This document shows positions 1-64,000 of a DNA stretch of 64,000 bases, piece by piece (within the stretch, counting starts at the first letter, position 1; every line of letters starts with the position of its first letter). The notes under the pieces were generated by a model. It was not told the DNA's origin and did not search any database. It was given only the letters and a program-made list of their open reading frames with translations. Position numbers and translations under genes: made by a program. Location of the stretch: the NCBI GenBank assembly GCA_963708135.1, contig OY970192.1, positions 608,001 through 672,000 on the forward strand, read 5' to 3'. Source of the stretch: an uncultured Gemmatimonadales bacterium (GTDB taxonomy: Bacteria; Gemmatimonadota; Gemmatimonadetes; Longimicrobiales; RSA9).

Positions 1-5
1 TTCGG

Positions 6-21
6 TTGGCACGCCTCCTGC
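6..21 (+). promoter_or_regulatory. candidate sigma54 (-24/-12) promoter
   Basis: TTGGCACG-cctc-CTGC fits TGGCACG-N4-TTGC spacing; lies about 57 nt upstream of the small ORF at 78. Confidence 0.55.
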
Positions 22-77
22 GCTTTCGGTGGAGTGCGGCAACGCACCCGAATCGTAGTTGAGCAAGGAGGCGAGAG

Positions 78-272
78 ATGGCGAGTGTACCCGGACCGCA
101 ACCCGGGCGGCCGCTCCCGACGCCGGGCGCTCCGGCCGAGGAGCCGGTCCATGCGCCGGAGGAGCAGCCGGGGGTCTCGGAGCCCGATCGGGGTGCCGAT
201 CCCGAGTGGCTGCCGCGGCCGTACGACCCGGAGCGCGAATACGAGGAGCCGGAGCTGCCGGCCGGCGTCTGA
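78..272 (+). CDS. small acidic Pro/Glu-rich hypothetical protein (64 aa)
   Basis: Strong RBS AAGGAGG before ATG 78; sigma54-like promoter upstream and intrinsic terminator downstream. Confidence 0.6.
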   Translation: MASVPGPQPGRPLPTPGAPAEEPVHAPEEQPGVSEPDRGADPEWLPRPYDPEREYEEPELPAGV

Positions 273-297
273 CGCCGGCCCGACCAGGTCATAGAGG

Positions 298-331
298 AAC
301 GCCCCCGCGCCGTCCGCGCGGGGGCGTTTTC
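298..331 (+). terminator. rho-independent terminator
   Basis: AACGCCCCCGCGC-cgtcc-GCGCGGGGGCGTT stem ending in a T run. Confidence 0.75.
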
Positions 332-406
332 GTTGGTGGACAGAGCTCCATGGGCGGCCTACATTGCCGGCGGAAGTCGTGTGCTGACGACCGAAAAGGA
401 GCTGTC

Positions 407-1156
407 GTGAAGACCTTCGTTTGCATCAAGCGTGTCCCGGACACGGAGGCGAGGATCAAGGTCGGCGCGGATGGGCGCTCGATCGATCCGGCCGGGATCA
501 AGTTCGTGATCAGCCCGTACGACGAGTTCGCGCTGGAGGCCGCGCTGCGGCTGAAGGAGGCGGCGGGCGAGGGCGAGGTGGCGGTCGGGACGGTGGGAGA
601 TGCAGCCTCCGGAGAGCAGCTGCGCTCGGCGCTCGCCATGGGTGCCGACCGGGCCGTGCTCCTCAAGGGCGGGACCACGCTCGACGGTTTGGCCACGGCG
701 CACGCGCTGGCGGAGGAGCTGAAGGGAGCCGGCGCGGACCTGGTGCTGTTCGGGATGAAGGCCGCCGATGACGACCAGCAGCAGGTCGGGCCGATGGTGG
801 CCGAGCTACTCGATCTGCCCTGCGTCACCGCGGTGGCGGCCATCGAGGTCGCCGATGGAAAGGTGGTCTGCCACCGCGAGGTCGAGGGCGGCGTCGAGAT
901 CGTCGAGGCGCCGCTCCCCGCGGCCGTGACGATCACGAAGGGGAAGTTCGAGCCGCGCTACCCGTCCCTGAAGGGGATCATGGCGGCCAAGAGGAAGCCG
1001 CTCGAGGAGAAGGATGCTGCGCTGGGCCGGGCCCGGATCGAGGTGCGCTCGCTGGTGCCGCCGCCGGAGCGGCCGGCCGGCAGGATCGTGGGCGAGGGGC
1101 CGGACGCGGTGCCGGAGCTGGTCCGGCTGCTGCGCGACGAAGCGAAGGTGCTCTAA
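407..1156 (+). CDS. etfB: electron transfer flavoprotein beta subunit
   Basis: VCIKRVPD, SPYDEFALEAA, ALAMGAD, PRYPSLKGIMAAK motifs; AAGGAG RBS before GTG 407. Confidence 0.95.
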   Translation: MKTFVCIKRVPDTEARIKVGADGRSIDPAGIKFVISPYDEFALEAALRLKEAAGEGEVAVGTVGDAASGEQLRSALAMGADRAVLLKGGTTLDGLATAHALAEELKGAGADLVLFGMKAADDDQQQVGPMVAELLDLPCVTAVAAIEVADGKVVCHREVEGGVEIVEAPLPAAVTITKGKFEPRYPSLKGIMAAKRKPLEEKDAALGRARIEVRSLVPPPERPAGRIVGEGPDAVPELVRLLRDEAKVL

Positions 1157-1166
1157 GGGAGAGATC

Positions 1167-2141
1167 ATGCCGAACGTTCTTGCATTCACGGAGCAGCGGG
1201 ACGGCACGCTCCGGCGCGTCTCGACCGAGGTGGTCACGGCCGCGCGCACCGTGGCCGATGGCATCGGCGGCGCCGTCGATGCGCTTCTGCTCGGCCCCGC
1301 CGGCGTGGAGGCGCAGGCCGCCGAGCTCGGCCGCTACGGCGCGGAGCGGGTGCTCGTCGGGGAGAGCGACGTCTTCGGGAGCTACGATCCGGAGGCGTTC
1401 ACTGCGGCGGTCGTGGCGCAGGTCCAGGGGAAGGCTTGCTTCGCCGTCCTGTTCCCGGCCAGCTCGGTCGGGAAGGACCTCGCCGCCCGGGTGGCGGCGC
1501 GCCTCGATGTGCCGCTCGCGGCAGACGCGACCGGCCTCGTGGTCGAGGGCGGCGAGCTCGTGGTCACGCGCCCGGTATACGGCGGCCGCGCGTTCGCGAC
1601 GCTCACGCTGGCCGCGGAGCCGCGGCTCGTCTCGGTGCGCTCGAACGTGGTGCGGGCGGAGGAGCGGCCGAGGCAGCCGGCCGTCGAGCGCATCGACGTG
1701 AGCGGCATCCAGCCCGGACGCGTCCGGATCCGGTCCGTCGAGGCCGCAGGGGGCGAGAAGCTGGACGTCGCGGAGGCGCCGGTGGTGGTGAGCGGCGGAC
1801 GCGGCATGCGCGAGCCCGACAACTGGAAGCTGCTCGAGCAGTTGTGCGAGGCGCTCGGCCCGCAGTGCGCGCTCGGCGCGTCGCGCGCGGTCGTGGACGC
1901 CGGCTGGCGGCCCCATGCCGAGCAGGTCGGGCAGACCGGCAAGACGGTCTCGCCGCAGCTCTACATCGCCGTCGGTATCAGCGGCGCGATGCAGCACCTG
2001 GCCGGCATGCGGAGCGCGAAGACCATCGTCGCCATCAACAAGGATGCCGATGCGCCGATCTTCAAGGTCGCCGACTACGGCATCGTCGGCGACGCCATGG
2101 AGATCGTGCCGCGCCTGACGAAGGAGCTCGCCGGCGGCTGA
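1167..2141 (+). CDS. etfA: electron transfer flavoprotein alpha subunit
   Basis: [43 protein letters not shown] motifs. Confidence 0.95.
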
Positions 2142-2317
2142 GCTGTCGTCCAGCGGGAGTCATCCGGGCTTCCGGCGTCGAGCCGCGGTGCCGCGTCGCG
2201 CGTGGGTCACGCGGGCGGGGCTTGTCTTTCACGCCGGGCCGGTGAAGCTTCCGGCCTGACGGGCCGCCGCCGACCGGGTCGGGGGCCGCTTCCGATTCAC
2301 CCCAGCGGGACTTCGCG

Positions 2318-3511
2318 ATGCCCGATCCTCACGCGGCCGGCCCGGGCCGGCCCCGCCGCCCGTTCCGCGTCCTCCTGCTGCTGGCCGCGGGCGTCTCGCT
2401 CGCGGTCGTGGCCGCCCTCGCCTCCCGCAGGGCGACGCCGCCCGCCACGTCCACCCTGGCGGTGGTGAACGGAACGCCCGCCCAGTCAACGGGACCCACG
2501 CTCCGGCTCCGGATGGACGGCGCGGCGCACGAGGCGCTGCTCGAGCTGGGGCCGATCGACCTTCCCGCCGGCTGGTCCCATCACCAGGTCCGGCAGCCGC
2601 GCGCGCAGGAGGTGGCCTTTCCGGGCGCCGGCTGGCTGCACGGCTACTCGGTGGAGCTGGTGGACCGCGATGGGCGGCCGGTGCCGCACGCGGTGCTCCA
2701 CCACCTGAATCTCATCGAGCCCACGCAGCGCGAGCTGTTCAGCCCGATCATGCTCCGCGTGGGCGCCATGGGCTCCGAGACCTCACCCGTGCACCTGCCC
2801 CGCCTGCTCGGCTATCCCGTCCGGCAGGGAGACTCGCTGCTGGTCACGGCCATGTTCCACAACCCGACGAGCGCATCGTACGCGGGGGTCACGCTGCGCG
2901 TTCACCTCGAGTTCACGCCCGCCTCGACGTGGCTGCCGCCGTTCTCGTTCCACCCGATCTACATGGATGTCATGCCGCCCGCCGGCACCCACGCCTACGA
3001 CCTGCCGAGCGGCCGCTCCAGCCGCAGCTGGGAGGCACGGCCGGCGCTGTCCGGCCGCATCCTCGGTCTCGGCGGCCACCTGCACCGCTACGCCACGCTG
3101 CTCCGGCTCGAGGACGTCACCGCCGGAAAGGTGCTCTGGGAGAGCCGCCCGATCCTCGACGCCGCGCGCGACGTGGTCGGGATGCCGCAGACCATGCTGT
3201 ACTGGCGCGGCGGCATCAGGATCGATGCCGAGCATCTCTACCGCCTCACCGCCTTCTACAACAACCCCACCGGCCGGATGATCCCGGAGGGCGCCATGGG
3301 CGCGCTGGGCGGCGCTTTCATCCCCGCGCGCGGCGCCGCCTGGCCCGCCATCGACCGCCACGATCCGGAGTACCTCAGGGACGTCCAGGTCACCTGGGCC
3401 GGGATGCGCGAGATGAGCGGGATGGGAGATATGGGCGGGCGGTCCGGAATGAGCCGGGGCGGCGCGAGCGGCGGGACGTCCGGCAACCGAGAGCCGCCGC
3501 CCGGCCACTGA
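2318..3511 (+). CDS. membrane-anchored/secreted hypothetical protein, possible PHM-like copper monooxygenase fold
   Basis: N-terminal hydrophobic segment; HH (VLHHLN), MFHN, HxH (GGHLH) and GAMG motifs. Confidence 0.6.
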   Translation: MPDPHAAGPGRPRRPFRVLLLLAAGVSLAVVAALASRRATPPATSTLAVVNGTPAQSTGPTLRLRMDGAAHEALLELGPIDLPAGWSHHQVRQPRAQEVAFPGAGWLHGYSVELVDRDGRPVPHAVLHHLNLIEPTQRELFSPIMLRVGAMGSETSPVHLPRLLGYPVRQGDSLLVTAMFHNPTSASYAGVTLRVHLEFTPASTWLPPFSFHPIYMDVMPPAGTHAYDLPSGRSSRSWEARPALSGRILGLGGHLHRYATLLRLEDVTAGKVLWESRPILDAARDVVGMPQTMLYWRGGIRIDAEHLYRLTAFYNNPTGRMIPEGAMGALGGAFIPARGAAWPAIDRHDPEYLRDVQVTWAGMREMSGMGDMGGRSGMSRGGASGGTSGNREPPPGH

Positions 3512-3617
3512 GCGGCCCCGGGGGCGGCCCGGAACTCGCGGGAGCGCCGGCCGGTACACGGTGAACTGCCCGCGCGCTGGAGCGCCGGCGGCCAACCGTC
3601 CCGAATGGAGACGCCCC

Positions 3618-4202
3618 ATGCGAGCTTCCGCTTCGATCCTTCTCGCCGCCTCGGTCGTGCTCGTGGCCGCCGCCGGCGCCGATGCCCAGGGTCTGCGCGT
3701 CACGCCGATGATCGGCGCCTATGTGCAGGGAAACAGCTTCAACCAGCTCCGCAGCAACGCCGATATGATCGACGTGAGCCGCTCCTCCGCGCTGGCGCTC
3801 GGCGCCGCCGTGGAGTTCGGCTTCCTGCGCGGAAGCCTTGCCTACGCCTCGGGCGCCACGGTGTCGCAGAACGGCGTCCAGGGCGACGTCGGCACGGGCA
3901 AGCTCCTCGCCGGCGCCGTGGACCTGGTGCTGCGCCCGCTCCCGCGCGTCATCGTGATCCAGCCGTACGTGCTCGGCGGGATCGGCTTCAAGAACCAGGA
4001 TTACTCCTGGAACAGCAGCCGGTTCGACGCCTTCCCCAGGAGCCAGCGCGGCACCGCGTACCACCTCGGGGTGGGCGCGGATCTCATGCTCGGCGGCTTC
4101 GGCATCACCGCCGAGGTGACCGATTACATCAGCAAGAAGGTGGGTGGCGGCCTCGGGCAGCACGACGCCTTCGCCATGCTGGGCGTGAAGCTCGGCCTCT
4201 GA
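3618..4202 (+). CDS. small outer-membrane beta-barrel protein
   Basis: Signal peptide (ADA-Q), alternating beta strands, PYVLGGIG motif; GGAG RBS. Confidence 0.7.
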   Translation: MRASASILLAASVVLVAAAGADAQGLRVTPMIGAYVQGNSFNQLRSNADMIDVSRSSALALGAAVEFGFLRGSLAYASGATVSQNGVQGDVGTGKLLAGAVDLVLRPLPRVIVIQPYVLGGIGFKNQDYSWNSSRFDAFPRSQRGTAYHLGVGADLMLGGFGITAEVTDYISKKVGGGLGQHDAFAMLGVKLGL

Positions 4203-4244
4203 GCCGCTCGTGAAGGTGCAGGGTGACCGCTGCCCCGCGAGGCA

Positions 4245-5921
4245 CTACATGCGACGGTACTTCGGCCCGCTTCCCCCCTCCCGCGGCGTCCATCTCGGCC
4301 CGATGTCGTCGGTCGCCTTGCAGTCCACGCAGTTGGGCGCGTTGACCACGAGCGCGTCGCCGTCGCGCTCGTAAACGCCGGCGGGGCACATGTGCTGGTA
4401 GAGCTCGGCCAGCTCGGGCGGGACCTGCTCGCCGACGATCAGGTGGGAGGGGATGTCGTCGCGCGTGGCGTTGCCGGACCTGAACACCGCGTCCAGCTTG
4501 CGGAACGTCAGGGTGCCGTCGGGCACGAGCGGCGGCCGGCCATCGCCCTGGCGCGGCACGCGGGCATCCGCCTCCATGGCGATGCGGCCGCCGGGGAAGG
4601 CGCCTCCCGTGATGGACATGAGCGCCGCCTTGACGCCGCCGACCCAGAAGCCGTCCCTGAAGGCGAGGCGCATGTTGCGGCGGGCGTGCAGCTCGCGCGT
4701 GACGAAGGAGTCGTCCATCATGCGGTCGTAGCTCCCGAGCCGCTGGGCCGACGTGTCGCCCTCCTTCAGCGCGTCGAAGATCGCGCGCGCCGCGCAGATC
4801 CCCGAGTACATCGCGTAGTGGATCCCCTTGAGCGAGGCCACCTCGACGTAGCCGGCGGAGTCTCCGACGATCAGCACGCCATCCCCGTGGCGCCGCCTGG
4901 GGATGGCGTAGTAACCGCCCTCCGGGATGGTCTTGGCGCCCCACTCGACCATCTCGCCGCCCTCGAGGTAGGGTCGGAACACCGGGTGCAGCTTCATGCG
5001 CTGGAGCAGATCGTGGACGTCGAGGTCGAGCTGCTTGTAGTCCAGCCCGACCACGAGACCGAGGGCCACCACGTTCGGCTCCAGCGGATACATGAAGCTG
5101 CCGCCGAAGGCATCGTTCGGCACCGGCCAGCCCATGGTGTGAATGATGGCGTCCAGCGGCCGCCTGGTCTCCCAGATCTCCTTCACCCCGAGCGCGTAGA
5201 TCTGCGGGTTCTGCGACGGCACCGCCTGCCACTGCAGGAACGCCTGCGAGAGCATCCCGCGCGTGCCCTCCGCCAGCACGGTCACCCGGGCCGTCACGTC
5301 CGTGGGCGGCATGTACCCGGTCCCCGGCTGGCCCTCGCGGTCCAGGCCCGTGGGCGTGGTGCGGATCCCCCTGACGCGTGTGTCCTCGACCAGCAGCGCG
5401 CCGGCGGGGAAGCCGGTGAAGATGTTCACGCCGGCGGCCTCGGCCTTCTCGCCGAGCCAGCGCACGATCTCGCAGATCGAGGCGATGTAGTTGCCGTGGT
5501 TGCGCATGGTGGGCGGCGTAGGCAGGCGCACCGAGCCGTTCTCCGTCAGCAGCAGCACGCGCTCGTTCTCGACCGGGCCGCGGAACGGGAACTCCTTCGC
5601 GTCCATGCCGGGAAACAGCTCGTGGAACGCGCGCGGGTTCACCACGGCGCCGGAGAGGCAGTGCTCGCCGAGCGACTCGGCCTTCTCGAGCACGCCGATC
5701 TCGATGGCGCCGAGCGTGCCGCCCCGCTCCGCGTCCTCGCGCACCAGGCGCGCGAGCTCGATCGCGCCGGCCAGCCCCGCCGGGCCGCCGCCCACGAACA
5801 ACACATCCATCTCGACGGCTTCCTCCTCGGGCGGATCGGACAGGATCAGCCGGTCCAGCGGCAGCGACGGCTGATACTCGGCCGGAACCACCGGGAGGCG
5901 ACGCTTCGCACCGTCGGGCAT
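4245..5921 (-). CDS. electron transfer flavoprotein-ubiquinone oxidoreductase
   Basis: DVLFVGGGPAGL FAD motif, HCLSGAV, KTIPEGG, KGIHYAM, C-terminal CPAGVY...NCVDCKA Fe-S region, PREGGSGP. Confidence 0.92.
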   Translation of the reverse strand: MPDGAKRRLPVVPAEYQPSLPLDRLILSDPPEEEAVEMDVLFVGGGPAGLAGAIELARLVREDAERGGTLGAIEIGVLEKAESLGEHCLSGAVVNPRAFHELFPGMDAKEFPFRGPVENERVLLLTENGSVRLPTPPTMRNHGNYIASICEIVRWLGEKAEAAGVNIFTGFPAGALLVEDTRVRGIRTTPTGLDREGQPGTGYMPPTDVTARVTVLAEGTRGMLSQAFLQWQAVPSQNPQIYALGVKEIWETRRPLDAIIHTMGWPVPNDAFGGSFMYPLEPNVVALGLVVGLDYKQLDLDVHDLLQRMKLHPVFRPYLEGGEMVEWGAKTIPEGGYYAIPRRRHGDGVLIVGDSAGYVEVASLKGIHYAMYSGICAARAIFDALKEGDTSAQRLGSYDRMMDDSFVTRELHARRNMRLAFRDGFWVGGVKAALMSITGGAFPGGRIAMEADARVPRQGDGRPPLVPDGTLTFRKLDAVFRSGNATRDDIPSHLIVGEQVPPELAELYQHMCPAGVYERDGDALVVNAPNCVDCKATDDIGPRWTPREGGSGPKYRRM

Positions 5922-5976
5922 CTCGTGCTCCTTTTCGGGTCAATTCGCGGCGGCCCGCTGCCCGGCCGCCGGGGGT

Positions 5977-7260
5977 TCAGAAGCCCGGCTCCGCGCGCGC
6001 GTCGTCCGCGCCGCGCAGGGGCAGGGCCGTGAGCGTCGCGCCCTTCTCGACGCGCTCCACGTCCAGCGGGATCACCAGCAGCGCATCCGCCTCCGCCATC
6101 GAGCTCAGGATCCCCGAGCCCTGCGGGCCCGTGAGCCGGGCCAGCCAGCCGCCCTTTCCGTCTGCCTCCAGCCGCGCGCGCAGGAAGCGCACGAGGCCGG
6201 GCCTCGACTCGATCCTCTCCGCCGCCCGCACGCGCAGGGTGGCCGCGTGCACGTCGCGCCGGCCGACCATGCGGCGCAATGCGGGGCGGACGAGCACCTC
6301 GAAGGTGACCAGCGCGGAGACGGGGTTGCCCGGCAGGCCGAAGACGGCGGTGTCGTGCCAGGTGCCGAAGGAGAACGGGCTGCCGGGGCGGATCTTCACA
6401 CGCCAGAAGCCGAGCGAGAAGCCGAGCTCCTCCAGCACGTCCTTCATGATGTCGTGGTCGCCGACGCTCGCGCCCGCCGTCGTGACGAGCGCGTCCGCTC
6501 CCGCGCCCTGCTCGAGCAGCGCCCGCAGGCTCGCGGCCTCGTCGCGCGCGATGCCGAGCGGCAGCGGCGTGCCGCCCGCAGCGCGCACCGCGGCCGCCAG
6601 CGCGTAGGCGTTCGAGTTCACGATGCGGCGGCCGGCGAGCACCTCCTCGTACCGGTCGAGGTCCACGAGCTCGTCGCCGTTCGAGAGGATCGCCACGCGC
6701 GGTCGCCGGTGCACCCGCACGCGCTGGCGGCCCATGGTCGAGAGCAGCCCGATCTCGGCCGGACGCAGCATCCGGCCCGGCTCCAGCACGGTCTTCCCCG
6801 CCACCAGGTCCTCGCCACGGGGGCGGATGTTGCGCCCCGCGTCGCTGTCATCCAGCACCGCGACCCGCTCGTCCGACACCGCCATGGTGTGCTCCAGCCG
6901 GATCACCGAGTCCGCGCCCTCCGGCACCGGCGCGCCCGTCATGATCCGAACCACCTCCCCCGAGCCGACGGCGCGCGAGGGGAACGCGCCAGCGGCCACC
7001 TCGCCGACCACGCGCAGCACGGCCGGCGCGTCATCCCGCGCCCCGCGCACGTCCTCCGCACGCGCCGCGTAGCCGTCCATCGCGCTGTTGTCCCACGGCG
7101 GCTGGTGGATCGGCGAGGCCACGCTCTCGGCCAGCACCCGGCCGTACGCCTCGTCCAGCGGCACCATCTCCGTGGGGAGCGGCGCCACCGCACCCAGGAT
7201 CCGCTCCAGCGCCTCTGAGATCGTCAGCCAGTCGGGCGCGCGCGCCGGCCGCTCAGCCAT
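5977..7260 (-). CDS. moeA: molybdopterin molybdotransferase MoeA
   Basis: NSAMDGYA, IMTGAPVP, NIRPRGED, SNGDELV, GLPGNPVS motifs. Confidence 0.95.
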   Translation of the reverse strand: MAERPARAPDWLTISEALERILGAVAPLPTEMVPLDEAYGRVLAESVASPIHQPPWDNSAMDGYAARAEDVRGARDDAPAVLRVVGEVAAGAFPSRAVGSGEVVRIMTGAPVPEGADSVIRLEHTMAVSDERVAVLDDSDAGRNIRPRGEDLVAGKTVLEPGRMLRPAEIGLLSTMGRQRVRVHRRPRVAILSNGDELVDLDRYEEVLAGRRIVNSNAYALAAAVRAAGGTPLPLGIARDEAASLRALLEQGAGADALVTTAGASVGDHDIMKDVLEELGFSLGFWRVKIRPGSPFSFGTWHDTAVFGLPGNPVSALVTFEVLVRPALRRMVGRRDVHAATLRVRAAERIESRPGLVRFLRARLEADGKGGWLARLTGPQGSGILSSMAEADALLVIPLDVERVEKGATLTALPLRGADDARAEPGF

Positions 7261-7933
7261 GCTCCCCTCCTCGCGCGAGCGCCTCGGCCCGCTCCCGCTC
7301 CTCCGCCGTGTTCACGTTGAGGAACAGCGCCGCCGGGTCGCCGTAGGCGCGAACCTCCTCCAGCGGCAGCGTCCGCACGCGCACCTCGGGGAAGAAGCCG
7401 ACGATGTGGCGCTCCCCGCGCGCGAGCTCCGCCTCGATCGCCGCGATGCAGCCGGTGCCGTAATAGGCGCACAGCGGCTCCACGCCGCGGCGGCTTTCGC
7501 TGCCCGGCGCGACCACATCGGGGCCCGTCCCGGCGTTGCCACCAGCCGTCGCGGCCGCCGCCCCGCTCGCCGCGGCCTCGAGCAGCCGGGCCAGCAGCGC
7601 GGGCGAGAGGAAGGGCATGTCGCACGCCACGGCGAGGACCCCGGGGCGGCCCGCCTCCCGCGCCCACAGGAGCGCCGTGTAGATGCCGCCCAGCGAGCCC
7701 ATGCCCGGCAGGGCGTCCGGGCGCATCGGCAGCCCCGCCCCGCCGTAGACCTGCGCGTCGTTGGCGATCAGCACGAGATCCGGCAGCACGGCCCGGAGCG
7801 CGGCCTCCACGCGCTCGAGGATCGGCCGGCCGCCCACCGCCGCGAGCGCCTTGTGCGCGCCGTAGCGCCGATTCTCGCCGCCGGCCAGGATGGCGCCGAA
7901 CGGCGGCTGCCGGACCCCGGGGCGGGTGCTCAC
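7253..7933 (-). CDS. mobA: molybdenum cofactor guanylyltransferase
   Basis: ILAGGENRRYG..KA, GSLGGI, VACDMPF, EPLCAYY, FLNVNT; GTG start overlaps the fdhD stop (GTGA). Confidence 0.9.
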   Translation of the reverse strand: MSTRPGVRQPPFGAILAGGENRRYGAHKALAAVGGRPILERVEAALRAVLPDLVLIANDAQVYGGAGLPMRPDALPGMGSLGGIYTALLWAREAGRPGVLAVACDMPFLSPALLARLLEAAASGAAAATAGGNAGTGPDVVAPGSESRRGVEPLCAYYGTGCIAAIEAELARGERHIVGFFPEVRVRTLPLEEVRAYGDPAALFLNVNTAEERERAEALARGGEHG

Positions 7934-8685
7934 GCGACATCCCCGCGGCCGACATCCCCGTCCTCCGCCGCGTCTTCCCCCGCGCCGAAGATGTAGGCGT
8001 CCCTGCCGGCGGCGCGCGCGATGATCGGGAAGCCGGCGGCGCGGGCGGACGCCACCGCGAGGGTGGTGGGGATCGAGCGGCTGGCGACCCACGCCAGTCC
8101 CGCGCGCGCCGCCTTGCGCGCGATCTCGGCGCTCACCCGCGAGGAGACCACGAGCCCGAGCCGGGAGAGGTCGGCCTCCGCCAGCAGCGCGGCGCCGATC
8201 GTCTTGTCCACGGCGTTGTGGCGGCCCACCTCCTCGCAGCCGTAGACGAGGCTCTCGCCATCCGAGAGCGCCGCGGCGTGCATCCCGCCCGTATCGCGCG
8301 AGCGCTCGGCGCCGGCGTAGAGGTCGCGGAAGAGCTCGTGGAAGCGCTCGAGTGGGGGCGGCGCGCGGCGCGCCGGCGCGGCGGCGGGGCGCGGGGGTGA
8401 GCCGGGCCGGGGCGGCAAGTCGGCATCGTCGCCGGCGGGACGGTCCTCGGGCAGGGCCAGCCGCTCGGGCGGGATCCGCGCCCGCACGCCGAGCGCGCCG
8501 TCCGGCTCGTGCACCACCTGGAGCGAGAGGAGGTCCGCCGCCCGCGCGATGTAGCCGTCCGCCAGGAGCCGTCCGGCCGCGAGCGCCTCGGGCAGCTCGG
8601 GCGTGCACGTCCAGGCGCGGATCCGCCGGCCGTTCACCTCGAGCCAGAACGGCACCTCGTCCACGGCGGCAACCCGGCGTCGCAT
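7930..8685 (-). CDS. fdhD: formate dehydrogenase accessory protein FdhD family (atypical, no CxxC loop)
   Basis: TGGMHAAA, EEVGRHNAVDKTIG, SSRVSAEI, SIPTTLA motifs. Confidence 0.85.
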   Translation of the reverse strand: MRRRVAAVDEVPFWLEVNGRRIRAWTCTPELPEALAAGRLLADGYIARAADLLSLQVVHEPDGALGVRARIPPERLALPEDRPAGDDADLPPRPGSPPRPAAAPARRAPPPLERFHELFRDLYAGAERSRDTGGMHAAALSDGESLVYGCEEVGRHNAVDKTIGAALLAEADLSRLGLVVSSRVSAEIARKAARAGLAWVASRSIPTTLAVASARAAGFPIIARAAGRDAYIFGAGEDAAEDGDVGRGDVA

Positions 8686-8694
8686 GTGCCCTCG

Positions 8695-9222
8695 TCAGAT
8701 CACGCGCGGGCTGACGCCCAGGAGCACGGCGATGATGACGGCCACGCAGATGTAGGCGAAGAAGCCGATAAGCGCGGTGAGCAGCGCGCGGCCCGTGCCG
8801 AAGTCGAGCGCCTGCCGGATCGCGATCACCCCCGCCACGAGCAGCCACACGGCCACGACCAGCACGACGAGCCGGCCCAGGATCGGGACGAGCACGAAGA
8901 GGAAGAACACGCCCGGCGACTGCGCGAAGCCCAGCGTCCGCAGCAGCTCGCCCCACGTGGCCGTCCCCCCCAGCAGGCTGCCGATGCCGTACGTGATGGC
9001 GGACCAGAGGAGCCACCCGAGGTAGGCGGAGATCAGCCCGCCCAGCACGCCGCCCGCGCCGCCGCGCGCGCCGCCGATCGCCGCCGCCACCGCCACGATT
9101 CCGACCACCAGCGCGGCCTGGCCCGTGGCCGTCGTGTCCGCCTCCACCTCCTCGTAGAGGCTCGTGTCCAGCCGCGCCGCCGCGATCATCCGCTCGACCA
9201 GGGACCTCCGCCTGAACTCCAT
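8695..9222 (-). CDS. Yip1-family membrane protein
   Basis: Several TM helices; LYEEVEAD...QA, LLRTLGFAQSP, AIRQALD pattern. Confidence 0.7.
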   Translation of the reverse strand: MEFRRRSLVERMIAAARLDTSLYEEVEADTTATGQAALVVGIVAVAAAIGGARGGAGGVLGGLISAYLGWLLWSAITYGIGSLLGGTATWGELLRTLGFAQSPGVFFLFVLVPILGRLVVLVVAVWLLVAGVIAIRQALDFGTGRALLTALIGFFAYICVAVIIAVLLGVSPRVI

Positions 9223-9328
9223 CTTCGCCCTCCGTGCCGGGGGAGCGCCGCCCACGATCAACGGTATCATACTGCCCGGCCCGGAGCGCAGAAAGTCGCG
9301 CGGCCAGCCGGCGCCGCGGGGCCCTTGC

Positions 9329-9344
9329 CGGCATCAATGTTGCA
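9329..9344 (+). promoter_or_regulatory. candidate sigma54 promoter
   Basis: CGGCATC-aatg-TTGCA with exact GG-N10-GC spacing, upstream of the BON gene. Confidence 0.6.
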
Positions 9345-9396
9345 ACCCTCGTCGTCCCATCGGACCCTACCGGAACGGCGGCAAAGGAGCGCGAGC

Positions 9397-9948
9397 ATGG
9401 CGTACGGAAGCGAGTGGCGCGGACGGCGTGGGGGCCGCGATCGCGGAGACCGCTGGGAATCCTCTCGCGAGTGCACGCGCGGGCCGTGGCGCGACTGGAG
9501 CCCCGGCCAGGCGGGTTGGGGCGGCGGGCGCCGGGGCAGGGGCTGGCCCTACGGCGTCGGCTACGAGCGGGGCAGCGAGGGCGACTTCGGCGAGTGGGAG
9601 GCCGGATCGCCTCCGGGCCGCGGGCCCTACGGCCCGCCGTGGTTCGCCGAGCCGGGACCCGGGACGGCGCCGGAGCCGGCGCACCCGCCGCGCTACCGCC
9701 GGCGCGCGTCCGCCCCGCGCCGGCGGCCGCGCGACGACGAGGTCCGCGAGAGCGTGCACGAGTGCCTGTTCCAGGACAGCTGGGTCAGCCCCGGCGGGAT
9801 CGAGGTCGAGGTCAGGGATGGCGTGGTGACGCTGCGCGGGCGGGTGAAGGACCACATGGAGGCCCGCTTCGTGGTCGACGACGCCTGGGACGCGCCGGGT
9901 GTGCGCGGCGTGATCAGCGACCTGAGGGTCCAGGGCGAGGAGGGCTGA
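9397..9948 (+). CDS. BON domain protein with Gly/Arg-rich N-terminus
   Basis: IEVEVRDGVVTLRGRV...PGVRGVISDLRV BON motif; AAGGAG RBS. Confidence 0.8.
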   Translation: MAYGSEWRGRRGGRDRGDRWESSRECTRGPWRDWSPGQAGWGGGRRGRGWPYGVGYERGSEGDFGEWEAGSPPGRGPYGPPWFAEPGPGTAPEPAHPPRYRRRASAPRRRPRDDEVRESVHECLFQDSWVSPGGIEVEVRDGVVTLRGRVKDHMEARFVVDDAWDAPGVRGVISDLRVQGEEG

Positions 9949-9975
9949 GGCGCGCCTCGCGCTCGCTCGGCCGGC

Positions 9976-11082
9976 TCAGGGACGCCGCGCCGCGGGAAAG
10001 ACGCGCAGCGCCGTCGCCTTGAGTTGCGCGATGACCTCGCGGCCGGGCCGCAGCTCCAGCGCCTCCGCGCTCTGCCGCGTGAGCAGCGCCGTGAGCGGCG
10101 GCTCGCCGGACAGCCGGACCCGCACCAGCGCGCCCGCCGGCACCACCGAGGCGACGGCGAGCCGGAACCGGTTCCGGGCGCTGCTCTCGCCCGCGGCGCC
10201 GGGCGCGGAGAGCGTGACGTCTTCCGGCCGGTAGGCCACGTGCACGGGCGCGCCCGCCTCGCCGGCGTCGCCGCCGGGATCGAGCGCCCACACGCGGGCC
10301 GTTCCCGCGAGCTCGACCCGCACCAGCCGCTCCTCGCGCGCAGCCACCACCCCATCCAGCAGCAGCTCCGCGCCCGTGAACGCGGCCACGAACGGCGTGG
10401 CGGGCTCCATCACCAGCGTGTCCGGAGTGCCGATCTGCACCACCCGCCCCGCCTCCAGCACCGCGATCCGGTCCGCCAGCGCGAAGGCCTCCGCCGGGTC
10501 GTGGGTGACCAGCACCGCCGCCTGCGAGCGCTCGCGGACCAGCCGCTCGACGTCTCGCTGGAAGCGCCGGCGCTGCGTGACGTCCAGGCTGGACGTCGGC
10601 TCGTCGAGCAGCACCAGCTCGGGACGGAGCACCAGCGCGCGCGCGAGCGCCACCCGCTGCGCCTCTCCGCCCGAGAGCGTGCGCACGTGCGCGGCCGCGA
10701 GAGCGCCGAGCCCGACCCACTCCAGCGCCTCCGCCGTGCGCCGCTCCCGCTCCGGCTTCTCGAGCCGGCGCAGCCGGAGCCCGTAGCTGACGTTCGCCGC
10801 TACCGAGCCCGAGAACAGGAACGGCCGCTGGAACACGCCCGCCATCCGACGCCGTGCCTCACGGTCTCCGGCGCGCACCTCCCGTCCGTCCAGCCGCAGA
10901 CGCCCCGCGTCGGGCCGCTCCAGCAGCAGCAGCAGCCGGAAGAGCGTCGACTTCCCGGCGCCGTTGGGCCCCAGCACCGCGAGCACCTCGCCGCGCGAGA
11001 CGGAGAGCGCCGCCACGTCCACGACCGTACGCCGGCCGTAGCGGCGCACGAGCCCCTCGACGGAGAGGATCGGCCCCTCCAT
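9976..11082 (-). CDS. tupC: tungstate/molybdate ABC transporter ATP-binding protein with TOBE domain(s)
   Basis: GPNGAGKS, LSGGEAQR, LLDEP, C-terminal TOBE (ALLTRQSAEALEL..G..AQLKAT). Confidence 0.8.
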   Translation of the reverse strand: MEGPILSVEGLVRRYGRRTVVDVAALSVSRGEVLAVLGPNGAGKSTLFRLLLLLERPDAGRLRLDGREVRAGDREARRRMAGVFQRPFLFSGSVAANVSYGLRLRRLEKPERERRTAEALEWVGLGALAAAHVRTLSGGEAQRVALARALVLRPELVLLDEPTSSLDVTQRRRFQRDVERLVRERSQAAVLVTHDPAEAFALADRIAVLEAGRVVQIGTPDTLVMEPATPFVAAFTGAELLLDGVVAAREERLVRVELAGTARVWALDPGGDAGEAGAPVHVAYRPEDVTLSAPGAAGESSARNRFRLAVASVVPAGALVRVRLSGEPPLTALLTRQSAEALELRPGREVIAQLKATALRVFPAARRP

Positions 11083-11810
11083 CAGGCGATCGGCCGCTCG
11101 GCGGCGGCCATGGCGAAGGGCGCCCGCCCCTGCTGGATCCGGGTGAGCACCAGGTTCACCGCGAAGGCCACGAGCAGCAGCACGAAGCCCATGGCCAGCG
11201 CGAGCGCGTACTCGCCGCGCCGCGTCTCGAGCACGATGGCGGTGGTGAGGACCCGCGTGTGCCCCTCGATGTTGCCGCCCACGATCATGGCGGCGCCGAC
11301 CTCGTGGAAGACCGCGCCGAACGCGGCGATCACGCCGGCGGAGAGGCCGAGGCGCGCCTCGCGCAGATGGGCGAGGAGCGCCTGCGCGGGCGTGGCGCCG
11401 AGGGCCCGCGCCTGCAGACGCACGTCGGGGGGCACCGCCTGGACCGCCGCCAGGCTGATCCCGGCCACGTAGGGCGCCGCGAGCAGCGCCTGCGCGACGA
11501 TCATGGCCGCGGGCGTGAAGAGCAGCCCCAGCGGTCCCGCCGGTCCCTCGCGTGAGAGCATCATGTAGACGAGCACGCCCACCGCCACCGGCGGCAGCGC
11601 GAAGCCGGTATGGACCAGCGTCACGAGCAGCCCGCGTCCGCGGAAGCGGCCGAGCCCCACGCCCACGCCGACCGGCAGCCCGAGCAGCACGCCGAGCAGC
11701 ACGGCGATGCCGGACACGCGCAGCGACAGCGCGAGGATCCGCAGCACGTACGGATCGCCGCGCACCAGCAGCAGGATCGCCTGCTTCCCCGCATCGAGGA
11801 AGAGATCCAT
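11082..11810 (-). CDS. tupB: tungstate ABC transporter permease
   Basis: LPPVAVG, LLFTPAAM, EVGAAMIVGGNI...TRVLTTAIVLET. Confidence 0.85.
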   Translation of the reverse strand: MDLFLDAGKQAILLLVRGDPYVLRILALSLRVSGIAVLLGVLLGLPVGVGVGLGRFRGRGLLVTLVHTGFALPPVAVGVLVYMMLSREGPAGPLGLLFTPAAMIVAQALLAAPYVAGISLAAVQAVPPDVRLQARALGATPAQALLAHLREARLGLSAGVIAAFGAVFHEVGAAMIVGGNIEGHTRVLTTAIVLETRRGEYALALAMGFVLLLVAFAVNLVLTRIQQGRAPFAMAAAERPIA

Positions 11811-11847
11811 GGGGCGCTCCGGTGGGGGTGCGTGGCGGGGCGCGGTG

Positions 11848-12237
11848 CTAGCCGACGCCCGTCCCGAACAGGCTGAAGAGAAGCAGCCCGAGCACGAGGG
11901 CCGTCACGATCACGTACATCCTGTCGTGCTGGAGCACGAACGCCACGAGCGAGAGCGCGACGCGCGCCACGGGCGTCGCGATGAGGAGCAGCAGCCCGAA
12001 CTGGATGATCCAGCGGCTGCGCAGCCCGAGCACGCCGCCCAGCACCCCGTGCACGCTGTCCAGCCCCGGCGCCACCGCGTGGAAGGTCCGGTAGTCGACC
12101 GGCTCGCCCGCGTGCACCGCCGTGTGGATGATGCCGCCCACGAGCGCCACGGCCGCGGCGGTCAGGACGCCGTAGCGCAGGAGGCTGCCGATCCAGGCCT
12201 CCACCTCCTCATCGCTCCAGCGGCGGTGGCGTGCCAT
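11848..12237 (-). CDS. DUF1634 family membrane protein
   Basis: IGSLLRYGV, IIQFGLLLLIATPVARV pattern; adjacent to the TauE gene. Confidence 0.85.
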   Translation of the reverse strand: MARHRRWSDEEVEAWIGSLLRYGVLTAAAVALVGGIIHTAVHAGEPVDYRTFHAVAPGLDSVHGVLGGVLGLRSRWIIQFGLLLLIATPVARVALSLVAFVLQHDRMYVIVTALVLGLLLFSLFGTGVG

Positions 12238-12238
12238 G

Positions 12239-13075
12239 TCAGATCGCTCCCGTGATGCCCTTGTAGAGCATCTGCAGCGCCATGACGACCAGTACCACGT
12301 TGAACACCAGCCGCAGCCGCTCGGTCGGCGCGCGCGTCAGCACCCGCGCCCCCGCGAGCGCGCCCGCCAGGACGCCGAGCATCACCGGCAGCGCCAGCGT
12401 GGGATCGATGTAGCCGCGGTGCAGGTAGATCCCCGCGCTCCCCGCCGCCGTCACGCCGATCATGAAGTTGCTGGTCGTCGTCAACACCTTGAACGGCAGC
12501 TTCATGGCCTGGTCCATGGCCAGCACCTTGACCACGCCTGAGCCGATGCCGAGCAGCCCCGAGATGATCCCCGCGCCGATCATGAGCGAGAAGCCGGTCG
12601 GCACGTTCTGCACCGCGTACTCCTCCATGACACCGTGCGAGGGGTAGCTGTCGTTCAGCCGCATGCGGACGGCCAGCGGGTGGCTGCGTCCGTGCGTGAC
12701 CTGCTCCTCCGGCGGGAAGACCGAGCGGTAGGCCGACAGTAGCAGGACGAGCCCGAAGATGATCGAGATCACGCTCGTCGAGACCAGGCCCGCGATCGTC
12801 GCGCCCACCAGCGCGCCCGACACGGTGGCCACCTCGAGCAGCATCCCGACCCGCACGTTGGTGTAGCCTTCCCGCACGTAGGCCGCCGCCGCGCCCGACG
12901 ACGTGGCGATCACCGACACCAGCGAGGCGCCGATCGCGTAGCGGATGTCGACGTGGAACACCAGCGTCAGCATCGGCACGATTACGATCCCGCCGCCGAG
13001 GCCGGTCAGCGCGCCGAGCAGCCCCGCGAGCACCGCGCCCAACGCGACCAGCAGCGTCAGCGCCAGGAGCGTCAT
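12239..13075 (-). CDS. sulfite exporter TauE/SafE family protein
   Basis: GALTGLGGG.VIVP, AIGASL, SGLLGIGSG, TTSNFM; ATG overlaps the tupA stop. Confidence 0.9.
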   Translation of the reverse strand: MTLLALTLLVALGAVLAGLLGALTGLGGGIVIVPMLTLVFHVDIRYAIGASLVSVIATSSGAAAAYVREGYTNVRVGMLLEVATVSGALVGATIAGLVSTSVISIIFGLVLLLSAYRSVFPPEEQVTHGRSHPLAVRMRLNDSYPSHGVMEEYAVQNVPTGFSLMIGAGIISGLLGIGSGVVKVLAMDQAMKLPFKVLTTTSNFMIGVTAAGSAGIYLHRGYIDPTLALPVMLGVLAGALAGARVLTRAPTERLRLVFNVVLVVMALQMLYKGITGAI

Positions 13076-13905
13076 CGGCCGCCGCTGACCGCGTCGGCGT
13101 GAAAGAGCGCGTGGCCGAAGCCCGCCCTGCCGTAGTCGGCGATCACGCGCTGTCCCGCCGGCGAGGTGATCCAGTCGGCGAAGGCGCGCGCGCCGGCGGC
13201 GTTGCGCGCGCCCACCACGAGGATCACGCTGTAGGGGTTGAACAGCCGCGGGTCGCCCTGCGAGAGCGCCGGCAGGTGCACGCTCCCGTTCGCGCTCAGG
13301 AACTCCCAGCTCGGCCTGTCCGTCAGCGTGTACGCCTGCTGCTGGTCGGCCATCTGGAGCACCGCGCCCATCCCCTGTCCCGCCCGCTCGTACCAGGCGC
13401 CCCCGGGCGCGATGCCCGCCAGCTTCCAGAGCGCCAGCTCCTTCTTGTTCGTGCCCGAGTCGTCGCCGCGCGAGACGAAGCGGGCCCCGCTCCGCGCGAT
13501 GCGCCGGAACGCATCCACCGCGTCGCTGTCGCCGCGCACGCCCGCCGGGTCCGCGGCCGGTCCCACGATCAGGAAATCGTCGTGCATCACCGCCCGCCGA
13601 TCCTTCCCGTAGCCGCCGGCGACGAACGCGGATTCGGCCGCCGGCGCATGCACGAGCAGTACGTCGGCGTCCTTGCGCCGGCCCATGGCCAGCGCCTCGC
13701 CCGTGCCGACCGCGACGACCTTCACCGGGTAGCGGGGATGGGCCTTCTCGAACGCGGGGATGAGGACGTCGAAGAGCCCGGAGTCCTGGGTCGAGGTGGT
13801 CGACCCCAGGACAATGCTCGACGTGGCGGGGTTGCCCCGCCCGCCGGCGCACGCCAGCAGGGCGAGGGCGGCGACGATCGGCGTCGCCCGAAGCAAGGAT
13901 CTCAT
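13072..13905 (-). CDS. tupA: tungstate ABC transporter substrate-binding lipoprotein
   Basis: Lipobox LLAC; STTSTQDSGL, VGTGEAL, LLVHAP, FVSRGDDSGT motifs. Confidence 0.88.
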   Translation of the reverse strand: MRSLLRATPIVAALALLACAGGRGNPATSSIVLGSTTSTQDSGLFDVLIPAFEKAHPRYPVKVVAVGTGEALAMGRRKDADVLLVHAPAAESAFVAGGYGKDRRAVMHDDFLIVGPAADPAGVRGDSDAVDAFRRIARSGARFVSRGDDSGTNKKELALWKLAGIAPGGAWYERAGQGMGAVLQMADQQQAYTLTDRPSWEFLSANGSVHLPALSQGDPRLFNPYSVILVVGARNAAGARAFADWITSPAGQRVIADYGRAGFGHALFHADAVSGGR

Positions 13906-13918
13906 CCCCCGGAAGGGT

Positions 13919-14407
13919 TCGGTGCGTCTCCTCGGACCAGCTGCCCTCCTGCACCGGCCGGTCCGGCGGCTCGTAGCTCGTGCCCCCCTCGATCGCCTTG
14001 TGCAGGTCGTGGGTGCCATAGAGCTCCGCGTCCAGGTCCTGCAGCAGGTGCTCCGCCGACGGCTCCGTCCGCCGGCCCTCCTCGCCGAGCTGCGACTCCA
14101 CCGCCGCGTCCTCCGCCACCGCCTCGTCCGCCGCCTCGCTCTGCTCCGCCCGCTCCAGCTCGTCGACGGTGATCTCGTTCGAGTAGCTCGAGATACCGAG
14201 CACGTCCGTCACCACCTGCGAGATCTCCTGCATCTCCTGCTCGGTGCCGACACGGCCGCCAAGCGTGACGAACCCGTCCTCCACCCGCACGTCCACCGCG
14301 TCCGCATCGATGTCGGGGTACTCCTGCAGCTGCTGGACGATCAGGTCCTGCAGCTCCTGGTCGTCCATGTCCTCGATGTCGTGCAGATCCTCGTAGTCCC
14401 TTGGCAT
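13919..14407 (-). CDS. acidic BON domain protein; expected stop reads CGA, so the ORF runs on to 12239
   Basis: VDVRVEDGFVTLGGRV BON motif; protein-like composition ends at ...WSEETH, followed by CGA at 13919-13921. Confidence 0.7.
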
Positions 14408-14482
14408 TGGTCTCCCCTTCCGCGCATCCGCGCCGAGACCTGCCGTCCACCCGCGCCCACTCCGCGCGGCGCACGGTGCCCG

Positions 14483-15175
14483 CTAGAAGTGGAACGCCAG
14501 GCCGGCGCCGACCGAGGCGTTCTGCGTCCACTCGCTCGCGGGATACTTCTGCGTGAGCAGGAACGCCTGCGGCGTCTTCAGCTTCCAGAGCACGCCGCGC
14601 ACATCGCCGTACAGCGCCAGACGGCGGGTCAGATACCATTCGATTCCGCCGCCGAACTGACCGGCGAAACTCGTGCCGAAGCGGAATCTGGCGTCAGGCA
14701 CCACCGCCGCGTCCGCTCCGTTCGTCCCGGTGGTCGAGATCACCACGCCGCCGCCGAAGAGGACGTACGGCTGGAGCCGGTGCCAGGTGCGCGCGCCCGT
14801 GAGGTCGAAGCGGACCGCGCCGAGCGCGAGGATGAGGTTCTGGTCGGCGTCGCCGCGGTTCACGTAGGACGTGTCGGTCTGTGACACGAACGCGGTGTCG
14901 AGCACCGAGCGCGTGCTCTTGAAGTAGTCCAGGTCCGCCTGGATCACGAACGGCCCGTTCAGCCGGATCGCCCAGCGCACGCCCGCGAACGCCGCCGGCT
15001 TCGGGCCGAGCCCCACCGAGCCCCGGCTCGTGTCCAGGTAGCCAGCCGTCACCGCGAGCGACTGCGAGGGATCGATGTATTCATAGGGCGATGTGATCCG
15101 CTGCGCCGCCGCCGGTCGGGTCGCGACCCCGAGCAGTGCGGCCGCGAGCAGCGGCAGGATTCGCAGGAAACGCAT
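14483..15175 (-). CDS. outer-membrane beta-barrel protein
   Basis: Signal peptide (AAA-Q), PYVLFGGG, C-terminal aromatic residue (FHF). Confidence 0.7.
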   Translation of the reverse strand: MRFLRILPLLAAALLGVATRPAAAQRITSPYEYIDPSQSLAVTAGYLDTSRGSVGLGPKPAAFAGVRWAIRLNGPFVIQADLDYFKSTRSVLDTAFVSQTDTSYVNRGDADQNLILALGAVRFDLTGARTWHRLQPYVLFGGGVVISTTGTNGADAAVVPDARFRFGTSFAGQFGGGIEWYLTRRLALYGDVRGVLWKLKTPQAFLLTQKYPASEWTQNASVGAGLAFHF

Positions 15176-15346
15176 GGCGTGGTCCGGGCACGGGTTCTCG
15201 GCCCCTCGGCGCCTTCGCCGGGCCGAGGGCAGGAGAAGCTAGACGCGGCTGTAGGGGGGCGCAAGCGAGCTCGCCGCGTTGACAGCCTCCCCGGTGCCGT
15301 CTAGCTTTTCCACGATCTCAACCGCTTCGACCGTCCCGGCCTCCCG

Positions 15347-16360
15347 ATGCCCAGGGTCCTGCTGCCAGTCCTCGCCCTCCTCTGCTGTTCGAGCGCCGCG
15401 CGGGCACAGATCGCGCGCGTCGCCACCGCCGACACCCTGCGTGCGGCCCCTGGCGGCGACCGGCTGGCGACCCTCCAGCGCGGCGCGACCCTGCGGGTCG
15501 GCGCCCCACGAGCGGGCTGGCGTGCGGCCACCCTCGAGGGCTGGGTCCCCGATTCCGCCGTGAGCGCCCAGCCGGGAGGCGTGGCGGGGCTGGTCGTCCG
15601 CGAGCGCGACGGCGTGGATGCCCGTGCCGTCCAGGGCGGCGCGCCGATCGCACACGTCCCCGGCGGCGTCTTCCTCGAGTTGCTGGAGCGCCGGGGCCAC
15701 CAGCTGCGCGTGCGGCGAGGGGGCTGGGTTCGCGCCGGGGGGCTGGTGGATCTCCCGCCCGCGCCCCAAGATACCGGGAGCGCCGCAGCCGCGGCAGCGG
15801 CGACACCCGCCGGAACCGGCGGTGGCACGCCGTCTCCGGCCGCAGCGACCGCCGGCTATGCGCGTGCGGGGGAGACCGGCGCACCGGTCCTCGGCCATCC
15901 CGGCGCGGATACCGTGGCGCGCCTGGCGCCGCTCGCGCAGGTCGAGGTGCTCGCGCGCGAGGGGGCGTGGACGCGCGTCCGCGTCGAGGGCTGGGTGAGC
16001 AGCGGAGCGCTCGCGGCGCCGACCGACTCCGGCGGCGTGCTCATGGACGTGAGCGGCGTCGCCGTGCGCGAGAACCCGGAGGCTTACCGCGGGCGCCTGG
16101 TCCTCTGGCCCGTGCAGTTCCTGGCCCTGGAGCATGCGGAGAAGATCCGCACGGACTTTCCCGAGGGCGCGCCCTTCCTGCTCACGCGTGGACCCGGCGC
16201 GGAGACGGGCTTCGTCTATGTCGGTGTGCCCGCCGCGCTGCTCGACCGCGTGAAGCGACTCGAGCCGCTGCAGCGGATCCGCATCCTTGGGCGGGTGCGC
16301 GAGGGGCGTTCGCCCCTCATGGGTGGCCCCGTCCTCGATCTCGTGGAGGTGCGACCGTGA
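15347..16360 (+). CDS. secreted protein with SH3b-like repeats
   Basis: Signal peptide; repeated LRAAPGG..LATL..G..L / W..V..EGWV motifs. Confidence 0.65.
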   Translation: MPRVLLPVLALLCCSSAARAQIARVATADTLRAAPGGDRLATLQRGATLRVGAPRAGWRAATLEGWVPDSAVSAQPGGVAGLVVRERDGVDARAVQGGAPIAHVPGGVFLELLERRGHQLRVRRGGWVRAGGLVDLPPAPQDTGSAAAAAAATPAGTGGGTPSPAAATAGYARAGETGAPVLGHPGADTVARLAPLAQVEVLAREGAWTRVRVEGWVSSGALAAPTDSGGVLMDVSGVAVRENPEAYRGRLVLWPVQFLALEHAEKIRTDFPEGAPFLLTRGPGAETGFVYVGVPAALLDRVKRLEPLQRIRILGRVREGRSPLMGGPVLDLVEVRP

Positions 16361-18600
16361 GCCGCTTCATCGGACCGGCGGGCGCGCTGCTCGCCAGCGC
16401 GCTCGCGCTCGCCTCCTGCGGGCACGACGGCATCACCGAACCGGGCACGGGCGCCGGCCCGAACCCGGCCAACCTGGCGATCGGCGTGCAGGGGGGAGAC
16501 CGCCAGTTCGGCGCCGCGGGCGCGCTGCTCTCCGCGCCGCTCCAGGTCGTGACCATCGACTCGCGTACCCGCGAGCCCGTCGGCGGGGTCACCATCCAGT
16601 GGCGGATCACCGCGGGCACCGGCACCCTGGCTTCCGCGAGCTCCGCGACCGACTCCACCGGCGTCGCCTCCAACCAGCTCACGCTCGGCGCCTCGGGCAC
16701 GGTGAGCGTCCAGGCGACGTTCCAGGGGAACGTGACGCCTCCCGCGCAGTTCACGGCCCAGGTGGCCGCCACGCCGTCCGTGCTCGGTGTCACGCCTGCC
16801 CTCGCCACGGCGGGCGACACGGTGACCATCTCCGGCACCGGCTTCAGCCCGAATCCACAGGATGACGTGGTCCTGTTCGGCGCCACCCACGGCGCCGTGC
16901 TCACCGCCACGGCCAGCGCGCTCACCGTCGTGGTCCCGCTCTGCCTGCCCAGCGGCACGACGGACGTGCGCGTCCTCCTCGGAAGCCTCGCCAGCGCGTC
17001 CATCTCCCTCGCCGTCACCGGCACCGACCGCCCGGCGGTGGCGCTCGAGCGCGGCGAGGTCCTCACTGTCTCCGATCCGGCGCAGGCGCAATGCCTGCGA
17101 CTGGCCGGCGGACAGGCCGGAGCGAGCTACCTCGTCGTGGTCGAGAACGCCACGGATGTGAGCAACCGGCCAATGCCGTTCCAGCTCATGGCGTTTGCCG
17201 GGGGGGTGGCCACGGCGGCCGCTCCGGCCGCGCCCGCCGCCCCGCGGCCCGTCGCGTCCGCGGCCGCCGCGAGCGAGCTCGACGGCTCCGCCTTCGGCCC
17301 TCGCGCCGACGCGTGGGAGCGCTCGCTCCGGCTGCGCGAGCAGGAGCTCGCGCGCGCCGCCGGCGCGCGGCGGCGCGTCCCGGCGCCCGCGCCGGGCATC
17401 GAGTCGGCGGCCGAGCTGCCGACCATCGGCAGCCGGCGAACCTTCAACGTGATCGACAAGGACAACAGGTTCGAGAAGGTCACGGCGGTGGCGAAGGTGA
17501 TCAGCACCCACGCGATCGTCTACGAGGACGTGAAGGCGCCGCCCGGCGGGTTCAGCGACGCGCAGTACTCGCAGTTCGCCGCGCTCTTCGATGATCCGAT
17601 CTACGACACGGACGTCGCCGTCTACGGCGCGCCGAGCGACCTCGATCAGAACGCTCACATCATCATCCTGTTCACGCCCGTCGTGAACGCGATGACGCCG
17701 AAAGGCTCCACCACCGGCGGCTACATCGCGGGCTTCTTCTACGGCTGCGACCTCGTGAGCGCCGCCGAGTGCAGCGGCACCAACCAGGGCGAGATCTTCT
17801 ACTCGCTCGTGCCCGACCCGACCGGGCAGCACGGCATCGTCCAGACCGCGGCCAACGTGCTGGCCGGCACGCCGCCGGTGCTCGCGCACGAGTTCATGCA
17901 CATGATCCACTTCAACCAGCGCGTCCTCGTGCGCGGCGCGCCGGAGGAGGCGCTCTGGTTGTCCGAGGCCATGGCGCACGAGGCGGAGGACACCGTCGGC
18001 GGCGTCTTCGCCGCGCGCGGCGACGCCACCCATGCCGCCTACTTCCAGCGGCAGAACTTCAACCGCGCGGGCCGCTTTCTGCTCGACCCCGCGGCGGTGT
18101 CCCTGCTCGCCTACATCACGCCGGGAACCCTCGAGGAGCGCGGCGCCGGCTGGCTCTTCGTCAAGTACCTGATGGGACGCTTCGGCGGCGGGATCCTCGG
18201 GCGCCTCGCTCAGACCTCGAACAGCAGCACCCAGAACATCACGGCGGCGGCGGCCACCGGGTGGCCGGCGCTGATCGGCGACTGGAGCGTCGCGCTCTGG
18301 GCCGACGAGGCCCCCGCGCTCGCGGGCGTGAACGTCGACCGGCGCTTCACCTTTCCGAACCTCGACCTGCGCGCGGCGGTCTCTGCCTTCTACGGCGGGA
18401 CCTACCCGCTCCAGCCGCTCGTCGAGGGCTACCGCGACTTCACGGTCGAGGACACGCTGCGCGCCGGCAGCGCGCAGTATGTCCTGGTCAGCGCCGGCAC
18501 CGGGCTTTCCGTGCCCCTGGACCTGGTGCTGGACGGGCAGGGCGGACTGCCGTTCCCGGATGGAAGCACGCCGCAGATCAGCCTGCTGCGCGTGCGCTGA
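16357..18600 (+). CDS. lipoprotein with Ig-like and IPT/TIG domains and a zinc metallopeptidase (M30-like) domain
   Basis: Lipobox LASC; GDTVTISGTGF (TIG); LAHEFMHMI and WLSEAMA zincin motifs; GTG overlaps the upstream stop. Confidence 0.75.
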   Translation: MSRFIGPAGALLASALALASCGHDGITEPGTGAGPNPANLAIGVQGGDRQFGAAGALLSAPLQVVTIDSRTREPVGGVTIQWRITAGTGTLASASSATDSTGVASNQLTLGASGTVSVQATFQGNVTPPAQFTAQVAATPSVLGVTPALATAGDTVTISGTGFSPNPQDDVVLFGATHGAVLTATASALTVVVPLCLPSGTTDVRVLLGSLASASISLAVTGTDRPAVALERGEVLTVSDPAQAQCLRLAGGQAGASYLVVVENATDVSNRPMPFQLMAFAGGVATAAAPAAPAAPRPVASAAAASELDGSAFGPRADAWERSLRLREQELARAAGARRRVPAPAPGIESAAELPTIGSRRTFNVIDKDNRFEKVTAVAKVISTHAIVYEDVKAPPGGFSDAQYSQFAALFDDPIYDTDVAVYGAPSDLDQNAHIIILFTPVVNAMTPKGSTTGGYIAGFFYGCDLVSAAECSGTNQGEIFYSLVPDPTGQHGIVQTAANVLAGTPPVLAHEFMHMIHFNQRVLVRGAPEEALWLSEAMAHEAEDTVGGVFAARGDATHAAYFQRQNFNRAGRFLLDPAAVSLLAYITPGTLEERGAGWLFVKYLMGRFGGGILGRLAQTSNSSTQNITAAAATGWPALIGDWSVALWADEAPALAGVNVDRRFTFPNLDLRAAVSAFYGGTYPLQPLVEGYRDFTVEDTLRAGSAQYVLVSAGTGLSVPLDLVLDGQGGLPFPDGSTPQISLLRVR

Positions 18601-18609
18601 GGGGGGCGC

Positions 18610-19728
18610 CTAGGAGACCTTGTCGAGCCGTGCGTTCGGCTGGTGGCGCCGCCCCTCCTTGGCGAGCGGGCGGCCCTCGAGCTCCACGACGTCGGCCGTG
18701 AAGTCGTAGCGGTCCTTGAAGAGCGAGGAGCCCACGCCGTAGGAGTCGACCGGCACGCCGAGCTCCTCGAAGTGGCGGATCTTCTCCGCGTCGAAGCCGC
18801 CCGAGACCACGATCCTCACGTGCTGGAACCCCTCCGCATCCAGCGCGCGGCGCACGTTCCAGACGAGGTGCGGGTTCACGCCGCGCGGATCGAACTGGCC
18901 CATCTGCGGCAGGATCGAGCGGTCCACCATCGTCTCGGACGTGTCCAGCCGGACCCCCCACAGCCGGTCCCCGAGCGCGCGTGCCACGGCCAGCGAGGTG
19001 GCGACCGAGTCGTTCTCGAAGTCCACCAGCGAGATCACGTGCACGTCCTCCGGCATGTGCCGCGCGAAGGCCGCCGAGGCGAGCACGGTGTCGCCGTCGT
19101 ACGCCGCGATCAGCGCGTGCGGCACGGTGCCGATTCCCTTCGAGCCCCACCACGACGCCTGTGCGTCCGTGGACACGCCGATCGCGCCGGCCACGTGCGC
19201 CGCGTAGCCATCGCCCGTCTGTACCAGCCAGTGGTCGTGGCGGGCGGGGAAGAACATCACCGTCTTCGGCCATGCCGCCTCGACCACCTTCCGCGTGTTG
19301 GTGGCCACCTTCGTGCGCCGGGCGAGCACGCCCAGGTAGAGCGTCTCCAGGTGCGCGAACGCGGCGTAGGGCCCCGTGATCAGGAGCACGGTCTCCCACG
19401 GCCGGATCCGGTCGCCGTCGCGCATCGCCCGCACGTCCAGGTCGCTCCACTCGTAGCCCTCCGTGAGGCAGAGCTTCAGGATCGCGATCGCCTCGTCCAC
19501 CCCGCCCAGCCACGCGTGCTTCTTCTGGAAGACCTGCACGGTGACGAGCGGCTCCCGGCCGTCCTCCAGCAGCACGTCGCGCGCGTAGACGAAGTACTTG
19601 TCCGAGTAGTAGCCGGCCCGCATGCGCGCCGCCGGAAGCTGAAAGATCGAGGGATCGAGCCGCTCCGGCCTGCGCAGCGGCGGCGGGGGCGTGGGGCGAG
19701 GCGGGGTCTCCGGCGGCTGATCGCTCAT
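18610..19728 (-). CDS. pncB: nicotinate phosphoribosyltransferase family protein
   Basis: YSDKYF, GTVPHALI, GVRLDTS, VSGGFD, YGVGSS motifs. Confidence 0.8.
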   Translation of the reverse strand: MSDQPPETPPRPTPPPPLRRPERLDPSIFQLPAARMRAGYYSDKYFVYARDVLLEDGREPLVTVQVFQKKHAWLGGVDEAIAILKLCLTEGYEWSDLDVRAMRDGDRIRPWETVLLITGPYAAFAHLETLYLGVLARRTKVATNTRKVVEAAWPKTVMFFPARHDHWLVQTGDGYAAHVAGAIGVSTDAQASWWGSKGIGTVPHALIAAYDGDTVLASAAFARHMPEDVHVISLVDFENDSVATSLAVARALGDRLWGVRLDTSETMVDRSILPQMGQFDPRGVNPHLVWNVRRALDAEGFQHVRIVVSGGFDAEKIRHFEELGVPVDSYGVGSSLFKDRYDFTADVVELEGRPLAKEGRRHQPNARLDKVS

Positions 19729-20966
19729 GCTTCTGCCTCCCTGCGTCGCTTCGTGGCGAAGTGGAGCCCGACCGAGCCCAGCAGCGTGAGCACGCCCGCC
19801 ATCGGCCACATGAACGGATACCCCCGGTACTGCGGGAACACGTGCGCGCCGACGTCGATGGCGACGCCCACCAGCATCGGCGCGAAGATGCGCCCGAAGC
19901 TGACGCTCAGGATGTAGAGCCCGGTGTAGCGGCCGATCGCCTTGTTGCCCACTATGCCCGCGAAGAGCGGGTACGGCAATGCGACGAGCGCCGCCGCGCC
20001 CACGCCGGCGCCGAGCAGCAGCAGCACCGCCGTTCCCAGGGTCCGCATGAACACGCCCGCCAGCATGACCACGCCGAGCAGCCCCGCGCCGACCTGGAGC
20101 AGCACCGCGCGGTCGTAGCGGTCGCCCAGCCGGCCGATCACCACCGACCCGATCGCCAGCCCCACCACCAGCAGCGTCATCATGAGGGAGGCCTGCGCCA
20201 CGGTGATGCCCAGCACGACCGTGCCGAACAGGAAGAAGTAGGGCCGCACGCCATCGACGGCTCCCGTCCACAGCGCGTTCGAGACCAGGAACAGCAGCGC
20301 GGCCGGCCGCTGGCGCAGGTCCGCCCAGAGCGCCCGCAGCCCGCCCGAGATGCGTTCCTCGTGCATGGCAAGGTCGAGTCCCGCGGGCGGCGCCGCCCAG
20401 ATCGTCATCCAGGTCATCCCGAGGATCAGCAGGGCGCCCAGCAGGAACGGGAGCGGCGGCCAGATCGCGTACAGCAGCCCGCTCGCCACCAGGCCGAAGC
20501 CGAGCCCCGCCGAGTGCAGCACGCCGCGTACGCCCTGCACCCGGCCTCGCCGCTCATCCGGCACCGAGTCAACCATCAGGGCCCAGAGCGGCGTCAGATA
20601 TCCGTGCAGCGCGGCGAAGAAGATGAAAGCGACCCCGGCCAGCGGCCAGTAGCCGCGAAGGAACGGTGCCGTGGCCAGGGCGGCGGCCATCAGCGGTGCG
20701 GTGATCATGAGGAAGAAGGTGCGCCGCCCGAAGCGGCGCGTCAGTCCGGCGGGCAGATGGTCGCTGAGCGTGCCGATCCAGTACGGGACCAGCAGCGCGA
20801 AGATGCCCTCGCCGCCCACGGCGAATCCGATCAGGAACGCGGAGCGGGCGTAGCGCGCGAGCAGCACCGGCAGGACGGCGACCATGAGCGTCTGCCCGGA
20901 CGTCGAGCCCAGGGTGCCCGCCGTGATGCCGTACTCCTTCAGGATCCGTCCGCGCCGGCTCGTCAC
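19725..20966 (-). CDS. MFS transporter
   Basis: About 12 TM helices; GTLSD...FGRR and GRLGDRYDR motif-A signatures. Confidence 0.88.
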   Translation of the reverse strand: MTSRRGRILKEYGITAGTLGSTSGQTLMVAVLPVLLARYARSAFLIGFAVGGEGIFALLVPYWIGTLSDHLPAGLTRRFGRRTFFLMITAPLMAAALATAPFLRGYWPLAGVAFIFFAALHGYLTPLWALMVDSVPDERRGRVQGVRGVLHSAGLGFGLVASGLLYAIWPPLPFLLGALLILGMTWMTIWAAPPAGLDLAMHEERISGGLRALWADLRQRPAALLFLVSNALWTGAVDGVRPYFFLFGTVVLGITVAQASLMMTLLVVGLAIGSVVIGRLGDRYDRAVLLQVGAGLLGVVMLAGVFMRTLGTAVLLLLGAGVGAAALVALPYPLFAGIVGNKAIGRYTGLYILSVSFGRIFAPMLVGVAIDVGAHVFPQYRGYPFMWPMAGVLTLLGSVGLHFATKRRREAEA

Positions 20967-21132
20967 CGATTCACTCGTCCCCTCGCTCTGCCGTCCCTCG
21001 AATCCGGCGGCCGCGGCCGCGGGGCCAATCTGGCGCGCCTGCGTCGAACGTCAAGCAAGGCCGGGGCCCGCGCGCCGTCCGGATGGACGCTCGGGACCCG
21101 ACCGGCCTGGCGCTTGCACCCTCCATCGCCTC

Positions 21133-22236
21133 ATGCGCGCAGCCAGCCTCCTGCTTCCCCTGGTCCTTGCCGCCGCGCCGCTCTCGGCCCAGGCGATCCG
21201 GCTCCGCGCCTTCACGCTATCCACCGGACCCCGCCTCTCCGCCGGCACGCGCGGCACCGCCCTCTTCGCCGCCGCCGCCGACCTCTCGTTGCCCTGGCTG
21301 GGAGCCGGCCGGGCGCGGGTGGAGCTCGGCACGTCGAGCGCGCCCCTCGACCCGGAGGACGGTCCCGGGACGCGCCGGGACCGCCAGGCGACGCTCGGAT
21401 ACGCCCGCTGCCTCGGCTCCGCCGCCGCCGTCGGCCTCGGCGGCATCCGGCCGCGGGTCGGCGTCGGCATCGCCCTCCACTGGGTGCGCACCGACGCTCT
21501 CGCCCATGCCGGGGACACGACCGGGGACGGGCGCTTCGCCCGCCGGAGCTCCGCCGTGCGCCCCGCGCTCCACGCCGAGACCGGCCTCGCCCTGCCCCTC
21601 GCTCGCAACCACCGCCTCGACCTCGAGATCGCCGCGCGGGCGGCGGCCCTCCTGGGCGGCCCAGACGCGCTCGAACTCCGCTTCGGCGTGCGCTACGCGC
21701 TCGACGGCCGACCTTCCGGGTTGGTCGCCGGGGAGCCTGTGGCCGCGCCTCCGGACCCACCGGCCGACGTCGAGCCGGCCCCGGCGCCGGGTGTGGCCGC
21801 ACCCGGCGCCACCGGCGCCGCTGCGCTCCCCGCCGCCATCCGCGCCGCCTTCCGGACGGCGCTCTCCAACGCCCTCGCGGACGCCGCGGATCGGGGGCTT
21901 ATCCGGGAGGAAGGGCCCGGCTTCGCCCTCCTCGACTCCGCCTTCATCGGCGGCCGGCTGCGGCCCGAGACGGCCGCGGCGCTGCGGCGGGCCGGCGCTC
22001 GCCTGACCACGGCGGGCGCCCGGGTCTCGATCCTCGCCGACGAGGACGCGGATGCGACGGCCCGTCCGTCCACCGCCACGCTGCGGGCCGTGGCGGTGGC
22101 GCAGGCGCTCGCGGCCGGCGGGCTCGCGCGCTCCGCGATGCGCCTGGAGGTGGTGCGCCGGGCCGCCGGCGGCGACGTCGCCGTGCGGCCCCGCCGCCTC
22201 AGCGCCCGCGCTGCGCCAGCGTCACCCCGCCGATGA
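21133..22236 (+). CDS. secreted hypothetical protein, possibly a beta-barrel plus degenerate OmpA-like C-terminus
   Basis: Signal peptide (LSA-Q), beta-strand-like N-half, Pro-rich linker, RAVAVAQALAAGGL reminiscent of OmpA_C. Confidence 0.45.
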   Translation: MRAASLLLPLVLAAAPLSAQAIRLRAFTLSTGPRLSAGTRGTALFAAAADLSLPWLGAGRARVELGTSSAPLDPEDGPGTRRDRQATLGYARCLGSAAAVGLGGIRPRVGVGIALHWVRTDALAHAGDTTGDGRFARRSSAVRPALHAETGLALPLARNHRLDLEIAARAAALLGGPDALELRFGVRYALDGRPSGLVAGEPVAAPPDPPADVEPAPAPGVAAPGATGAAALPAAIRAAFRTALSNALADAADRGLIREEGPGFALLDSAFIGGRLRPETAAALRRAGARLTTAGARVSILADEDADATARPSTATLRAVAVAQALAAGGLARSAMRLEVVRRAAGGDVAVRPRRLSARAAPASPRR

Positions 22237-22494
22237 TGACCGCGGCGCCCACGAGCTGGAGCGCACGCGGAACCTCGCCGAGCCAGGCCCACGCGACGAG
22301 CAGCGCCAGCACGGGCACGAGGTTGGAGTACGTCGAGGTGCGTGTATTGCCGAGACGGCTGACGCCGCGGTACCAGAGCAGGTACGCCAGCCCGATGCTC
22401 AGCGCGCCCGAGAACGTCACGGCCGCCCATGCCTCCAGGGGCACGGCGTCGAGATCCACGCCGCGCAGCGCCGGTAGGCCCATGAGACACCCTG

Positions 22495-22500
22495 TGTCAA
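22495..22500 (-). promoter_or_regulatory. -35 box in the IS right end (junction promoter formed on circularisation)
   Basis: Perfect TTGACA 8 bp from the CT core; in the circle it sits 18 bp from CACCTT (24011-24006). Confidence 0.6.
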
Positions 22501-22511
22501 CCCCCCTGTGT

Positions 22512-23759
22512 TCAAGCAGCCGCCGCGGTGGGTTCCGCGGGGGTGAAGAAGGGGATAGCCCGTCCGTGTCGGGAGGGGTCGTAGGTGGACCGATTGTGCC
22601 AGCAGCGCCACAGCACGCGGACCCAGGCTCGGGCGAGGATTCGGATTGCGTGCGGGTGATCGCAGCCGCGGGCACGGGCGCACTTGTAGACGGCGGCGGC
22701 CCAGGGGTGGGCATGGCGGGAGTTGTCCGCCCAGGTGGTGAGGGCTTGTCGCAGGCGCTTGTTGCAGGCGAAGCGGCAGGCGACGCCGCGATGCTTGCCG
22801 GAGCTGTGCGTAACGGGGGCGACGCCGGCTTCGGCGGCGAGCTGGGCGTCGGTGGCGAAGCGGAGCCGGTCGTCGCCGAGCTCGGCGAGAATCTGGGCGG
22901 CATTGATGGTGCCGGTGCGGGGGAAGGACTTCAGGATCTCACCGTCGGGATGCTGCGCGAGGTGAGCGGCGATGAGCCCGTCGAGCTCGCGGATCTGAGC
23001 CACGAGAGGGCGGAGGACGGCGACCAGGGAACGGACGAGCTGACCTTTGGTCTCGCTCTCGAGCTCGGCGGCCTGCCCTGCGGGGGCGGAGCGGAGCCGC
23101 TCGAGGAGCTGATCGACCGGCCGGCGGCCGCAGTAGGCAGTGCGCTTGAGGAATCGTTCGAGGCGCTTGGGCCCGAGGCGGGCGGCGCTCTCCGGGGTGG
23201 GGTAGGCGTCCAGGAAATCGAGGGCGATCGGGCTATCGACATCGGCGAAAATGGCGGCAGCGCCGGCCCAGAAGCTGTCGAGCAGGCTGCGGAGCTGATT
23301 GGCGAGCTGGACGCGGGTCGCGACCAGGTCATCGCGGGTGCGAACGGCGGCGCGAAGCGCCTTGGTGCGATCGGAGGGGACCCGGAGCGGCCGGAATCGA
23401 TGCCCATCGGTACGCAGGACGTCGGCGAGGATGTAGGCATCACCGGGATCGCTCTTCCCCGGAGCCGCGGCGTAGCGGGGCCGGGTGGCCTTGAGGGCGT
23501 TCGGGTGGATCGGAACGACCGGGAAGCCGGCCTCGACCAACGTATCCACCAGAAGTCCGGACGGCCGCTCGATGGCGATGGGCAGCTGCGCCGGAGAGCT
23601 GACGCGACGCAGGCGCCGGATCAGCTCACTCAGCCCACCGGCCGTGTGAGGGATGGTGAACGCGTCAACGAGGGCGCCGCTGAGATCGAGCACACAGACG
23701 TCATGCTTGTCGCTGGCCCAGTCAATTCCGACGAGGTAGCTTGGATCCAGTCCTTCCAC
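22512..23759 (-). CDS. IS110 family transposase / bridge recombinase (DEDD RuvC-like + Tnp20 domain)
   Basis: VGIDWA, IAIE, GKSDPGDA, AGVAPVTHSSG, NKRLRQAL motifs; GGAGGTG RBS. Confidence 0.95.
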   Translation of the reverse strand: MEGLDPSYLVGIDWASDKHDVCVLDLSGALVDAFTIPHTAGGLSELIRRLRRVSSPAQLPIAIERPSGLLVDTLVEAGFPVVPIHPNALKATRPRYAAAPGKSDPGDAYILADVLRTDGHRFRPLRVPSDRTKALRAAVRTRDDLVATRVQLANQLRSLLDSFWAGAAAIFADVDSPIALDFLDAYPTPESAARLGPKRLERFLKRTAYCGRRPVDQLLERLRSAPAGQAAELESETKGQLVRSLVAVLRPLVAQIRELDGLIAAHLAQHPDGEILKSFPRTGTINAAQILAELGDDRLRFATDAQLAAEAGVAPVTHSSGKHRGVACRFACNKRLRQALTTWADNSRHAHPWAAAVYKCARARGCDHPHAIRILARAWVRVLWRCWHNRSTYDPSRHGRAIPFFTPAEPTAAAA

Positions 23760-23793
23760 GCCTCACCTCCGAGCAGAGATTCACTCCCTCGCT

Positions 23794-23999
23794 CCGGCGT
23801 TGGAAGGTCTCACCGATCGCTCACTGAAAGGCGCTCTCGGCTTCAGGTGCCGTGGCGCTACACCCTGTGGTCGGTTGGGGCCTTCCACGCCGGGCAGGGG
23901 AGCGGGTCTCATGCGGGCCGTCGAGCGGCAAGCGACGCTGGCTCTCCCTACCCGGACGCCGAAGCACTTCTCTTGAGCGGCGCGAATCTACGCCCCGCT
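23794..23999 (-). ncRNA. IS110 bridge RNA (5' hairpin, target-binding loop, donor-binding loop)
   Basis: Three stem-loops by eye; internal-loop guides CACAGGGUGU and CAGUGAG match the donor junction, and CAUGAG matches the target. Confidence 0.8.
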
Positions 24000-25011
24000 G
24001 AGGGTAAGGTGCACCAGTGAGCACGATGCCCGCCGTGCCGCACCACAGCGTCCAGGCGGTGACCGGGATCGGGCCGTAGCGCTCCACGAGGTCGCGCGCC
24101 CCGACCGTGTAGAGCGACCAGGAAGTCGATGCGCCCAGCATGATCGCCTCGCCGGCCGCCGAGGAGCCGCCCGCCTGCGCACCCGGGCCGCCCAGCACGA
24201 CGAGCGCCATCCCCGCCACCGTCGCCACCACCCCCACCCACGTGGCGGCACCCACGCGCTCGTGCCCGACGGCCGCCGAGAGCAAGGCCGTCAGGACCGG
24301 CGAACCGGCCAGCAGCAGGCTCGCGATCCCCGCCCGCGTCATTGCCAGCCCCGAGATGAACAGGATCTGGTAGAGCACGTTTCCCACCAGCCCCAGGACG
24401 AGCACCCGCGGCACGTCCGCTCGAGCCGGCAGCGGCACCGGGCCGCGTGCCCGCAAGACGGCGTAGACCACGAGCGAGGCCAGGGGGAAGCGGAGCGCGT
24501 TGAAGCCGAGCGGCGGAAGGACCGCGAGCGCATCCTTCGCGACGGAGAAGTTCACGGCCCAGATGACGACCATCACGAGCAGGCCGCGGCCCGGGTTCCA
24601 CGGCGCGGGCGCGTGGCCGGTGGTCCCTGCCGGGCCCCGCGCGGAGCCGCGCACGGCGGGGAGAGGCCTCACCGGTACGCGACCGCGGCGAGGACGTTCG
24701 CCAGCGCTGGAGGCGGGTGGGTGGACCCGTGGACGAGACAGACGAGGCTCACGAGGTCTCCGGTGCACACACGGTCGGACAGGGCCGGCGGCCACGAGGG
24801 CCGCCTGCCGGCAAGATCCGCGGCCTTGCCGGACCCCGCAAGCGCGCGCGCCGTGCCACGTGGAGCGGCGGCGAGTCTCTGCACGAAGGCACTCGGAGCT
24901 GAGCCCTGGCCGGCCAACCCGCGCCGCGGAGCACTGCTTGCGGCGCCCGCTCGCGCGGGCCAACTTCAGCCGCTGGACGGCCGTGGAGGCACGCTCGCGA
25001 AGGAGGGCGCA

Positions 25012-25287
25012 TTGGTTGCCGCAGTGGTGCTGATCCGGGTCGCGCGCGAGCACATACCGCAGGCAGCGCGCGAGGTGGCCGGGATCGAGGGGGTGTCGGA
25101 GGTCTACTCGGTCTCCGGTGACTGGGACCTCGTCGCCATCCTGCGCGTCCCGGAGTGGGAGCAGATCGCGCAGGTGGTGACGGAGCGGCTCGCGGCGATC
25201 GGCGGCATCGAGTCGACCAACACGCTCGTGGCGTTCCGGGTCTACTCGAAGCAGGACCTGGAGGGCGCGTTCGACATGTTCGAGTAG
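25012..25287 (+). CDS. Lrp/AsnC ligand-binding-domain protein
   Basis: IEGVSEVYSVSGDWDLVAI...GIESTNTLVAF; AAGGAGG RBS before TTG. Confidence 0.85.
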   Translation: MVAAVVLIRVAREHIPQAAREVAGIEGVSEVYSVSGDWDLVAILRVPEWEQIAQVVTERLAAIGGIESTNTLVAFRVYSKQDLEGAFDMFE

Positions 25288-25295
25288 GCGGGCCT

Positions 25296-26048
25296 CTACT
25301 CGCGCACTTCGTTGGGTGGGCGGGTGGCAGCCTCCGGCGCCGGCGGCTCCTCTGCGGTGGGCCGGGCAGGGGCGTGGCGCTCCGGCGCGGCGTAGCGGTG
25401 GCGCTGGTACATGTCGCGCGCGATCTCGCCGGCGATGCCCTGGGCACCAAGGCCGAAGGCGATGCCGGCGGCCAGCGCGCCGGCGCCGACCACCGCGATG
25501 AAGAAGACGAGCACGATATCCTGCGCGATGTCGAGCTGCTCCAGCGCCATGAAGGCGGCCAGCAGGATGACGGCCGCCTTCGCCGCGCGCGCCAGGGTCG
25601 GGCCGCCCGAAACCCCGCCGGCGGAGGCGAGCACGAGGTCCTTGACGAACTCGCCGAGCAGGATGCCGAGGACGAGCACTGCCACGGCGGCCATGACGTG
25701 AGGGATGTAGGCGAGCAGCTCCGCGAAGAGCGAGCTTACCGCGTCCACGCCGAGCGCGTTCGCCGCCAGCAGGATCACGAGCAGCATGAGGGTCCAGAAG
25801 ACCAGCTTGGCCAGGACCGTCGATGGGTCCAGCGAGGTGCCGGCGCGCTCCAGCGCCTCGATGACGCCGCCATCGCGCATCCAGCGATCGAAGCCAACGC
25901 GGTGCAGCGCGATGTCGGTCCCTCGCTCCACCATCTTGGCGATCGCGTAGCCCGCGAGCAGGAGCCCGAGCGCGGCGGCGAGGTGGGGCAGGAACTCGAC
26001 GATCTGGACGATTCCGTCCTGGAGTCGCTGGCTCAGGGCTTCCTGCAT
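25296..26048 (-). CDS. TM_helix-repeat (CmpX / small-conductance mechanosensitive channel-associated) membrane protein
   Basis: FLPHL / YIPHV repeats, ALEQLDIA, AFGLG motif. Confidence 0.75.
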   Translation of the reverse strand: MQEALSQRLQDGIVQIVEFLPHLAAALGLLLAGYAIAKMVERGTDIALHRVGFDRWMRDGGVIEALERAGTSLDPSTVLAKLVFWTLMLLVILLAANALGVDAVSSLFAELLAYIPHVMAAVAVLVLGILLGEFVKDLVLASAGGVSGGPTLARAAKAAVILLAAFMALEQLDIAQDIVLVFFIAVVGAGALAAGIAFGLGAQGIAGEIARDMYQRHRYAAPERHAPARPTAEEPPAPEAATRPPNEVRE

Positions 26049-26125
26049 CAGGGCGGCCTCCGTCGGGGGTCGAGCGGAACGCTGGGGCCGTGGCCTGGGA
26101 CGCGCAAGGGGCGGGAGGTTGCACG

Positions 26126-26350
26126 ATGCGCCGATTCAGCGATGCGTGGGGGAGGGAGTGGGACGTCGTGGTGGGGAGGGAGTCCTGGGGCACCCTCTAC
26201 GCCCTCTTCGTGCCCGTGGCGGGAACGGAGCCCGTGCGGCAGGTGATGCTCGACTCCGCCGGCTACGAGCAGGCGCAGCTCGAGCTCTCCGACATGGACG
26301 ACGCGGCGCTGGCGGAGCTGTTCCGCCGGACCGGTCCAAAGCAATCCTGA
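26126..26350 (+). CDS. small hypothetical protein (MRxFxDxxGRxW family)
   Basis: GGAGG RBS; protein-like composition; resembles the next ORF. Confidence 0.7.
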   Translation: MRRFSDAWGREWDVVVGRESWGTLYALFVPVAGTEPVRQVMLDSAGYEQAQLELSDMDDAALAELFRRTGPKQS

Positions 26351-26362
26351 GATGAGCCGACC

Positions 26363-26662
26363 ATGAGAACCTTCGAGGATGAGACGGGACGCGCCTGGAT
26401 CGCCACCGCGGAGGAGGAGGACACGCCGCGACACCACGGCCGCTGGTACCTCGTGTTCCGCCCGGCCGACGCGGAGAAGCCCCGGCTCGCCATGCCGGAG
26501 GTCCGCTGGAAGAACCTCCAGACGGCGGAGCGTACCATCGCGACCATGGGGACGGTCGAGCTGCGCCGGCGGCTGCGCACCCTGATGCGGCGGACCGGGA
26601 TCCCCGAGGCGACGGTGCTCGCGCCCGCGCCCGACCGTGGCCGCGACGCGAACGCCGGGTGA
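26363..26662 (+). CDS. small hypothetical protein (MRxFxDxxGRxW family)
   Basis: 12 nt after the previous stop; shared N-terminal motif. Confidence 0.7.
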   Translation: MRTFEDETGRAWIATAEEEDTPRHHGRWYLVFRPADAEKPRLAMPEVRWKNLQTAERTIATMGTVELRRRLRTLMRRTGIPEATVLAPAPDRGRDANAG

Positions 26663-26733
26663 GGTTCGGAACGGCCTGCGGGAACACACCTTGCACCGTT
26701 CCGGGCCGGACCCCGACCGACAGGAGCAGGCCC

Positions 26734-27021
26734 GTGTATCCCAGACGCGTCACCCGCACGTGGAGGGCGTTCCCGAGCGCGGCCCGGCGCCGCATCGAGG
26801 AGGACCTCGACTGCGGCCACAGACCCTGCTGTCCGCGCTGCGGCACCCCGCTCGCCGCGCAGCCCGGCACCCGCCTCGCCGCGGTGCTGCCCGCCGGTGC
26901 GCGCGGCCACGACCTCGAGTGCCGTGGCTGCCGCCGCTTCCATGCCCGCGTGCTCCATACGCCACGATCCCTGTACGTCCAGCGCATCCGCCGGCTCGCG
27001 GCCGCCGTGCTGCGCGCCTGA
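26734..27021 (+). CDS. small zinc-ribbon-like hypothetical protein
   Basis: CPRC...CRGC pairs; AGGAG before GTG 26734; sigma54-like GGAACA-cacc-TTGCA at 26681-26695. Confidence 0.55.
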   Translation: MYPRRVTRTWRAFPSAARRRIEEDLDCGHRPCCPRCGTPLAAQPGTRLAAVLPAGARGHDLECRGCRRFHARVLHTPRSLYVQRIRRLAAAVLRA

Positions 27022-27040
27022 CGCCCAGGCCCGAGCGCGC

Positions 27041-28216
27041 ATGAGCCGCTACGACGTCGCTGCGCTGCGCGCCACGGAATACCCGCGGGCGGCCGAGGCC
27101 ACGTACATGAACGCCGCGGGGGTCGGCCCGATCCCCGCCCGGGCGCGGCGCCGCATGGAGGAGCTGGCCGAGGTGCGCTCGGCGCCGCACCTGCTGCGCG
27201 ACGGCGAGATCCCGGAGGGGCTCGCCGCGGCCCGGGCCGCCCTCGGCCGCCTCGTCGGCGGCGAGCCGGCCGAGATCGCGCTCACGCCCAACACCAACGT
27301 CGGCATCGCCATCGGCACGCAGCTGCTGCTCGGCCGCGCGCTGAATGGTCGCGAAAGCCGGCGCCGGATCGTCCTGAGCGAGGGAGAGTTTCCGGCCAAC
27401 GTCTACCCCTGGCTCTCCCTCGAGCGGCACGGCTTCGCGGTGGAGCGGGTGCCGACCGACGCCCTCGGCCGTCCCGACGAGGACCGGCTGCTGGAGGCGC
27501 TGGACCGCCCTGATGTCGCCGCGTTCGCTCTCTCCGCCGTCCAGTTCTCGACCGGCTGGGGCGCGGACCTCGCTCGCTTCGGAGAAGTCTGTGGCCGGCG
27601 CGAGATCCTCTACGTGGTGGATGCGATCCAGGCGCTCGGCGCCGCGCCGCTCGAGCCGCGCCCGGCTGGCATCGACCTGCTGGCCGCCGGCGGCCAGAAG
27701 TGGCTGTGCGGCCCCTGGGGCAGCGGCTTCGCCTGGGTCCGTCCCGAGCTGCTCCGGGAGGAGCCGCTTATCGCCGGCTGGCTCTCCTTCACGTCCTCCG
27801 CCGACTTCTCGCGGCTCACGGACTATCGGTGGGAGCTGCTCCCCGACGCCCGCCGCTTCGAGATGGGCACGATCCCGCTGCAGGCGTTCCTCGGCCTGAC
27901 GAGGGCCGTAGAGCTCATCCTCGAGCTCGGCCTCGAGGCCATCCGCGACCACATCCGCGACGTCCAGGCTCCGCTGCTCGAGTGGATCGATGGCCGCGAC
28001 GACATTACCGTCGTCTCGCCCCGCGACGAGCCGCACCGCAGCGCCATCGCGTGTCTCCGCCCGCCGGACGCGCCCAGGGTGCACGGCGCGCTCACCGCGG
28101 CCGGCGTCGTCTGTGCGCTGCGCGAGGGCGCGATCCGCCTCGCGCCGCACTTCTACAACACGCCGGAGGAGATGGCGCGGGTGGTCGACGTGCTGGACGG
28201 CGCGGTGGCGGGATGA
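27041..28216 (+). CDS. aminotransferase class V-fold PLP-dependent enzyme
   Basis: YMNAAG, EFPAN, VDAIQ, GGQKWL (PLP Lys), RFEMGT, IRLAPHFYN. Confidence 0.88.
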   Translation: MSRYDVAALRATEYPRAAEATYMNAAGVGPIPARARRRMEELAEVRSAPHLLRDGEIPEGLAAARAALGRLVGGEPAEIALTPNTNVGIAIGTQLLLGRALNGRESRRRIVLSEGEFPANVYPWLSLERHGFAVERVPTDALGRPDEDRLLEALDRPDVAAFALSAVQFSTGWGADLARFGEVCGRREILYVVDAIQALGAAPLEPRPAGIDLLAAGGQKWLCGPWGSGFAWVRPELLREEPLIAGWLSFTSSADFSRLTDYRWELLPDARRFEMGTIPLQAFLGLTRAVELILELGLEAIRDHIRDVQAPLLEWIDGRDDITVVSPRDEPHRSAIACLRPPDAPRVHGALTAAGVVCALREGAIRLAPHFYNTPEEMARVVDVLDGAVAG

Positions 28217-29259
28217 ACGCGGTCGAGGCGCTGGTCGAGCAGGTGCGGCGCGAGTTCGCGCCCGAGCCGCGCATCGCCATCTTCGAGGTGCGCGTGGATG
28301 CGCGCGAGGATGGCGTGGCGCTCACCGGCGTCACCACGGAGCCGGCCGCCGCGCGCGCCCTGCTCGAACGCGTGGCCCGGCTCCAGGCCGGCCGCCTGCT
28401 CGACGAGATCGTGCGGCTCCCGGATCCCTCCCTCGGCGAGGCCTGCTGGGGCCTCGTGCGCGCGGCGATCGCCCCCGTTCACGTCGCGCCCAGCATCCGC
28501 GCGACCCAGACCTCGCAGTACGTGATGGGCGCCCGCGTCGAGCTCCTGGCCCGCAGCGGTCCCTGGCTGCGCGTCCGCGGCGAGGACGGCTACATCGGCT
28601 GGGTCAACCAGGGCTACCTCCGGACGGGGGCGCGCAATGCGATCGACGCCCTCCTGGCCGCCGACGGCGGCACGCCCGTGGTCTCTCTCGGCGCCCGCCT
28701 CGAGGATGCGGCCGGCCGTCCGCTCTCTCCCTTCCCCTGGGGCGCGCGGGCGATCCGGATGCCCGACGGCCGGCTTCGCCTGCCGGACGGCCGGCAGGCC
28801 CGCCTCGGCGACGGGCGCGTGGCGCCGGCCGCCTCGCTCCTGGAGCGGTTCCCCGCCCGCGGCCCGGCCATCGTCGAGAGCGCCCGACTCTGGCTGGGGG
28901 CGCCCTACGTCTGGGGCGGCGGCACCCACCTGGGCGTGGACTGCTCGGGCTTCGTCCAGGCCATCTACGCGCTCCACGGCGTGCGGCTGCCGCGCGACTC
29001 GGAGCTGCAGGCCCGCACCGGCGCGGAGGCGGAGACCGGCGAGATTTTCGCCGCCGTGCGCGCCGGCGACCTGCTCTTCTTCACCGAGGTGCCCGGCCAC
29101 ATCACCCATGTCGCCCTCTCGATGGGCGGCCCCCGCATCATCCACTCGTCGCTCTCCAACGGCGGTGTCGCCATGAACGACCTCGGCGGCGAGCACGGGC
29201 CGGAGCCCGCCCTCCGCGAGATGTTCGTGGTGGCCAGGAGGGTCCTGCGGGAGGACTGA
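28213..29259 (+). CDS. NlpC/P60 (C40) peptidase with SH3 domain
   Basis: DGYIGWV SH3-like segment; PYVWGG, GVDCSGF, LPRDS, HVA, IIHS. Confidence 0.88.
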   Translation: MNAVEALVEQVRREFAPEPRIAIFEVRVDAREDGVALTGVTTEPAAARALLERVARLQAGRLLDEIVRLPDPSLGEACWGLVRAAIAPVHVAPSIRATQTSQYVMGARVELLARSGPWLRVRGEDGYIGWVNQGYLRTGARNAIDALLAADGGTPVVSLGARLEDAAGRPLSPFPWGARAIRMPDGRLRLPDGRQARLGDGRVAPAASLLERFPARGPAIVESARLWLGAPYVWGGGTHLGVDCSGFVQAIYALHGVRLPRDSELQARTGAEAETGEIFAAVRAGDLLFFTEVPGHITHVALSMGGPRIIHSSLSNGGVAMNDLGGEHGPEPALREMFVVARRVLRED

Positions 29260-29271
29260 GGGGGCTGCGCC

Positions 29272-31434
29272 TCAGGGGATCCGGATCCGCTTCCCGGGCA
29301 GCAACCGCCGCGGGCTCAGGCCCGGATTCGCCTTCTCGAGCGCGCTCACGGTGGTGTGGAACCGGTCCGCGATCCCGCTCAGCGTATCGCCCTTCCGGAT
29401 GGTGTAGCGCCGGGCCCCGGCGCTCGGCGCCGCAGGCGACGGGGCCGCCGCGGTCCCGCTCGCGCTCGCCGCCTCCTCGCCCACGCCCGGGAGCTGCAGC
29501 ACCTTGCCCGGCAGCAGCCGTCTCGGATTCAGGCCCGGATTCGCCTTCTCGAGCGCATCCACCGTGGTGTGATTGGCGTCGGCGATGGAGGTCAGCGTCT
29601 CGCCCGCCTGCACGGTGTCCGTGCGGGGCTCGGCCGGGGCGGTCGCGTTGGGCGTCGGCGGGGCCGGCGCCGGTTGCGCGGTCGTGGATCCGGCCGGCGC
29701 CGGCGCCGCCACGCTCGTCGAGCCTCGCGGCGCCGCGGCGAGAGCGGGAGGAGCCTGCGCGCCGGGGAGCGGCGCCGGCGCCGGGGGGGCGGCCGCGGGC
29801 CCGCTGGGTGGCGAGGCAGGGAAGCGGTCGGCCAGCCGGCCGGCCGACGGCTGGTTCGCCACCTCTCCGGCGGGCCGGCTGAAGGAGGCCAGGCGCGCGC
29901 CGATCGCGTCCTCGATGCGCTTGGCCTTCCACGTGGACGGGTCGCCGTTGCTGATCATGCTGAACACTAGGTGCTCGCCGTCGGCCGCGGTGACGTAGCC
30001 GGAGAGGGCGGAAACGTGGTCGATGGTGCCCGTCTTGGCGTGCAGGTTCCCCCACGCGGGCGTGTGGTACATGCGCCGGAGATGGCGCTCGCCGGCGGCC
30101 GGCATGAAGGAATGCAAGCTGTCGTAGAGAGTGGGGTGCACCGCCACGAGGCTCAGCAGCCGCACGATCGTCCGGCTGTCGGTCCGGTTCAGGGGCGAGA
30201 GCCCGGAGCCGTCGTGCATCTGCAGGACGAACGGCTGCGCTCCGGTCTCGCAGTGCAGCATGTTCTCGATGGCCTGATAGCCGCTCTTCACGGAGCCGTC
30301 CCCCAGGGCCACGCGGCCCACCGTACGCAGCGTCTGCTCGGCGAACATGTTGTGGCTCAGCTTGATGAGCGTGCTCAGGATGTCGCCGAGCGGCGGCGAC
30401 TGGTGCACCGTCAGCACGTGCAGCGGCGGACCCTGGTGGAACGCCGGAGCGAACACCGCCCGTCCGGTGACCGGTGATTCCGCGGCCGTGTGGACCGCGC
30501 GGATCCCGCCCGTCACGGCGATGCCGTGCTCGGCCAGCACCTGCCGGAACACCGCGGCGGTGTAGCGCGCGGGATCCGCTGCCGGAACCACGCGCGTGAG
30601 CGGTCTCGCGCCCCGGCCGATCCGGCCGGCCACGATCACGGGCCCGCCGTAGCCGTCGCGGGCGATGCGCAGGCTGGTGCGGCCGCCCGCGACGGTCGTC
30701 GCCTGGTTCACGATGTCGGCGTCGGGACCGCCCGGCACCGCCTCGACCGTCGGTGGCTCGCCCACCGTGGCGGCCGGCGTGACCCGAACGCTCATGAGGT
30801 TCTCGTTTAGCGAGAGCGCGCTCGCCGGCACCGCGTACGACGCGTTGGCGTAGCTCGTCTCCCATCCCTCGCCGGTGGCCGGCCCCGAGAAGTAGGATGC
30901 ATCGCCCACGACCGCGCCCCGCACCTGCCGGATCCCGAGCGCCGCGAGACTGTCCGCGAACGCGTCCAGCACCGTCGTCTGGCTCGGGTAGTAGCGGCCC
31001 GACATCGTGGGATCACCCGTGCCGTAGAGCACGAGGTCCCCATCCAGCACGCCGTTCTGCACGGTGCCGCTCGAGAGGACGTAGGTCGTGTAGCGGTAAG
31101 AGGATCCGAGGTAGTAGAGCGCAGCGGATACCGTGAACAGCTTCATGTTGGAGGCCGGCGCAAGCGGCTGGTCCGACTGGTGCTCCACCAGCGTGTCCCC
31201 GCGCTCGAGCGAGTAGACGGTCACGCTCCATGTGTCGCCGTGCCATCCCGGACTCGCGATCAGCCGGTCGATGTCCGAACGCAGGTCGAGCGTGGCCGCG
31301 CCCGGGCCGACCGGGCGCGCTGCGCTCGCCACGGCTGCCGCGCGCGCCGGTGGCGGGACGGTGCGGCGCGCCGGAGCCGGCGTCGCGGCCAGGACCAGCC
31401 AGGCCAGGAGGATGCGCAGCGGATTCGAGATCAT
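29272..31434 (-). CDS. dacB: D-Ala-D-Ala carboxypeptidase/endopeptidase (PBP4, S13) fused to two LysM domains
   Basis: PASNMK (SxxK), SHN (SxN), DGSGLS, AKTGT; two C-terminal LysM repeats. Confidence 0.9.
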   Translation of the reverse strand: MISNPLRILLAWLVLAATPAPARRTVPPPARAAAVASAARPVGPGAATLDLRSDIDRLIASPGWHGDTWSVTVYSLERGDTLVEHQSDQPLAPASNMKLFTVSAALYYLGSSYRYTTYVLSSGTVQNGVLDGDLVLYGTGDPTMSGRYYPSQTTVLDAFADSLAALGIRQVRGAVVGDASYFSGPATGEGWETSYANASYAVPASALSLNENLMSVRVTPAATVGEPPTVEAVPGGPDADIVNQATTVAGGRTSLRIARDGYGGPVIVAGRIGRGARPLTRVVPAADPARYTAAVFRQVLAEHGIAVTGGIRAVHTAAESPVTGRAVFAPAFHQGPPLHVLTVHQSPPLGDILSTLIKLSHNMFAEQTLRTVGRVALGDGSVKSGYQAIENMLHCETGAQPFVLQMHDGSGLSPLNRTDSRTIVRLLSLVAVHPTLYDSLHSFMPAAGERHLRRMYHTPAWGNLHAKTGTIDHVSALSGYVTAADGEHLVFSMISNGDPSTWKAKRIEDAIGARLASFSRPAGEVANQPSAGRLADRFPASPPSGPAAAPPAPAPLPGAQAPPALAAAPRGSTSVAAPAPAGSTTAQPAPAPPTPNATAPAEPRTDTVQAGETLTSIADANHTTVDALEKANPGLNPRRLLPGKVLQLPGVGEEAASASGTAAAPSPAAPSAGARRYTIRKGDTLSGIADRFHTTVSALEKANPGLSPRRLLPGKRIRIP

Positions 31435-31609
31435 TGGCTTCGGTCGGGTCCCACGAGTCGATGGCCGGATCTGCAAGCTAACATCACGCCCGCCCCGAAG
31501 TGCAAGAGGAAGGCCATGATCCACCGTTGCGCGCGGCCGCCTTCCACGCCGCCGGATGCGCGTTGCGGCGCGCCTTTCGGCTATCACGCCCCGCCACCAT
31601 ATTCGCCCC

Positions 31610-31987
31610 ATGATCATCGGAGCCGGCACCGACCTGGTCGAGGTGGACCGATTCCGCCGCTTTCTCGAGCGGCGCGGCGCCCGCGCGCTCGAGCGCCTCT
31701 TCACTCCTGCCGAGCGCGCCTACTGCCTGCGTCAGGCGGTTCCCGCGTCCTCGCTGGCCGCCCGCTTCGCCGCCAAGGAGGCCTTCTTCAAGGCGCTCGG
31801 CACCGGCTGCGGCCAGGCCGGCCGCTGGCGCGAGGTCGAGGTCGCGCGCGGCCTCGCGGGGCGCCCCATGCTCCGCCTCCACGGCGCGGCCGAGCGGAGC
31901 GCGCGCGCGGCCGGCGCCCGCGCGCTCCACGTCTCGCTCAGCCACACCCGCGAGCATGCCACGGCGATGGTGGTCCTCGAGAGCTGA
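31610..31987 (+). CDS. acpS: holo-[acyl-carrier-protein] synthase
   Basis: GTDLVE, FTPAE, AARFAAKEAFFKALGTG, VSLSH. Confidence 0.95.
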   Translation: MIIGAGTDLVEVDRFRRFLERRGARALERLFTPAERAYCLRQAVPASSLAARFAAKEAFFKALGTGCGQAGRWREVEVARGLAGRPMLRLHGAAERSARAAGARALHVSLSHTREHATAMVVLES

Positions 31988-32005
31988 GCGCGCGCCGCAA
32001 CCCTC

Positions 32006-32034
32006 TTGCGTGCGGGCGGGGTGCGGTCCACTAT
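32006..32034 (+). promoter_or_regulatory. candidate sigma70 promoter for the ANTAR operon
   Basis: TTGCGT-17-CACTAT. Confidence 0.4.
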
Positions 32035-32085
32035 TGACGCGAGACGCTGCTGCGAAGGGGTCGTGCGGCAGGGGATCGAGGTCAC

Positions 32086-32126
32086 GGCGCGCCTCACCAG
32101 AGTTCGGTGAGCGCGCCCTTCTGTTT
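32086..32126 (+). terminator. intrinsic terminator in the region between acpS and the ANTAR regulator
   Basis: GGCGCGC(C)TCACC-agagttc-GGTGAGCGCGCC followed by CTTCTGTTT. Confidence 0.7.
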
Positions 32127-32208
32127 ATGGCTCATCTTTTGCCATCCGCATCACGGCCGGGCCCACCACCGACCCCCGTGGTTCCACCTGAAGGAAGGAG
32201 TCACTCGC

Positions 32209-32799
32209 ATGGCGGATTCGCTCCGCGTCCTCATTGCTGACGACGAAGCCCTCCACAATCTCGCCCTCAGCAGCCAGCTCGAGACCCTCGGGCACACCGT
32301 CGTCGCGACGGCCACCAACGGCCGCGAAGCCGTGCAGCTCGCTCGGGAGACCCGCCCCGACCTGGCGTTCCTCGACATCCGCATGCCGACTATGACCGGA
32401 CCCGAGGCTGCCCACGAGATCTCCGCGGAGCGGCCGATCCCGATCGTCATCCTGTCCGCCTACAGTGATGCCCGCACCGTCGAGGAGGCGACCCGCGCCC
32501 CCGTCTTCCACTATCTCGTCAAGCCCGTCGATCCGGACGATCTCGCGCCCGCGATCGCCGTCGCCCGCGCCCGCTTCGACGAGTGGCTCGACGCCCGGCG
32601 GCAGAAGGAGATGCTCGAGCTCAAGCTGGAGGAGCGGAAGATCATCGAGCGCGCCAAGGGGCTGCTCATGGAGTCGCGCGGCCTCTCCGAGCGCGAGGCG
32701 TACCGCTTCCTGCAGAAGACGTCGCAGGACAAGAACACGCCGATGGTGGACCTGGCCCGCAAGATCCTGCTGGCGGCCCCGCTGCTCCAGAAGGAATAG
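32209..32799 (+). CDS. ANTAR-domain response regulator (PdtaR/EutV/NasT-like)
   Basis: Receiver (IADDE, LDIRMP, YLVKP) plus ERKIIERAKGLLM...EAYRFLQKTS ANTAR motif; AGGAG RBS. Confidence 0.93.
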   Translation: MADSLRVLIADDEALHNLALSSQLETLGHTVVATATNGREAVQLARETRPDLAFLDIRMPTMTGPEAAHEISAERPIPIVILSAYSDARTVEEATRAPVFHYLVKPVDPDDLAPAIAVARARFDEWLDARRQKEMLELKLEERKIIERAKGLLMESRGLSEREAYRFLQKTSQDKNTPMVDLARKILLAAPLLQKE

Positions 32800-32801
32800 G
32801 C

Positions 32802-34028
32802 GTGACGCCTTCCGAAACGGCATCGCGGTCCACGCCCCCGGCCGGCGGACGCGCCGCCGGCCGGCAACGCGCGGGTGTCGAAGGGGAAGACAGGGCGGCG
32901 GGAATGGCCGAGGCGGCTGCCGCGCCGCGCGCGGAGACCCCGGCCCGGCCCGCCCGTATCCTGGTCGTCGATGACGAGCCGCTCGCGCGCCAGATGTTCG
33001 GCGATCTCCTCGAGGCCCATGGCTTCGAGGTGGTCGCCGTCGGCCGCGGCGAGGAGGTCTTCGCCTTCCTCGGCGAGGTCGATCTCATGCTGCTGGATGC
33101 CATGCTGCCCGGCCGCGACGGCTGGTCCATCTGCCGCGAGATCAAGAGCCGCCCCGACGTGCTCATCCCCGTCATCATGGTCACCGCGCGCACCGCCCCG
33201 GACGACGTGGTGCGTACCTTCTCCGCCGGCGCCGACGACTACATTGCGAAGCCCTTCCACGTGGCCGAGCTGACGGCCCGCATCGAATCCCGCCTGCGCG
33301 TCTACCGCGCCGAGCGCGCCATCCAGAACGCCAACCGGCAGCTCAAGGAGCTCGCGGAGCAGAACTACGAGCTCTACGAGCGCGCCCGGCACGATGCGGA
33401 GGAGCGCGCGAACCTGCTTCGCGAGCTCGATCACCGCGTACGCAACAATCTGTCGGTGATCATGGGGCTGCTGGGGATGGAGCGGAACCGCAAGCCGCCG
33501 CGCCATACCACCGAGGCCCTCGCCAGCCTGGAGGGCCGGATCCGCTCGTTCCTGCTCGTCTACGAGGCGCTGCGCCGGCAGAACTACCGCGGCGTGCCCG
33601 TCCGCGAGATCGCGGAGCGGCTGACGCAGCGGCTGCGCAACTCCATGGACCTGCAGCGCCGGATCGAGACCCGCATCGAGGGCGAGGGGATCCTGCTGGA
33701 TGAGCCGCAGGGTTTCGCGCTCGCGCTCGCGCTCTCGGAGCTGATCACGAACGTCTACCGCCACGCCTTCCCGGACGAGCGCGCCGGAACGTTGCGCATC
33801 GTGATGTCCGAGTCCGACGGTGACATGTCGCTGGAGGTCTGTGACGACGGCGTCGGCAGCGACTCGCTGCAAGGGCCGCACGTGCTCGGCAGCGGGCGCA
33901 GCATCGTCGAGGCGCTGGTGCAGAACGAGCTGGGCGGGCACGTCTCCTACGAGTCGGCGGACGGGGGGACCTGCGCTCGCCTCACGTTCCCGCGCGCCGA
34001 CGCGGGCGATCAGTACGTCGCGAGGTAG
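32802..34028 (+). CDS. receiver-domain + HisKA_2-type histidine kinase (alternative start ATG 32904)
   Basis: ILVVDDE/LDAMLP/IAKPF receiver; RELDHRVRNNL H-box; ELITNVYRHAF, DDGVG. Confidence 0.85.
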   Translation: MTPSETASRSTPPAGGRAAGRQRAGVEGEDRAAGMAEAAAAPRAETPARPARILVVDDEPLARQMFGDLLEAHGFEVVAVGRGEEVFAFLGEVDLMLLDAMLPGRDGWSICREIKSRPDVLIPVIMVTARTAPDDVVRTFSAGADDYIAKPFHVAELTARIESRLRVYRAERAIQNANRQLKELAEQNYELYERARHDAEERANLLRELDHRVRNNLSVIMGLLGMERNRKPPRHTTEALASLEGRIRSFLLVYEALRRQNYRGVPVREIAERLTQRLRNSMDLQRRIETRIEGEGILLDEPQGFALALALSELITNVYRHAFPDERAGTLRIVMSESDGDMSLEVCDDGVGSDSLQGPHVLGSGRSIVEALVQNELGGHVSYESADGGTCARLTFPRADAGDQYVAR

Positions 34029-35404
34029 CGCTCGATCTCCCAGTCGTGCACCTGCGCGATATAGTCCTGCCACTCCTGCTCCTTCGCGCTCAGCAGGTGG
34101 CGATAGACGTGCTCCCCGAGCACCTCGCGCATCCAGCGGCTGCGCCGTAGCTGCTGCGTCGCCTCGCCCAGGTCGCGGGGCAGCTCCTGGATCTTGTAGC
34201 GCCGACGGTCCCGCACCGAGAGCGTGAAGATGTTCTTGTCCACCGGCTCCGGCGGCTCGGTCTTGCCGCGGATCCCGTCCAGCCCCGCCCCCAGCTGCAC
34301 CGCCAGGGAAAGGTACGGGTTCGCCGCCGGGTCCGGCATCCGCAGCTCCAGCCGCGTTCCCTTGCCCCGCCGCTCCGGCACGCGCACCAGCGGTGAGCGG
34401 TTGTGGTGGCTCCACGCCACGTTGACCGGCGCCTCGTAGCCCGGGACCAGCCGCTTGAAGCTGTTCACGAGTGGGTTCGTCACCACGCAGAACTCCCGGG
34501 CGTGCGCCAGCAGCCCCCCGGCGTACCAGCGCATCACGCGCGAGATGGCATCCGGCGCCTTCGGGTCGTGGAACGCGTTCTCGCCGTCCCGGAAGAGCGA
34601 CTGGTGGGTGTGCATGCCGGAGCCGTTTATGCCGAAGATCGGCTTCGGCATGAACGTGGCGTGCAGCCCGTGCTGCAGGGCGATGTTGCGCACGACGAAC
34701 TTGAACGTGACCAGCTGATCCGCCGTCGCGAGCGCATCGGCGTACCGGAAGTCGATCTCGTGCTGCCCGGGAGCCACCTCGTGGTGGGCCGCCTCCACGT
34801 CGAAGCCCATGGCCGAGAGCACGTTCACGATGTCGCGCCGCGCCACCTCTCCCAGGTCCACGGGCGTCAGGTCGAAGTACGATCCCGAGTCGTGCGTCAC
34901 GCGAGTCGGCGTCCCGTCCTCCCCGCGCTGGAACAGGAAGAACTCCGCCTCCACCCCGGCCATCATCTCGTAGCCCAGCTTCGCCGCCGCCGCGATCTGC
35001 CGCTTCAGCACCTGGCGCGGGTCCCCCGGGAACGGATCGCCGCTCGGCAGGTGCACATCGCAGATCAGGCGCGCGACCCGGTTCTCCTCATCGCCCCACG
35101 GGTACACGGCGAATGTCGCCAGGTCCGGGACGAGGACCATGTCCGATTCCTCGATGCGCACGAAGCCCTCGATCGAGGAGCCGTCGAACATGATCTCACC
35201 GTCCAGCGCCTTCGCGAACTGGCCGCCCGGCACCTCGACGTTCTTGCTCGCGCCCATGATGTCCGTGAACTGCAGCCGCAGGAACCGGACGTTGTGCTCC
35301 TTCAGCGACGCCAGCACCTCCGCGCGCGTGCGTCCCGCCGGCCGCGCAGCCATCGACGGCCGCACCTGGTGCGCCGGCACCATCTGCTTCGGGGTTCTCG
35401 CCAT
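34010..35404 (-). CDS. glnA: glutamine synthetase type I
   Basis: FDGSSIEGF, HHEVAPGQHE, TFMPKP, GSGMHTHQS, KRLVPGYEAP, ELRMPD. Confidence 0.96.
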   Translation of the reverse strand: MARTPKQMVPAHQVRPSMAARPAGRTRAEVLASLKEHNVRFLRLQFTDIMGASKNVEVPGGQFAKALDGEIMFDGSSIEGFVRIEESDMVLVPDLATFAVYPWGDEENRVARLICDVHLPSGDPFPGDPRQVLKRQIAAAAKLGYEMMAGVEAEFFLFQRGEDGTPTRVTHDSGSYFDLTPVDLGEVARRDIVNVLSAMGFDVEAAHHEVAPGQHEIDFRYADALATADQLVTFKFVVRNIALQHGLHATFMPKPIFGINGSGMHTHQSLFRDGENAFHDPKAPDAISRVMRWYAGGLLAHAREFCVVTNPLVNSFKRLVPGYEAPVNVAWSHHNRSPLVRVPERRGKGTRLELRMPDPAANPYLSLAVQLGAGLDGIRGKTEPPEPVDKNIFTLSVRDRRRYKIQELPRDLGEATQQLRRSRWMREVLGEHVYRHLLSAKEQEWQDYIAQVHDWEIERYLATY

Positions 35405-35410
35405 GGCCAA

Positions 35411-35440
35411 AGGCTACGCGGGGCACCCCCGCTTCGGCAA
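35411..35440 (-). promoter_or_regulatory. candidate sigma70 promoter giving a leaderless glnA mRNA
   Basis: TTGCCG-18-TAGCCT, then 6 nt to ATG; no SD sequence. Confidence 0.45.
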
Positions 35441-35482
35441 CACCCGCCAGAGGACTCCGCGAGCGGCGTGAGCGTCGATGAC

Positions 35483-35548
35483 GGGTGAGGGTGGGGGTGA
35501 GGGTGAGGTTGAGGATTAGGGTGGGGATGAGGGTGGGGATGAGGGTGG
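35483..35548. repeat. degenerate hexanucleotide tandem repeat, 11 units of approximately GG(G/A)TG(A/G)
   Basis: GGGTGA GGGTGG GGGTGA GGGTGA GGTTGA GGATTA GGGTGG GGATGA GGGTGG GGATGA GGGTGG. Confidence 0.85.
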
Positions 35549-35588
35549 GCACGGGGCGGGCAGAGCGGCGGCAGAGCACCACCCGCGG

Positions 35589-36059
35589 TCAGTTCGTACG
35601 GCAGCTCCGGCACCTGCCCACGAGCTCGAGCCGGTAGCCCTCGACCGAGAAGCCGTCCACCGGGCCCAGTCGCTCCAGCGCCAGCGCGTCCAGCCGCCCG
35701 GGAACGTCCAGCACCGAGCCACAGTCGAGGCAGCGCGCGTGCGGGTGCGGGTCCGTCCTGCCGTCGTAGCGGGCCGAGCCGTCGCCGTACGTCAGCTTGG
35801 CCGCCAGCCCGCACCCCACCAGCGTCTCCAGCGACTTGTAGACCGTCGCCAGCGAGATGTCCGGGATCCCCGAGCGCACCGACGTGAACACGTCGTCCGC
35901 CGTCGGATGCGTCACCGTGCTCAGCAGGAACCGGTACACCGCCGCACGCTGCTCCGTGAAGCGCTGCCCGTTGGCCTCCAGCGCATCGCGCAGCACGGCG
36001 TCCGGGTTGCCGGCCGCCGCCAGGGCCACGCTCGCATTCTCGCTCACCGTCGCCATCAT
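35589..36059 (-). CDS. Fur-family (PerR-like) transcriptional regulator
   Basis: TEQRAAV, HPTADDV, SLATVYKSL, RYD...HPHARCLDCG, CRSC. Confidence 0.92.
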   Translation of the reverse strand: MMATVSENASVALAAAGNPDAVLRDALEANGQRFTEQRAAVYRFLLSTVTHPTADDVFTSVRSGIPDISLATVYKSLETLVGCGLAAKLTYGDGSARYDGRTDPHPHARCLDCGSVLDVPGRLDALALERLGPVDGFSVEGYRLELVGRCRSCRTN

Positions 36060-36096
36060 CTACCTCTCCGCATCGCCCGGGGACGGGCGAGCGCGT

Positions 36097-36138
36097 AACA
36101 TAGAAGCCGCTGCGAGCGGCTGTCAATAGCGATTATTG
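36097..36138 (-). promoter_or_regulatory. promoter of the Fur-family gene with an overlapping 7-1-7-like operator
   Basis: TTGACA (36126-36121)-18-TATGTT; palindrome CAATAGC-G-ATTATTG at 36124-36138. Confidence 0.6.
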
Positions 36139-36203
36139 GTATGGCACAGGGCTTATGCCGCTGGGAGCAAAGGAGTTAGGATCCGCTCTGCGACGGAGGA
36201 GCC

Positions 36204-36581
36204 ATGCCCCAAGCCACGCGCCCCGCCGTACTCGCCCTCGTGGCCGACCTGATTTTCGCGGCCCGCATCCAGGGCGCCGCCCGGGCGGCGGGCACGACCG
36301 TCGAGACGCTCCGCTCCGCCGCCGACCTGCTGGCGCGCGCGGCCGCGGCGCCGCCCCGGCTCATCCTGGTCGATCTCGACGTCCGGGCGTCATCGCCGGC
36401 GGGCGTAATCGCCCGGCTGAAGGAGGAGGCCGCGACGGCCGAGGTCCCCGTCGTCGCCTTCGTCTCGCACGTCCGAGAGGACGCGATCGCGGAAGCACGC
36501 GCCGCCGGAGCGGACCGCGTCATGGCCCGCTCCGCCTTCGTGCGGGAGCTGCCAGGATTGATGGAAGGGATCGGGGGATAG
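36204..36581 (+). CDS. single-domain CheY-like (atypical receiver) protein
   Basis: ILVDL, VPVVAFVSH, ARAAGADRVM pattern; GGAGG RBS. Confidence 0.75.
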   Translation: MPQATRPAVLALVADLIFAARIQGAARAAGTTVETLRSAADLLARAAAAPPRLILVDLDVRASSPAGVIARLKEEAATAEVPVVAFVSHVREDAIAEARAAGADRVMARSAFVRELPGLMEGIGG

Positions 36582-36642
36582 GCGTCCGGGCTCGCGAGGC
36601 GTGAGGCCCGCCTCGCCTGCGTCCAGTCCCTGGCCGATGCCG

Positions 36643-37035
36643 TCAGGCGGCGTCGGCCTCTTCCTTGAGCTTGCAGTCGATGCAGTAGCGCGCGTGGGGC
36701 AGGGCATCCAGCCGGTCGAAGTCGATCGGCTTGCCGCAGCTGTGGCAGAGTCCAAAGCCGGCCGGCTCCTTGTACAGGCGGCGCAGCGCGTCCTCGACCC
36801 GGTAGAGGTAGCGGCCCTCCTTGCTCGCGAAGAGCAGCTGCTTCTCCCGCTCCATGGCATCCGTGCCGAGGTCGGCCATGTGGTCGGAGTAGGAGTACAG
36901 GTCGGAGTCGGCCTGCTCGGCGGAGATCTTCGCGAGCTCGTCGAACTGCCCGAGCGAACGGAGCGCACGCTCGCGCTCGCGCAGCAGGCGCTTCTGGAGG
37001 TGCTCGATCTGCTTCTTGCTCAGCTTCTTGGCCAC
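36643..37035 (-). CDS. dksA: DksA/TraR C4-type zinc finger protein
   Basis: DHMADLGTD coiled-coil tip; CHSCGKPI..RLDALP.ARYCIDC. Confidence 0.85.
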   Translation of the reverse strand: MAKKLSKKQIEHLQKRLLRERERALRSLGQFDELAKISAEQADSDLYSYSDHMADLGTDAMEREKQLLFASKEGRYLYRVEDALRRLYKEPAGFGLCHSCGKPIDFDRLDALPHARYCIDCKLKEEADAA

Positions 37036-37235
37036 GGGGCTTCGCCTCCCTCGGCTGGAGCGCCTCTCGGATCGCCGGGACAGGGGGACCCGAACGGGGA
37101 CAGTCCGAAAATATAGCGGCCGACAGGCTTCGCTTCAACCCGTGACCACGGCGCCCGGCGCGGCATCGGTTGCTCGCGTTTTCGGCCTCGCGTATCATGG
37201 TCCGTACCACGTCACCCGCACGCCGGAGGAGGTTC

Positions 37236-39188
37236 ATGCCCGCCCGCGAACAGGCACTGGAGGCCCTGCTGCTGGAGGATCGCCGCTTTCCGCCGTCGGA
37301 GGAGTTTCGGGCGCAGGCGAACGCGTCGGACCCGGAGATCTACGAGCGCGCCGAGGCGGACTTCGAGGCCTACTGGGCCTCCTGGGCCGAGCGGCTGGAC
37401 TGGTTCGAGCCGTGGGAGCGGGTGCTCGAGTGGACGCCGCCGCACGCGAAGTGGTTCGTGGGGGGTAGGCTGAACGCATCGTACAACTGCCTGGACCGGC
37501 ACCTGTCGGGTGTGCGGCGCAACAAGGCGGCGCTCATCTGGGAGGGGGAGCCGGGCGACCAGCGGGTGTACACGTACCGGGACCTGCACCGGGAGGTCTC
37601 GAAGTTCGCGAACGTGCTGAAGTCGCTCGGGGTGGGGAAGGGGGATCGGGTGGCGATCTACCTGCCCATGATCCCCGAGGCGGCGATCGCGATGCTGGCG
37701 TGCGCCCGGATCGGGGCGCCGCACAGCGTGGTCTTCGGCGGCTTCTCGGCCGAGAGCCTGCGCGACCGGATCGTGGACGCGGAGGCCAAGGTGCTGATCA
37801 CGGCGGATGGCGGGTTCCGGCGGGGACGGGTGGTGGCGCTGAAGGACGCGGCGGACGAGGCGGTGTCGGAGACGCCTTCGATCACGCACGTGGTGGTGGT
37901 GAAGCGCGGGGGCGGGCTCGAGACGGCGGTGCACATGAAGCCGGGCCGCGACCTGTGGTACCACGAGCTCGTGGAGGATGCATCCGCGCACTGCCCCGCG
38001 GAGCCGATGGACGCGGAGGACCTCCTCTATATCCTCTACACGTCGGGCACGACCGGGAAGCCGAAGGGCGTGGTCCACACGACCGGCGGCTACATGACGC
38101 AGGTGCTGGCCACGACCAACCTGGTGTTCGACCTGAAGGACGAGGACTGCTACTGGTGCACGGCGGACGTAGGGTGGGTGACCGGGCACAGCTACATCGT
38201 GTACGGGCCGCTGGCCAACGGCGCCACGGCGCTCATGTACGAGGGCGCGCCGGACTGGCCGGACCGCGGCCGCTTCTGGAAGCTGGTCGAGAAGTACGGC
38301 GTGACCATCCTCTACACGGCACCGACGGCGATCCGCGCGTTCATGCGCTGGGGCACGGAATGGCCGGGGCAGCACGACCTGTCGTCGCTCCGGCTGCTGG
38401 GGACGGTCGGCGAGCCGATCAACCCCGAGGCCTGGATGTGGTACCACGAGCACATCGGCGGCGGCCGCTGTCCGGTCGTGGACACGTGGTGGCAGACCGA
38501 GACGGGCGCGATCATGATCACGCCGCTGCCGGGGATCACGGCCACCAAGCCGGGCAGCGCGACGGTGGCGTTCCCGGGCGTGAAGGCCGCGATCCTGGAC
38601 AACGAGGGCGGGCAGGCCGGCGCGGGCTACCTGGCGTTGCCGCGGCCGTGGCCGTCGATGCTGCGCACCATCTGGGGCGACGATGAGCGCTTCCGCGACA
38701 CCTACTGGGCCAAGTGGGACGGCATCTATTTCCCGGGCGATGGAGCCAAACTGGACGAAGACGGGTATTTCTGGCTGCTGGGGCGCGTGGACGACGTGCT
38801 CAACGTGGCCGGCCACCGCATCGGCACGATGGAGGTCGAGAGCGCGCTGGTGGACCACCCGGCCGTGGCCGAGGCCGCGGTGGTCGGACGTGCGGACGAG
38901 CTGAAGGGGCAGGCCGTCGCCGCCTTCGTCACCGTGAAGGAGGGCATCGAGCCGACGGATGCGCTGAAGCAGGAGCTGCGCAATCACGTGGCGGAGAAGA
39001 TCGGCGCGATCGCGCGGCCGGATGACATCCTGTTCGCCGCCGACCTGCCCAAGACGCGCTCCGGCAAGATCATGCGGCGGCTGCTCCGCGACATCGCGGA
39101 GGGCCGCGCGCTCGGAGACACGACGACGCTGGCGGATCCGGCCGTCGTCGCCCGCCTCAAGGGCGAGTACGAGGACAAGGAAGGCTGA
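37236..39188 (+). CDS. acs: acetyl-CoA synthetase
   Basis: [50 protein letters not shown]. Confidence 0.97.
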
Positions 39189-39194
39189 GGTTGA

Positions 39195-40172
39195 ATGGGC
39201 CGCAGTGAGGTCATGCGCGAGGCGACGACGCTTCCCCTGCCGCCGCTGCAGCGGGTGGTCGATGCCGTGGAGACGGTCTTCCACGGCAAGGACGAGGTCG
39301 TGCGCCTGGCCACCGCGGCGCTGCTCGCCCGCGGCCACATCCTCTTCGAGGACATTCCGGGCGTGGGTAAGACCACGCTGGCGCGGGCGCTGGCGGCGGC
39401 GCTCGGGCTGAGCTTCAGGCGCATCCAGTTCACCAGCGACCTGCTTCCCTCCGACGTGCTGGGCGTCTCGATCTACAACCCGCGCACGGCGGCCTTCGAG
39501 GTGCGCCCCGGCCCGATCTTCACGAACATCGTGGTGGCGGACGAGATCAATCGCGCGCCGCCCCGCACCCAGAGCGGGCTGCTGGAGGCCATGCAGGAGG
39601 GACGGGTCACGATCGACGAGCGGACCTACGAGCTGCCGAGGCCCTTCCTGGTCATGGCCACGCAGAACCCGCTCGAGCACCACGGCACCTATCCGCTCCC
39701 CGAGAGCCAGCTCGATCGCTTTCTCATGCGCCTGACCATCGGCTACCCGGACGAGCGCGCGGAGCGGATGATCCTGCTCGAGACCGCCGGCGAGGCGGAC
39801 CCGGTGGAGAGGATCCAGGCGGTCGTCGACCACGACCAGGTGCTCGAGCTGCAGGCACGAGTCGAGGGTGTCCATGCCGACTCCAGCATCGTCGATTACC
39901 TCATGCAGGTCGTGCGCACCACCCGCACCGACGCGCGGCTGCGCCTGGGCGTGAGCCCGCGCGGAGCGATAGCGCTCTACCGCGCCGCCCGCGCGTACGC
40001 CCTCGTCGAGGGGCGGGATTTCCTGGTTCCGGACGATGTGCGCCGCCTGGTCGTGCCCTGCCTGGCCCACCGCCTGCTCCCGGCCGGCGCGTCTGCGGGC
40101 AGCGCCCAGGCGCACGAGGAGGCCGCCGCGCTCCTCGACGAGCTCGTCGCCGGGATCCCGCTCCCCGTCTAG
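39195..40172 (+). CDS. MoxR family AAA+ ATPase
   Basis: EDIPGVGKT, RIQFTSDLLPSD, DEINRAPPRTQS, ATQNP, LPESQLDRF. Confidence 0.93.
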   Translation: MGRSEVMREATTLPLPPLQRVVDAVETVFHGKDEVVRLATAALLARGHILFEDIPGVGKTTLARALAAALGLSFRRIQFTSDLLPSDVLGVSIYNPRTAAFEVRPGPIFTNIVVADEINRAPPRTQSGLLEAMQEGRVTIDERTYELPRPFLVMATQNPLEHHGTYPLPESQLDRFLMRLTIGYPDERAERMILLETAGEADPVERIQAVVDHDQVLELQARVEGVHADSSIVDYLMQVVRTTRTDARLRLGVSPRGAIALYRAARAYALVEGRDFLVPDDVRRLVVPCLAHRLLPAGASAGSAQAHEEAAALLDELVAGIPLPV

Positions 40173-40185
40173 GGGCCCTGGCCCC

Positions 40186-41274
40186 GTGGCCGCCTCCACG
40201 CCGCCCGCGCGCCGGCCGGGGCGCTGGGCGCGCCTGCGCGCCCGGCTCCGCCCGCCGCGCCGCCTCCGCTTCACCTCCTCCGGCCGCTGGCTCGTGCTCG
40301 GCGTCCTGGGCATCGGCTTGGCCGCCCTGAACACCGCCAATAACCTGCTCTACCTCGTGCTCGGCGGCATGCTGGGCCTCATCGTGGTGAGCGGCTGGCT
40401 CTCCGAGCAGGCGCTCCGCGGGCTCGTGGTGCGCCGGCGTATCGCGCCCGGCGTGACGGCCGGGCGGCCGGCGCGCATCACCTACGAGGTTGCGAGCCGG
40501 AAGCGCCGGCTGCCGAGCTTCTCCATCGAGCTGCGCGAGAAGGGAATCGCCGGCGCCGCCTTCCTGCCGGGGCTCGCGCCCGGCCGCACTGCCTTCACCC
40601 GCGCCGAGGTGGTCTTCCCGCGTCGCGGCGTCTACCCGCTCGCCGAGTTGACCCTTGCCACCACCTTCCCCTTCGGCTTCTTCGAGAAGCAGCGCGACCT
40701 CGAGCTGCCGGGCGCCGTCATCGTCTGGCCACGCACGGACCGCCGCGTGCGCGCCCCACGCCGCGCCGGCGACCGCGCCCGCCGGACCGGCCCGCTTCCG
40801 GCCGGGCTCGGGGGGGGGCGGGGCGAGTACCGTGGCCTGCGCGCGTTCCGCCCGGGCGACGACCCGCACGACGTGCACTGGCGCTCGAGCGCCCGGCGCG
40901 GGGACCTGGTGGTTCGCGAGTACGAGCGGGACGAGGCGGAGTCGCTCTGGATCTCCCTCGACCTGCGCTGTCCGCGCGGGGCGCAGGCCGCGGGCGAGGC
41001 CGCCGTCGAGGTGGCGGCCGCGCTGGCCGATCGCGCCTCCGGGAGGGGGGAACGCTTCGGCTTGGTGACCCAGGACGCCTGGATCGAGCTGGGCACCGGC
41101 GCGCCGCACCTCGAGGCGGTGCTCGACGCGCTGGCCGCTGCCCGGCTGCGCCCCGCGGCGGGGCCGCCGGTATGCGCGATCCCGACGGACGCGTGCGTGC
41201 TGGTCACGGCCGGCGGCGGCGGGGAGCCGGGCTTCGCCGACCGGTTTTCCGTCGAGGCGGAGGGCGTGGAATGA
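40186..41274 (+). CDS. DUF58 domain protein
   Basis: AALNTANNLLY, RRGVY, FPFGFF, EYRGLRAFRPGDD...HWRSSAR...VREYE. Confidence 0.88.
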   Translation: MAASTPPARRPGRWARLRARLRPPRRLRFTSSGRWLVLGVLGIGLAALNTANNLLYLVLGGMLGLIVVSGWLSEQALRGLVVRRRIAPGVTAGRPARITYEVASRKRRLPSFSIELREKGIAGAAFLPGLAPGRTAFTRAEVVFPRRGVYPLAELTLATTFPFGFFEKQRDLELPGAVIVWPRTDRRVRAPRRAGDRARRTGPLPAGLGGGRGEYRGLRAFRPGDDPHDVHWRSSARRGDLVVREYERDEAESLWISLDLRCPRGAQAAGEAAVEVAAALADRASGRGERFGLVTQDAWIELGTGAPHLEAVLDALAAARLRPAAGPPVCAIPTDACVLVTAGGGGEPGFADRFSVEAEGVE

Positions 41275-43313
41275 GGTTGCGGCTGCTGCACCGGCGGCTC
41301 GCGCTGGTCATGGCGCTCGCCGCCCTCGTCGCCTTCCTCGCGGGCACCGGGCTGGACGCGCCGGCCGCCGTCCCCGCCCTCGTGGCCCTGGTGGCCGGGC
41401 TCTTCTGGCAGCCGGCGCCGGCGCTCGGGCGGCGGCTCGAGCGCCTCGGCGTCGCACTGGCCGTGGCCCTCGCCGCGCGCGCCACCTATCACGTGGCGGC
41501 GCTGCCCGAGGACGTCGTGATCCCGATGGCCGACCTGCTGCTCCTGCTGCTCGCGATGGAGTCGATCAAGTCGCTCGAGAGCGGGACGGACACGCGCATC
41601 TACGCGCTCAGCTTTGCGCTGCTCATCGCGTCCACGGCCTATCGTCCGGGCGTGCTCTTCGCGCTGGCCTTCATCGCCTACGTGGCGGCCGTCATCCTGG
41701 CACTGATCGTCGGGCAGCTGCGCCGCCAGAGCGAGCGCCATGGCGCGGCCGAGCTGCCCCTGACGCGCGGCTTCCTCCTGCGCATGGCGGCGCTGTCCGG
41801 GCCCGTCGTGGCGATGAGCGCGGTGCTGTTCCTTGCGTTCCCGCGCGTGTCCCGCGGCTGGGCCGCGCGCGTCCATCACGCGGAGACGATCGTCGGCTTC
41901 GACGAGCAGGTCTCCCTCGCCGCCTACGGCAGCCGGATCTACCCGAACCCCGAGATCGTGCTGCGCGTGGAGTTCCCGGACGGAAGGCCCGCCGATCCCG
42001 CTCACCTGTACTGGCGCGGGCGCTCCTACGACCGCTTCGATGGCGTGCGCTGGTCCCGGTCCGCCGACCTGCCGCGGGCGCTCGCCCCGTCGGGGTGGTA
42101 CTGGCAGCGCTGGGGCGGGCCGGTCCAGCGGCAGGACATCTACGCCGTGCCGCTCGAGGCGCAGGTCCTCTTCGGGCTCCACCCGATGGTGCGCCTGGTG
42201 CCGCACGGCCCGATCCGGCCCAGCCTCGACAACGCCGGCGACGTGACGTACGTGGGCAGCGGCGAGCCGGTCTATACCGCCTTCTCCCTCGCCGGGCGGC
42301 CGACGCCGAGCGCCCTTCGCCTCGCCCCCGACGGCGCTCCGCCCGCCGACGGCTATTACCTCCGGCTGCCCGGACTACCCGCGCGAGTCAAGCGGCTCGC
42401 CGACTCGCTCACGGCCGGCGCCAGCGACCGCTACGACCGCGTCGAAGCCGTCCGGAGTTGGCTGCGGACCCGCTTCGGCTACACGCTCGAGCTGCCTCGC
42501 ACGCCGCGCGAGGCGACGCTGGACTACTTCCTCTTCGAGCGCCGCCGCGGCCACTGCGAGTACTTCTCGACCGCTCTCGCGGTGCTGCTGCGCGAGGAGG
42601 GGATCCCGGCCCGGAACGTCAACGGGTTCGCCGGCGGCGAATGGAACCAGCTCGGCGACTACCTCGCCGTGACGCAGAACCATGCCCACTCCTGGGTCGA
42701 GGTCTGGTTCCCCGGCTTCGGGTGGGTCCCCTTCGACGCCACGCCCGCCGCCGCTGGCGCGACCGCGGCCGCCGCAGGCGGCTGGCTCTGGCCGCTGCGC
42801 TTCGGCTTCGATGCGCTCGAGCACCGCTGGGGAAAGTGGGTCCTCGACTACGACCTGGCGGACCAGTTCCGCCTCGTTCGGCGCGCCACCGCGGCGTTCC
42901 GCCGGGCCCCGTCGGACGCGCCGGCGGGCGGCGGCTGGCCGGACAGGCTCCTGCCGTGGGTCCTCGGCGCGGCCGCCGCCCTGGTCCTCTTCTGGGCGCT
43001 CCGCTTCAGGCGACGCGGCCTGCCCGAGGCCTCGCGGCTCTACCTCCGGCTCCGCCGCAGCTACGGCCGGGCGGGCTTCGAAACGGGCGGCCAGGCGACG
43101 CCGCCGCTCGCGTTTCTCGCGCGCCTGAGCGCGGCGGGCGCTCCCGGCCTGCCGAACGCGCGCGTCGCCGTGGGCCTCTATCTGAGGGCGCGCTTCCGCG
43201 GCGACCCGATCGGCGCGGAGGGGCTGGGACGCATGCGGGCGGAGGTTGCGGCCGCGCGGCGCGCGCTCAGGGCCGGACGCCGGGGGGCGGCCGGGGCTCG
43301 CGGCGCGGCGTGA
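41271..43313 (+). CDS. transglutaminase TgpA family membrane protein
   Basis: N-terminal TMs; LYWRG; GHCEYFS, HSWVEV, FDATP catalytic triad motifs. Confidence 0.9.
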   Translation: MRLRLLHRRLALVMALAALVAFLAGTGLDAPAAVPALVALVAGLFWQPAPALGRRLERLGVALAVALAARATYHVAALPEDVVIPMADLLLLLLAMESIKSLESGTDTRIYALSFALLIASTAYRPGVLFALAFIAYVAAVILALIVGQLRRQSERHGAAELPLTRGFLLRMAALSGPVVAMSAVLFLAFPRVSRGWAARVHHAETIVGFDEQVSLAAYGSRIYPNPEIVLRVEFPDGRPADPAHLYWRGRSYDRFDGVRWSRSADLPRALAPSGWYWQRWGGPVQRQDIYAVPLEAQVLFGLHPMVRLVPHGPIRPSLDNAGDVTYVGSGEPVYTAFSLAGRPTPSALRLAPDGAPPADGYYLRLPGLPARVKRLADSLTAGASDRYDRVEAVRSWLRTRFGYTLELPRTPREATLDYFLFERRRGHCEYFSTALAVLLREEGIPARNVNGFAGGEWNQLGDYLAVTQNHAHSWVEVWFPGFGWVPFDATPAAAGATAAAAGGWLWPLRFGFDALEHRWGKWVLDYDLADQFRLVRRATAAFRRAPSDAPAGGGWPDRLLPWVLGAAAALVLFWALRFRRRGLPEASRLYLRLRRSYGRAGFETGGQATPPLAFLARLSAAGAPGLPNARVAVGLYLRARFRGDPIGAEGLGRMRAEVAAARRALRAGRRGAAGARGAA

Positions 43314-43380
43314 TCGGCCGCCCGCCCCCGCCGGGCGCTGCTCGGCGGGCGGGCCGGCGGAGGCACGGCGGTGCCGGTCG

Positions 43381-44214
43381 TCAGTTGCCAGCGGGATCCG
43401 CCAGCGGGTCCGTGGTGCGGGGGTGGGTGGGGCGTTCGTCCTGCGGCGGCTTGCGCAGCCGGGGCACGGCCGGGATGCCGAGGGCGACGTCGCCCGAGGC
43501 GATGTCCTTCGTGGCCACGGCCATGGCGCCGAGCATGGAGTCGGGAGCCATGTGAACGCCGGCCAGCACGGTGGCGTGGTAGGTGACGCGGACGCCGTCA
43601 CCGAGCACGGTGGACGGGGTCTGCACGTCCCGGCCATCCGCGAGCGCATGGGTGTGGCTGTAGATGTTCGAGTAGTCGGCGATGGAGACGCGGTGGCCGA
43701 GCACGATCGCCCCCCGATCGTCGAGGAGCACGTGGCGGTGGATCACGACGTCGTCGCCCACCTCCATGTTGTAGCCGAAGGAGAACTTCACGAAGTGGAA
43801 GGCCTTGAAGCTCCGGCCGCAGCGCTTGAAGATGCGGCGGGCGAGCACGCGCCGGAAGCGCACGCCCAGGTGCACGTTCTCCCCGAGCGGGCTCTTGTCG
43901 AACATCTCCCAGAGCCAGAGCAGCGGCTTGACCGGGGCGTAGCGCTCCGGGTCGATGTCCTGATAGTACTCCGGCTCGAGGGTGATCGCGCGGGGATCCA
44001 TCTGCAGCAGGGCGACCCGGGTGGCGCGCGGCAGCTCGCGCGGGTCCGCGTCGCGGTACTGCGGGTAGTAGAGGTCCGTCAGGAGCTGACGGCAGAGCTC
44101 TGCCCGGTCGCACGACGGGTCGGAGAGCGCCTCCTCCAGCTCCCCCAGCCAGCCATCGTACTCACCCGCCGCCGCCGCCGCGACGTCCACCCGCCTCAAA
44201 GGAAGAAACGCCAT
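43381..44214 (-). CDS. hexapeptide-repeat acyltransferase
   Basis: VGDDVVI, LGHRVSI, YSHTH, LGDGVRV, GIPA. Confidence 0.85.
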   Translation of the reverse strand: MAFLPLRRVDVAAAAAGEYDGWLGELEEALSDPSCDRAELCRQLLTDLYYPQYRDADPRELPRATRVALLQMDPRAITLEPEYYQDIDPERYAPVKPLLWLWEMFDKSPLGENVHLGVRFRRVLARRIFKRCGRSFKAFHFVKFSFGYNMEVGDDVVIHRHVLLDDRGAIVLGHRVSIADYSNIYSHTHALADGRDVQTPSTVLGDGVRVTYHATVLAGVHMAPDSMLGAMAVATKDIASGDVALGIPAVPRLRKPPQDERPTHPRTTDPLADPAGN

Positions 44215-44376
44215 GAGCCCCCCGGCGCCCGGAGACGCCGCCGATCAGGTTCTCCTGCCGGCCGCCGGCTCGAACCATAGGCGCGGCGCACCGGCGGTGT
44301 CAAACCACAGAACGCGGCCGCGGGGGTGGTCGGTTCCGGTGGCGCCGGTGCGGCTCGCCCCGCAGATTGGCGGCCC

Positions 44377-48172
<3,796 letters not shown>

Positions 48173-48204
48173 CGCTGCATTGGGTGCCGCGCGGACCCGT
48201 CGGG

Positions 48205-48219
48205 GGGCACGCGTCTTGC
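48205..48219 (+). promoter_or_regulatory. candidate sigma54 promoter
   Basis: GGGCACG-cgtc-TTGC, near consensus. Confidence 0.6.
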
Positions 48220-48272
48220 CCCCTTCGCCGGAGTGAAGGCCCACCACAACGCGGACCCGATCCGGACGAGCC

Positions 48273-49394
48273 ATGATCACTCGCGACGACATCCAGCGCC
48301 TGATCCATCGGCAGGGGAGCGGCCGGCCGATCCTGTCGCTCTACCTGGACATGGCGGTCAACTCCGACAACAAGCGGACGTACGGCACTTTTCTCTCGAA
48401 GCGCGAGGCGCGCTCCCTCGACGCCGCCGCGGACCAGGGATGGGACCGTCGCGCCATCGAGGGCGCGTTCGAGCGGGCGCGGGACTGGATCGAGACGCAG
48501 TTCGTCGAATCGAACAAGGGCCTGGCCATCTTCACCGAGCTCGGCGGCGACTGGATCGAGGGGCTGCAGCTCCCGCTCCCCCTGGAGAACCTCGCCGAGA
48601 TCTCCGAGCGACCGATCATCTGGCCCCTGGCTCACGCGGTGGAGGCCTACCCACGCCATGCCGTCCTCGTGGTGGACCGGACCCACATGCGCATGCTCGA
48701 CGTGCAAATGGGCGTGCTGCTGCACGAGCACGAGGTAGACACCGAGCCCTATCCCACGCCCCACGATGTGCACGCCGGCGGCTTCTCCGCCAAGGACTTC
48801 CAGAAACGGAAGGCGGAGGAGGTGCGCCACTTCTTCAAGGCCTTCGCCCTCGAGGCCGCGGAGCTCGAGCGCCGCTACCATCCCGACGACCTGGTCCTCC
48901 TCGGCACCGACCAGACGGTGAAGCAGTTCCGCGAATTCCTGCCCACCTCGCTGCGCGACCGGATCGTCCACACCGGCCACGCACCCGTCGATGCCCCCAC
49001 GCCGGCAATCCTCGAGCGCCTCGCGCCCGTCTTCGAGCAGCTGCGGGCTCGCGCCCAGGCCGCCGCCATCGAGCTGTTCCGGGAACGGGTCCGGGAGGGG
49101 CACCTCGCCGCCGCCGGGCTGCCGCGGACTCTCGAGCTGCTGCAGGAGGGGAAGGTCGCCACGCTCATCGTCACCGGCCGCACCGAGCACGAGGGCGGCC
49201 AGTGCGGTCGCTGCGGTTTCTTCCTCGCTCGCGCGGACGGCGCCTGCCCCTACTGCGGGGGAGAGGTGCGCGACGGGATCGACCTCACCGAGGCCATGAT
49301 CCGGATCGCCGAGGAGCAGGAGGTGGCCATCGAGTTCGCTCCCGCGGACGCGCTGGATGAGGCGGAGGGCGCCGGCGTCCTGCTGAAGTTCTAG
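48273..49394 (+). CDS. bacterial archaeo-eukaryotic release factor (baeRF/aeRF1-like) family protein with zinc ribbon
   Basis: ILSLYLD, KGLAIF, GGFS loop, CGRCG...CPYCG, C-terminal GVLLKF. Confidence 0.78.
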   Translation: MITRDDIQRLIHRQGSGRPILSLYLDMAVNSDNKRTYGTFLSKREARSLDAAADQGWDRRAIEGAFERARDWIETQFVESNKGLAIFTELGGDWIEGLQLPLPLENLAEISERPIIWPLAHAVEAYPRHAVLVVDRTHMRMLDVQMGVLLHEHEVDTEPYPTPHDVHAGGFSAKDFQKRKAEEVRHFFKAFALEAAELERRYHPDDLVLLGTDQTVKQFREFLPTSLRDRIVHTGHAPVDAPTPAILERLAPVFEQLRARAQAAAIELFRERVREGHLAAAGLPRTLELLQEGKVATLIVTGRTEHEGGQCGRCGFFLARADGACPYCGGEVRDGIDLTEAMIRIAEEQEVAIEFAPADALDEAEGAGVLLKF

Positions 49395-49551
49395 TGGACC
49401 GGCGGCGGGGCGGCCGCCGTGTCCGGCGCGTCCGCCTCCCGGCCGGCGGGCGGGCCACGGCCGCCGCGGCGGGCCTCGCGCCGGCGGTCCACCGGGGCGG
49501 CGCCCGGGCGGTCGCGGGAATGTGATCGGGTCGCCCGGCGGATCCCCTTGC

Positions 49552-49581
49552 TTGACAAGGTCCGCCGGCCTTCCTTAGGTT
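49552..49581 (+). promoter_or_regulatory. candidate sigma70 promoter
   Basis: TTGACA-18-TAGGTT. Confidence 0.6.
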
Positions 49582-49629
49582 GATAGACCCGTATGTCCCG
49601 CATACTCTCCGTCTGACCACCCTCTCAAC

Positions 49630-50277
49630 GTGAGTCACGCTGCCGTGAGCACGCTATCAGCGAGCAAGGCGAGCACGCTGCACGAGTTGCGCGTGCGTCT
49701 GGAGGCGCTGCCCGGGATCGAGCGGGTTCTCATCGACGATGAGCGCGACGGGATCTGGGTCATCGGGGATCCGACCCAGGAGCGCCCGGTGCTGGAGATG
49801 GAGATCCGCGGCGTCCTGTCGCGACTGGGCATCGAGCCCGACGCCGTTCCGGTCGAGCTGACCATGCGCTCGAACAGCGAGCGCAACCGCGTGCGCTTCG
49901 TGGGAGTGGCCCGTGAGATGCTGCCGGACGGCAGCGTCATGATGCGGGTCTCGCTGGAGTGGCAGGGCGAGGTTTTCGTCGGAGAAGAGGTCGGCGAGTC
50001 CGGCGGGCCGATCGAGATGCGGACGGCGGCGGTCGCGGCCGTGAACGCCGTCGAGGCGCTGACCAGCGTCGATCTGGGGCTGCGGCTGATCGGGATCAAG
50101 CAGATCCGGGCCTTCGACCAGGAGATCACGGTCACCTCGATGCTGCGCTCCGGCCAGCCGCCGCAGCGGCTGGTGGGCGCCGTGCTCGCCTCCCGCGACC
50201 CCGCTCGCACCGCGGCGCTGGCCGTTCTGAACGGCCTCAACCGCGTGCTCGGCAACTTCCTCAGCACCAACGGCTGA
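49630..50277 (+). CDS. conserved hypothetical protein (start uncertain)
   Basis: Protein-like composition and GC3 bias; ends AVLNGLNRVLGN. Confidence 0.7.
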   Translation: MSHAAVSTLSASKASTLHELRVRLEALPGIERVLIDDERDGIWVIGDPTQERPVLEMEIRGVLSRLGIEPDAVPVELTMRSNSERNRVRFVGVAREMLPDGSVMMRVSLEWQGEVFVGEEVGESGGPIEMRTAAVAAVNAVEALTSVDLGLRLIGIKQIRAFDQEITVTSMLRSGQPPQRLVGAVLASRDPARTAALAVLNGLNRVLGNFLSTNG

Positions 50278-50287
50278 GGTCCCGGAA

Positions 50288-51631
50288 ATGAAACGATCCC
50301 GAGCCGCCGCCGCCGTGGCCCTGTCCGCCCTCGGCGCGTGCGCGCCAGTGCACCCCCCCGTGCTCGCGCCCACGCCGCGCGCGCCCGAAACGCCACCGGC
50401 TCGGGTCGTTGTGACGCCGCCTCCGCCGGTGACGCCCGGGATCGACCCCGCCGACTTCGACCTGCCGGTCGTCGTCAATGCTCCGGTGGAGCAGGCGATC
50501 GAGAGCTTCCTGCGGCACAAACCGACGTTCGAGGGATGGCTCGCCCGGGAAACGCGCTACGGACATCTCATTCGCTCCCGTCTGGCCGCGGCGGGGCTGC
50601 CCGCGGACCTCATCAACCTCGCCCTCATCGAGAGCGGCTTCTCGCCGACTGCCACCTCCTCGGCCGGCGCCGTCGGGATCTGGCAGTTCATGCCCGGCAC
50701 CGCCCGGCTGGAAGGACTCGAGATCTCAACCTACATCGATGAGCGGCGCGACCCCGTGCGCGCGACGGAGGCCGCGGTCCGCCACCTGCGCTCGCTCTAC
50801 CGGCAGTTCGGGAGCTGGTACCTGGCCGCCGCCGCGTACAACTCCGGTTCCGGACGCGTAGAGCGCACGCTCTCAGCGGTGGCCGGAGGCGCCCGCGGAG
50901 AGGACTCGCTCTTCTGGTCGATCGAGAACGCGCTGCCGTCGGAGACCCGAGGGTACGTACCGCAGCTCATCGCGGCGGCGATCCTCAGCCGCTACCCCGA
51001 CCGCTACGGCCTCGCCACGCCGCCGCCCGCGCCACAGGACTACGATACGGTGCGCGTGGACGAGGCGACGGACCTCCCGGTCATCGCCCGGGCCACCGAC
51101 ACGAGCGGCGAGGAGATCCGCGCGCTCAATCCCCGCTTCGTCCTGGGCGTGACGCCGCCCGGGCGCAGCGTCGCGGTCCGCGTCCCGGCCGGCACCGCCG
51201 AGTTCTTCGCCACCGCGCTCGCCCGCATCCCCTCCGAGGCCCGCGTCCACGACCTCGAGTACACGGTCCGCCGTGGCGACACCGCGCCGGCCATCGCCAA
51301 CCGCTACGGCGTCCGCCTGGCCGCCCTCCGCGGCGCCAACCACCTGGAGCGCGGCCGACGGCTTCCCCGGGGACGCCACCTCCTCATCCCGCTCGCCCCC
51401 GCGACCGTGACCGCCGCCCTCGATCGCGAAGCAGTCCGAACGGCGAGCGCCAGGCACCCCGCCTCCGGTGCCGGCCGGAAGGGCGGCTACACCGTCAGGA
51501 CCGGCGACACGCTCTGGGGGATCGCGCACCGCCACGGTACCACCGTGGCGCGGCTTAGGGACTGGAACGACCTGTCAGACGACGCCGTCATCCACCCGGG
51601 GGACCGTCTGAACGTCGGGCCTCCCGGCTGA
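50288..51631 (+). CDS. MltD-like lytic transglycosylase lipoprotein with LysM domains
   Basis: Lipobox LGAC; IESGF, AVGIWQFM, DERRDP, AAAAYN, ETRGYV; two LysM repeats. Confidence 0.9.
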   Translation: MKRSRAAAAVALSALGACAPVHPPVLAPTPRAPETPPARVVVTPPPPVTPGIDPADFDLPVVVNAPVEQAIESFLRHKPTFEGWLARETRYGHLIRSRLAAAGLPADLINLALIESGFSPTATSSAGAVGIWQFMPGTARLEGLEISTYIDERRDPVRATEAAVRHLRSLYRQFGSWYLAAAAYNSGSGRVERTLSAVAGGARGEDSLFWSIENALPSETRGYVPQLIAAAILSRYPDRYGLATPPPAPQDYDTVRVDEATDLPVIARATDTSGEEIRALNPRFVLGVTPPGRSVAVRVPAGTAEFFATALARIPSEARVHDLEYTVRRGDTAPAIANRYGVRLAALRGANHLERGRRLPRGRHLLIPLAPATVTAALDREAVRTASARHPASGAGRKGGYTVRTGDTLWGIAHRHGTTVARLRDWNDLSDDAVIHPGDRLNVGPPG

Positions 51632-51965
51632 CGAACGCGCGGCTCGGGCCCTCGTGGCCTGCCCCGCGCCGATCGTACCGCCGGGACCGCCGAAGCCGCA
51701 GCACCCTGCCGCAGCCCTCCCCTGTTTCAAGTCGCCGACCTCGACGGCGCACTCCCGGGATCGCACGTCGAGCTCGCCGTGATCCATCCAGCCGCCTCCC
51801 ACCTGCTTCCATCTTCCCCGATGGCGAAGCGCTCGCTTCCGCCCGACGACTCCGTTGTCGATCGCTTCGGCCGGGCGGCTCCGCCGTGGGGTTGACGTGC
51901 GCCCGGCGGGAACGCCGCGCGGGCGGTCCGGGCGCTGCAATCCGGCACATAAGTCTCGTCACCCC

Positions 51966-51998
51966 TTGACGTTAGGCTATAATTCAACTACCTTTGAA
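51966..51998 (+). promoter_or_regulatory. candidate sigma70 promoter with an overlapping inverted repeat
   Basis: TTGACG-17-TACCTT in an AT-rich island; TTCAA-N6-TTGAA at 51983-51998. Confidence 0.55.
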
Positions 51999-52206
51999 AT
52001 GCATCCTTGACAACGGAATGATGGAGGGGGTTCGAGTGACCGACCTCGGCGGGTGCCGAGGCGCGACCAGGCGCACGCATGCGCGCCGAGCGGCTGGAGG
52101 CGGCCGCCGGGGCGGGGCTGAAGGACGAGGATGAGGCGGTGGTGCGCGGGTCTCTTCGGGGACGGGTCGCGGGTCCGGTTCATCAATCCCGGAAAGAAGG
52201 GGGACC

Positions 52207-53337
52207 ATGAACGGACGGAAGAATGTACGAGCGCTGGTGCTGGGATTGGTGGTGTCGACGCTGGGGCTGCTGACGGCGTGGGCCGTGAACCGTCCGCCTG
52301 ATGTGGCTGCGGCCGGGGCTGGATCGGCTGAGGTGGGCTCGTCCTCGGCGGCGACGACGGCGTCGTCGTCGGCGGAGGTGACGTGGGACCTGCCGGTGAC
52401 GTGGAACGACCGCGTGGGGCACTGGGTGGACTTCCTGTCGGGCGAGAAGCACGACCGGACGAAGCGGTGGCTGGAGCGGTCGGGGAAGTACGTGCCGATG
52501 ATCCGCAGGGAGCTGGCGGCGCGGGGAATGCCGCAGGACCTGATCTACCTGGCATTCATCGAGAGCGGGTACTCGCCGAACGCGTACTCGAGCGCGAAGG
52601 CGGCGGGGCTGTGGCAGTTCATCGCGGAGACGGGGCGGCGCTACGGTCTGACGGTGAACAGCTACGTGGACGAGCGGCGCGACCCCGTGAAGGCCACGGG
52701 TGCGGCGCTGGACTTCCTGCAGAAGCTGCACGACCGGTTCGGGAGCTGGTACCTGGCGGCGGCCGCGTACAACACGGGGCCGAACCGGGTGGCGCGCGTA
52801 CTGGATGAGCACGCCGGCGGGGCGCGTGGCAGCGACTCTCTGTACTGGAAGATCGCGCCGTACCTGCCGCAGGAGACGCGGGACTACGTTCCGCTCATGC
52901 TCGCGGCGGGGCACATCGGCAAGCAGCCGGCGAAGTACGGCTTCGATGACGTGGAGTACGCGCAGGCGCTCAGCTACGACTCGGTGCGGGTGCCCGGTCG
53001 CGTGGCGCTCTCGACGGTGGCGAAGGCGGCGGGGGTGTCGAAGGACTCGGTCGAGGGGCTGAATCCGGAACTGGTGCGGGGTGTCACGCCGCCGGAGGGG
53101 TACGAGGTAAGACTCCCGCGCGGCACGGAGCGGCTGTACGCGGTGCGCTTCCCCGCGCTCCAGCGGACGGTCCGGCTGGCCGCAGCGCGGACACAGTACC
53201 ATCGCGTGCGTCGGGGCGACACGCTCTCGGAGCTGGCCCAGGACTACTCGGTGACGGTCACCGATCTGCGCCGCTGGAACGATCTGGGCAACAGCAGCCG
53301 GATCCTCGTCGGGCAGCGGCTGCGCGTCGGCGCCTGA
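52207..53337 (+). CDS. MltD-like lytic transglycosylase with LysM domain
   Basis: IESGY, AAGLWQFI, DERRDP, AAAAYN, ETRDYV; C-terminal LysM. Confidence 0.9.
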   Translation: MNGRKNVRALVLGLVVSTLGLLTAWAVNRPPDVAAAGAGSAEVGSSSAATTASSSAEVTWDLPVTWNDRVGHWVDFLSGEKHDRTKRWLERSGKYVPMIRRELAARGMPQDLIYLAFIESGYSPNAYSSAKAAGLWQFIAETGRRYGLTVNSYVDERRDPVKATGAALDFLQKLHDRFGSWYLAAAAYNTGPNRVARVLDEHAGGARGSDSLYWKIAPYLPQETRDYVPLMLAAGHIGKQPAKYGFDDVEYAQALSYDSVRVPGRVALSTVAKAAGVSKDSVEGLNPELVRGVTPPEGYEVRLPRGTERLYAVRFPALQRTVRLAAARTQYHRVRRGDTLSELAQDYSVTVTDLRRWNDLGNSSRILVGQRLRVGA

Positions 53338-53422
53338 TCCGCGAGCGAAGCCGCGCGCGCGGCGCCGAGCCCATGCGGTGCGCGCGCGCGTGAATGACCC
53401 GGCCGCGCCGCCACGACCGTGG

Positions 53423-53438
53423 TGGCGCGGCTCGTGCA
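53423..53438 (+). promoter_or_regulatory. candidate sigma54 promoter
   Basis: TGGCGCG-gctc-GTGCA with GG-N10-GC spacing. Confidence 0.45.
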
Positions 53439-53478
53439 TTTCGCCTCCGCGCACCGTCCCCGGACCAGGAGTGAGAGC

Positions 53479-53700
53479 ATGCACTGGGTGAAGGTCACCA
53501 AGCCGCGCTACGAGCAGTCACGCCGCTACGCGCAGCAGGTCGGAGAGGTGATCGGTACGTGGGGACCCGACAACAGCGCCGCCGGCCGCAAGGGATACCT
53601 CGTGGAGTTCGCGGACGGCGAGGTGGTCGGGGTCACGGATGAGGAGCTCGACGTGGTCGACAACCCGGGGCTCGGCGCGGGCGAGACGGGCCCCATCTGA
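53479..53700 (+). CDS. small hypothetical protein (SH3-like beta pattern)
   Basis: AGGAG RBS; VKV...GEVI...YLVEFADG...EELDVV. Confidence 0.7.
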   Translation: MHWVKVTKPRYEQSRRYAQQVGEVIGTWGPDNSAAGRKGYLVEFADGEVVGVTDEELDVVDNPGLGAGETGPI

Positions 53701-53805
53701 TACGACGCCATACCCGCGGCCACGCGAAAGGCCCGCACCGCCCGGACCGGCGGCGCGGGCCTCTCGCGTGTTTCGGCTGGAACGCGCCCCGCCTCGCTCC
53801 CTCCT

Positions 53806-54555
53806 CTATCGGCCGCCGCCGCGCGCGCCGAGGATGGCACGCGCATAGCCGTTGCCCGGGTTGCCGCCGGCCTTCCGGATGGCGTCCACCGTGGCCGGTC
53901 CGCGATTGTAGGCCAGCAGCGCGAGTCGCAGGTCGCCATCGTAGGACCGGATCAGGTCACGCAGGTAGGCGAAGCCGAGCCGCAGGTTCGTCCCCTGCTC
54001 GAAGAGATCGTCGCGCGAGAGCCTGGGGTCGAGCAGCCGCGCCGTGCTCGGCATGAGCTGCGTCAGGCCGACCGCACCTTTCGGGCTCACCGCCGTGCGC
54101 GTGAAGTCGCTCTCCAGGCTCACCAGCCGGAAGGCAATGTCCGGCTGGATCCCCTCCGACAGCGCGATGTCGTAGATCTCCGACGCCAGGTCCGCCGGAA
54201 TGTGGTAGCGCGCCGAGTTCTGCATCACCGTGTTCAGCCGCGCCATCTCGAGCCGCACCAGCTCCAGCTCCCCCTCGCGGGCGTCCAGCGCGTTCTGCGT
54301 GTGCTGCAGCCGCTCGCGCAACTCCCAGTTCGTCACCCGCGTATCCGGGCCCGTGGTCAGGAAGCCGCCCAGCGTGAACGCCACTGCCCCGAGCAACACC
54401 ATCTGCAGCGGTCGCCGCCAACTCATCCAGAACGCCACCAGCCGCCGGCGCCACGGACTCATCCAGCCGTACTCCCACTGCCAGATGACCGACGGAAGCT
54501 CCTCCGTCAGCCGCTCGCCGCGCGCATCGATGTATTCCGAAGCCCTGGAGGGCAT
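53806..54555 (-). CDS. membrane-anchored SLT-domain lytic transglycosylase with coiled coil (start uncertain)
   Basis: [32 protein letters not shown]. Confidence 0.85.
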
Positions 54556-54600
54556 GTCGGCTCTCCGCGTTCGAGTCCCGTTCGCACGACCGGCTCCGCT

Positions 54601-55083
54601 TCAGCCGGTCTCCTCCGCCGCTTCCCACGTGCCGCTCCGGCCGCCTTCCTTGCGAAGCAGCCGGACCCGCTCGATCCGCATCCCGCGATCGAGCGCCTTC
54701 AGCATGTCGTACACGGTGAGGAGCGCCACGGACACCGCCACGAGCGCCTCCATCTCCACGCCTGTACGGCCCAGAACGGAGGCCCGCGCCGTCGCCCGCA
54801 CTCCGGGGAGAGTCGCGTCCGGCTCCAGGCTCACCTCGATGCTCGTCAGCGGCAGCGGGTGGCACAGCGGTATCAACTCCGACGTCCGCTTGCCAGCCTG
54901 GATCCCCGCCACCTGACCCACCAGCAGCGCGTCCCCCTTCGGGGTCCGCCCCGCCAACAGCGCCTCCAGCGTCGCGGCCGACATCACCAGCTCGCCCGCC
55001 GCCAGCGCCTTCCGATCGCTTTCCGCCTTCCCGGATACGTCCACCATCCGCGGGCGGCCGGTCTCATCCTGGTGCGTCAGCAT
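54601..55083 (-). CDS. moaC: cyclic pyranopterin monophosphate synthase
   Basis: [35 protein letters not shown]. Confidence 0.96.
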
Positions 55084-55088
55084 CTCCG

Positions 55089-56285
55089 CTAAGATAACAG
55101 CCCCGGAGATCCCCCTCCAGCGTCCCGCCCCCCTCCCACCCCCGCCAGCACCCGCCCCAGCTCCGGAAGGAGCCACGCCAACGTCAACTGCGGATTCACG
55201 TTACCGTACGCCAGCCGCCTCGCCTCCTCCACCGCCGCCAGCGCCTCGGCCGCGCCCGTGCTCGCGCCCGGCGAACGCCGTGCAAGCTTGGAAAGCCAAT
55301 CTCCTGCATCGATATTCCCCACAAGCTCCGGCGCGCCGCTGGCCACGGCAGACAGGTCGCGCAGCCAGCCGGCCAGTGCGTCGAGGACGTCGCTGAAGGC
55401 GCCGCGGGCGCCGGTCGGCCCGACGGCGTGGGCGGCGGCGAAGCGGGCCGTGGGCTGCTCGGCGGTCGCGGCCTCGAGCAGCGAGCGGGCCTGCTGCCGG
55501 ATCTCCTCGAGGGGGCCGGCCGCGCCGTCGGAGGGCAGAAAGCCGAGGGCGCGGCCGATGGAGCCGTGAGCGAGGCGGGCGGCGACGCGGGCGGCGGCGG
55601 GATCGGCGCCGCGGCGGGCGACGAGGAAGTCGGCGACGTCGCCTTCGGGGAGCGGCGTGAGGCGCATGGCGAGGACGCGGGAGCGGATGGTGGGCAGGAG
55701 GGCCTCGGGATCGGCGGCGGTGAGGATGAAGGTGGTGGCGGCGGGCGGCTCCTCGAGGAGCTTGAGGAGGGCGTTGGCGGCCTCGGGTGAAGACTCCTGG
55801 GGGACGAGGGCCTCGGCGTCGCCGACGATGAAGACCTGCAGGGACGCCATGGCGGGTCGCGATCCGGCCATGCGCCGCAGGGTCTGGACCTGGGCGAGGA
55901 AGAGGGAGGTGGGGTCGCCGGGGACGAGGGGGCGCAGCGGCTCCTCGCGGCGCGCGGCGAGCTCGGTCGCGCGGGCCTCCTCCATGGCGTCGGCGAGGCG
56001 GTCGGGGCTGCTTGCGCCGCGGGGGCGGGTGATCGGGAAGAACCAGTGGATGTCGGGGTGCTCGAGGCGGAGCGCGAGGCGGCATCCGGGGCATTCGCCG
56101 CAGGGGCCGTCGTCGCCGGGTCGCTCGCAGACGAGCAGTCTCGCGAGCCAGAGGGCGAGGCGCTGCTTGCCGATGCCGGGCGGTCCGTGGAGGAGGAGGG
56201 AGGCGGGGAGCTCGCCACGGCTGGCGGCGCGAGCGAGGGCGCGGCGCGCATCCTCGTGGCCCTGGAGCGGGGGGATCTCGTTCAC
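55089..56285 (-). CDS. holB: DNA polymerase III subunit delta'
   Basis: GPPGIGK, Cys4 zinc motif, HPD, AANALLKLLEEP, LLPTIRSR. Confidence 0.88.
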   Translation of the reverse strand: MNEIPPLQGHEDARRALARAASRGELPASLLLHGPPGIGKQRLALWLARLLVCERPGDDGPCGECPGCRLALRLEHPDIHWFFPITRPRGASSPDRLADAMEEARATELAARREEPLRPLVPGDPTSLFLAQVQTLRRMAGSRPAMASLQVFIVGDAEALVPQESSPEAANALLKLLEEPPAATTFILTAADPEALLPTIRSRVLAMRLTPLPEGDVADFLVARRGADPAAARVAARLAHGSIGRALGFLPSDGAAGPLEEIRQQARSLLEAATAEQPTARFAAAHAVGPTGARGAFSDVLDALAGWLRDLSAVASGAPELVGNIDAGDWLSKLARRSPGASTGAAEALAAVEEARRLAYGNVNPQLTLAWLLPELGRVLAGVGGGRDAGGGSPGLLS

Positions 56286-57562
56286 TGGCCGGCGTGGCTG
56301 CGGAGCCAGTCGAGCGGATCGACGGCCTCGGGGAGGTCGCCACCGATCGGGGCACGGACCTGGAACTCGATGTGCGGCCCCTCCGGGGTCTTGCCGCCTC
56401 CGACGGTGCCGACCTTCTGTCCAATCGAGACGTGCTGGCCCTCCTTCACGGCGATCGAGCCGAGATAGAGGTAGAGCGTGTAGAAGCCTCCGCCGTGGCT
56501 GATCATGACGGTCGGTCCGTAGCCCTCGAAGGGGCGGGCCATGACGACGGTGCCGGCCTCGACGGCGGCGACCGGAGCGCCGGCCAGCGCGGCGATGCCG
56601 ATGCCGTTGTTGCGCAGGATCACGCCGTTGGCGCGCCGCTCGGGACCGAAGCGATAGAGGAGGCGGCCGTCCACCGGCCAGCGCAGCGAGCCGAGCTCGC
56701 GGGTGGTGAGGCCGCCGCCGCCGCCCGGCGCGCCGGCCACGGCGGCCCTGCGCTCCTCCACCTTGCGCTTGCGCTCGATCTCGGCGAGGGCATCGGTGAG
56801 GCGGGCCTCATCGCGAACTAGCTGGTCGATGCGTCCGGCGGTCCGGCGCGCGCGCTGCTGATAGTCGTGGAGCGTGCGGCGGTGCTGGCTCTGGAGCGCC
56901 TGCAGCCTGGTGAGCTCGCCCAACTTCTCGTCGCGCAGTCGCTGGAGCTGATCGAGGCTGCCCTGCAGCTCCCGGTCCTGCTCCACGAGCTGGGTCTCGA
57001 GGCGCCGCACCTCGTCCACGAGCATGCGGTCGTTGAGGGCGATGAGGTGCAGGTACTTGTAGCGGTTGAGCAGGTCGCCGAAGCTCTCTGCGCCGAGGAG
57101 CACGCGCACCGAGTGCATCGGCCCGCGCTCGTAGATCGAGCGCAGGCGCCGGTGAAGGACGGCGTCGCGTTGCGCGAGCTGGTCGCGCGTGGCCAGCAGC
57201 CGGCGCGTCGTCGAGTCCACGCTGGCGTTCAGGGTGGCGGACTGGAAGTCCAGCTCCTCCACGACGCTGGAGGAGGTCTCGACCTGCCGCTCGATGTTGA
57301 CGAGCTCGCCGGAGACGTCGTGGACGCGCGAGCGCAGATCCTCCATCTGGCGCTGCAGCCTGGCCCGCTCGGCCCGGATCTGCTCGAGCCGCTCCTGGCT
57401 GTCGCGCAACTCCTTCTTCAGGTCCTGGGCGCGTACCGTTCCGGCGCCGACGAGCAGCATGCCCCAGGCGACGATGGCCGCCGCCGCGCGCGCCGCGCGC
57501 GGCCCCCGTCGGCTCGCGCTGCCCTGGCCCGGGCCCCGCACAAGCGGACCGATCCGGCCCAC
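56282..57562 (-). CDS. envC: murein hydrolase activator EnvC (coiled coil + degenerate M23); start uncertain
   Basis: Long coiled coil; WPVDG, NGIGI, YTLYLYL (no HxH); downstream of ftsEX. Confidence 0.85.
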   Translation of the reverse strand: MGRIGPLVRGPGQGSASRRGPRAARAAAAIVAWGMLLVGAGTVRAQDLKKELRDSQERLEQIRAERARLQRQMEDLRSRVHDVSGELVNIERQVETSSSVVEELDFQSATLNASVDSTTRRLLATRDQLAQRDAVLHRRLRSIYERGPMHSVRVLLGAESFGDLLNRYKYLHLIALNDRMLVDEVRRLETQLVEQDRELQGSLDQLQRLRDEKLGELTRLQALQSQHRRTLHDYQQRARRTAGRIDQLVRDEARLTDALAEIERKRKVEERRAAVAGAPGGGGGLTTRELGSLRWPVDGRLLYRFGPERRANGVILRNNGIGIAALAGAPVAAVEAGTVVMARPFEGYGPTVMISHGGGFYTLYLYLGSIAVKEGQHVSIGQKVGTVGGGKTPEGPHIEFQVRAPIGGDLPEAVDPLDWLRSHAGQ

Positions 57563-58425
57563 TAGACCTCCCGCAGGTGCCGCCGGACGGCCAGCGCGCT
57601 GGCGGCGACGCCCATGAGGGCGCCGAGGACGACGCCCGCGGCGATCCAGGGCGCCGGGATCCAGTCCAGCTGAACGACCGAGCCGGAGAGCACGCGGAAA
57701 AGCCCGTAGGTGACGAGGATCGCGAGGACGGCGCCGAGCAGCCCGGTCATGAGGCCTTCGAGCAGGAACGGCCGGCGGACGAAGGCGTCGGTGGCGCCGA
57801 CCAGACGCATGATGGCGATCTCGTCGCGGCGGGCGAAGATGGCGAGGCGGATCGCGGCGCCGATGATGAGCGCGGCCACGAGGGCGAAGGCGCCGCCCAT
57901 GACGAGGGTGGCGGCGCCGGCCACGCGGCGGAGCAAGAAGACCTTGTCGAGCCACTCGGAGCCGAAGCGGACCTCCTCGACGAAGGGGTAGGAGCCGATG
58001 CGGTCGGCGACGGCCCGCACGGCTTCGGGACCGCGCATGCCGGGCTTGAGGTGCACCTCGAAGGAGGCGGGCAGGGGGTTGGTATCGAGGTCGGAGAAGA
58101 CGGAGCGGAACTCGGTGAGGTCGCGTCGGGCGATCTCGAGGGCCTCATCGCGGGAGACGTAGTAGACGCGCAGGACCTCGGGGTAGGCGGCGATCTCCTT
58201 GCGCGCGAGCTCGACGGCCTGGGGCGAAGCGTCGTCCTTGAGGTAGGCCACGACCTCGACCCGCGCCTCGACGCGGTCGAGCGCCTGCCGGATGTTGTAG
58301 GCGGTCGTGCCGAAGATGCCCACCACGACCAGCGAGAGGGCGATCATGGCGGCGGACAGCCCGGTCAGCGCGGGCGCGCGACGGAACGCGGCAAGGGCTT
58401 CTCGGATGGCGTAGGGCATGGCCAC
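57562..58425 (-). CDS. ftsX: cell division permease FtsX
   Basis: NPLPASF, RLAIFARRDEIAIMRLVGAT..FVRRPFLLEG. Confidence 0.93.
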   Translation of the reverse strand: MAMPYAIREALAAFRRAPALTGLSAAMIALSLVVVGIFGTTAYNIRQALDRVEARVEVVAYLKDDASPQAVELARKEIAAYPEVLRVYYVSRDEALEIARRDLTEFRSVFSDLDTNPLPASFEVHLKPGMRGPEAVRAVADRIGSYPFVEEVRFGSEWLDKVFLLRRVAGAATLVMGGAFALVAALIIGAAIRLAIFARRDEIAIMRLVGATDAFVRRPFLLEGLMTGLLGAVLAILVTYGLFRVLSGSVVQLDWIPAPWIAAGVVLGALMGVAASALAVRRHLREV

Positions 58426-59108
58426 TAGCGCAGGGCGGGATCCGCCGCTGAATCGTAGACGAGGCTGCCATGGTCGAGCTCGAGCACCCGGTAGCGGGGG
58501 TTGCGGCGCACCAGCTCGAGGTCGTGGGTGGCGAGCAGCACGGCCGTGCCGGCCGCGTTGATCGAGCGGAACAGCTCGAAGATACCGAACGTCGCCCGCT
58601 CGTCCAGGTTGCCCGTGGGCTCGTCCGCGAGCAGGACCAGCGGATCGTGGGCGAGGGCGCGGGCCACGACCACGCGCTGCTGCTCGCCGCCGGAAAGCTC
58701 GCCGGGGAGCGCCTCGGCCTTGGCGGCGAGGCCGACATGGGAGAGCAGTCGGCCGACCTTTGCGCGGATGACGGCCCGGCGGGCACCGGTGACCTCGAGC
58801 GCGAAGGCCACGTTCTCGGCGGCCGTGCGGTCGCGCAGCAGGCGGAAATCCTGGAAGACGTAGCCGATCTTGCGACGCAGCAGCGCGACGTCGCGCTGCT
58901 TCGTCCTCCCGCCGGCGTAGCCGCTCACCCGCACCTCGCCGCGGGTGGGCGCCTCGGCCATGTGAATGAGGCGCAGGACGGTGGACTTGCCGGCGCCGCT
59001 GTGGCCGGTCAGGAAGCAGAACTCGGCCTTGCGCAGCTCGAACGAGAGGTCGTTCAGCGCGAGGCCGCTACGCGGGTATTCCTTGAAGACGTGAGTGAAG
59101 CGGATCAT
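58425..59108 (-). CDS. ftsE: cell division ATP-binding protein FtsE
   Basis: GHSGAGKST, VFQDFRLL, LSGGEQQR, ADEPTGNLD. Confidence 0.93.
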   Translation of the reverse strand: MIRFTHVFKEYPRSGLALNDLSFELRKAEFCFLTGHSGAGKSTVLRLIHMAEAPTRGEVRVSGYAGGRTKQRDVALLRRKIGYVFQDFRLLRDRTAAENVAFALEVTGARRAVIRAKVGRLLSHVGLAAKAEALPGELSGGEQQRVVVARALAHDPLVLLADEPTGNLDERATFGIFELFRSINAAGTAVLLATHDLELVRRNPRYRVLELDHGSLVYDSAADPALR

Positions 59109-60067
59109 GTCGCCGCGTGCAGGGCCGCCCGGCGCCGCGCCGCGAGCCGCGCGGCCAGGCGGACAGCCTCGATCATGGAGCCGGGATCCGCCACGCCGCG
59201 ACCCGCGATGTCCAGGGCGGTCCCGTGGTCGGGCGAGGTGCGGGTGAAGGGCAGGCCGAGGGTTACGTTGATGCCGCTGCCGAAGGCGGCCGTCTTGAAG
59301 GCGGCCATACCGACGTCGTGGTACGGGGCGATGACTGCGTCGAACTCGCCGCGCAGCGCGCGCACGAACACGGTGTCGGCGGGGATCGGGCCGGTGGCAT
59401 CGAGGCCCTCTGCGCGCAGGCGCTCGATCGCGGGCGCGAGGATGCGCGCCTCCTCGTCGCCGAACAGACCGCCGTCCGAGGCGTGCGGGTTCACCGCGCA
59501 GAGCGCGAGGCGGGGCCGCTCGAAGCCCCACCCGTCGCGAAGTCCCGCCGCGGTGAGGCGCGCCTGCTCGACGAACCGCTCCACGGTGAGGACCGCCGGC
59601 ACGTCCGCCAGGGGCAGGTGCGTCGTGGCGAGCACGACGCGCAAGGGACCGCCCAGCGAGGTGTGCTCCGCATCCATGAGCATGACCACGGCGCCGACAC
59701 CCGCCAGCGAGGCGAGCATCTCGGTGTGGCCGGGGAAGTGGTAGCCGCCGGCGTCCAGCGCGCTCTTGTCGATCGGCGCGGTGACCAGGCCATCGACCTC
59801 GCCGGCGAGCGCCATGCCGGCGCCGCGCTCGATGGCGCCGCCCGCCAGGGTTCCGGCGCGGGCGGCTCCTTCTCCCGGCCGCCAGATGCCGGTGGGCACG
59901 AACTCGTCGGCCGCGTCCTCGGCGCCAGTTCCCTCGGGGCCGACGAAGACGAGGGTGAGGCCCTCGCCGCGGAGCGCGCGCGCGGCGGCGGCGGCAACCT
60001 CGGGGCCGATGCCGCGGGGATCGCCGAGGGTGACCGCCAGCCGGACGGTGTCGCGGGATGAGCTCAT
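59105..60067 (-). CDS. pdxA: 4-hydroxythreonine-4-phosphate dehydrogenase
   Basis: GDPRGIGPE, TAPIDK, GHTE, NPHA, YHD, RTSPDHGTA. Confidence 0.95.
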   Translation of the reverse strand: MSSSRDTVRLAVTLGDPRGIGPEVAAAAARALRGEGLTLVFVGPEGTGAEDAADEFVPTGIWRPGEGAARAGTLAGGAIERGAGMALAGEVDGLVTAPIDKSALDAGGYHFPGHTEMLASLAGVGAVVMLMDAEHTSLGGPLRVVLATTHLPLADVPAVLTVERFVEQARLTAAGLRDGWGFERPRLALCAVNPHASDGGLFGDEEARILAPAIERLRAEGLDATGPIPADTVFVRALRGEFDAVIAPYHDVGMAAFKTAAFGSGINVTLGLPFTRTSPDHGTALDIAGRGVADPGSMIEAVRLAARLAARRRAALHAAT

Positions 60068-60077
60068 GGCGCGGCGA

Positions 60078-61400
60078 TCAGGAGCGGATGTCCACGTACA
60101 TCTTGTCCTTCAGCTCCGCGACCAGCTCATCGAGGAGCTTCTGGCGGGCGACCTGCTCCCGGACGGTGGCGTGGACGGTCGGGTCGTCGAGGGTGTACTG
60201 CCCCGCGGGAGTGGACTCGGTGACCTTCACGACCGCGTACTTGGTCGGCTGCCCCTGCGTGACGAGGCGGATCGGCCCGATCACCTGTCCGGCGTTCGCG
60301 TCGGCGAGCGCGGTGCTGTAGGCGGCCGGCAGCTGGTCGCGGGGGAACGGCCCGACCTTCGTCTGCTCCTCCGTCGGATCGCTGTAGGTCGCGATGAGCG
60401 AGTCCATGTCCTCGCCTCGCTGCATGAGGAGCTTGACGGAATCCGCGAGCACCACCGCCCGGGTGGTGTCGGCATCCGTGATCTCGGGTCGGATCAGGAT
60501 GTGGCGCGCCTCGCGCTCCCCACCCTTGATCTTCTCGAGCTTGATGATGTGCAGGCCGAATGGGCTCCTGACGATGCCGCTGACCTCGCCGGGCCGGAGC
60601 GAGTACGCGGCGTCCTCGAACGCCTTGACCATCTGGCCGCGCCGGAACCAGCCGAGATCGCCGCCCTTTTCCTTCGTTCCCGGATCCTGGGAGTAACGCT
60701 TGGCCAGCGTGGCGAAGTCCTCGCCCGCGTGGACCTTCTGCAGGATCTCCTCGGCCTGCGCGCGTGCTGCCGCCATGGCGGAATCGCTCGGCTGCGGCGC
60801 GATCACGACCTGCTCGAAGCTGATGGTGGCAGGGCGCTGGCCCAGGCGGCCCTTCTGCTCATCGAAGAAGGCCTTCATCTCCTCTTCGGTGACGGCCGGC
60901 TTGCGGTTCTGTTCGACCTTGCTGAGGTAGCGCTGGATGAGCGCCGTCTTGCGCATGTCGGCCGCGATCATCTCGCGGTAGCCGTTGAGGGTGAGGCCCT
61001 GGGCGTGGAGCGCGGCCTCGAACGCCGCCGCGCTGGGGAACTGCTTCTGGCGCGCCGAGATCTCCTGCTGCACCTGGTCCTTGATCTGGTCCTCGGGCGG
61101 GGTGATCGTCGTGTCCTCGAGCGCGGCCTGGACGAGCAGCAGCTCGCTCACGTGGGACTTCACGATCTGGTCGCGCAGCCGGGCGGAGTCGTCCGCGGTC
61201 TGCGGTGCCGGCTGCCCGGTGGCGACCAGCTGCGCCATGTCCTCCTGCACGTCCAGATCCGTGATCACGCTGTCGCCCACCACCGCGACAATGCGCTCGA
61301 CCAGCTCCCGGTCCGGCGGCGCCGGCTTCTGCGCGAGGAGCGGCGCGGCGCCGGCCGCCAGGGCGGCGAGAACGAGAATCGGGGCTAGAGAGCGGTTCAT
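60078..61400 (-). CDS. surA: SurA-like peptidylprolyl isomerase chaperone
   Basis: IVAVVGD..I, YSQDPGT..GGDLG, ARHILI; precedes pdxA. Confidence 0.85.
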   Translation of the reverse strand: MNRSLAPILVLAALAAGAAPLLAQKPAPPDRELVERIVAVVGDSVITDLDVQEDMAQLVATGQPAPQTADDSARLRDQIVKSHVSELLLVQAALEDTTITPPEDQIKDQVQQEISARQKQFPSAAAFEAALHAQGLTLNGYREMIAADMRKTALIQRYLSKVEQNRKPAVTEEEMKAFFDEQKGRLGQRPATISFEQVVIAPQPSDSAMAAARAQAEEILQKVHAGEDFATLAKRYSQDPGTKEKGGDLGWFRRGQMVKAFEDAAYSLRPGEVSGIVRSPFGLHIIKLEKIKGGEREARHILIRPEITDADTTRAVVLADSVKLLMQRGEDMDSLIATYSDPTEEQTKVGPFPRDQLPAAYSTALADANAGQVIGPIRLVTQGQPTKYAVVKVTESTPAGQYTLDDPTVHATVREQVARQKLLDELVAELKDKMYVDIRS

Positions 61401-61421
61401 TCTGCCTGCGTTCCGCCTGTA

Positions 61422-61456
61422 GAAAAGGGGTGGGGCCGGCGCACCGCGCCGGCCCC
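61422..61456 (-). terminator. probable intrinsic terminator after the PPIase gene
   Basis: GGGGCCGGCGC-3nt-GCGCCGGCCCC stem followed on the minus strand by ACCCCTTTTC. Confidence 0.55.
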
Positions 61457-61507
61457 GTTCTCATACCTGCGCCGCCCCGGCGTGTTCCGGGTCAACCGCG
61501 TGTGGCA

Positions 61508-62983
61508 TCAGTGCTTTGTCGTGTCCGGCGCGGGCTTCGGCGCGGGCGCCTGCGGGCTCGGCGCCGGCGGCTGTCCGGCGGGCGCCGCGCCGGGCTGCCC
61601 CGGCGTCTCGGCGGGCCGGCTGGCCTCGACCTTGGAGACCACGGCCTGAACGGAGCGGTCGTACACCTCCGCGCCGTACTGCTCGCGCAGCGCGTAGGCG
61701 ACGGGGCCGAGCGGGATCACGTTCTGCTTGCCCTCGACGATCTCCGTGACCAGTCCCATGACCTTGCGCTCGAGCGCCTGCGGCTGCGTCTCGCCCTGCT
61801 GCGGCTTGATGTCGTCCAGTCCGGCGGACTTCACCACCTGCGCGAGCTGCTTGTGCGCCAGCGCGGCCAGCGAGTCGCGCTCCTGTTGCGTGGGCTTGAA
61901 GCCCTGCCGCGCGGCCTCGTCCACGAGGATCTTGTTGCGCGTCAGCCCCTCCAGCACGTTCTTCAGCTGGTCGTCCGTGGCCGAGCCGAACTGCGCCCGC
62001 CGGTTCGGCGGCAGCGCGCGCATGAGATCCATGATCTCCCCCGCCGTGAGCGCGCCGCCCTTGTAGGTGACGAGGTCGCGAGAAGCGGCGCGCCCGCTCA
62101 GCTTCATCTCCGGCTGCTTGGCCAGGTCGCGTACGACCGCGTAGGCGCCGTCCTGGACCGCGATGCCGAGCGGCTCCGTCAGCGACTTCACGTAGTCCTG
62201 CTCGGCCTTCTGCGAGCTGGTCTCGACCTGCTGCCGGCGGAACTCCTCCTTCTGCTGATCGAAGGGCGGGAGCTTCTTCTCCTCGACCTTGATGATGTGC
62301 AGCCCGAAGGGGGTCTCCACCACGTCACTGATCTCGCCCGGCTGCAGCTTGAAGGCCGCCTCCTCGAACGGCGCCACCATCTGCCCGCGGCTGAAGAAGC
62401 CGAGCTCGCCGCCCTTGTCCTTGCTGCCCGGATCCTCGCTGTACTTCTCGGCCAGCTTGCCGAAGTCCTCGCCGGCGACGGCGCGCGCCCGCACGCTCTT
62501 GGCGAGCTGCATGACGCTGTCGCGCTGCTCCGGCGTGGCGTCCGGCGGGATCCGGAACAGGATGTGACGTGCCTTGATCTCCAGGCTCGGCTGCTCCGTC
62601 TCGTAGAGATGCTTCAGCTGTGCGTCCGTGAAGCTCGTGTCCACGTGGATCACCTTGTCGCGCAGCTTCAGGACGACCTCCTGCTCGAGCGCCGGCTTGA
62701 CCAGCGGCGCCACATTCACCGACTGGAGCGTCGAGTCCTTCTGCGCCGCCGTCGCCAGCAGCGTGTAGTCGACCCAGAGGTTCGCCACCGCATCGACAAC
62801 CTGCGCCTGCGCCGGCAGGCGCGGGTTGCGCGCCATGAGCCCGGCCGTCTGGTCCACGCTCAGCTCGTGTCCGGCCGCGCGCGCCACCACGTTGGTGTGC
62901 GCCGTCATGGCCTGCCCGAAGCTGTCGCACGCCGGAACCATCAGCGCGCACAGGAGGGCCAGGTATGGAAGGTAACGCCTCAT
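61508..62983 (-). CDS. parvulin-type peptidylprolyl isomerase lipoprotein
   Basis: Lipobox-like PAC; KARHIL, YSEDPGS..GGELG, MVAPFEEAAF, ETPFGLHIIK. Confidence 0.88.
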   Translation of the reverse strand: MRRYLPYLALLCALMVPACDSFGQAMTAHTNVVARAAGHELSVDQTAGLMARNPRLPAQAQVVDAVANLWVDYTLLATAAQKDSTLQSVNVAPLVKPALEQEVVLKLRDKVIHVDTSFTDAQLKHLYETEQPSLEIKARHILFRIPPDATPEQRDSVMQLAKSVRARAVAGEDFGKLAEKYSEDPGSKDKGGELGFFSRGQMVAPFEEAAFKLQPGEISDVVETPFGLHIIKVEEKKLPPFDQQKEEFRRQQVETSSQKAEQDYVKSLTEPLGIAVQDGAYAVVRDLAKQPEMKLSGRAASRDLVTYKGGALTAGEIMDLMRALPPNRRAQFGSATDDQLKNVLEGLTRNKILVDEAARQGFKPTQQERDSLAALAHKQLAQVVKSAGLDDIKPQQGETQPQALERKVMGLVTEIVEGKQNVIPLGPVAYALREQYGAEVYDRSVQAVVSKVEASRPAETPGQPGAAPAGQPPAPSPQAPAPKPAPDTTKH

Positions 62984-63093
62984 CGTCTCTCCTTGACGGG
63001 CCTGCTGAACTGTAGGGGTGAGATCGGGCCACGATGCAGCCGGACCAACCTAGCGGAGAAGCGTACCCTGCGCCAGACAGCAGGATCCGCTGG

Positions 63094-64000
63094 TCACGCC
63101 GCGCGCTCTCCCCGCTTGTCGGCCAGCAGCTCGAAGACGGCGGCGAGAGTGCGGGTGATCGGCTCGGCGCCGAAGCGGCGGAGCACGAGCGAGAGCGGGC
63201 TCGTGCGGCGGACCTCGACCTGGACCTGCTGGTCGCGGAACGCGCCCTGGAGGGCGGCGAGGCGGGGGACGGTGCCGTCACGGAAGTTGACGCGGGCCTC
63301 GTCGCCGTGGACGAGGATGCGCTCGACGCCGAGGCGGGCGCCGAGGAGGCGCAGCGCCGCGCTGTCCAGCAGGCGCTGGACCTCGGCGGGCGGCGGGCCG
63401 AAGCGGTCGCGGATCTCCTCGGCGATGGCGGCCACCTGCTCGGGGCGCTCCATGCGGGAGAGGCGGCGGTAGAGGTGGAGCTTCTGGGACGCCTCGGGGA
63501 TGTAGCTGTCGGGGATCAGGGCGGCGCCCTGCATGGAGACCTCGGGGGGCTGGTGGCGCTCCACGGCGGCGTCGCCTTCCTTGAGCCGCTTGATGGTATC
63601 CTCGAGCAGGCGGGTGTAGGTGTCGAGGCCGACCGCGTGGACGAAGCCGGACTGCTGGGAGCCGAGGATGTTGCCGGCGCCGCGCAGCTCGAGGTCCTTG
63701 AGGGCGATGGCGTAGCCGCTGCCGAGCTCGGTGAAGTGCTCGAGGATGCGGAGCCGCTTCTCGGCCTCCTCGCTGACGCCCTCCGGCACGACGAGATAGC
63801 AGTAGGCGCGGTGGTGGGAGCGGCCGACGCGGCCGCGCAGCTGGTAGAGCTGGGCGAGCCCGAACTGGTCCGCGCGGTCCACGATGAGGGTGTTGGCGGT
63901 GGGCACATCGAGGCCGTTCTCGATGATGGCGGTGGTGACGAGGACGCGCACCTCGCCGTCGAGGAAGCGGCGCATGACGTGGTCGAGCTCGGCGGCGTTC
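63094..64000 (-). CDS. mfd: transcription-repair coupling factor, C-terminal part (start outside the window)
   Basis: TAIIENGLDVP, FGLAQLYQLRGRVGRS, DLELRGAGNILG, TRCF domain DRFG. Confidence 0.96.
   Translation of the reverse strand, partial: NAAELDHVMRRFLDGEVRVLVTTAIIENGLDVPTANTLIVDRADQFGLAQLYQLRGRVGRSHHRAYCYLVVPEGVSEEAEKRLRILEHFTELGSGYAIALKDLELRGAGNILGSQQSGFVHAVGLDTYTRLLEDTIKRLKEGDAAVERHQPPEVSMQGAALIPDSYIPEASQKLHLYRRLSRMERPEQVAAIAEEIRDRFGPPPAEVQRLLDSAALRLLGARLGVERILVHGDEARVNFRDGTVPRLAALQGAFRDQQVQVEVRRTSPLSLVLRRFGAEPITRTLAAVFELLADKRGERAA

Follow-up and report, generated by a model that had tools for sequence, protein, structure and literature searches.

Does the left end of the IS110-family element described here encode a bridge RNA, and do the guides of that RNA read the element's own ends and a target in host DNA? 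The element lies in a 64-kb stretch of DNA (64,000 nucleotides; the whole stretch analysed is called the window below). Bridge recombinases are under development as programmable tools for DNA insertion, inversion and excision. It is very probable that the locus is an intact IS110-group element whose left end codes for a recombinase-guiding bridge RNA about 206 nt long. This reading is carried by the anatomy of the element and by the covariation of guides with DNA across homologues. By analogy with described systems, the RNA would be transcribed with ends close to those given below, would be bound by the recombinase and would direct RNA-dependent recombination.

The element and its recombinase

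On the minus strand, window positions 24019-22487 hold a 1,533-bp IS110-family element with a CT core flanking each side. The left end is 260 nt long (24019-23760) and the right end 25 nt (22511-22487). A repeat search found no terminal inverted repeats linking the two ends. The ends, the cores and the adjoining host DNA are as follows:

24022..24029, minus strand: GCATCGTG, the left target flank, lying in the interrupted EamA gene; only 1 of 6 positions agrees with the left target guide (LTG)
24020..24021, minus strand: left copy of the CT core, at the junction of the left target and the IS left end
24015..24019, minus strand: right donor (RD) CACTG, first bases of the IS left end; read by the right donor guide (RDG)
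22512..23759, minus strand: recombinase gene, 415 aa, with a GTG start and GGAGG at 23770-23766, seven bases upstream; both Pfam domains and the NCBIfam model match
22487..22496, minus strand: left donor (LD) CACAGGGTGT, last bases of the IS right end; identical to the left donor guide (LDG)
22485..22486, minus strand: right copy of the CT core
22480..22484, minus strand: right target flank CATGG of the window copy, where the EamA gene continues

The genome (about 5.45 Mb, one contig) contains four near-identical copies of the element, with 0, 0, 1 and 2 differences. CT is found at both ends of all four, and the flanks differ from copy to copy. The first-pass annotation had called the element intact; the near identity of the copies and the conserved catalytic residues described below agree with this. 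The window copy cuts an EamA transporter gene in two, and the halves score 1e-24 and 1e-16. These EamA/DMT-family halves (window 24022-24621 and 22202-22486, minus strand) are in-frame once the element and one CT are removed. Very long open frames also run across the IS and its flanks (19761-24020, plus strand, 1,419 aa; 23821-26193, minus strand, 790 aa); they are likely to be artefacts of high G+C content, not genes.

The recombinase has the two domains of its family, the DEDD RuvC-like domain (PF01548, 2.4e-37) and the Tnp domain (PF02371, 2e-17). It also scores 204.7 bits, over a cut-off of 140, with the NCBIfam model NF033542 ('IS110 family RNA-guided transposase'). A phmmer search of solved structures with the single recombinase sequence gives no match at E 0.001. 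Since no IS621 chain is found in this way, the recombinase is a distant relative of IS621. The sole structure matched in that search was SusD, at E 1.4, which was dismissed as chance. A profile built from 27 homologues reaches the IS621 transposase (8wt6) at 5.7e-18 and the ISCro4 transposase (9t56) at 4.3e-17. The catalytic residues of IS621 are described as D11, E60, D102, D105 and S241 (PMC11208158); the chain index of 8wt6 is the residue number of that paper plus 2. In the profile alignment to 8wt6, residues D13, E64, D104, D107 and S320 of the present recombinase align to these five, and all are invariant across the 27 homologues (alignment A2).

Fold of the left-end RNA

Homologues were collected from a scan of one genome per species, which gave 141 relatives; the best 80 of the 141 share 54-89% amino-acid identity with the recombinase. 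Among these best 80, the closest are from Gemmatimonadales and Longimicrobiales metagenome bins and the others are from many phyla. At least 270 nt of upstream DNA is present at 73 of the 80 loci, which together with the window give 67 distinct sequences of the RNA region. The dropped loci are L009, which has no upstream DNA, and L006, L008, L012, L061, L063 and L079, which have under 270 nt. Downstream DNA is too short at L041, L080 and L085. The left end could not be located in L015, L021, L055 and L076, nor the right end in L033 and L076. In L038, L039, L042, L043 and L078 the recombinase match contains an internal stop, a break of the frame or both, so that these copies have probably decayed. 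The elements of one Rokubacteria bin (L018/L019/L021/L077 and L022/L023) have a left end about 100 nt longer.

The bridge RNA would span about 206 nt (about 23999-23794). After a 5' hairpin comes the closing stem P1, inside which lie the target loop and the donor loop. Its parts, in the order of the RNA, are:

23976..23999, minus strand: 5' hairpin AGCGGGGCG-UAGAUU-CGCGCCGCU; 8 of 9 positions pair, with one G.G mismatch
23956..23962, minus strand: closing stem P1, 5' strand UCGGCGU; helices 1-2, 81-89% paired, with two-sided changes in 6 of 7 pairs
23942..23955, minus strand: target-loop outer stem, 5' strand; helices 3-5, 90-95% paired, 12 of 12 pairs compensatory
23931..23939, minus strand: LTG, A-GCGUCG-CU, in which CU reads the core
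23917..23929, minus strand: target-loop inner hairpin GCCG-CUCGA-CGGC; helix 6, 99.3% paired, 3 of 4 pairs compensatory
23908..23914, minus strand: GCAUG-AG, the right target guide (RTG); its pairing partner is CT-CATGC
23906..23907, minus strand: AC, directly 3' of the RTG, a handshake guide; it complements GT, with which the donor ends
23890..23903, minus strand: target-loop outer stem, 3' strand; consensus fold and covariation
23881..23887, minus strand: donor-loop outer stem, 5' strand UGGAAGG; helix 7, 91% paired, 6 of 7 pairs compensatory
23871..23874, minus strand: donor-loop second stem, 5' strand CCGA; helix 8, 99.3% paired, 3 of 4 pairs compensatory
23860..23869, minus strand: LDG, CACAGGGUGU, equal to the IS right end
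23831..23858, minus strand: donor-loop inner stem-loop GCGC...GCGC; helix 9, 100% paired, hardly varying
23820..23826, minus strand: RDG, CAGUG-AG, which pairs with CT-CACTG
23818..23819, minus strand: handshake guide CG after the RDG; its C complements the base left of the target core
23813..23816, minus strand: donor-loop second stem, 3' strand UCGG; covariation
23801..23807, minus strand: donor-loop outer stem, 3' strand CCUUCCA; covariation
23794..23800, minus strand: closing stem P1, 3' strand ACGCCGG, where the structured RNA ends; covariation

RNAfold folds 23999-23794 into a hairpin and two stem/internal-loop modules, with an MFE of -94.2 kcal/mol and a modest z of -1.95. RNAalifold, run on the 67 distinct homologous sequences, gives 29 pairs, 24 of them with compensatory changes. 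The consensus structure was then refined by hand to 38 pairs and counted on the same 67 sequences. In this structure 93.0% of cells are paired, compared with 73.4% after shuffling (none of 500 shuffles reaches the observed value) and 39-43% when the partners are slid by 1-3 columns. Changes on both sides are found in 32 of the 38 pairs. An Rfam 15 scan of 22300-24300, at E up to 1, finds no family.

Much of the fold drawn in the first-pass annotation survives this comparison. The hairpin is present at 23999-23976; its region aligns poorly between homologues, and the support for it comes from the single-sequence fold. The guide segments sit in internal loops in the consensus of the 67 homologues, as had been proposed. 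The stems stand in part. The two stem/internal-loop modules hold, but the outer part of the second stem is not conserved: the outer four pairs, GGCG/CGCC, of the GGCGUGGAAGG/CCUUCCAACGCC stem are unpaired in 42, 30, 40 and 62 of the 67 homologues. The partner of the 3' segment ACGCCGG (23800-23794) is instead UCGGCGU (23962-23956), which immediately precedes the first module; P1 therefore surrounds both loops.

Guides and the DNA they face

Several matches between the RNA and the DNA had already been read from the window, and they are as described. The segment CACAGGGUGU at 23869-23860 is identical to the IS right end (22496-22487), CAGUGAG (23826-23820) is the reverse complement of CT plus CACTG (24021-24015), and CAUGAG (23913-23908) is complementary to CT plus CATG (22486-22481). 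The longest of these is rare: CACAGGGTGT occurs twice in the 64-kb window, once in the IS right end and once in the loop of the RNA, where 0.05 occurrences are expected, and none of 100 shuffles gave at least two. CTCACTG alone is not rare in the window (4 matches, 7.0 expected), so the weight of this match rests on its position in the loop and on covariation.

Covariation between guides and DNA was the check that the first-pass annotation had put forward. Guides were taken from the alignment columns of the window's guides, the two ends were located and each guide was compared with its DNA; the pairings were shuffled 20,000 times per test. The ends of homologues were located with their own guides, which favours matches of the LDG and RDG; the shuffled pairings were scored on the same ends. 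The target-side tests are less touched by this bias, as the DNA on either side of an insertion is unrelated host sequence.

Covariation across the homologues is seen for each of the four guide/DNA pairs. None of the 20,000 shuffles reaches the observed score in any of the four tests, a count that overstates independence because the homologues are related to one another. The LTG matches the left target (LT) at 3.82 of 6 positions against a shuffled mean of 2.52 (57 distinct pairs), and the score falls to 1.1-1.8 of 6 when the register is shifted. For the RTG and the right target (RT) the figures are 5.18 of 7 and 3.79 (45 distinct pairs); the signal lies at positions +1 to +5, which match in 78-98% of pairs against 35-93% expected. 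The inner 8 nt of the LDG match the LD at 7.64 of 8 positions (shuffled mean 5.52; 11 distinct pairs). The RDG matches the RD at 5.17 of 6 (shuffled mean 3.68), with positions +1 to +5 matching in all 12 distinct pairs (67 rows). The left-end variants CACTG, CATTG, CATCA, CATTC, TACTG and CACTA each face a matching RDG, C or T in the DNA going with G or A in the RNA. The right-end variants ACAGGGTG, ACAGGAAG, ACAGGATG, ACGGGGTG, ATGGGAAG and ACAAGGGG each face an identical LDG.

The Rokubacteria bin contains two element variants, L018/L019/L021/L077 and L022/L023, which have different target guides. The LTG is CCATCGG in the one and CAGAGTG in the other, and the RTG reads CATAC and CATGC, respectively; L022 shares the flanks of L018.

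The core is read by three of the four guides, the LTG (CU), the RTG (AG) and the RDG (AG), and these change with it. CT is found at both ends in 60 of the 71 homologue rows and at the sole locatable end in 5 more; in 1 further row CT is at both ends and the RTG reads CG. Where the core is AT or GT, the LTG has AU or GU, and the RTG and RDG carry the complementary letters. A core-reading CU after the LDG is absent from all 71 homologue rows, where AG, CG or UG stands opposite CT. In L078, L081 and L082, which are related and come from Actinomycetes bins, the left junction is AT and the right junction GT; LTG, RTG and RDG all read AT.

The bases 3' of the AG core-readers of the RTG and RDG, AC and CG, would act as handshake guides for the exchanged strands. 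The base that follows the core-reader of the RDG complements LTG(-1) in every one of the 71 rows, as G:C in 65 and C:G in 6 (L036, L076, L078/L081/L082 and L083). The AC that follows the RTG complements the near-invariant GT at the element end (T:A in 68 of 69, G:C in 66 of 69); these bases hardly vary. An independent repeat search found that the arm made up of RTG and handshake bases matches the right junction at 11 of 13 positions (I16). A further handshake contact, between LTG -2 and the base two places beyond the RDG core-reader, was considered and set aside; it is complementary in only part of the rows.

Judged on its sequence, the left-end RNA is a real bridge RNA and a further member of the known IS110 mechanism. 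The LTG GCGUCG-CU would read the left target and the core, and the RTG GCAUG-AG the core and the right target. The description made from the window alone, of an IS110 bridge RNA that is bispecific and built around a CT core, is thus supported by the protein domains, the published RNA layout and the covariation of the guides.

Insertion sites, expression and relation to known systems

The two target guides together predict GCGTCG-CT-CATGC as the preferred target. CT-CATG stands to the right of all four genomic copies, as the RTG predicts, with 5, 4, 7 and 6 of 7 matches to CATGCGG. The LTG fits the four sites poorly (1, 2, 3 and 4 of 6 matches, the window's own site having 1). The sites are unrelated and have only (C)G-CT-CATG in common. 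The genome contains a sole perfect 13-nt predicted target, at G000:C1:47310-47322, which is unoccupied, and 47 sites with one mismatch, compared with 41 for a reversed-pattern control. In the whole genome, no site that fits the predicted target with at most one mismatch is occupied by any of the four copies.

Read on the opposite strand, the motif CT-CATG(C) gives a gene start (ATGAG...), and the target guide may favour such starts. One copy (L003; G000:C1:1115280-1116821) lies in codon 2 of an opposite-strand RnfD/NqrB-family gene (L003:3043-4047, plus strand; PF03116 at 3.5e-105, profile positions 2-296). Another (L002) lies within a long open frame whose amidase domain starts at residue 178, and no family was found for the site of a third (L004). 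A clear gene start is thus seen at one of the four copies only; the window copy is mid-gene.

A promoter and terminator scan of the integrated element gives no sites, and none that is sigma-70-like. Two motifs would face one another once the ends are joined:

22495..22500, minus strand: TTGACA in the right end, a perfect -35 hexamer and candidate -35 box at the circle junction; of 58 homologues, 43 have TTGACA and 12 have TGGACA
24006..24011, minus strand: CACCTT, candidate weak -10 box, 18 nt from TTGACA once the ends join; [C/T/A]ACC[T/C]T at the same spacing in most of the 58 homologues

The -10 consensus, [C/T/A]ACC[T/C]T, keeps only A at position 2 and T at position 6. IS621 is described as rebuilding its promoter on the circle junction (PMC11208160, PMC11208158), and a junction promoter made of TTGACA and CACCTT would fit this published circle model. 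By analogy with IS621, the element would be excised as a circle. The joined ends would place the right-end TTGACA 18 nt from the weak left-end -10 box and so drive the RNA, and a transcript start about 7 nt past CACCTT would fall at the base of the 5' hairpin. The complex of recombinase and RNA would then recombine the circle junction with a CT-centred target.

Of the public sequencing runs, one DNA run contains 0.93 of the words looked for; it may be the source sample and so is not independent. Two RNA-library runs contain 0.04-0.05 of the words, and their contigs cover 23762-23935 and 23728-23915. These contigs differ from the window at several positions and therefore come from relatives, not from the window copy. 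They cannot show the start, end or strand of a transcript and were not counted as transcription evidence. A junction of right and left ends was not seen in the contigs of the public runs.

The anatomy could be read in other ways. The left-end structure might be a mere 5' UTR regulator of the recombinase gene, acting on translation or RNA stability, and the matches to the ends might reflect conserved termini. It does lie directly upstream of the ribosome-binding site and start codon, and the donor guides vary little (9-10 distinct sequences). However, the target guides vary widely (43 and 23 distinct sequences) and track unrelated host flanks, which a 5' UTR element would have no reason to do, and changes in the core and in the handshake bases are matched in several guides at once; such a regulator is scarcely credible as the explanation. 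It is also very unlikely that the element is well-formed but now silent, its RNA and recombinase no longer being made or no longer working in this host. Silence would account for the lack of a promoter-like site in the integrated state, for the unoccupied perfect target and for RNA-library contigs that belong to relatives. It sits badly with four copies that have 0 to 2 differences and intact ORFs, with the retention of five of five catalytic residues, and with guides that are all intact and fit the element's own ends.

A more substantial alternative accepts a genuine bridge RNA and concerns the way in which targets are chosen. Choice may depend mainly on the RTG, the core and one or two bases to its left, with the LTG playing a minor part ('half-match' insertion). 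The occupied sites lean this way: the right side has CATG at all four copies and the left side matches at 1 to 4 of 6, while the one perfect and 47 one-mismatch sites hold none of the copies. In the homologues, the match at LT positions -6 to -3 is no better than 46-61%, and half-match insertion by IS621 is reported in a 2026 preprint (10.64898/2026.08.31.748434). Against this, the covariation of LTG and LT is above the shuffles at every position and is lost on a register shift, and 5 of 6 LTG positions match in many homologues (e.g. L036, L062, L064-L067 and L075). Four sites are also a small sample, and insertions at perfect sites may be lost to selection. On balance, half-match insertion is rather unlikely. 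Equally tentative is a combined proposal in which a three-way fold tied by P1, an LDG that does not read the core and a choice of site made mostly by RTG and core, CT-CATG(C), hold jointly; it is doubtful that all of these apply together. If they did, the element would tend to land at the first codons of opposite-strand genes and would tolerate a poor left-target match.

The preferred reading, an intact element with a left-end bridge RNA, places it within the IS110 group, whose features it has apart from core reading by the LDG: DEDD/Tnp domains, catalytic residues, a CT core, a left-end RNA, a short right end, covarying loops and handshake bases. It is plausible that the element is uncharacterised, as had been suggested. 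The labels 'programmable' and 'active' are putative, being drawn from sequence features. The family has an active literature. Bridge RNAs are reported as predicted in 85.7% of ISfinder IS110 elements (PMC11208160), so the present element is another case of a known kind, and it opens no new class of system. Its value lies elsewhere. It is a natural system from a high-GC soil bacterium, is apparently recently active, and has a recombinase very distant from that of IS621; with all guide positions readable directly from the DNA, it is a candidate orthologue for bridge-recombinase work.

One of the closest known systems is IS621 of E. coli (Durrant et al. 2024, PMC11208160; Hiraizumi et al. 2024, PMC11208158). 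As described there, it has the same two domains and the same D-E-D-D and Ser residues. Its RNA, too, is encoded in the left end, ahead of the gene, and consists of a 5' hairpin followed by the target loop and then the donor loop. In both systems LTG and LDG are identical to the top strand and pair with the bottom strand, whereas RTG and RDG pair with the top. They share the CT core and the handshake bases that follow the RTG and the RDG, and the right-end -35 box of IS621 has a candidate counterpart here, TTGACA. In IS621, the bases 3' of RTG and RDG are described as pairing, once the strands have been exchanged, with the other DNA at its position 7 (PMC11208158). The RNA is about 206 nt long here, compared with 177 nt given for IS621. 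The present recombinase reaches IS621 by profile only and not by phmmer. P1 covaries here, whereas the text on IS621 describes two successive stem-loops and names no closing stem, a comparison of P1 that is one of descriptions only. The LDG here does not read the core, which IS621 is described as having in all four guides. The RDG pairs contiguously here and is described as discontiguous in IS621, and the RTG reads 5 nt beyond the core, compared with 4 in the IS621 description. Closing stem P1, an LDG without core reading and weak left-target matches are departures that could bear on specificity.

The ISCro4 transposase (PDB 9t56) is the second solved relative found by profile (E 4.3e-17) and is cited as a bridge recombinase, but the present recombinase is only distantly related to it. 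Elements of the IS1111 group, in which the RNA is called a seekRNA or right-end bridge RNA, share the recombinase family and an element-encoded guide RNA; unlike the present element, they are described as carrying the RNA in a long right end, with sub-terminal inverted repeats of 7-17 bp at the ends (PMC11208160). In the present case the RNA comes from the left end, the right end measures 25 nt, and the search of the element found no sub-terminal inverted repeats. ISPpu10 and ISPpu9 of Pseudomonas putida are likewise described as natural IS110 elements with guide-directed site choice; they use one repeated intergenic target, in contrast to the four unrelated sites found here. Set beside these systems, the present element is another well-documented case in which the published rules, namely four guides, a core and handshake bases, hold.
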